Below are positions 1 through 15,930 of a stretch of 15,930 nucleotides of DNA, one piece after another. The notes below the pieces were generated by a model, which had not been told where the DNA came from, did no database searches, and saw only the letters and a program-made list of their open reading frames with translations. How positions within the stretch are numbered: position 1 is the first letter of the stretch; each line of letters starts with the position of its first letter. The stretch comes from Nitrosopumilales archaeon (GTDB taxonomy: Archaea > Thermoproteota > Nitrososphaeria > Nitrososphaerales > Nitrososphaeraceae): assembly GCA_044507735.1 (NCBI GenBank), contig JBIQJB010000027.1, forward strand, positions 8,533 to 24,462, given 5' to 3'. The translations under genes were made by a program, and so were the position numbers.

Positions 1-12
1 CTCAAGACGATA

Positions 13-351
13 GTGGCAGAGCAAGGTGAAGCCCAGAAAGAAGAAGACGAAGAAGAAGATACTGACGCAGATTTTGAAGAGTACGCCACTAGCAACAACC
101 CATGTCCAAACTGCGGCAGCAACAGGGAGACTCGGTATGTCCCAGTCTGCGACAGGAACCCAGGTGGACTTGCCTCCCAGACGCCGGAAGAGCACGGCAA
201 CATACAGCAGGACGGCATGATCCTTTGCGAAGATGGCTACTGCAACCCCCGCGAGATCACAGTGAAGGAATTCAGAGAAATCAATGGAAAAGACGTGGAG
301 CCGCAGGACGTCATAACGCGGTGCCACGAGTGCGGCACCATAAAGGAATGA
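13..351 (+). CDS. small acidic Cys-rich (Zn-ribbon-like) hypothetical protein
   Basis: 112-aa ORF with an acidic N-terminus, CPNC and CHEC pairs and a CEDGYC motif. First of three co-directional Cys-rich ORFs. Confidence 0.7.
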   Translation: MAEQGEAQKEEDEEEDTDADFEEYATSNNPCPNCGSNRETRYVPVCDRNPGGLASQTPEEHGNIQQDGMILCEDGYCNPREITVKEFREINGKDVEPQDVITRCHECGTIKE

Positions 352-404
352 GGGATTTTCCGATGGTAGATCAGCGATCAACAGCAGGACAGGCGATGGT
401 CTGA

Positions 405-584
405 ATGGCGGAAAAAGAAGAGAAAGCCACTCCATACAGGTGCCTCAAGTGCGATGCCGGCTTTGCAGATTTGGAAGCATTCAGAGAACACATGAAGGCT
501 TTGCGGCACAACGCGTGGACCGTATCTAGCAGCGAGCTTCTCAGGCTGGGCACGCTGTCCCCAAGAAAGATACTGTCTGGGTGA
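405..584 (+). CDS. C2H2-type zinc-finger microprotein (59 aa, not in ORF track)
   Basis: Manual translation: MAEKEEKATPYRCLKCDAGFADLEAFREHMKALRHNAWTVSSSELLRLGTLSPRKILSG*. Fits Y-x-C-x2-C-x3-F-x8-H-x5-H and fills the gap between the neighbouring ORFs. Confidence 0.75.
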   Translation: MAEKEEKATPYRCLKCDAGFADLEAFREHMKALRHNAWTVSSSELLRLGTLSPRKILSG

Positions 585-592
585 GCTGGCAA

Positions 593-886
593 ATGGCAAT
601 CCACACAGAAAGGATCCCGATAGACAGGTACGTCTGCGACTCTTGCAACGGTCCGCTAACAACAGACGACGGGGCATATGTCGTCACCGAGTCGTACGCG
701 GTCAGGTACGAGCACGGTCTGTACTGCCCGCGGTGCGCCGCAAGTCTTGTCAGGTACAGGGAAGAAGCCAGAGAAAAGCCGGAAGCGCCTCTGCGCGTGT
801 ACCTGCTCGGAGAGGTAGTCGACGACCTGAGCAGGGAGCTGTACATCAGCTCTTTTGAAGAGTTCGACCCGGAAGAGCACCGCTAA
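593..886 (+). CDS. small zinc-binding hypothetical protein (two CxxC)
   Basis: CDSC and CPRC motifs. ATG 593 is preceded by the SD-like GGTGAG at 580-585. The ORF track start is GTG 581. Confidence 0.7.
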   Translation: MAIHTERIPIDRYVCDSCNGPLTTDDGAYVVTESYAVRYEHGLYCPRCAASLVRYREEAREKPEAPLRVYLLGEVVDDLSRELYISSFEEFDPEEHR

Positions 887-942
887 CACTCGCTGCAGCC
901 GTTTTAGTCAATCGAACAATCGCCTACTGAAAAGAATGCCGC

Positions 943-1011
943 GGCCGGGGATGATGAAGCCTGTTATCTTTGATATCAGTAGATGATATCAACCACCCTG
1001 CTGACCCGGCC
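943..1011 (+). ncRNA. archaeal box C/D methylation-guide sRNA
   Basis: 7-bp terminal stem GGCCGGG (943-949)/CCCGGCC (1005-1011). Box C ATGATGA 951-957, 12-nt guide 958-969, D' TTGA 970-973, C'-like TAGATGA 980-986, 14-nt guide 987-1000, box D CTGA 1001-1004. Canonical K-turn register, intergenic, followed by a pyrimidine tract. Confidence 0.8.
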
Positions 1012-1030
1012 ACCTGTTACTGACCTACAA

Positions 1031-1054
1031 CCCCCTTTTCTATTTTTTCCTTTC
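1031..1054 (+). terminator. oligo-T/pyrimidine tract, probable archaeal terminator
   Basis: CCCCCTTTTCTATTTTTTCCTTTC just downstream of the C/D sRNA. Confidence 0.5.
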
Positions 1055-1163
1055 AAAAAGGCTCTGTGGCAGCCTTGCCTCTACGTGGCAGAGCTAGAAA
1101 ACCCGCTATTTTCTTCTGCAATACAGAGAGAAGAAAACGGCGGGGCCAAACAGGCTGCGCAAA

Positions 1164-1178
1164 AAAAAGAATAGGTGA
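1164..1178 (+). promoter_or_regulatory. repeated leader/Shine-Dalgarno element AAAAAGAATAGGTGA, copy 1
   Basis: An identical 15-mer lies at 1769-1783. Contains archaeal SD GGTGA upstream of ATG 1192. Confidence 0.6.
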
Positions 1179-1191
1179 GAAAAAAACCAAC

Positions 1192-1518
1192 ATGTCAACC
1201 ACAACCACAAAAGCAACAACGTGCGTAGTTGAAAACAACAAGAAGCAGACATCAGCGCCTGTTTTTACAGGGGCGCTTGCACAGGTACCCCAGCAAGTCG
1301 AAAGCCAGAAGAAGAAAATGGTCAGGCTCTCCTCGCTGCTAAAGTACAGCGAGAGAAAGATGGCCGAGAAAAGGATGGCGGCAATTGCAGTGCAGGAATG
1401 CGACGGCGGCCCGATACGGTACCTGCACGCAAGCAGCATGGTTCCAGAGACGGCAGTGATAGTAAGGGACAGAGAAACTGGCGCGCTCGTAGGGCTTCCT
1501 GCCGTGATGGGCGGCTGA
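1192..1518 (+). CDS. hypothetical protein (~108 aa)
   Basis: ATG 1192 follows the GGTGA SD element and is in frame with track ORF 1066..1518. No recognisable motif. Confidence 0.6.
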   Translation: MSTTTTKATTCVVENNKKQTSAPVFTGALAQVPQQVESQKKKMVRLSSLLKYSERKMAEKRMAAIAVQECDGGPIRYLHASSMVPETAVIVRDRETGALVGLPAVMGG

Positions 1519-1768
1519 TCTCAGGCCAGCACTTAACCTGCCGCCCTATCTTTTTCCAGCTCCAACAACAACAACTCTGCTTCTTTCATGCGCTTGTGGA
1601 CCAACGCCGATACCGCGTCGGATTGGCCGCCGCGTGATCCCTTTCCTTCTTTTTTTCCTCTACGGCCACAGCTGGCAGACCTCCACGCGGTGTGGCCGGT
1701 AACGGCGCTTTAGGTCAGCATCCACTTGCTAGCGGACGCTGTCAAAGGCGCCGGCGAACTGCCAGAAC

Positions 1769-1783
1769 AAAAAGAATAGGTGA
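1769..1783 (+). promoter_or_regulatory. repeated leader/Shine-Dalgarno element AAAAAGAATAGGTGA, copy 2
   Basis: Identical to 1164-1178. Ends 8 nt upstream of ATG 1792. Confidence 0.6.
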
Positions 1784-1791
1784 AAGAGCAA

Positions 1792-4305
1792 ATGGAAAAC
1801 AACAACAACAACAATCAAAACAAAGAAGCGACATCGACCGAGACGATAAGGTCCACACAGGTACCCCAGATGTCAGATGTTTCTTCCGGCACCGACGCCG
1901 AGGCAATCAGCACAATCTACTACAAGCCCACGCTTGTAGAAGAAGACCCGCTGCCGCTTGACAGCAGTCAGCTCTCCTATGCCTCCAAGCTTCTCCAGGC
2001 GTCAAGCAACGGCCTAATCCCCGTCAAGCTGGAGCAAGATGTCATCATACAGCGCATATCGCACGACCTGTACTCCGACCCCAAGTCGGGATTCAGAGAG
2101 CTGTACAACAACGAGGCAAGGGCGTGCAGGATTGCCCGCAGGAACTACCCCGGCACAGACCCGCGCATAGTCGTGGCTCTAAACCCCTCAGAGCGCAAGC
2201 TGGTAATCCACGGAATCGACAGTATGGGGATGTCGCAGCAAAAGTTCCTCACCGTGTACACTGTGCTTGGCAGGAGCGACAACTTTGACTCGAAGGAAGT
2301 CGGCCAGTTTGGCTGCGGCCGCGCGAGCTATGTCACGCTGTCAGATATAATGGTGCTGGAGACGTACAGCAGGGAGACAGGCGAGAAATTCGCGGTAATG
2401 GGCAAGAACGGCGTCGGCTACAACGTGCTGCCACAACCTGCCGACCTTGACAGCTACGGCACAAGGATAGCCGTCACGCTGCGGGACGACATCAGCATCC
2501 CGGACCTCGTGCAGTACATTTTCGATGTCTGCAGGTTCTCCGGCGTCAGGACCACCGTCGAGCTTGAAGCCGACATAGACGACTTTGGCGACTCGTTCCA
2601 CGCGGGGCAGTACGAGCTTGGGCTGGAAAGCATGAAAGGTCACGTTGCCAGCATCCGCGAGAAGAACGGAGACGAGGAGAAACTATTGCTGGCCGTGGAA
2701 ATAGCAGACGACCCTGACATCTATCTGTACGGCGAGATAATCGCCTGCAAGAGCAGCTGGGAAGAGGATTACACCAGGATACTTGACAGGCAGTCCTCTT
2801 CTTCCTCGGCCGGCACGTATCTCGTCAACGTCCCGATTGAGGGCGACCCCGGAGAGCTGCCCCTTTCCCGGTGGATACTGAACATCAGAGACGAGAGAAA
2901 GTTCCCGCCCACAGCAGACAGGGAAAGGCTGACCGATGCTGCAATTACAGCCATCAGGGAAAAGATCATGGAAGCGCTGAAGCAGAGGCTTGAACCTGCG
3001 CTAAGGCTGGAATCAGTATCAGACTATGCGCGCTCGCCCTACCGCATCCTGTACACCTCTGGCACATACCACTACAGCAGCGGATTCGCCGAGCGCCTGC
3101 TGCCGCTGCTTGACGACCACACCAGGGAGGTAGTGGCGTTTGTCAGCACAAAGGTGCATGTGCTGCGCAGAAGGAGGCATGGCAGCAAGATGTGCAGGAC
3201 ACAGACAAAGATCTCCAGCCTGATAGACCGCCACCACCAGTACAATTGCATGCGGCTGTTCTGCGTCCGCAACCTCAGGTCTGCCGCCGCAGACGCGCTG
3301 AGGGAGAAGGCTGCGGGCGAGGTCTTTGAGGCCGACTCTGGGCTGACCGAGCTCATGGCCAAGTTCGGAGTGATAGACGGCGACCGGTATGTGAAGGAGA
3401 ACAACCTAAAGCGAACGACCTACGGCGAACCGGACACCATCACCGCCTACTACAGGCGCGGGTACAGCACATACACTGAAAAGATACACATCGACAGCAT
3501 TGTGGCAGAAGCTGAAGGCAAACAGGAGAAAGAAGAAGGAGAAGAAAGCGGCGTCTCAGGACATCCCAGACAACACCGTCTGCTACTGCCGCCGCTGATA
3601 GCCATGACATCTGAGCAAAAGGACGAGTATGCGCAGCTGATGGAACATGACACAAGATACAGGATAGTCGTGTGCGGCAGAAAGGACGCCAGAAAGAAAA
3701 GGCTGCTCGCCGGCAAGTGCACCTTCCTGGACGAATTTGTGTCCGCGGTGGCAATGAAGCATGTCATGACCTCGATGGGCACGATGACAGTAGAGGAGAC
3801 GCTTGAGTGCATCAGAGAAAGAGGCATGGAAATGGCGCAGCTTGTATACGACGACCCGCAGGCGCTGGCAGCATCCACTGCAAGGCTGCTGCATGGAAAT
3901 GGCGACGGCGACAGCCGAAAGGCGATACTGCCAGTCGTGGTCCCTGACGAGGACAGCAGGTATGAACTGAAGGTGTTCTACCGGTACCACGGGGTGGCCA
4001 CAACCCTCGGCTGGCGCGATGTGTTCAAGAAAGTAGAGCAAGGGTTGCTTGACGGTGAAAGACGCCTCGACGAACAGAAGGCAAACGCGATGATGCATTC
4101 CATGGCGGCGTTTGGCGGGCGGTACCCGGAGCTCTTTGAGCTGCTGGCGCACGCGATGGCAGATGCCGAATACTACAACATAGAGAAATTGCGCGGTTGT
4201 GCTTTCTCGCTGGCTGCCATGCTGGACGAGAGAGATGGTAATAGCAGCACGGCACATGCAGATGCAGCGGAATGCCTTGCCAAGGTCACCGAGCAGGGGA
4301 AGTAA
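1792..4305 (+). CDS. GHKL (Hsp90/HATPase_c-like) ATPase with long uncharacterised C-terminus
   Basis: Bergerat-fold motifs in order: DLYSD..FRELYNNE (ExxxN), DSMGMS, GQFGCG (GxxGxG), YGTRI. A later PTADRERL resembles the Hsp90 middle-domain SRE Arg loop. Start placed at ATG 1792 after the SD (track start 1780). Confidence 0.85.
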   Translation: MENNNNNNQNKEATSTETIRSTQVPQMSDVSSGTDAEAISTIYYKPTLVEEDPLPLDSSQLSYASKLLQASSNGLIPVKLEQDVIIQRISHDLYSDPKSGFRELYNNEARACRIARRNYPGTDPRIVVALNPSERKLVIHGIDSMGMSQQKFLTVYTVLGRSDNFDSKEVGQFGCGRASYVTLSDIMVLETYSRETGEKFAVMGKNGVGYNVLPQPADLDSYGTRIAVTLRDDISIPDLVQYIFDVCRFSGVRTTVELEADIDDFGDSFHAGQYELGLESMKGHVASIREKNGDEEKLLLAVEIADDPDIYLYGEIIACKSSWEEDYTRILDRQSSSSSAGTYLVNVPIEGDPGELPLSRWILNIRDERKFPPTADRERLTDAAITAIREKIMEALKQRLEPALRLESVSDYARSPYRILYTSGTYHYSSGFAERLLPLLDDHTREVVAFVSTKVHVLRRRRHGSKMCRTQTKISSLIDRHHQYNCMRLFCVRNLRSAAADALREKAAGEVFEADSGLTELMAKFGVIDGDRYVKENNLKRTTYGEPDTITAYYRRGYSTYTEKIHIDSIVAEAEGKQEKEEGEESGVSGHPRQHRLLLPPLIAMTSEQKDEYAQLMEHDTRYRIVVCGRKDARKKRLLAGKCTFLDEFVSAVAMKHVMTSMGTMTVEETLECIRERGMEMAQLVYDDPQALAASTARLLHGNGDGDSRKAILPVVVPDEDSRYELKVFYRYHGVATTLGWRDVFKKVEQGLLDGERRLDEQKANAMMHSMAAFGGRYPELFELLAHAMADAEYYNIEKLRGCAFSLAAMLDERDGNSSTAHADAAECLAKVTEQGK

Positions 4306-4311
4306 AGAAAG

Positions 4312-5334
4312 ATGGCATCGGTCCGCAGCGACAACAACGGCGGCACAGTACCACAGCCAGCAGCTACAACAACCACAACAACCATCCTCGAGCGGCGCAA
4401 AGACGTGTACGTGCTCTTGCTCGCAGGGGGCAGGGTCGTGACTGTCCCAGCCACGCCGTACAACAAGCTAAAGTACGAATACTTCCAGGGCGGCAGGATA
4501 TCGTACTCTTTTGGCGATGACATAGGGACAGTGCAGGAGACGTACAACGACGGCATATTCAATTGCACGTACAGGGACATGTCGATGCAGATACGTTCTC
4601 GCGATGTACTGGCGGTCGCGATACTGGAGCACATGCGCCACATCGGCGGCCCTTCTCTGTACGAGTCACTGTTCAGGGAAGAGTACGAAAAGCTGCACCA
4701 GGCTGACCTCCTGAAGTACATGCTGGCAGGCTACAGGGACAGGGTGCGCGTCGTGACCATGGCAGGCGGCGGCAGAATGATGAAAGAAGCTGCGCCGGAC
4801 ATGGACGTGTACATAGACGACGGCCTGTTCAGGATAGACGCCCATGGCAATGCCAGCGTGCTCGCACTGGATGAAGATGGCGAAAGCAGGAGAGAGATGT
4901 ACAGGCAGATATGCATCGTCGCGCACGGGGAGATAAGAGAGAGGAGCATAGAGACGCCCATTGGGCCCGTCAGGATGAACGAGCAGACGGTGACGACGCT
5001 GGCAAAGGCGATGTTCCTGCTCGACCCGGACCTCGAGGACGGCGTTTTCACCAGGCAGCTGCCGCCCCTGGTGATCGAGGAGCTGAAGGCCCGAAAGCAT
5101 GAGCGGCAGGAAGGGGCGAAGGCCGAGTCGACGATGACGACAACAATGTCTGTCCGCAGGCTGGTCAGGGTCATCAACGACGCGTTGCGCACAAACGACG
5201 CCGCGCTTGTCCACACCCTCGTGGCTCATAACGCCCACAATGCCGAGAGGGCACTTGAATACCTCCCTCCAAGACACAGGTTTTTTGTCAAGAACGCGCT
5301 TGCACAGGTTACATCGGGTCCTGGCGCAGGCTAG
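4312..5334 (+). CDS. hypothetical protein, coupled to the GHKL ATPase
   Basis: 340-aa ORF starting 6 nt after the GHKL stop. No family recognised. Confidence 0.8.
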   Translation: MASVRSDNNGGTVPQPAATTTTTTILERRKDVYVLLLAGGRVVTVPATPYNKLKYEYFQGGRISYSFGDDIGTVQETYNDGIFNCTYRDMSMQIRSRDVLAVAILEHMRHIGGPSLYESLFREEYEKLHQADLLKYMLAGYRDRVRVVTMAGGGRMMKEAAPDMDVYIDDGLFRIDAHGNASVLALDEDGESRREMYRQICIVAHGEIRERSIETPIGPVRMNEQTVTTLAKAMFLLDPDLEDGVFTRQLPPLVIEELKARKHERQEGAKAESTMTTTMSVRRLVRVINDALRTNDAALVHTLVAHNAHNAERALEYLPPRHRFFVKNALAQVTSGPGAG

Positions 5335-5359
5335 CACACATGCACGTTTTACGAAAAAA

Positions 5360-5741
5360 CCCGAATCCCGGGCCTCAAGACAAGAGTGTCCGACGACGAC
5401 AGCGACTTGTATTCCCGGCCTTTCCGATCAGAGAAAGGCTGGATGATTCCAGGCCTCGCGATAGGGGCCTGATGATACCAGGGCAAAATCCCCTGATGAA
5501 GGTGCGATAAGCGCGCATGTAAGTGCGCAAGTGCGTGCGCGCACAGCACCTGCTCGGCGACAACAATTGCTTGCCGGGTTGGCCTATCCTGCCCACCATC
5601 ACCACCGCTACTGCTGCTCCCAGCCGGAGACAACCCGGATGGGAGCTCTGTAGCGTGTACCTGGGGTAGGCCGAAACCACCCATGGCTGCTGCTTCCGCG
5701 TGGCAGCCAGCAGGGTGGTCGGGATGCTACTACCGCTTTTT
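5360..5741. other. highly structured non-coding tract (serial hairpins), candidate ncRNA or ssDNA element
   Basis: Stems at 5415-5424/5433-5442, 5450-5457/5464-5471, 5479-5483/5491-5495, 5500-5505/5546-5551 enclosing 5511-5521/5532-5542, 5553-5560/5571-5578, and 5671-5690/5703-5722. No convincing ORF. Confidence 0.5.
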
Positions 5742-5906
5742 GATAATATGAGGCAGCGGCATCTCGGGTCTTGCGCTATTTCTCTGTGTGAGAAAAATAG
5801 AACAGACGTGTGCCAAAATAACCGCCAGCGTATACATCATTGCGAGGAGCAGCGGCCGCAGACTCTTGCGGCAGCCGGTTGATACCATCAGCACTGACGA
5901 GCAACA

Positions 5907-6443
5907 TTGCACAAAATTCAAGAGAAAGCTTCGCGTATTGATTCAATAGTGCGCAACAGGGCAGTCGTTCCGATAATTGCAGGCATCGCAGGCATCGTAG
6001 CAACAATGGTGTTTGTTTTTGCAATAGCGGCGCAGCCAAGACAGGGAAGTGACCTATCGCTGACTATTGTCGACGAGCCAGTCAATGGGACCGTAGTGGT
6101 TGGCACTGCACCAGACACAGCAGGCTTGATTTCCCGGGCAGAGGCAGTGGTCATTGCAATGAGGGAGACGGGCTTGATTGAAGAAACGGAAAGAATAGAA
6201 CGGACCTACACCGACTGGTTTTACGTTAATGAAGACGGCCAGGTCTATCGGGTCGATCCACAGACAACGGAGATGATATCTACGGAAGGCGACATGTCGC
6301 GCGAGATAGAGAAACTAGCGAATCTTGACAGAGCAACACACTACTGGGTCATAAGCCTTCAGACGGGTATCGATTCTGGCCATGTCTTGGTTGTTGATGC
6401 GTCCAGTGGAGTTGTAAAGGATGAATCTGGCTATGAGTTCTGA
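5907..6443 (+). CDS. membrane-anchored exported protein with PepSY-like C-terminal region
   Basis: N-terminal hydrophobic helix (VVPIIAGIAGIVATMVFVFAIA). ISRAEAVVIA...YWVISL...VLVVDASSGVV resembles PepSY-type repeats. Start uncertain (possibly GTG 5949). Confidence 0.65.
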   Translation: MHKIQEKASRIDSIVRNRAVVPIIAGIAGIVATMVFVFAIAAQPRQGSDLSLTIVDEPVNGTVVVGTAPDTAGLISRAEAVVIAMRETGLIEETERIERTYTDWFYVNEDGQVYRVDPQTTEMISTEGDMSREIEKLANLDRATHYWVISLQTGIDSGHVLVVDASSGVVKDESGYEF

Positions 6444-6692
6444 CAACTGCGACTGATTTTCACCAAGCAACTCTTCTTTTTCCATTTGATGGCCGGCAGA
6501 GAATCTGAGCGACGTCCATCCAGCCAAATGTCAGAGCCTTCCTTTGATTCCAGCGGGCGGCATACCAGGTTCAATGCGCCAGCACCACCAGCAGCCGTGT
6601 TGACATGAAATTGAAAAAGAAGAAATCGAGCGGTCACAGAATTTTATTAAAGATATAAATACTATAACAATTTTTTTAATAGCGCTAATAAA

Positions 6693-6913
6693 GTGAATAA
6701 GGAATCTTATTTCAGATGGGGCATGACACGAGCCGCCGCGTCTGCTCCTGCCACCATCCTCATGGTTATACTCCTCATTTCTGACACAAGCGGGGTCTCT
6801 GCGGTATCACTGAAAGAACGACATGAAGTGGTGGATACGGTGGGGGCGGGTAATGGTCCAGGGGGCGTGGCGGTAAACCCCATTACCAACAGGATATACG
6901 TGGTTAATTATTT
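6693..6913 (+). pseudogene. 5' part of a secreted YVTN beta-propeller protein, interrupted by the integrated element
   Basis: Signal-peptide-like segment (probable ATG 6723), then VVDTVGAGNGPGGVAVNPITNRIYVVNY, a YVTN blade that breaks at the TAATTATTT core. The frame continues at 15505. Confidence 0.85.
6905..6913 (+). repeat. attL core TAATTATTT
   Basis: Matches 15505-15513 and marks the exact point where YVTN homology stops. Confidence 0.85.
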
Positions 6914-6953
6914 GAGAATATCGCTTTCCACAAGCGTCTAATGCACCAAAAGC

Positions 6954-6975
6954 GTTGCATAACTTGTTGCATAGT
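6954..6975. repeat. left-end arm-type motifs (GTTGCATAAC-TT-GTTGCATA)
   Basis: GTTGCATAAC 6954-6963 is the exact reverse complement of GTTATGCAAC at 15483-15492 and 13984-13993. Two TGCA units 12 bp apart at both ends. Confidence 0.7.
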
Positions 6976-7158
6976 CGCACCGTTCAAAACAAACCGTGAA
7001 AAAATAGAAATACTAAGCTTTTACTTTGGCAACTATCAAGTAACACTAACAATTTTCCCGACTTTATTATTTGTTATCTGGTATATCTATCCCCCTACTA
7101 GCCCACTGATTCTGTCAGTTCTAAGCATTGTAATTGATCAAAAGAGGTTATCTAGCTA

Positions 7159-8523
7159 GTGGCTCAGATACGTGCTGACAAAGTACAGACAAGAAAAAGC
7201 AGACTAAGGGTTAAGGGATTAAAGGTCAAGGATAGAGAGAAGATCAAAGAAGCTATTGCAATCAGCATCCGAAACGGTAATTACACAACAAGAGAAATTG
7301 GCGTTGACATAGGCAAGGACCATAGCACTATATCGCGATATCTAGGTGAAATGGAAAGAGAAGGTACTTGGGGAATAAAGCGCGATGTCAACGGAAATAT
7401 CGTTATATCACTACAAAAACAGATAGAGCAAGCTTATCAAAAGTTAGATAGAGCACCGTTCAATAAACTGCCAGCTATACAGAAGTGGTTAGTATATTTG
7501 AAGTCTGGCAGGCTACAAGCTTCCCGCATTCAGTACGTTGTAAACATTGTACATGGGATATCTGACCAGCTTAAGGTGATGCCAGAGACGCTAGTTAGCT
7601 ATGGCATACCGATTGACTCGACAAAGAGAAAAGAAATAGCTATTGAATACTGGCAGAATTTCTTGGCATGGTTCAATACCGCGTACCCGCAGATGCAGCA
7701 TATAAACACCGTCAACGCGTACAGAAGCTTTCTTGCAGCTCACAGCATCAACTTTGCACATGGTGAGGGCAAAAGGTACGGGCTATCTACAACATCAGAG
7801 AGATTAGGAGAGTACAAAGATATCCTCTTGACGCCAGAACAGATTGCGGCAATTAACAAGAGACTTGAAAATGAACGCGATTGGGAATCTTGGAGCTTCA
7901 TGAACATTGACCTGCATACAGGAGCTAGGGCTTTTGCAATGGCATCTATGAACCGGGACAGAATAGCCTTTTCTCCACTGTTTAGAGTGGAACAGTTCGA
8001 GTCCAAGATAAAGCGTGGTGACTGGTATCTGACTAGAGAAGGCAAGTGGTGGGTAAAGTACCCAACAGAAGAATGCAGAGCTGTTGTAGAGACAGCTTAT
8101 GACAAACTTCCAAAAGGAAGGAAATTCCTGTTCTTTGAAGATGCAAAGAGTGAGAAGGCAAATGCTCTGCAAGCTTCTTATTTCATGTCAAAAATGGCTG
8201 TCAAATTCAAAAAGATATTTTCAGAGCTTGACAGAAATAGTTGGTTAAATGAGAAGACTAGGATATACGCGCTTGGCGATGGTCTGTACTTTAATGGGCA
8301 TCCATTGCATCTATTCAGGCATACTATGGCTCAGTACTATCTAGCTGCCACAAATTGGTCGCTCGCATATGTGGCAAGCTTGGGTGGTTGGGAGAATACA
8401 GAAGTGTTAAACAAGTGTTATGGAGGCATTCCAGAGCATATCAAAGCGCAAATAGCCAAGTGTGTTCATGTCAAGTTTGATACTCTTGATCTCAACACTA
8501 CGGTTAAACTTGTTTCGGTCTAG
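7159..8523 (+). CDS. tyrosine recombinase/integrase with N-terminal HTH
   Basis: Catalytic set R (HTGAR), K (ESK), HxxR (HLFRH), W (LGGW), Y (NKCY). N-terminal wHTH-like TTREIGVDIGKDHSTISRYLGEME. Adjacent to attL. Confidence 0.92.
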   Translation: MAQIRADKVQTRKSRLRVKGLKVKDREKIKEAIAISIRNGNYTTREIGVDIGKDHSTISRYLGEMEREGTWGIKRDVNGNIVISLQKQIEQAYQKLDRAPFNKLPAIQKWLVYLKSGRLQASRIQYVVNIVHGISDQLKVMPETLVSYGIPIDSTKRKEIAIEYWQNFLAWFNTAYPQMQHINTVNAYRSFLAAHSINFAHGEGKRYGLSTTSERLGEYKDILLTPEQIAAINKRLENERDWESWSFMNIDLHTGARAFAMASMNRDRIAFSPLFRVEQFESKIKRGDWYLTREGKWWVKYPTEECRAVVETAYDKLPKGRKFLFFEDAKSEKANALQASYFMSKMAVKFKKIFSELDRNSWLNEKTRIYALGDGLYFNGHPLHLFRHTMAQYYLAATNWSLAYVASLGGWENTEVLNKCYGGIPEHIKAQIAKCVHVKFDTLDLNTTVKLVSV

Positions 8524-8620
8524 TGCAAAGCTATCTGGGATAACAATTCTAGTAACTTAAAAGAAGATTAATCATATAGAAATGTTTTTCTTTATTCTTG
8601 TTAATGGACAGATAGCATAC

Positions 8621-9382
8621 TTGGGGAAGCATTACGAAAATTGCGTCAAATGTGGCAGAAAGGTCGAGTATAAAGGTGAGTACTCATCCGAGATTCCACA
8701 GGTAGTATGTCACGAATGTTCCCACTGTGACGCATGCGGTGGACTCACGAACAATAAGAAAAATGGACTTTGTGGAGATTGTCGGACTGTAATTGCACAA
8801 AAGGCAAAAGAAATTTTCTTTAACGTCCTAGATGGTGTTTCAATAAGCAAGCAGCAAAGAAATGGAGTCACATTTACTATCTACTTTGCCAAAGACATTG
8901 ATAGCAAGCTCAGAGTATTAGAAAGGGTCGATCTGGCTGACAAGCAGGAAAAGAAAGGCAGATGGAGTCTGTTTAAGAAAAATGAAGCGGAAAGGAAGTC
9001 ATTAACTCAACCATTCCACATTCTTTCAACTTTGCTCAAAAAGACTCCCATAAGCAGCAATACGGTCAAAATAGAAGTGAACCTTACTTTCAAGCAGAGA
9101 TTTGGATCATTGATTTCTGGCGGCAATTATGACTATAGGCAGGGAATAGATGAGGGATATACTGTTCATGTGGTAGCAGAAAGTGACGATAGTTGTACAA
9201 TTCCAATAATCACCAAAATCCTCAGAGAGGAGCTAAAATTCGGCTGTCATGTCAGTAACAGAACTATCGATGGTTTTCTGCCATTTGTAAATCCAACGCC
9301 GGAAGGCGAAGAAAAGTTAGCACAAGAAGTAATAAAGAATGTTATTGCAGCCTTCGATCCGGGACAACATAGGGTTCTGTAG
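8621..9382 (+). CDS. hypothetical protein with N-terminal multi-CxxC zinc-binding domain
   Basis: CVKC, CHEC, CDAC and CGDC motifs. TTG 8621 chosen as start (track start ATG 8582) because the paralogous microprotein at 9647-9808 aligns from KH onward. Confidence 0.8.
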   Translation: MGKHYENCVKCGRKVEYKGEYSSEIPQVVCHECSHCDACGGLTNNKKNGLCGDCRTVIAQKAKEIFFNVLDGVSISKQQRNGVTFTIYFAKDIDSKLRVLERVDLADKQEKKGRWSLFKKNEAERKSLTQPFHILSTLLKKTPISSNTVKIEVNLTFKQRFGSLISGGNYDYRQGIDEGYTVHVVAESDDSCTIPIITKILREELKFGCHVSNRTIDGFLPFVNPTPEGEEKLAQEVIKNVIAAFDPGQHRVL

Positions 9383-9464
9383 CATCTTCGTTTGATTTCC
9401 TGCCTGTTGCATCGCGTTTGATCAAAATTTGTTTATATAGAAATTAACTCTCCAATTATCCTGC

Positions 9465-9650
9465 TTGGTAGATTATCATACTCTGCATGGGGATAGTCCT
9501 TGCCAATGTCCAAAATGTAGGGAAGCAAGAAAAAATCTAACATGGGAACCGACTCCACAAACGCCTATAACATGCCAGTGTCCTAAGTGCAAAGGTCTAC
9601 GCGCTCACCCTGCCGAAGAACCGAAAAAGGAAAAGCGCAAGTGGTTTTAA
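9465..9650 (+). CDS. Cys-rich microprotein with two CQCPKC repeats
   Basis: 61 aa. TATA-like TTTATATA at 9432-9439, about 25 nt before a leaderless TTG. Confidence 0.7.
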   Translation: MVDYHTLHGDSPCQCPKCREARKNLTWEPTPQTPITCQCPKCKGLRAHPAEEPKKEKRKWF

Positions 9651-9808
9651 TTTTCGCTAAAAACTCCTTTCAACTTCTTACCACACTCATGGCATAGTAT
9701 CTCGGCAGGTTCCTGTCCGTACGGGCTTTCATATTCAACACGCGCACCACATTTAGCGCAGTTTTGAAAATGCTTGACCGGATAGTATTTTTTGCGCCTC
9801 TTGAGCAT
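9647..9808 (-). CDS. Zn-ribbon microprotein (53 aa, not in ORF track), paralog of the N-terminus of 8621..9382
   Basis: Manual translation: MLKRRKKYYPVKHFQNCAKCGARVEYESPYGQEPAEILCHECGKKLKGVFSEN*. Aligns ungapped to KHYENCVKCGRKVEYKGEYSSEIPQVVCHEC. Confidence 0.8.
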   Translation of the reverse strand: MLKRRKKYYPVKHFQNCAKCGARVEYESPYGQEPAEILCHECGKKLKGVFSEN

Positions 9809-9866
9809 TTTCTTAAGGTTATGGCAGCCTGCTTATATAGTCAATTGCCGTGTTAGTTTAGCTAGA

Positions 9867-10433
9867 TTGGGATTATTCGACTCAATATTTGGAAAGAAAC
9901 ACAACGTAGAGCGAGGTAAGGAAGTTGAACAAGACTTCAAGGCACAGAGAGAAATAATGGGAGAAAAGGTTGAGCGAACAGGAATAGGCTCTGATTATAA
10001 AATTACTCATCCAGCCAATCCAATTCTAGGTCGCAGAAAACGATCTGAATATTGGGATACAAAACGTAATGATTCACCTGTATCTGAAAGACAAAAACAA
10101 ACACGGGGACTAAAGATTTATCGTCATTACGATCCTTCTCCCGAAAGACCACTTGGTGAAACCAGAATTGAAAACACTAATGGTGACAAATTGGAATATG
10201 ATTATCTTAAGGGCAACTACGTAAAGGCAAAGAAACAAAATAATGATTTCTTCAGTTACGGCTCTTCAACTCCTCGGAAGCGAAAGTCAAACTCATGGGA
10301 TCCGTTTGGCTCAGGGTCATCCTCTCGTAGACGCAATGATGATTTACTAGGTGGATTCAGCGCTGATAACATGTTTGGAGGCGGATCATCTGGAAGAAGA
10401 CGAAAGCGTAAGAACGACCTTTGGGGATTCTAA
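9867..10433 (+). CDS. putative PD-(D/E)XK-fold nuclease-like protein with low-complexity S/R/G tail
   Basis: RGKEVE...VERTGIGSDY...YWDTK...SERQ matches the E..D..(D/E)xK arrangement of restriction-endonuclease/Hjc-like folds. TTG 9867 follows TATA CTTATATA 9832-9839 (track start 9792). Confidence 0.6.
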   Translation: MGLFDSIFGKKHNVERGKEVEQDFKAQREIMGEKVERTGIGSDYKITHPANPILGRRKRSEYWDTKRNDSPVSERQKQTRGLKIYRHYDPSPERPLGETRIENTNGDKLEYDYLKGNYVKAKKQNNDFFSYGSSTPRKRKSNSWDPFGSGSSSRRRNDDLLGGFSADNMFGGGSSGRRRKRKNDLWGF

Positions 10434-10617
10434 GAGAAGTCGCGTTAGCAAAAACAGAAGAAATTAAGACTCCAATAATGAGATTTTTGCAGATAGAAGA
10501 AAAGCTGAAAAGGCGTTTTGGAACAAAGACAAGTTAATGTCCCCTGTTTTTTGTTAGTAAAAAAACACTATACTATCTACTTAAATATTCGACTATTGTT
10601 TTCTTTGGTTAAACTCC

Positions 10618-10791
10618 ATGAGCGGACATAGCAGACGATGGGATGACCGGGATAGGCAGTATGAGAACTCGCAAATTTATGGAGGTGCTTATTCCAGATA
10701 CGGTCAGACACCATGCAGATGTCCTGCATGTAATCACAAATTCCATTATGAGTGCGTCAGTGCGAGATGCAAGTGCTGCGCAGGTGGTTGA
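10618..10791 (+). CDS. Cys/His-rich microprotein (57 aa, not in ORF track)
   Basis: MSGHSRRWDDRDRQYENSQIYGGAYSRYGQTPCRCPACNHKFHYECVSARCKCCAGG*. TATA-like CTTAAATA 10580-10587. The stop directly abuts the TTG of the J-domain gene. Confidence 0.7.
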   Translation: MSGHSRRWDDRDRQYENSQIYGGAYSRYGQTPCRCPACNHKFHYECVSARCKCCAGG

Positions 10792-12042
10792 TTGAGCAGG
10801 AGGTCTGAAACGAAGGATGGTAATAATCGGTGGAATTACTATTCTTCTGGCGATTCTCCGAATCTGAGCCGTTACGATTGCTACTCCATACTAGGGATTA
10901 CGCATAATGCCGATGAACATGAAATAAGACGAGCGTACAGGCGGCTCGCGCTACTTTACCATCCCGATCGCAGCAAAGACCCAGAGGCTACAAATATCTT
11001 TAGAGTAATTCAGATGGCGTATGACACTTTAATAGATAAGGGAAAGCGGCGCTCTTATGACTCGACAATTCCGGCTATCGGAACCATGAAATCTGAAACA
11101 ACAATCAAGGTCATTCTTGAAGGTACGCTCACGGAAGGTTTCTTGCTTGATGATCGTGCGGCAATTAGCATTGCAGGTTCAGACGAGGCTATAGTGTTTG
11201 AGAATAGCATTACAGTCCCGATAGCGTGGATTCACAGTCAGGGAGAGCATAGACAATACTCTATATTCACAGATGTGGCATTTGAAAGGTTATTCCGCGC
11301 TGTCTACAAATTGATGGATCCAAAGGCTGATCTGGATGATTTAGAAGTATACGGTGTTCCTGAACTACGAGCACACTTTGATGCACGGTTTTGGAATAGA
11401 GGACAGACGAATGTGTCGGTTTATTGTTACAGTTCTATGAGTTTCACAATCATCGACGGCGTGCCATATCTGTACATGCATGGAGCAAAGTATCATCACA
11501 GTCGCTATGAAATTACAATGGACTTCTACATGAAGCTGAAAGAAGTAATTCAGAATGCAATCAAGGCGGAGCTAACTGGAACAGTTGAACCCCCTGTAGA
11601 TGTTAATCCTCCAACAATGTTTGAGCCCATAAAACACATTAGCGAGCTGAAACTTCCGCCAAAAGAAATATGCATGGCATTTGCAAGGCTTTGCAGAACG
11701 CAATCTGCACAGGCAGCTGTTGAGTTTCTGTCGAAGATATACGGAGTCCCGGCAATGAAGACAGTGTTTCAGCACAGGTTTCCTGTTAACGACATGGTGT
11801 GCAGGGATGCGATTGCAGTGTATTACACAGACGATATGACCGCGTATTTCAAACCTGAAGGAACAAGTATGAGGACTATCTTGCATGAATTTTATCATCA
11901 TCTTGTCAACTGCTATGGTGTGAAAGATATGCTGGACTATCAGATTCTTCCTGATCCTGTTACTGGATACTATGCCCGTAATGAAAGAGAAGAGAGGGCT
12001 GCCGACAGCTTTGCTGAGACATTCGTCAGGAGAGTTTTGTAA
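10792..12042 (+). CDS. DnaJ J-domain protein fused to a C-terminal zincin-like (HEXXH) metallopeptidase domain
   Basis: YSILGI...EIRRAYRRLALLYHPD...AYDTLID..KRRSYD is a J-domain with intact HPD. ILHEFYHH followed by EERAADSFA is the HEXXH plus downstream ExxAD/N pattern of ImmA/IrrE-like peptidases. Confidence 0.85.
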   Translation: MSRRSETKDGNNRWNYYSSGDSPNLSRYDCYSILGITHNADEHEIRRAYRRLALLYHPDRSKDPEATNIFRVIQMAYDTLIDKGKRRSYDSTIPAIGTMKSETTIKVILEGTLTEGFLLDDRAAISIAGSDEAIVFENSITVPIAWIHSQGEHRQYSIFTDVAFERLFRAVYKLMDPKADLDDLEVYGVPELRAHFDARFWNRGQTNVSVYCYSSMSFTIIDGVPYLYMHGAKYHHSRYEITMDFYMKLKEVIQNAIKAELTGTVEPPVDVNPPTMFEPIKHISELKLPPKEICMAFARLCRTQSAQAAVEFLSKIYGVPAMKTVFQHRFPVNDMVCRDAIAVYYTDDMTAYFKPEGTSMRTILHEFYHHLVNCYGVKDMLDYQILPDPVTGYYARNEREERAADSFAETFVRRVL

Positions 12043-12046
12043 TTAG

Positions 12047-13363
12047 ATGGTAAATTATACTTGGGGCGATAAATGGGACGAGCGCGAAAAGGAAGAACAA
12101 CTTAGACGATATTACGGACCCGGTGGCGGTTATAGAGGTGGTAGCTCCAGTGGTGGCGGCTCTGGTGGTGGGAAAGGATACACAAGCTATCCCAGACGTG
12201 GAGGTCATACTGGAAGAAATATAGGCATCGTACTCGTAGCTGTGGCGGCTATCGGGGGACTGATATTCTTTTTCAACCCCCTAGGAATAGACTTCTTTGA
12301 TAATCGCACTGCTAATAATGAAAGCACTTCAAATATTCCAGCAGGAAACGCAGGCGATAACAAGCACGAACCTGAGACCACAAAGGTAGAGTACGTCGTT
12401 GAAACAAGGACGCTTACTGTGCTCAATGCTGGAGCTTTCCTGAGCGCAGATGATGTCAGATCATTTAATCTACAGATACCAAACAAGGACGTTAGCAAGC
12501 TCGAAGGGACGATCACTGTCGATGGAGAGCAATTTGTTAATGTTGAGTTCCAAGATGCTTTTGGCGGCGTATATTGCGATCAATGCTCATACAAGGTGTA
12601 TGGCGAAAGCTCAGGCAAGGCGGAGAGCGCACAGAATAACAAGGTTGACATACCAGTTGATTCAGGCGATGCATTGAAACTTCTTATTTCAAATGGAGGA
12701 GACGCAGAACTCCAGACAGTCAGCATCAATCTCTATGTTACATATGAGGAAACGGTTGAGAAAGTCATTCAACCAGTTGCGGAGGAGGAACAGACAGAAC
12801 CAGAAGTAACTCCTGTAGTAGCGGAAGAGGAACCAGAGACAGAACAGCCTCAATCAAAGCCGGAACCTGCATCGGGCATCGGTAGAAATATTGACCCTGA
12901 TGAACTTGCAGCCAGGATACACGACCTCATCAATGAAGAAAGGGTGAGTCGCGGTTTAGCAGCTCTCAATTGGGATTCAAAACTAGCTGGCATTGCCGAA
13001 AGGCACAGCGAGGATATGGCTGAAAACAACTATTTTGAACACGATAACCTAAAAGGTCAAGACCCTACTGCAAGAGCGGAGGCCGCCGGATATGATTGTC
13101 GAAAGAACTTTGGCAGCTACTATACCGTTGGCATTGCTGAGAATATCTTCCAAGCGTGGACATACGATTCTATCACTTACATCAACGGCATCCCGTTTTA
13201 TGATTGGACCACACTTGAAAAGCTCGCAAATGATGTAGTGCAGGGATGGATGGGCAGTCCGGGACACAGACAAAACATACTCGATGAACAGTATGACAGG
13301 CAAGGCATAGGCGCAGCAATAGCATTGAATGACAAGATTTACATCACTGAGGACTTTTGTTAA
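12047..13363 (+). CDS. membrane-anchored CAP (SCP/PR-1) domain protein
   Basis: Gly-rich N-terminus, TM helix IGIVLVAVAAIGGLIFFF, acidic P/E linker, then CAP motifs INEER, AERHSEDM, AENI and WMGSPGHRQNIL. Confidence 0.9.
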   Translation: MVNYTWGDKWDEREKEEQLRRYYGPGGGYRGGSSSGGGSGGGKGYTSYPRRGGHTGRNIGIVLVAVAAIGGLIFFFNPLGIDFFDNRTANNESTSNIPAGNAGDNKHEPETTKVEYVVETRTLTVLNAGAFLSADDVRSFNLQIPNKDVSKLEGTITVDGEQFVNVEFQDAFGGVYCDQCSYKVYGESSGKAESAQNNKVDIPVDSGDALKLLISNGGDAELQTVSINLYVTYEETVEKVIQPVAEEEQTEPEVTPVVAEEEPETEQPQSKPEPASGIGRNIDPDELAARIHDLINEERVSRGLAALNWDSKLAGIAERHSEDMAENNYFEHDNLKGQDPTARAEAAGYDCRKNFGSYYTVGIAENIFQAWTYDSITYINGIPFYDWTTLEKLANDVVQGWMGSPGHRQNILDEQYDRQGIGAAIALNDKIYITEDFC

Positions 13364-13364
13364 A

Positions 13365-13910
13365 ATGACAGCATCCTCAGAGCCGACTCAAGGAGAAGAG
13401 TTGTGGCAGACATCTAGCACTGGAAGACAACATTGCAAGTGGGATCGCCTACCAGAAAATTTGAAGACTCGGATCAAAAGAGAGGATGGGTTTGAAATCA
13501 AGATAGGGGATTACTTCTATGAATATCATCGCTTTAGCGGCAATGTCTATCGTTGGAAAAAAGATGTGCCAGCAGCTCAATCGAATATAGAGAGGGGCGT
13601 ATGCCACTTTTGCGGGAAAAATGAACCATTCGCTTATGTCTGCACTTATTGCAATCAGAACTTCTGTCTTAAGCACAGGCTTGCAGAAATGCATGATTGC
13701 ATCAAGACCCGTTATGTAAAATACATAAGGAAGGACTGGTTGAGAAAGTACGGTCAAAATATTACTACTGGAATGTACTATGTAGTATGTGATCAGTGCG
13801 GTTATGAATCAGACTATGGTCTCATAGAAGTTGCAGGTGCGATGCTGGTTGAACATATCAAAGCTAAAGGTTGTGATGAATCAAAGATATTCTTGCAGGG
13901 TGGGGGCTGA
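13365..13910 (+). CDS. AN1-type zinc-finger protein
   Basis: CHFC-x9-CTYC-x3-FCLKHR-x3-MHDC is the AN1 Zn-finger pattern, with an extra CDQC..H..C site. ATG 13365 lies 1 nt after the CAP stop (track start 13329). Confidence 0.85.
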   Translation: MTASSEPTQGEELWQTSSTGRQHCKWDRLPENLKTRIKREDGFEIKIGDYFYEYHRFSGNVYRWKKDVPAAQSNIERGVCHFCGKNEPFAYVCTYCNQNFCLKHRLAEMHDCIKTRYVKYIRKDWLRKYGQNITTGMYYVVCDQCGYESDYGLIEVAGAMLVEHIKAKGCDESKIFLQGGG

Positions 13911-13945
13911 GCTGGTTCATACATGGAAAGGCAATAGATGTTATT

Positions 13946-14014
13946 TGTTGCATCTAATATTGCCCCTAGTTTAACTGCCTCTCGTTATGCAACATAACGG
14001 TAAATCGACTAGTC
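13946..14014 (+). repeat. internal copy of the element right end
   Basis: 13946-13994 matches 15445-15493 at 40/49 positions with no gaps (manual count), including TGTTGCAT and GTTATGCAACA. Confidence 0.85.
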
Positions 14015-14040
14015 CATATCAACCTGAGCCTTGATATTTT

Positions 14041-14087
14041 GGTTTATAAACCTATATTAGTTGATAAACTCCATTACGTTTATAAAC
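14041..14087. promoter_or_regulatory. three GTTTATAAAC-type palindromes at 18-bp period upstream of the ATPase
   Basis: GTTTATAAAC 14042-14051, GTTGATAAAC 14060-14069, GTTTATAAAC 14078-14087. Confidence 0.65.
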
Positions 14088-14102
14088 TAAAAAATTAAGA
14101 TC

Positions 14103-15386
14103 ATGGTTGAAATAACAATGGGAAATGTCTGGGAAGACCTCGGATTTACAGGCAATCCATACGATCCCCGCGCACTGTCAATAAGCGACGAGGACAGAAA
14201 ACTACTAATCGACAGAACTGACGAACTACGGATGTTAACTACTCTGGCCAATTCTGGCAGCAGAGGTATCATAATAGTAGAAGGAGGCATTGGAGTTGGA
14301 AAAACTAGCTTGGTTAATGCCATGCAGTATGATTTGTTACATCAGAAAAAGAACAAAATTCTGCCAGCATTTCAAAAGATTGAACTCACGAATGACAACA
14401 TAGAACCCAAGAGTTTCACCCTCTCCACATTTTCTAACATGATATTCAGTCTTGAAAAATTAACGAATACAGACTTGGCAAAACAAACAGGTATATTGAA
14501 GGAAGGAAAGTTGCTGGTTGCTCAAACCATCCAATCTGGCTTTGCAGGAAATCTCCAAGCCTTTGGTTTTGGTGGTGGAATGTCACGTAGCCCGTCTACC
14601 AGTCAACCGGCCGCTGTAACATTGCCTGCGATATTGAATACAATGGATAGATGGGTAGAATATGTATCAAAGAATACCGAATATGATGGGCCGGCAGTTA
14701 TCCCTGTGAATAATATGGATGTCTTGGATGACAAGGAAATCGTATCTTTTCTTAACTCAATGCGAGACACCATTATTGATAGACCGCATATCGTTTGGAT
14801 ACTGATAGGAAGAAAAGGTCTGTTCTCTTTGCTTGAAAGTGAAGCTAGAAGGGTTAGCGAAATAATAACAGGCCAACCTGTGGTACTCCAACCGCTAACA
14901 TTACAAGATGTATACAACGCGATAAAGGTGCGTATCGAATTGCTAAGCCGAGACAAGAAAAGTAGAGATAGTGTAGTCTCTGACGAGATAGTAAAGATTC
15001 TGTATGACACTTCACAAGGAGAGATACGATATGTTTTCAAAAGAATAACTGATATCATACTCAGATTTAGAGGACAATTCCCGTCAATTTCAAAAATTCC
15101 ATTAGATGTTGCAAAATCGATGATCATCGATTTTGCAAAGTCACGAATAGATGCACTGAATTTATCTCCAAAAGAAATAGCTGTGCTCAAAAACATTGTC
15201 AAAAAGGGGTCAATGCGAACAAGGGAATACCAGAGTGTAGGACTGCAAACTCCTCAAGCATTGAATAAGTATCTTGCAAGCTTTTACAAACAGAATTTGG
15301 TGGTAAAGGAGTATGGAGAAGGGAGAGCTGTCTACTATAGACCAACAGCAGATACAATCTTTGCCCTCCAAGACACCACTAAATAA
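14103..15386 (+). CDS. AAA+/P-loop ATPase with C-terminal winged HTH
   Basis: N-terminal WEDLGFTGNPY, Walker A GGIGVGKT, atypical Walker B VIPVNNMD, GEIR motif, and C-terminal wHTH (LSPKEIAVL...ALNKYLASFYKQNLVVK...RAVYYRPT). Possible alternative start ATG 14118. Confidence 0.85.
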   Translation: MVEITMGNVWEDLGFTGNPYDPRALSISDEDRKLLIDRTDELRMLTTLANSGSRGIIIVEGGIGVGKTSLVNAMQYDLLHQKKNKILPAFQKIELTNDNIEPKSFTLSTFSNMIFSLEKLTNTDLAKQTGILKEGKLLVAQTIQSGFAGNLQAFGFGGGMSRSPSTSQPAAVTLPAILNTMDRWVEYVSKNTEYDGPAVIPVNNMDVLDDKEIVSFLNSMRDTIIDRPHIVWILIGRKGLFSLLESEARRVSEIITGQPVVLQPLTLQDVYNAIKVRIELLSRDKKSRDSVVSDEIVKILYDTSQGEIRYVFKRITDIILRFRGQFPSISKIPLDVAKSMIIDFAKSRIDALNLSPKEIAVLKNIVKKGSMRTREYQSVGLQTPQALNKYLASFYKQNLVVKEYGEGRAVYYRPTADTIFALQDTTK

Positions 15387-15444
15387 ATGCAAAATATGTG
15401 ATAGAGAGCATTTTTACGAAGGAATACACTTTGATTTCTGATTC

Positions 15445-15513
15445 TGTTGCATATAATATTACTCCCGGTCTGACTGCATCTTGTTATGCAACAAAATCGA
15501 AAACTAATTATTT
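15445..15513 (+). repeat. right end of the element: arm-type motifs plus attR core TAATTATTT (15505-15513)
   Basis: TGTTGCATA 15445-15453, TGCATC 15475-15480, GTTATGCAAC 15483-15492, then the core identical to 6905-6913. Confidence 0.85.
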
Positions 15514-15930
15514 TAACAACACAGTCTCTGTAATTGACGGCGCCGAAAACACGGTGATAGAGGCTGTGGGGGGTGGGTGTTCATCCACAACGTGTGGCGG
15601 TAAACCCCATTACCAACAGGATATACGTGGCTAATAATGGCGGCGGCAGAGTCTCTGTAATAGACGGCGCCGAAAACACGGTGATAGACACTGTGGGGGT
15701 GGGTAATGATCCATGGGGCGTGGCGGTAAACCCCGTCACCAACCTGGTATACGTGGCTAATAGTCTTGACGGCACAGTCTCTGTTATCAGCAACACGTAC
15801 GCCGATGTGATGGCAATCACGGACTCTGTCTCCGCAGCCACAGTACGGGTACGCCCTGCCGCAGAAGCCATGTCGGCTACTGACTCGGTCTCTGCTGCGC
15901 TGGTCGGCGGCCGGCCAATCTCTGACGCGC
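15505..15930 (+). pseudogene. 3' part of the YVTN beta-propeller gene (with +1 frameshift in a G run), runs off the window
   Basis: NYFNNTVSVIDGAENTVIEAVG, then G6 at 15568-15573 (G5 in sister repeats). The shifted frame reads VGVHPQRVAVNPITNRIYVANNGGGRVSVIDGAENTVIDTVGVGNDPWGVAVNPVTNLVYVANSLDGTVSVIS followed by M-x2-TDSVSAA repeats. Confidence 0.85.

Follow-up and report, generated by a model that had tools for sequence, protein, structure and literature searches.

Archaeal box C/D sRNAs are recognised by boxes C, D', C' and D held between the arms of a terminal stem, by a 12-nt spacer separating box C from box D', and by the +5 rule that designates the methylated nucleotide. All of these traits recur in an element found at positions 943-1011 (+ strand) of the window, i.e. 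the whole 15,930-nt stretch of DNA analysed here, which corresponds to G000:C18:8533-24462 of the host genome, a MAG of Nitrososphaera, an archaeon that oxidises ammonia in soil. The D' guide of this element is antisense to the conserved domain V strand of 23S rRNA that bears A2451. Eukaryotic snR38/SNORD1, a C/D guide antisense to the same strand, methylates the equivalent of G2446 (yeast Gm2815, human Gm4392); its target nucleotide differs from the one predicted here by 4 nt.

Methylation hot-spots of archaeal C/D guides, as described in PMC4644070 and PMC7994747, include H68-71 and the surroundings of the peptidyl-transferase centre (PTC), and the two sites discussed below, the PTC strand and helix 71, both fall inside them. 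PMC6009581 describes how sRNA genes of Pyrobaculum were duplicated, the copies being similar in the 3' flank and unrelated in the 5' one, how guides were replaced and how indels let targets migrate; 28% of the guides are orphans there, and sRNA copies that resemble MITEs occur as well. The RNAs of Nitrososphaera resemble these families in the mode of duplication and in guide replacement, in a 1-nt shift of the guide core (here CCACCCT, G000b vs G081a), and in combining an apparently functional guide to the rRNA core with an orphan one. They differ from archaeal box C/D sRNAs, these families in particular, in their host, a 14-nt C'-D spacer, the D' sequence TTGA, a degenerate box C' and the lack of a Rfam family at threshold. 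A search of the literature for C/D sRNAs of Nitrososphaera found no description, and the family, together with a widespread core guide presented below, provides well-supported C/D guides for this genus. By analogy, the closest precedent for a role in a mobile element is EBV v-snoRNA1, likewise a C/D guide, which according to PMC13597479 is carried by a mobile genome, methylates conserved host rRNA in a functional centre and changes translation. That RNA is eukaryotic and viral.

Anatomy of the C/D element

The element opens with the 5' arm of the terminal stem, GGCCGGG (943-949), a perfect complement of the 3' arm CCCGGCC (1005-1011), followed by a single spacer G (950) and by box C, which reads ATGATGA (951-957). 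If the K-turn register of boxes C and D is taken from the established C/D motif, G950, A951 and T952 would constitute the 3-nt bulge. The 12-nt D' guide AGCCTGTTATCT (958-969) leads into box D' TTGA (970-973), the D'-C' loop TATCAG (974-979) and the degenerate box C' TAGATGA (980-986), behind which lie the 14-nt D spacer or guide TATCAACCACCCTG (987-1000), divided into a proximal conserved TATCAA (987-992) and a distal hypervariable octamer CCACCCTG (993-1000), and finally box D CTGA (1001-1004). The predicted fold is closed by the same 7-bp stem (-27.3 kcal/mol, z -2.56), and the arrangement of box C near the 5' end, box D near the 3' end and a perfect 7-bp stem is the one by which C/D sRNAs are recognised. 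Each component of the complete C/D architecture in K-turn register that had been listed in the initial annotation is thus present. In the predicted fold a 9-bp Watson-Crick hairpin, TTGATATCA / TGATATCAA, spans D' and C' and competes with the internal K-loop, which could explain the conservation of TATCAA.

Related copies, found in other genomes and metagenomes as described below, comprise nine distinct sequences, among which the stems, box D' and box D are invariant. The GGCCGGG arm is the same in 9/9 of them, box C has one variable column (ACGATGA in G031), and the D'-C' loop is 6, 9, 12 or 16 nt long. Box C' also occurs as TAGAGGA, TAGACGA, CAGATGA and TGGATGA, with both G-A pairs (positions 3-4 and 6-7) kept in all copies; the G-A dinucleotides of D' and C' needed for the sheared pairs are retained in 9/9 distinct copies, while the first positions of these boxes are non-consensus. 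For the metagenome copies this invariance is partly a matter of construction, as they were retrieved with a pattern of the 5' half that fixes the 5' stem arm and box D'; it is not so for the genus-genome copies, since these were detected by a covariance model. The terminal stem, being invariant across the family, offers no covariation support. The C-D' spacer measures 12 nt, and the C'-D spacer 14 nt in all family copies against the canonical 12; a long D spacer seems to be usual in this lineage, the genus-wide core sRNA having one of 15 nt.

The 3' flank (1012-1049, + strand), with T-runs at 1036-1039 and 1043-1048, is common to the orthologs and to a paralog, with which the sRNA shares a 108-nt block of 79% identity. 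The primary transcript probably ends here, a terminator role being suggested by analogy with archaeal oligo-T termination. Two short ORFs overlap the element (855-986 and 983-1174). Their coding reading was rejected on account of indels of 1, 3 and 10 nt among orthologs; the 6-nt and 16-nt loops differ by 10 nt, and the distance before box C varies by 1 nt.

The layout is rare in the host genome. A strict regular expression (C / 11-13 nt / D' / loop / C' / 11-14 nt / D) matched two sites in 2.33 Mb, namely this locus and its paralog. A relaxed scan demanding box C, box D and a stem of at least 4 bp found 28 sites, compared with 6 when the genome was reversed, and 2 compared with 0 once both internal boxes were added. 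The comparison with Rfam that had been proposed as a check gave no matches in the window at gathering score. In E-value mode nine of the ten weak matches were to C/D snoRNA/sRNA families, which shared a single register on the + strand. The best of these sub-threshold matches was SNORD41 (21 bits vs 41 required, E 0.08), and the tenth was a lncRNA on the - strand.

Pairing with 23S rRNA and a core guide on the same strand

The host 23S rRNA gene is located at G000:C3:8103-11074, the 16S at C3:6383-7852 and the 5S at C42:51567-51686. Alignment of the D' guide with the large-subunit (LSU) rRNA revealed 11 Watson-Crick pairs and one G-U pair at LSU 2520-2531 (GGATAACAGGCT), with a duplex energy of -17.9 kcal/mol, in agreement with the initial annotation, which had placed the antisense match at 23S 2446-2457. 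The second-best site among LSU, SSU, 5S and 20 tRNAs scored 9. Among 20,000 random genomic 12-mers, 47 scored at least 11.5, as did 59 out of the same number of shuffled guides. Guide base T965, the fifth upstream of D', pairs with LSU A2524, so that the D' guide shows what is expected of a functional guide, at least about 8 bp to rRNA or tRNA and a target opposite the fifth base upstream of D' or D. No difference in the target strand was seen among the 16 genus genomes (of 72) in which it is assembled. The segment has no assembled copy in G081, G085 and G017, and in G031 the 23S is represented by a 30-nt piece only; the fit of the other carriers' guides to their own rRNA is therefore judged from the invariance of the strand in 16 other genomes of the genus.

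In the 2903-nt RefSeq copy of E. coli 23S rRNA, GATAACAGGCT begins at 2446. This copy is 1 nt short of the conventional 2904, and, judging by its length, the starting G appears to be the conventional G2447. In conventional numbering we take the segment GATAACAGGCT to contain U2449 and, as its second A, A2451. LSU A2524 would then be the equivalent of A2450, adjoining A2451, as it is the first A after the U of the segment that stands opposite the +5 guide base. The initial annotation had named the same nucleotide. A literature search on A2450-type 2'-O-methylation with a snoRNA guide found nothing on such a site, although equivalents of A2448 or A2450 may already figure among the predicted targets tabulated for other archaea in PMC4644070 and PMC6009581.

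The D guide behaves differently from the D' guide. For any of eight D-guide variants no target was found in LSU, SSU, 5S or 26 tRNAs, the best scores of 9-10 of 12 being the mode for random 12-mers. An exact 12-mer complement of the D' guide is present at G000:C37:56372 (+); it was rejected as a target, being antisense to a 346-aa Kelch-like ORF and not in the sense strand of an mRNA. By our own estimate, about 0.3 exact 12-mers per genome are expected by chance.

Taken together, positions 943-1011 are likely to be the gene of a functional box C/D sRNA, with a D' guide that directs 2'-O-methylation at the A2450 equivalent. In the mechanism proposed, the D' guide would pair with the 23S strand forming one side of the domain V central loop and direct 2'-O-methylation to the adenosine LSU 2524, most likely on pre-rRNA while the large subunit is being assembled; folding may be aided by the pairing as such.

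The same rRNA strand is matched by another RNA of the genus. The relaxed scan produced a second C/D candidate at G000:C46 (~501-568), composed of a 6-bp stem, box C ATGATGA, the guide TCTGTTATCCGT, D' GGGA, C' GCGATGA, a 15-nt spacer and box D CTGA. It resembles the family in layout (12-nt C-D' and 15-nt C'-D spacers), in the strand addressed and in the host machinery available to it, and differs in its unrelated scaffold, in its spread over the genus and in having a target for its D guide, namely ACCGTCGTGA, which belongs to the helix 90-93 region. Its D' guide is complementary to LSU 2520-2529 in a register shifted by 2 nt relative to the PTC guide of the family; with D' read as nnGA at +13, its predicted +5 target is the equivalent of A2448 (host LSU 2522) and not of A2450. 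The pattern TGATGA, 1-3 nt, CTGTTATC was found in 32/72 genus genomes vs 4 matches in the reversed control, and the form TGATGA[CT]CTGTTATC in 30/72; all 26 core-guide sequences examined (26/26) belonged to a whole sRNA with D' as nnGA. The other three genomes carrying the family (G031, G081 and G085) have the core sRNA too.

Since a core C/D sRNA in 30 of the 72 genomes pairs with the strand bearing A2451, guided methylation of this strand would be normal housekeeping in the genus, and PMC4644070 and PMC7994747 indicate that guided methylation beside the PTC is ordinary in other archaea as well. The locus studied here would add a second guide on the A2451 strand, 2 nt out of register with the core guide, and the prediction is that this strand receives two ribose methylations, at the A2448 and A2450 equivalents. 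The initial annotation had allowed for the orthologs being ordinary sRNAs with a known target. This applies to the strand, which is covered by a genus-wide guide, but not to the family, which is specific to a lineage.

Distribution and turnover of the family

A BLAST search of the 96-nt region against 61 relatives returned only G031 and the paralog, its other matches being short and at chance level, after which a covariance model (R1) was used. Altogether the family consists of 14 copies with nine distinct sequences, distributed over 4/72 Nitrososphaera genomes and five metagenome contigs. The 72-genome counts include the unpublished genomes G009, G022, G025, G072 and G088, 0/5 of which are carriers. 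The seven full genome copies scored 74-97 bits, and apart from a partial third copy in G081 (G081:C23, 38.5 bits) all other matches remained at or below 26.5 bits. Two tandem copies occur in three of the four carrier genomes. In the host the paralog (G000a) lies at G000:C18:6653-6721, 2.8 kb upstream of the element (G000b) and outside the window, and a degenerate third copy, a relic, is present on G000:C51; G081 has its two copies 3.2 kb apart, G085 has two at a distance of 2.5 kb, and G031 has a single one on a 3.2-kb contig. The metagenome contigs contribute seven more copies, one of which sits within a 252-kb contig. Two of these contigs, L103 and L104, are identical to G000 and give a true distance of 3078 nt between copies a and b across the 100-N gap in C18.

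When one genome for each of 185,579 species was searched with the exact scaffold pattern, three records only were obtained, and these are the contigs of the G081, G031 and G085 copies. By Nop5 identity to G000 (G081 95%, G085 94%, G031 89-94% over two fragments, G017 93%, all others at most 90%) the four carriers are each other's nearest kin, which fits inheritance within a shallow clade. G017, a genome 79% complete, is the only near relative lacking a copy; with the covariance model at default filters no copy was found in the five next-nearest genomes (G017, G075, G078, G092, G005). As far as it can be read from sequence relationships, this clade-restricted distribution is the pattern of a vertically kept gene. 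The initial annotation had asked whether homologs track with mobile loci; their distribution follows the clade defined by Nop5.

Two classes of D' guide are found on the common scaffold. The helix 71 class reads ATTCCATTCATG in G000a, G081a, G031 and the metagenome copy L105, and ATCCCATTCAT[AG] in both G085 copies; its guide forms 11/12 Watson-Crick pairs with LSU 2044-2055 in the helix 71 region, LSU 2048 being the predicted target for the paralog. A score of at least 11, the relevant one for the guide of the paralog, was reached by 356 of 20,000 random 12-mers. A core guide for the helix 71 target was sought beside box C in the 72 genomes: 13 pattern matches in 11 of them were obtained vs 7 in the control, and the guide was present only in five family copies. 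The PTC class reads AGCCTGTTA-N-CT, where N is T in G000b, G in G081b and A in L102/L106, so that these orthologs differ from G000b only at the third base from D'. Only T pairs with the opposing 23S A, which is A in 16/16 assembled genus genomes. Because the guide has T, G or A there while the rRNA base is invariant, pairing at the third guide base is not under selection; the efficiency of methylation may differ between lineages.

The D guide evolves in another way. In the family it begins with TATCAA, and all of the 8 nt that follow (8/8 columns) vary among the nine distinct copies. Between G000b and G081b the flanks agree at 133/150 and 90/99 positions, boxes and stems at 48/50 and the D' guide at 11/12, as opposed to 1/8 for the distal D guide. 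With 1/8 shared bases against flanks about 90% identical, the distal D guide has been replaced wholesale and not eroded by point mutation. The 7-mer CCACCCT of G000b is also found in G081a, shifted by one base. In addition, the G031 copy occupies a b-type locus and has exactly both guides of the a-type copy L105, from which we infer exchange between paralogs. The syntenic locus of G031 carries the other (helix 71) guide class; therefore either the PTC guide is dispensable in G031 or the other G031 copy was not assembled.

The a/b duplication in G000 covers the sRNA and about 40 nt of its 3' flank (the 108-nt block mentioned above). The origin proposed for the family is a duplication, in a small Nitrososphaera subclade, that took in both the sRNA and its 3' flank; diversification would have followed through whole-guide replacement and exchange between copies. 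Selection would keep the D' guide in two classes, for the PTC strand and for helix 71, and the distal D guide would be a fast-turning orphan. The element is very probably a real guide RNA that directs a methyl mark beside the catalytic centre of the ribosome, and it belongs to a young, duplicated and lineage-specific family within a well-known RNA class. The family would offer a clean recent example of guide evolution, in which tandem duplication with the 3' flank, whole-guide replacement, paralog exchange and orphan-guide turnover take place on an almost frozen scaffold.

The same features permit a less favourable reading, namely that the element is a decaying or MITE-like repeat with terminal inverted repeats, which merely resembles a C/D sRNA and has no present function. 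Its 7-bp inverted repeats, the occurrence of more than one copy per genome, the relic on G000:C51, the partial copy on G081:C23 and the orphan D guides are all in line with such an origin, and sRNA-resembling MITE-like elements have been described in Pyrobaculum (PMC6009581). We nevertheless regard this as very improbable: conservation is higher in the scaffold than in its flanks, and the scaffold is kept in G085, where the neighbouring genes are unrelated; both D' guide classes match the 23S core far above chance; and no genome has more than two full copies, which stand at fixed loci.

Genomic surroundings and host machinery

Upstream of the sRNA, at 581-886 (+), there is a 101-aa Zn-ribbon-like ORF, with CxxC...CxxC in its translation, which has no Pfam family and ends 57 nt before the element. 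The sRNA may be located in the 3' UTR of this ORF, in which case it would be co-transcribed with the gene and processed from its transcript. Such a position also suits a purely cis-acting role: an L7Ae-binding K-turn would regulate the Zn-ribbon gene from its 3' UTR, or the downstream genes from their 5' leader, and the rRNA complementarity would be either incidental or of use as an assembly chaperone only, without methylation. No obvious TATA box was seen by eye at -25 to -30, L7Ae binding to mRNAs is reported for archaea in PMC5539422, and a separate 260-nt block (76.5% identity), lying over the start of two downstream large ORFs that are otherwise unrelated, was duplicated along with the sRNA. 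Against this, the sRNA is followed by conserved T-runs, its flanking genes in G085 are different and partly on the other strand, and protein binding alone leaves a 12-nt rRNA-complementary guide in exact +5 register unexplained. A regulatory element of this kind therefore seems highly unlikely to us, and the methylation guide remains the preferred reading.

Downstream, at 1780-4305 (+), the window encodes an 841-aa accessory protein whose N-terminal part shows a weak match to the HSP90 family (GHKL ATPase; NCBIfam NF010683, E 3e-10, 39 bits vs a cut-off of 455) and which has no Pfam match. The accessory character of the neighbours stated in the initial annotation is borne out by their frequency, the Zn-ribbon ORF being present in 2/72 and the 841-aa ORF in 4/72 genus genomes. 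Between the two sRNA copies an ArdC-like anti-restriction protein is encoded (PHROG 7245, E 5e-7; Pfam ArdcN, E 0.005, below cut-off), a weak IS240-type transposase fragment is situated at the contig start, and the window includes an IS-like 1.6-kb repeat. When the complete window was compared at the DNA level with the genus, the four candidates scored per genome were taken up by copies of IS. Most ORFs of the window are without a family. The locus is syntenic between G000, G081 and the metagenome locus L102, while in G085 the copies flank NERD-nucleotidyltransferase and HEPN genes. The region is accessory and recombining.

The initial annotation had gone further and suggested that an accessory or mobile region might remodel, protect or throttle host ribosomes through this RNA. 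Formulated more fully, the guide would belong to an integrated mobile element or accessory island and add methyls at the PTC and helix 71 to change, protect or slow host ribosomes for the benefit of the element, as an archaeal counterpart of EBV v-snoRNA1. The accessory neighbourhood and its rare genes (2/72 and 4/72 genomes), the ArdC-like gene between the copies, the NERD-nucleotidyltransferase and HEPN genes of G085, the IS240-type fragment and IS-like repeat and the degenerate copy on G000:C51 can be read in this sense, and a virus-encoded rRNA methylation guide is a precedent (PMC13597479). However, the ORFs scanned included no integrase, conjugation or virion gene, no att site was found, PADLOC recognised no defence system, and a viral contig collection gave no matches to either half of the scaffold. 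Furthermore, across the 185,579 species' genomes the scaffold appeared only on the G081, G031 and G085 contigs, the carriers are nearest kin with a locus syntenic in G000, G081 and L102, one metagenome copy lies inside a 252-kb contig, and the strand in question is already targeted by a genus-wide core guide. Mobile-element manipulation of ribosomes is not demonstrated by the family on present evidence, nothing observed here requires it, and we consider it unlikely.

A variant of this idea, which we hold to be quite unlikely, treats the family as cargo of a variable chromosomal island (with an ArdC-like neighbour in one lineage and HEPN/nucleotidyltransferase genes in another) and as an island-borne ribosome editor that adds lineage-specific 2'-O-methyls at the A2450 and helix 71 equivalents over the core pattern. 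The distal D guide would then be under diversifying selection for fast-changing non-ribosomal targets, e.g. RNAs of competing mobile elements. If true, the editor would correspond, in an archaeon, to a snoRNA encoded by a virus, and its second guide would be programmable.

Under the preferred reading, the sRNA is placed in a variable accessory stretch of the chromosome and yet would behave as a host ribosome-modification gene. Of 24 sequencing runs considered, 20 contain part of the stretch, and the only one among them recorded as RNA (X19, polyA library, contigs) covers window positions 1272-1525, outside the sRNA. The ~69-nt RNA is expected to assemble with host L7Ae, Nop5 and fibrillarin, and all three proteins are encoded in the host genome (fibrillarin PF01269, 297 bits; Nop5 PF01798, 233 bits; L7Ae PF01248, 98 bits). 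The fibrillarin and Nop5 genes stand side by side on C42, and the L7Ae gene is found on C35.

Related sRNA copies and the gene between them

A paralog of the C/D-box sRNA at window positions 943-1011, sharing its scaffold, lies 2.8 kb upstream and outside the window, at G000:C18:6653-6721 of the host genome. Its D' guide, ATTCCATTCATG, forms 11 of 12 possible Watson-Crick pairs with LSU 2044-2055 (host 23S numbering) in the helix 71 region, and its D guide is an orphan. Two degenerate or partial members of the family were also found, at G081:C23:413-461 in another carrier genome (38.5 bits) and at G000:C51:4367-4440 in the host (23.7 bits), the latter having lost box C and retained the 3' stem region together with the 3' flank motif.

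Between the two sRNA copies of the host contig lies a gene (L034, G000:C18:7377-8414) coding for a 345-aa protein, which matches the anti-restriction protein of PHROG 7245 (E 5e-7) and, weakly, Pfam ArdcN. A 260-nt block spanning the first ∼35 residues of this protein and the region upstream of them recurs, at 76.5% identity, in the window at the 841-aa ORF, which is unrelated to it in the rest of its sequence.

A widespread C/D-box sRNA, an inverted repeat and a possible C/D-like RNA

Another C/D-box sRNA, widespread in the genus Nitrososphaera, is encoded outside the window at approximately G000:C46:501-568 and has homologs at loci L069-L097; its exact box-C-plus-guide pattern occurs in 30 of the 72 genomes compared. 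Both guides match domain V of the 23S rRNA: LSU 2520-2529 is complementary to the D' guide, the predicted target being the A2448 equivalent, and the ACCGTCGTGA strand in the region of helices 90-93 is complementary to the D guide. The C'-D spacer of this sRNA measures 15 nt.

Within the window, an inverted repeat (GCTCTG ... CAGAGC) surrounding TGGCAGCC was mapped to positions 1060-1100, 3' of the T-runs of the sRNA and 5' of a 108-aa ORF, and is retained in all four orthologs of this locus. A conserved 53-nt sequence of eight other genomes of the genus (L045-L047, L050, L052, L053, L055 and L058) combines a GGCCGAG / CTCGACC stem with a box C-like ATGATGA and scores about 23 bits against the covariance model of the sRNA family. 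It may represent another short C/D-like RNA or else coding sequence.

An IS-like repeat and a conserved 69-nt segment

The 1.6-kb repeat at window positions of about 6900-8500, which comprises a 72-aa and a 454-aa ORF, looks like an insertion sequence. The 454-aa product shows a weak N-terminal match to HTH_38, and many genomes of the genus each carry several copies of the repeat (73-82% identity), among them those on host contigs C40, C3 and C46.

A segment of 69 nt at window positions 15445-15513 contains an inverted repeat (TGTTGCATA ... TATGCAACA). Its identification as a tRNA was ruled out by a tRNA check, and no match was found among Rfam families. At least six other genomes of the genus carry a conserved version of the segment (84-93% identity), and on contig G031:C53 it adjoins a copy of the IS-like 1.6-kb repeat.

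Follow-up and report, generated by a model that had tools for sequence, protein, structure and literature searches.

The locus raises the question of why a small integrase element carries, inside its own body, a sequence that resembles its right end, and whether this inner copy is a duplicate, a working recombination site or the trace of an older junction. The window (the whole stretch of DNA analysed here, 15,930 nucleotides) contains an 8.6-kb element at 6905-15510, which belongs to a multi-copy integrase family, and the inner copy is separated from the outer right end by a single ATPase gene. An earlier note on this DNA had proposed a cassette-like accretion of cargo, in which one integrase serves a series of modules that each end in a right-end site. 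We consider it probable (roughly 0.6) that the element is an accretion composite with a fossilised junction, which would move today as one unit.

Borders, target gene and family of the element

Both borders of the element were marked by the direct repeat TAATTATTT (6905-6913 and 15505-15513), as the earlier note had placed them, and the family core is the 6-bp palindrome TAATTA. The element has a GC content of ~37-47% (about 42%), compared with ~56% on its left side. A gene of YVTN repeats was the insertion target, and the element lies inside this gene; joining ...IYVVNY of the left flank to NNTVSVID of the right flank reconstitutes the interrupted repeat unit. Intact relatives of the gene were detected twice, namely, in G081:C191 and in run X16, where a contig matches the left flank as far as 6908 and from there on resembles the right flank. 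The locus thus combines an identical short core at both junctions with a precisely interrupted target, which is the mark of a tyrosine-recombinase integrative element. No tRNA that could serve as a target was found within the window. The features are listed in Table 1.

Table 1. Features of the 8.6-kb element, in window coordinates
Feature	Position	Strand	Remarks
Left core copy TAATTA	6905..6910	.	direct repeat extends to TAATTATTT, 6905-6913
Element left end	6911..6979	+	two direct GTTGCATA arm motifs, 6954-6961 and 6966-6973
Small ORF, 72 aa	6941..7159	+	hydrophobic stretch; overlaps left end
Integrase, 454 aa	7159..8523	+	N-terminal HTH and divergent tyrosine-recombinase domain (predicted)
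Variable cargo	8582..13910	+	Pfam
DnaJ-domain protein (cargo)	10792-12042		Pfam
CAP-domain protein (cargo)	12047-13363		Pfam
zf-AN1 protein (cargo)	13329-13910		Pfam
Inner right-end relic (putative)	13946..14003	+	inverted arms TGTTGCAT...ATGCAACA and 31-nt spacer kept; linker and core lost or unrecognisable from ~13998
ATPase module start	14012..14102	+	AT-rich; palindromes GTTTATAAAC and GTTGATAAAC; conserved in L053, L054, L055, L068
AAA+ ATPase gene, 427 aa	14103..15386	+	C-terminal winged helix, Orc1/Cdc6-like fold (predicted)
Outer right end	15445..15504	+	arms, spacer, linker AAAATCGAAAAC; functional-looking
Right core copy TAATTA	15505..15510	.	

The genome of the window contains five copies of the integrase at 81-100% identity (81-86% for the four others) and one decayed copy. 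The shared part of these five elements is limited to left end, small ORF and integrase; their cargo differs, and the window cargo has no DNA-level sharing with the other elements of the genome. The left end is kept in all five (profile E 3e-25 for the window copy), and TAATTA stands at the left junction in four of the five and also in relatives. The 72-aa ORF recurs at 51-71% identity in every class-A element (tblastn) and had no match in family searches. A 66-nt right end was present on the same contig for four of the five integrase copies; that of the C40 copy was not found on its contig. A protein search detected the family in 8 of 61 related genomes, and a right-end model gave 149 matches, distributed over 34 of the 72 genomes of the genus (Nitrososphaera, by the source names of homologues); the unpublished genomes G088 and G009 account for three of these matches.

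Tyrosine recombinases are characterised by the residue pattern R...HxxR...[H/W]...Y. Five residues at corresponding positions, R257 (in TGAR), H384, R387, W411 and Y421, are invariant in 20 members of the integrase family, and a catalytic role is suggested for them by this pattern. Family profiles recognise the protein at the margin: the window integrase gave E 0.1 against PF00589 (Phage_integrase) and E 0.0016 against phrog_216, and homologues at 83-86% identity scored 24.9-26.4 bits against the PF00589 cut-off of 27.1. Among 36 distant homologues collected by a family-profile search, PF00589 was matched at E<=0.001 in 18, and 11 of the 36 exceeded the curated cut-off. Judged by its sequence, the window integrase is probably a divergent tyrosine recombinase. 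Sequence and profile searches of the PDB with the integrase returned nothing useful, and its AF2 model (pLDDT 44.7) is too low in confidence for use. Domain matches indicate an N-terminal HTH, which would bind the GTTGCATA arms.

The ends of the family show some variation. The left junction of C46 reads TAAATA, class B ends carry TAATTC, and the linker classes of the right end include AAAATCGAAAG-TAATTA, AAAATTACAGTT-TAATTC and AAAATAACCATT-TAATTA. Several loci preserve the contact between two elements: a right end, TAATTA and a left end form a perfect junction in G031:C53, a remnant of such a junction persists in the finished genome G061, and one TAATTA is common to two left ends in inverted orientation in G029:C19, which fits a palindromic core. 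Members of this family do integrate at the ends of other members.

The inner copy and the right ends of the family

The inner and outer copies agree at 40 of 49 positions without gaps (13946-13994 and 15445-15493), with a spacing of 1499 bp; a recount and a repeat search bore out these values from the earlier note, and the repeat search extended the match to 59 nt at 78%. The inner copy was also recovered independently of the outer one. A profile built from four other true right ends detected it in the 2.3-Mb genome at E 8.6e-10 (profile positions 1-58), and a model of 20 right ends that excluded it gave E 2.8e-10 (positions 1-59); the outer right end is the top match of the right-end model, at E 1.5e-22. 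A chance origin of the resemblance is excluded. Taken alone, the short motif TGTTGCATA occurs ten times in the window with at most one mismatch, compared with 4.75 expected, and 2 of 200 shuffles reached ten.

The earlier note had described the inner copy as a duplicate of the element's own end, and this description did not hold. The arms of the inner copy are identical at 44 of 49 positions to right ends in G031:C104 and G062, against 40 of 49 to the outer end, and they carry the CCCCTAGT variant; the outer end, in turn, is identical at 47 of 49 positions to right ends of other elements. A recent duplication of the outer end is apparently not the source of the inner copy. Slippage or unequal exchange in place, followed by divergence, would account for the same orientation, the same register and the 40/49 identity, and we regard such an in-situ duplication as extremely improbable in view of these relationships and of the DNA between the copies, which is a module that occurs independently elsewhere.

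The difference between the two copies is concentrated at the side of the crossover. The arm motifs are kept and the core-equivalent position differs, as the earlier note had observed. The conserved linker of the AAAATCGAAAG or AAAATTACAGTT type is missing or shortened at the inner copy, its last 12-17 nt (the linker/core position) fit no right-end linker class, and its core-equivalent reads TAAATC or CGACTA rather than TAATTA. When the genus was searched with the inner copy, the 36 matches listed outside its own locus ended at or before 13997, with one exception at 14005. From these features the inner site seems to have lost its activity; its arms may still be bound by protein, and cutting there is unlikely.

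A living inner site, as the earlier note envisaged it, would be used in combination with the left end or the outer right end, yielding a 7.1-kb short form or a 1.5-kb mini-circle with the ATPase gene. Its arm motifs and spacer are well kept (E about 1e-10), the ATPase module occurs alone with a right end in the metagenome contig L068, and the family tolerates some variation of the core (TAAATA, TAATTC), so that the inner TAAATC might still be usable. We nevertheless consider this reading quite unlikely, given the state of the linker and core and the presence of the whole arrangement at a second locus. The metagenome contig L067 repeats window positions 10744-15513 at 99.6%, including both right ends, and differs from the window to the left of 10744 and in the flank after the core; the same composite in front of a different flank suggests that it moves as one unit. 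Contigs of X15 and X16 also span the inner copy unchanged, and the undisturbed composite is represented at two loci as well as among the contigs of three runs. The joints listed from the contigs of four runs were 6850>15584 and 6962>15487, and none was located at the inner site; these are assembled contigs, which makes the observation a weak argument against a live site and, by itself, not evidence either way. The two joints fall in the YVTN repeat and in the arm motif, and one of them has a side of <30.

Of 13 other elements whose right end lies on the same contig as an integrase or a fragment of one (three in the own genome and ten in relatives), none contained a second right end, and no locus with more than two right ends was found among the 149 genus matches. 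The integron-like series of right-end modules envisaged by the earlier note was therefore not borne out, and the scan of the genus with the right-end profile yielded five same-strand pairs less than 5 kb apart (window, G095, G065, G085:C7 and G093) and no longer array. The G065 pair is homologous to the G095 pair. The inner core is altered to TAACAT in G095 and G065 and to AAATTG in G085:C7, and four of the five close pairs have a damaged inner core or linker; the G093 pair has an intact inner site and a degenerate outer one. A wider pair, 10.4 kb apart in G084, has lost the linker at its upstream site. No intact integrase was found upstream of the G095, G065, G085:C7 and G093 pairs within the available sequence, which comprised 11-13 kb in G085:C7 and G093, ~15 kb in G095 and, up to the end of the contig, 3.8 kb in G065. 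Stable doublets whose inner site is damaged would be expected if composites persist once their junction can no longer be resolved. A search of the genus for DNA homologues of the zf-AN1 cargo region found none, and hence no ancestor in the short form.

The ATPase module and its entry into the element

Exactly one gene lies between the two copies, with AT-rich palindromes upstream, in agreement with the earlier note. The 1.45-kb module behind the inner copy consists of this palindrome-rich DNA, the ATPase gene and a complete right end. It occurs separately: the stretch from ~14011-14017 to 15392-15510, whose exact limits vary with the partner, is found again at 89-93% nucleotide identity in G061, G085, G082 and the metagenome contig L068, each time between unrelated flanks. 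A version at 70-76% identity is present in two short contigs. The accretion of cargo proposed in the earlier note thus stands in a modified form, with the segment between the copies being a separately occurring one-gene module that has its own complete right end, in a family whose elements insert at each other's ends.

In the window, L054 and L068 the left borders of the module coincide to within ~10 nt, and they adjoin the core-like sequences GGTAAATC, GGTTTAATTC and AAGTAATTA, respectively. L053 and L055 have ~75 nt more on the left side of the module, after the right-end-terminal-like CGAAAGAATGRTT, so that the left end of the module is less sharply defined. A complete right end follows the module in the window, L067 and L068. 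In G085 this end is inverted, in G082 it stops after 11 nt and in G061 it is absent; the inverted and truncated forms indicate that the unit of module and right end is itself unstable.

L068 provides the one example in which the added unit stands alone, bounded by att-type sequence and without an integrase. The unit measures 1497 bp there, ends in a full right end and is flanked by 9-nt direct repeats AAGTAATTA; no integrase was found within 10 kb on either side and no right-end arm upstream. An empty site for this unit was found in 0 of the 72 genus genomes. No ORF longer than 38 aa crosses the site after removal of the unit; the insertion is intergenic, so this ORF test adds no support. The 9-nt repeats could instead have arisen from an integrase-mediated internal deletion.

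The module might alternatively be what remains of a full second element that inserted in tandem at the resident right end and later lost its left end and integrase by a deletion that reached almost to the ATPase gene, in which case no integrase-less mobile unit need exist. Tandem junctions of full elements are known from G031:C53 and, as a remnant, from G061; many integrase copies in relatives are truncated, and in G062 a right end adjoins a C-terminal fragment of the integrase. Independent deletions should stop at different points, which is at odds with a module start that coincides within ~10 nt in three places, and L068 lacks both an integrase and a right-end arm upstream of the module. We therefore hold this course of events to be unlikely.

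The protein encoded by the module was examined by structure and by family. Its AF2 model (pLDDT 85) predicts an AAA+ domain and its lid together with a winged helix at the C terminus, the arrangement of Orc1/Cdc6 proteins. The top Foldseek matches are archaeal and eukaryotic Orc1/Cdc6 (7jgr_A, 1w5t_A, 2v1u_A, 1fnn_A and 2qby_A; E 1e-9 to 2e-8, TM 0.41-0.55), and the archaeal AAA+ proteins 2qen and 2fna come next and score equally by fold. The Walker A motif GVGKTS is invariant. Sequence-family searches gave no Cdc6 family match; Pfam returned weak matches to ATPase_2, AAA_16 and AAA_22, all below the cut-offs, NCBIfam returned nothing above cut-off, and PADLOC returned weak P-loop matches to Avs4 and mad8 only. 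A sequence search of the PDB gave zero matches, and the best PDB profile match was the P-loop region of TnsC (E 2e-4). The gene is sporadic, being present in 5 of 72 genomes of the genus and 13 of 401 genomes of the order. A distant relative at 25% identity is encoded in a 67.5-kb viral contig.

Six distant homologues of the ATPase were inspected, and each has its own, different palindromic repeats upstream, none of them right-end-like; the cognate DNA sites of the ATPase are therefore probably the upstream palindromes and not the right ends. The GTTTATAAAC/GTTGATAAAC region is probably a promoter/operator or a set of iteron-like sites for the module's own protein, and the protein itself may be a replication initiator or an autoregulator. 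Orc1/Cdc6-like genes have been reported on cryptic integrated elements of thaumarchaea, according to passages of Krupovic et al. 2019 (PMC6563490).

The Orc1/Cdc6-like fold also bears on the possibility that the two copies are not recombination scars, being instead binding sites that have a common function on either side of the ATPase gene, such as origin boxes for the Orc1/Cdc6-like protein, or terminator or RNA hairpins. A stop codon precedes each copy by 36-59 nt, and each copy contains a 9-bp inverted repeat. The same 66-nt site, however, ends 13 other elements that lack this ATPase, which contradicts a role as origin box, as do the lineage-specific palindromes upstream of the distant homologues. 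A hairpin in the 49-nt site was likewise rejected: across 20 copies, 0 of 9 stem pairs changed on both sides in a compensatory manner, and the inner copy folds no better than shuffled sequence (z -1.4). This explanation is regarded as highly improbable.

The history that we favour, an accretion composite with a fossilised junction, would have run as follows. A resident element with left end, small ORF, integrase and cargo would once have ended at the present 13946-14003. The 1.45-kb module, with its control palindromes, ATPase gene and own right end, would have joined behind this right end, most likely through the recombination of family members at each other's TAATTA cores, and would have arrived as a partner unit without an integrase, or else as what was left of a second element. 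Linker and core would then have disappeared from the junction, fusing the two parts, and the integrase would now use the left end and the outer right end, leaving the inner copy as a scar. The repeat, the modular character of the added DNA, the behaviour of the family and the presence of the composite at a second locus are observed; the order of events, the loss of activity at the inner site and the identity of the protein at the arms are inferred.

A bolder and tentative extension, which we think possible though doubtful, treats the 1.5-kb ATPase unit as an integrase-less integrating mini-replicon with iteron-like palindromes, an Orc1/Cdc6-like initiator and one right-end att site. Such a unit would be mobilised in trans by a transposon-like family of archaeal tyrosine integrases that act at the TAATTA core and would land preferentially at resident cores in either orientation, with the window representing one frozen capture. 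The more interesting question raised by this locus concerns this unit, which may be a genuine partner element without an integrase.

The analysis documents, at sequence-level junctions, the gain of cargo in small integrase elements of soil ammonia-oxidising archaea, and suggests a route for it, namely, insertion at each other's ends followed by decay of the internal site, which would weld the units together. The newly outlined multi-copy family, with conserved ends and a 6-bp palindromic core, is easily recognised and may serve as a marker of mobile DNA, and its integrase and att sites are a candidate pair for genetic tools in a group without any.

Comparison with known recombination and accretion systems

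In attP of the lambda type, arm-type sites lie apart from the crossover core, and Int has an extra DNA-binding domain. The element resembles this arrangement in its GTTGCATA repeats, which lie away from the core on both arms, and in the predicted extra DNA-binding domain of its integrase. In contrast to lambda Int, the extra domain is an HTH and not the N-terminal fold of lambda Int, and the choice of target is loose.

An integron consists of one tyrosine recombinase (intI), an attI site and attC cassettes, which are single-gene units each ending in a recombination site. A single tyrosine recombinase and a one-gene unit that ends in a recombination site are shared with the window element. Unlike in an integron, no attI-like site was found beside the window integrase and at most two right ends occur per locus; a cassette array beside an integrase and attI is thus not what this locus contains. 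The right ends also differ from attC in having no folded-strand signature or covariation, and a common cassette promoter is lacking.

Tandem integration has already been described in archaea. Passages of Krupovic et al. 2019 (PMC6563490) and Badel et al. 2021 (PMC8371274) report that archaeal and thaumarchaeal tyrosine-recombinase elements re-use occupied sites and form arrays, that their att sites are short, down to 8 bp, that Orc1/Cdc6-like genes are frequent on cryptic integrated elements, and that modules are exchanged between tandem elements. The tandem and nested thaumarchaeal elements treated there are similar to the present family in their tyrosine recombinase, re-use of occupied sites, short att and Orc1/Cdc6-like genes. 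The text of PMC6563490 and PMC8371274, as far as it was available, contains no description of the TAATTA family, its 66-nt right end or a single-gene module that has a right end alone, and the supplementary element tables may list members. Literature searches likewise returned no account of the family.

Accretion is well known from bacteria. The accretion of ICE/IME and CIME in the ICESt1-type islands of streptococci, as portrayed in passages of PMC5704250, yields a composite with an internal att-like site, the whole of which can move, and decayed partners without an integrase; the window element would be comparable, with the inner right-end arms as the putative counterpart of the internal site. 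The window element differs in its archaeal host, its divergent HTH-fused integrase and the lack of conjugation genes; the family recombines at a 6-bp palindromic core at many chromosomal sites, not at one tRNA or gene end, and the inner site in the window has no recognisable core. If the mini-replicon reading were true, these elements would constitute an archaeal cassette-capture system, analogous to the bacterial accretion of CIME and IME and independent of it.

Flanks of the element and related copies in the same genome

The YVTN-repeat gene that the element interrupts was followed past the insertion, where its reading frame is broken: stop codons follow the sequence ...AVGGG, and the repeat resumes in a different frame. 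Either the disrupted gene has become a pseudogene, or the 126-nt repeats have been assembled incorrectly. The end of the window is also the end of its contig, C18. Upstream of the element, the 841-aa and 340-aa ORFs had no match in Pfam.

Elsewhere in the window's own genome (G000), the DnaJ-domain cargo protein has a paralogue with 73% amino acid identity, encoded on a contig (C33) without an integrase match, and a degraded integrase copy was located on another contig. Two orphan right-end-like sites were also detected; no integrase match was found on contig C52 for the first, or within 67 kb for the second, on C3 (see the table).

Coordinates of features in the window, its genome and a relative
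Feature	Location	Remarks
72-aa ORF	window 6941-7159	overlaps left-end arm motifs; has hydrophobic stretch
841-aa and 340-aa ORFs	window 1780-5334	upstream of element
YVTN gene past insertion	window 15540-15930	frame broken
Orphan right-end-like site	G000:C52:43123-43187	TAATTC class; surrounded by ordinary-looking chromosomal genes
Orphan right-end-like site	G000:C3:152988-153052	TAATTC class; surrounded by ordinary-looking chromosomal genes
DnaJ-domain paralogue	G000:C33:29115-30323	
Integrase copy	G000:C19:8776-9415	heavily decayed; many stop codons
Joined left ends	G029:C19 (L029 10344-10487)	two full elements

Left ends, orientation and a probable second subfamily

The 72-aa ORF is present in every class-A element, that is, every element with the left end of the window type, at 51-71% identity. 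Family searches with this ORF gave no match. Its product may act in excision, as an excision or directionality factor; alternatively, it may be a membrane protein of small size.

In the genus relative G029, two full elements are arranged head to head, with their left ends joined by a single common TAATTA core, which shows that element orientation is not set by the core.

The elements with TAATTC-type right ends at L031 (G029:C1) and L038 (in a second relative, G031:C104) have integrases that are only 70-78% identical, and upstream of the integrase they have, in place of the class-A left end, other DNA that includes a small gene on the reverse strand. These elements look like a second subfamily with a left end of its own.

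Differences in the ATPase module, and palindromic repeats of its homologues

The window was compared with the 99.6%-identical metagenome contig L067, and 12 of the 17 differences fell inside the ATPase module, at window positions between 14413 and 15260, with five of these clustered at 15115-15137. The 3.2 kb upstream of the module held five differences, three of them accounted for by one 3-nt deletion. The ATPase module may have had a separate recent history, such as a recombination patch.

ATPase homologues of other genera (L082-L087) carry short palindromic repeats directly upstream, and at L082 such repeats also lie downstream. Because each homologue has its own palindrome set, the sequences suggest that the ATPase homologues and their repeats are co-evolving pairs of protein and DNA site.
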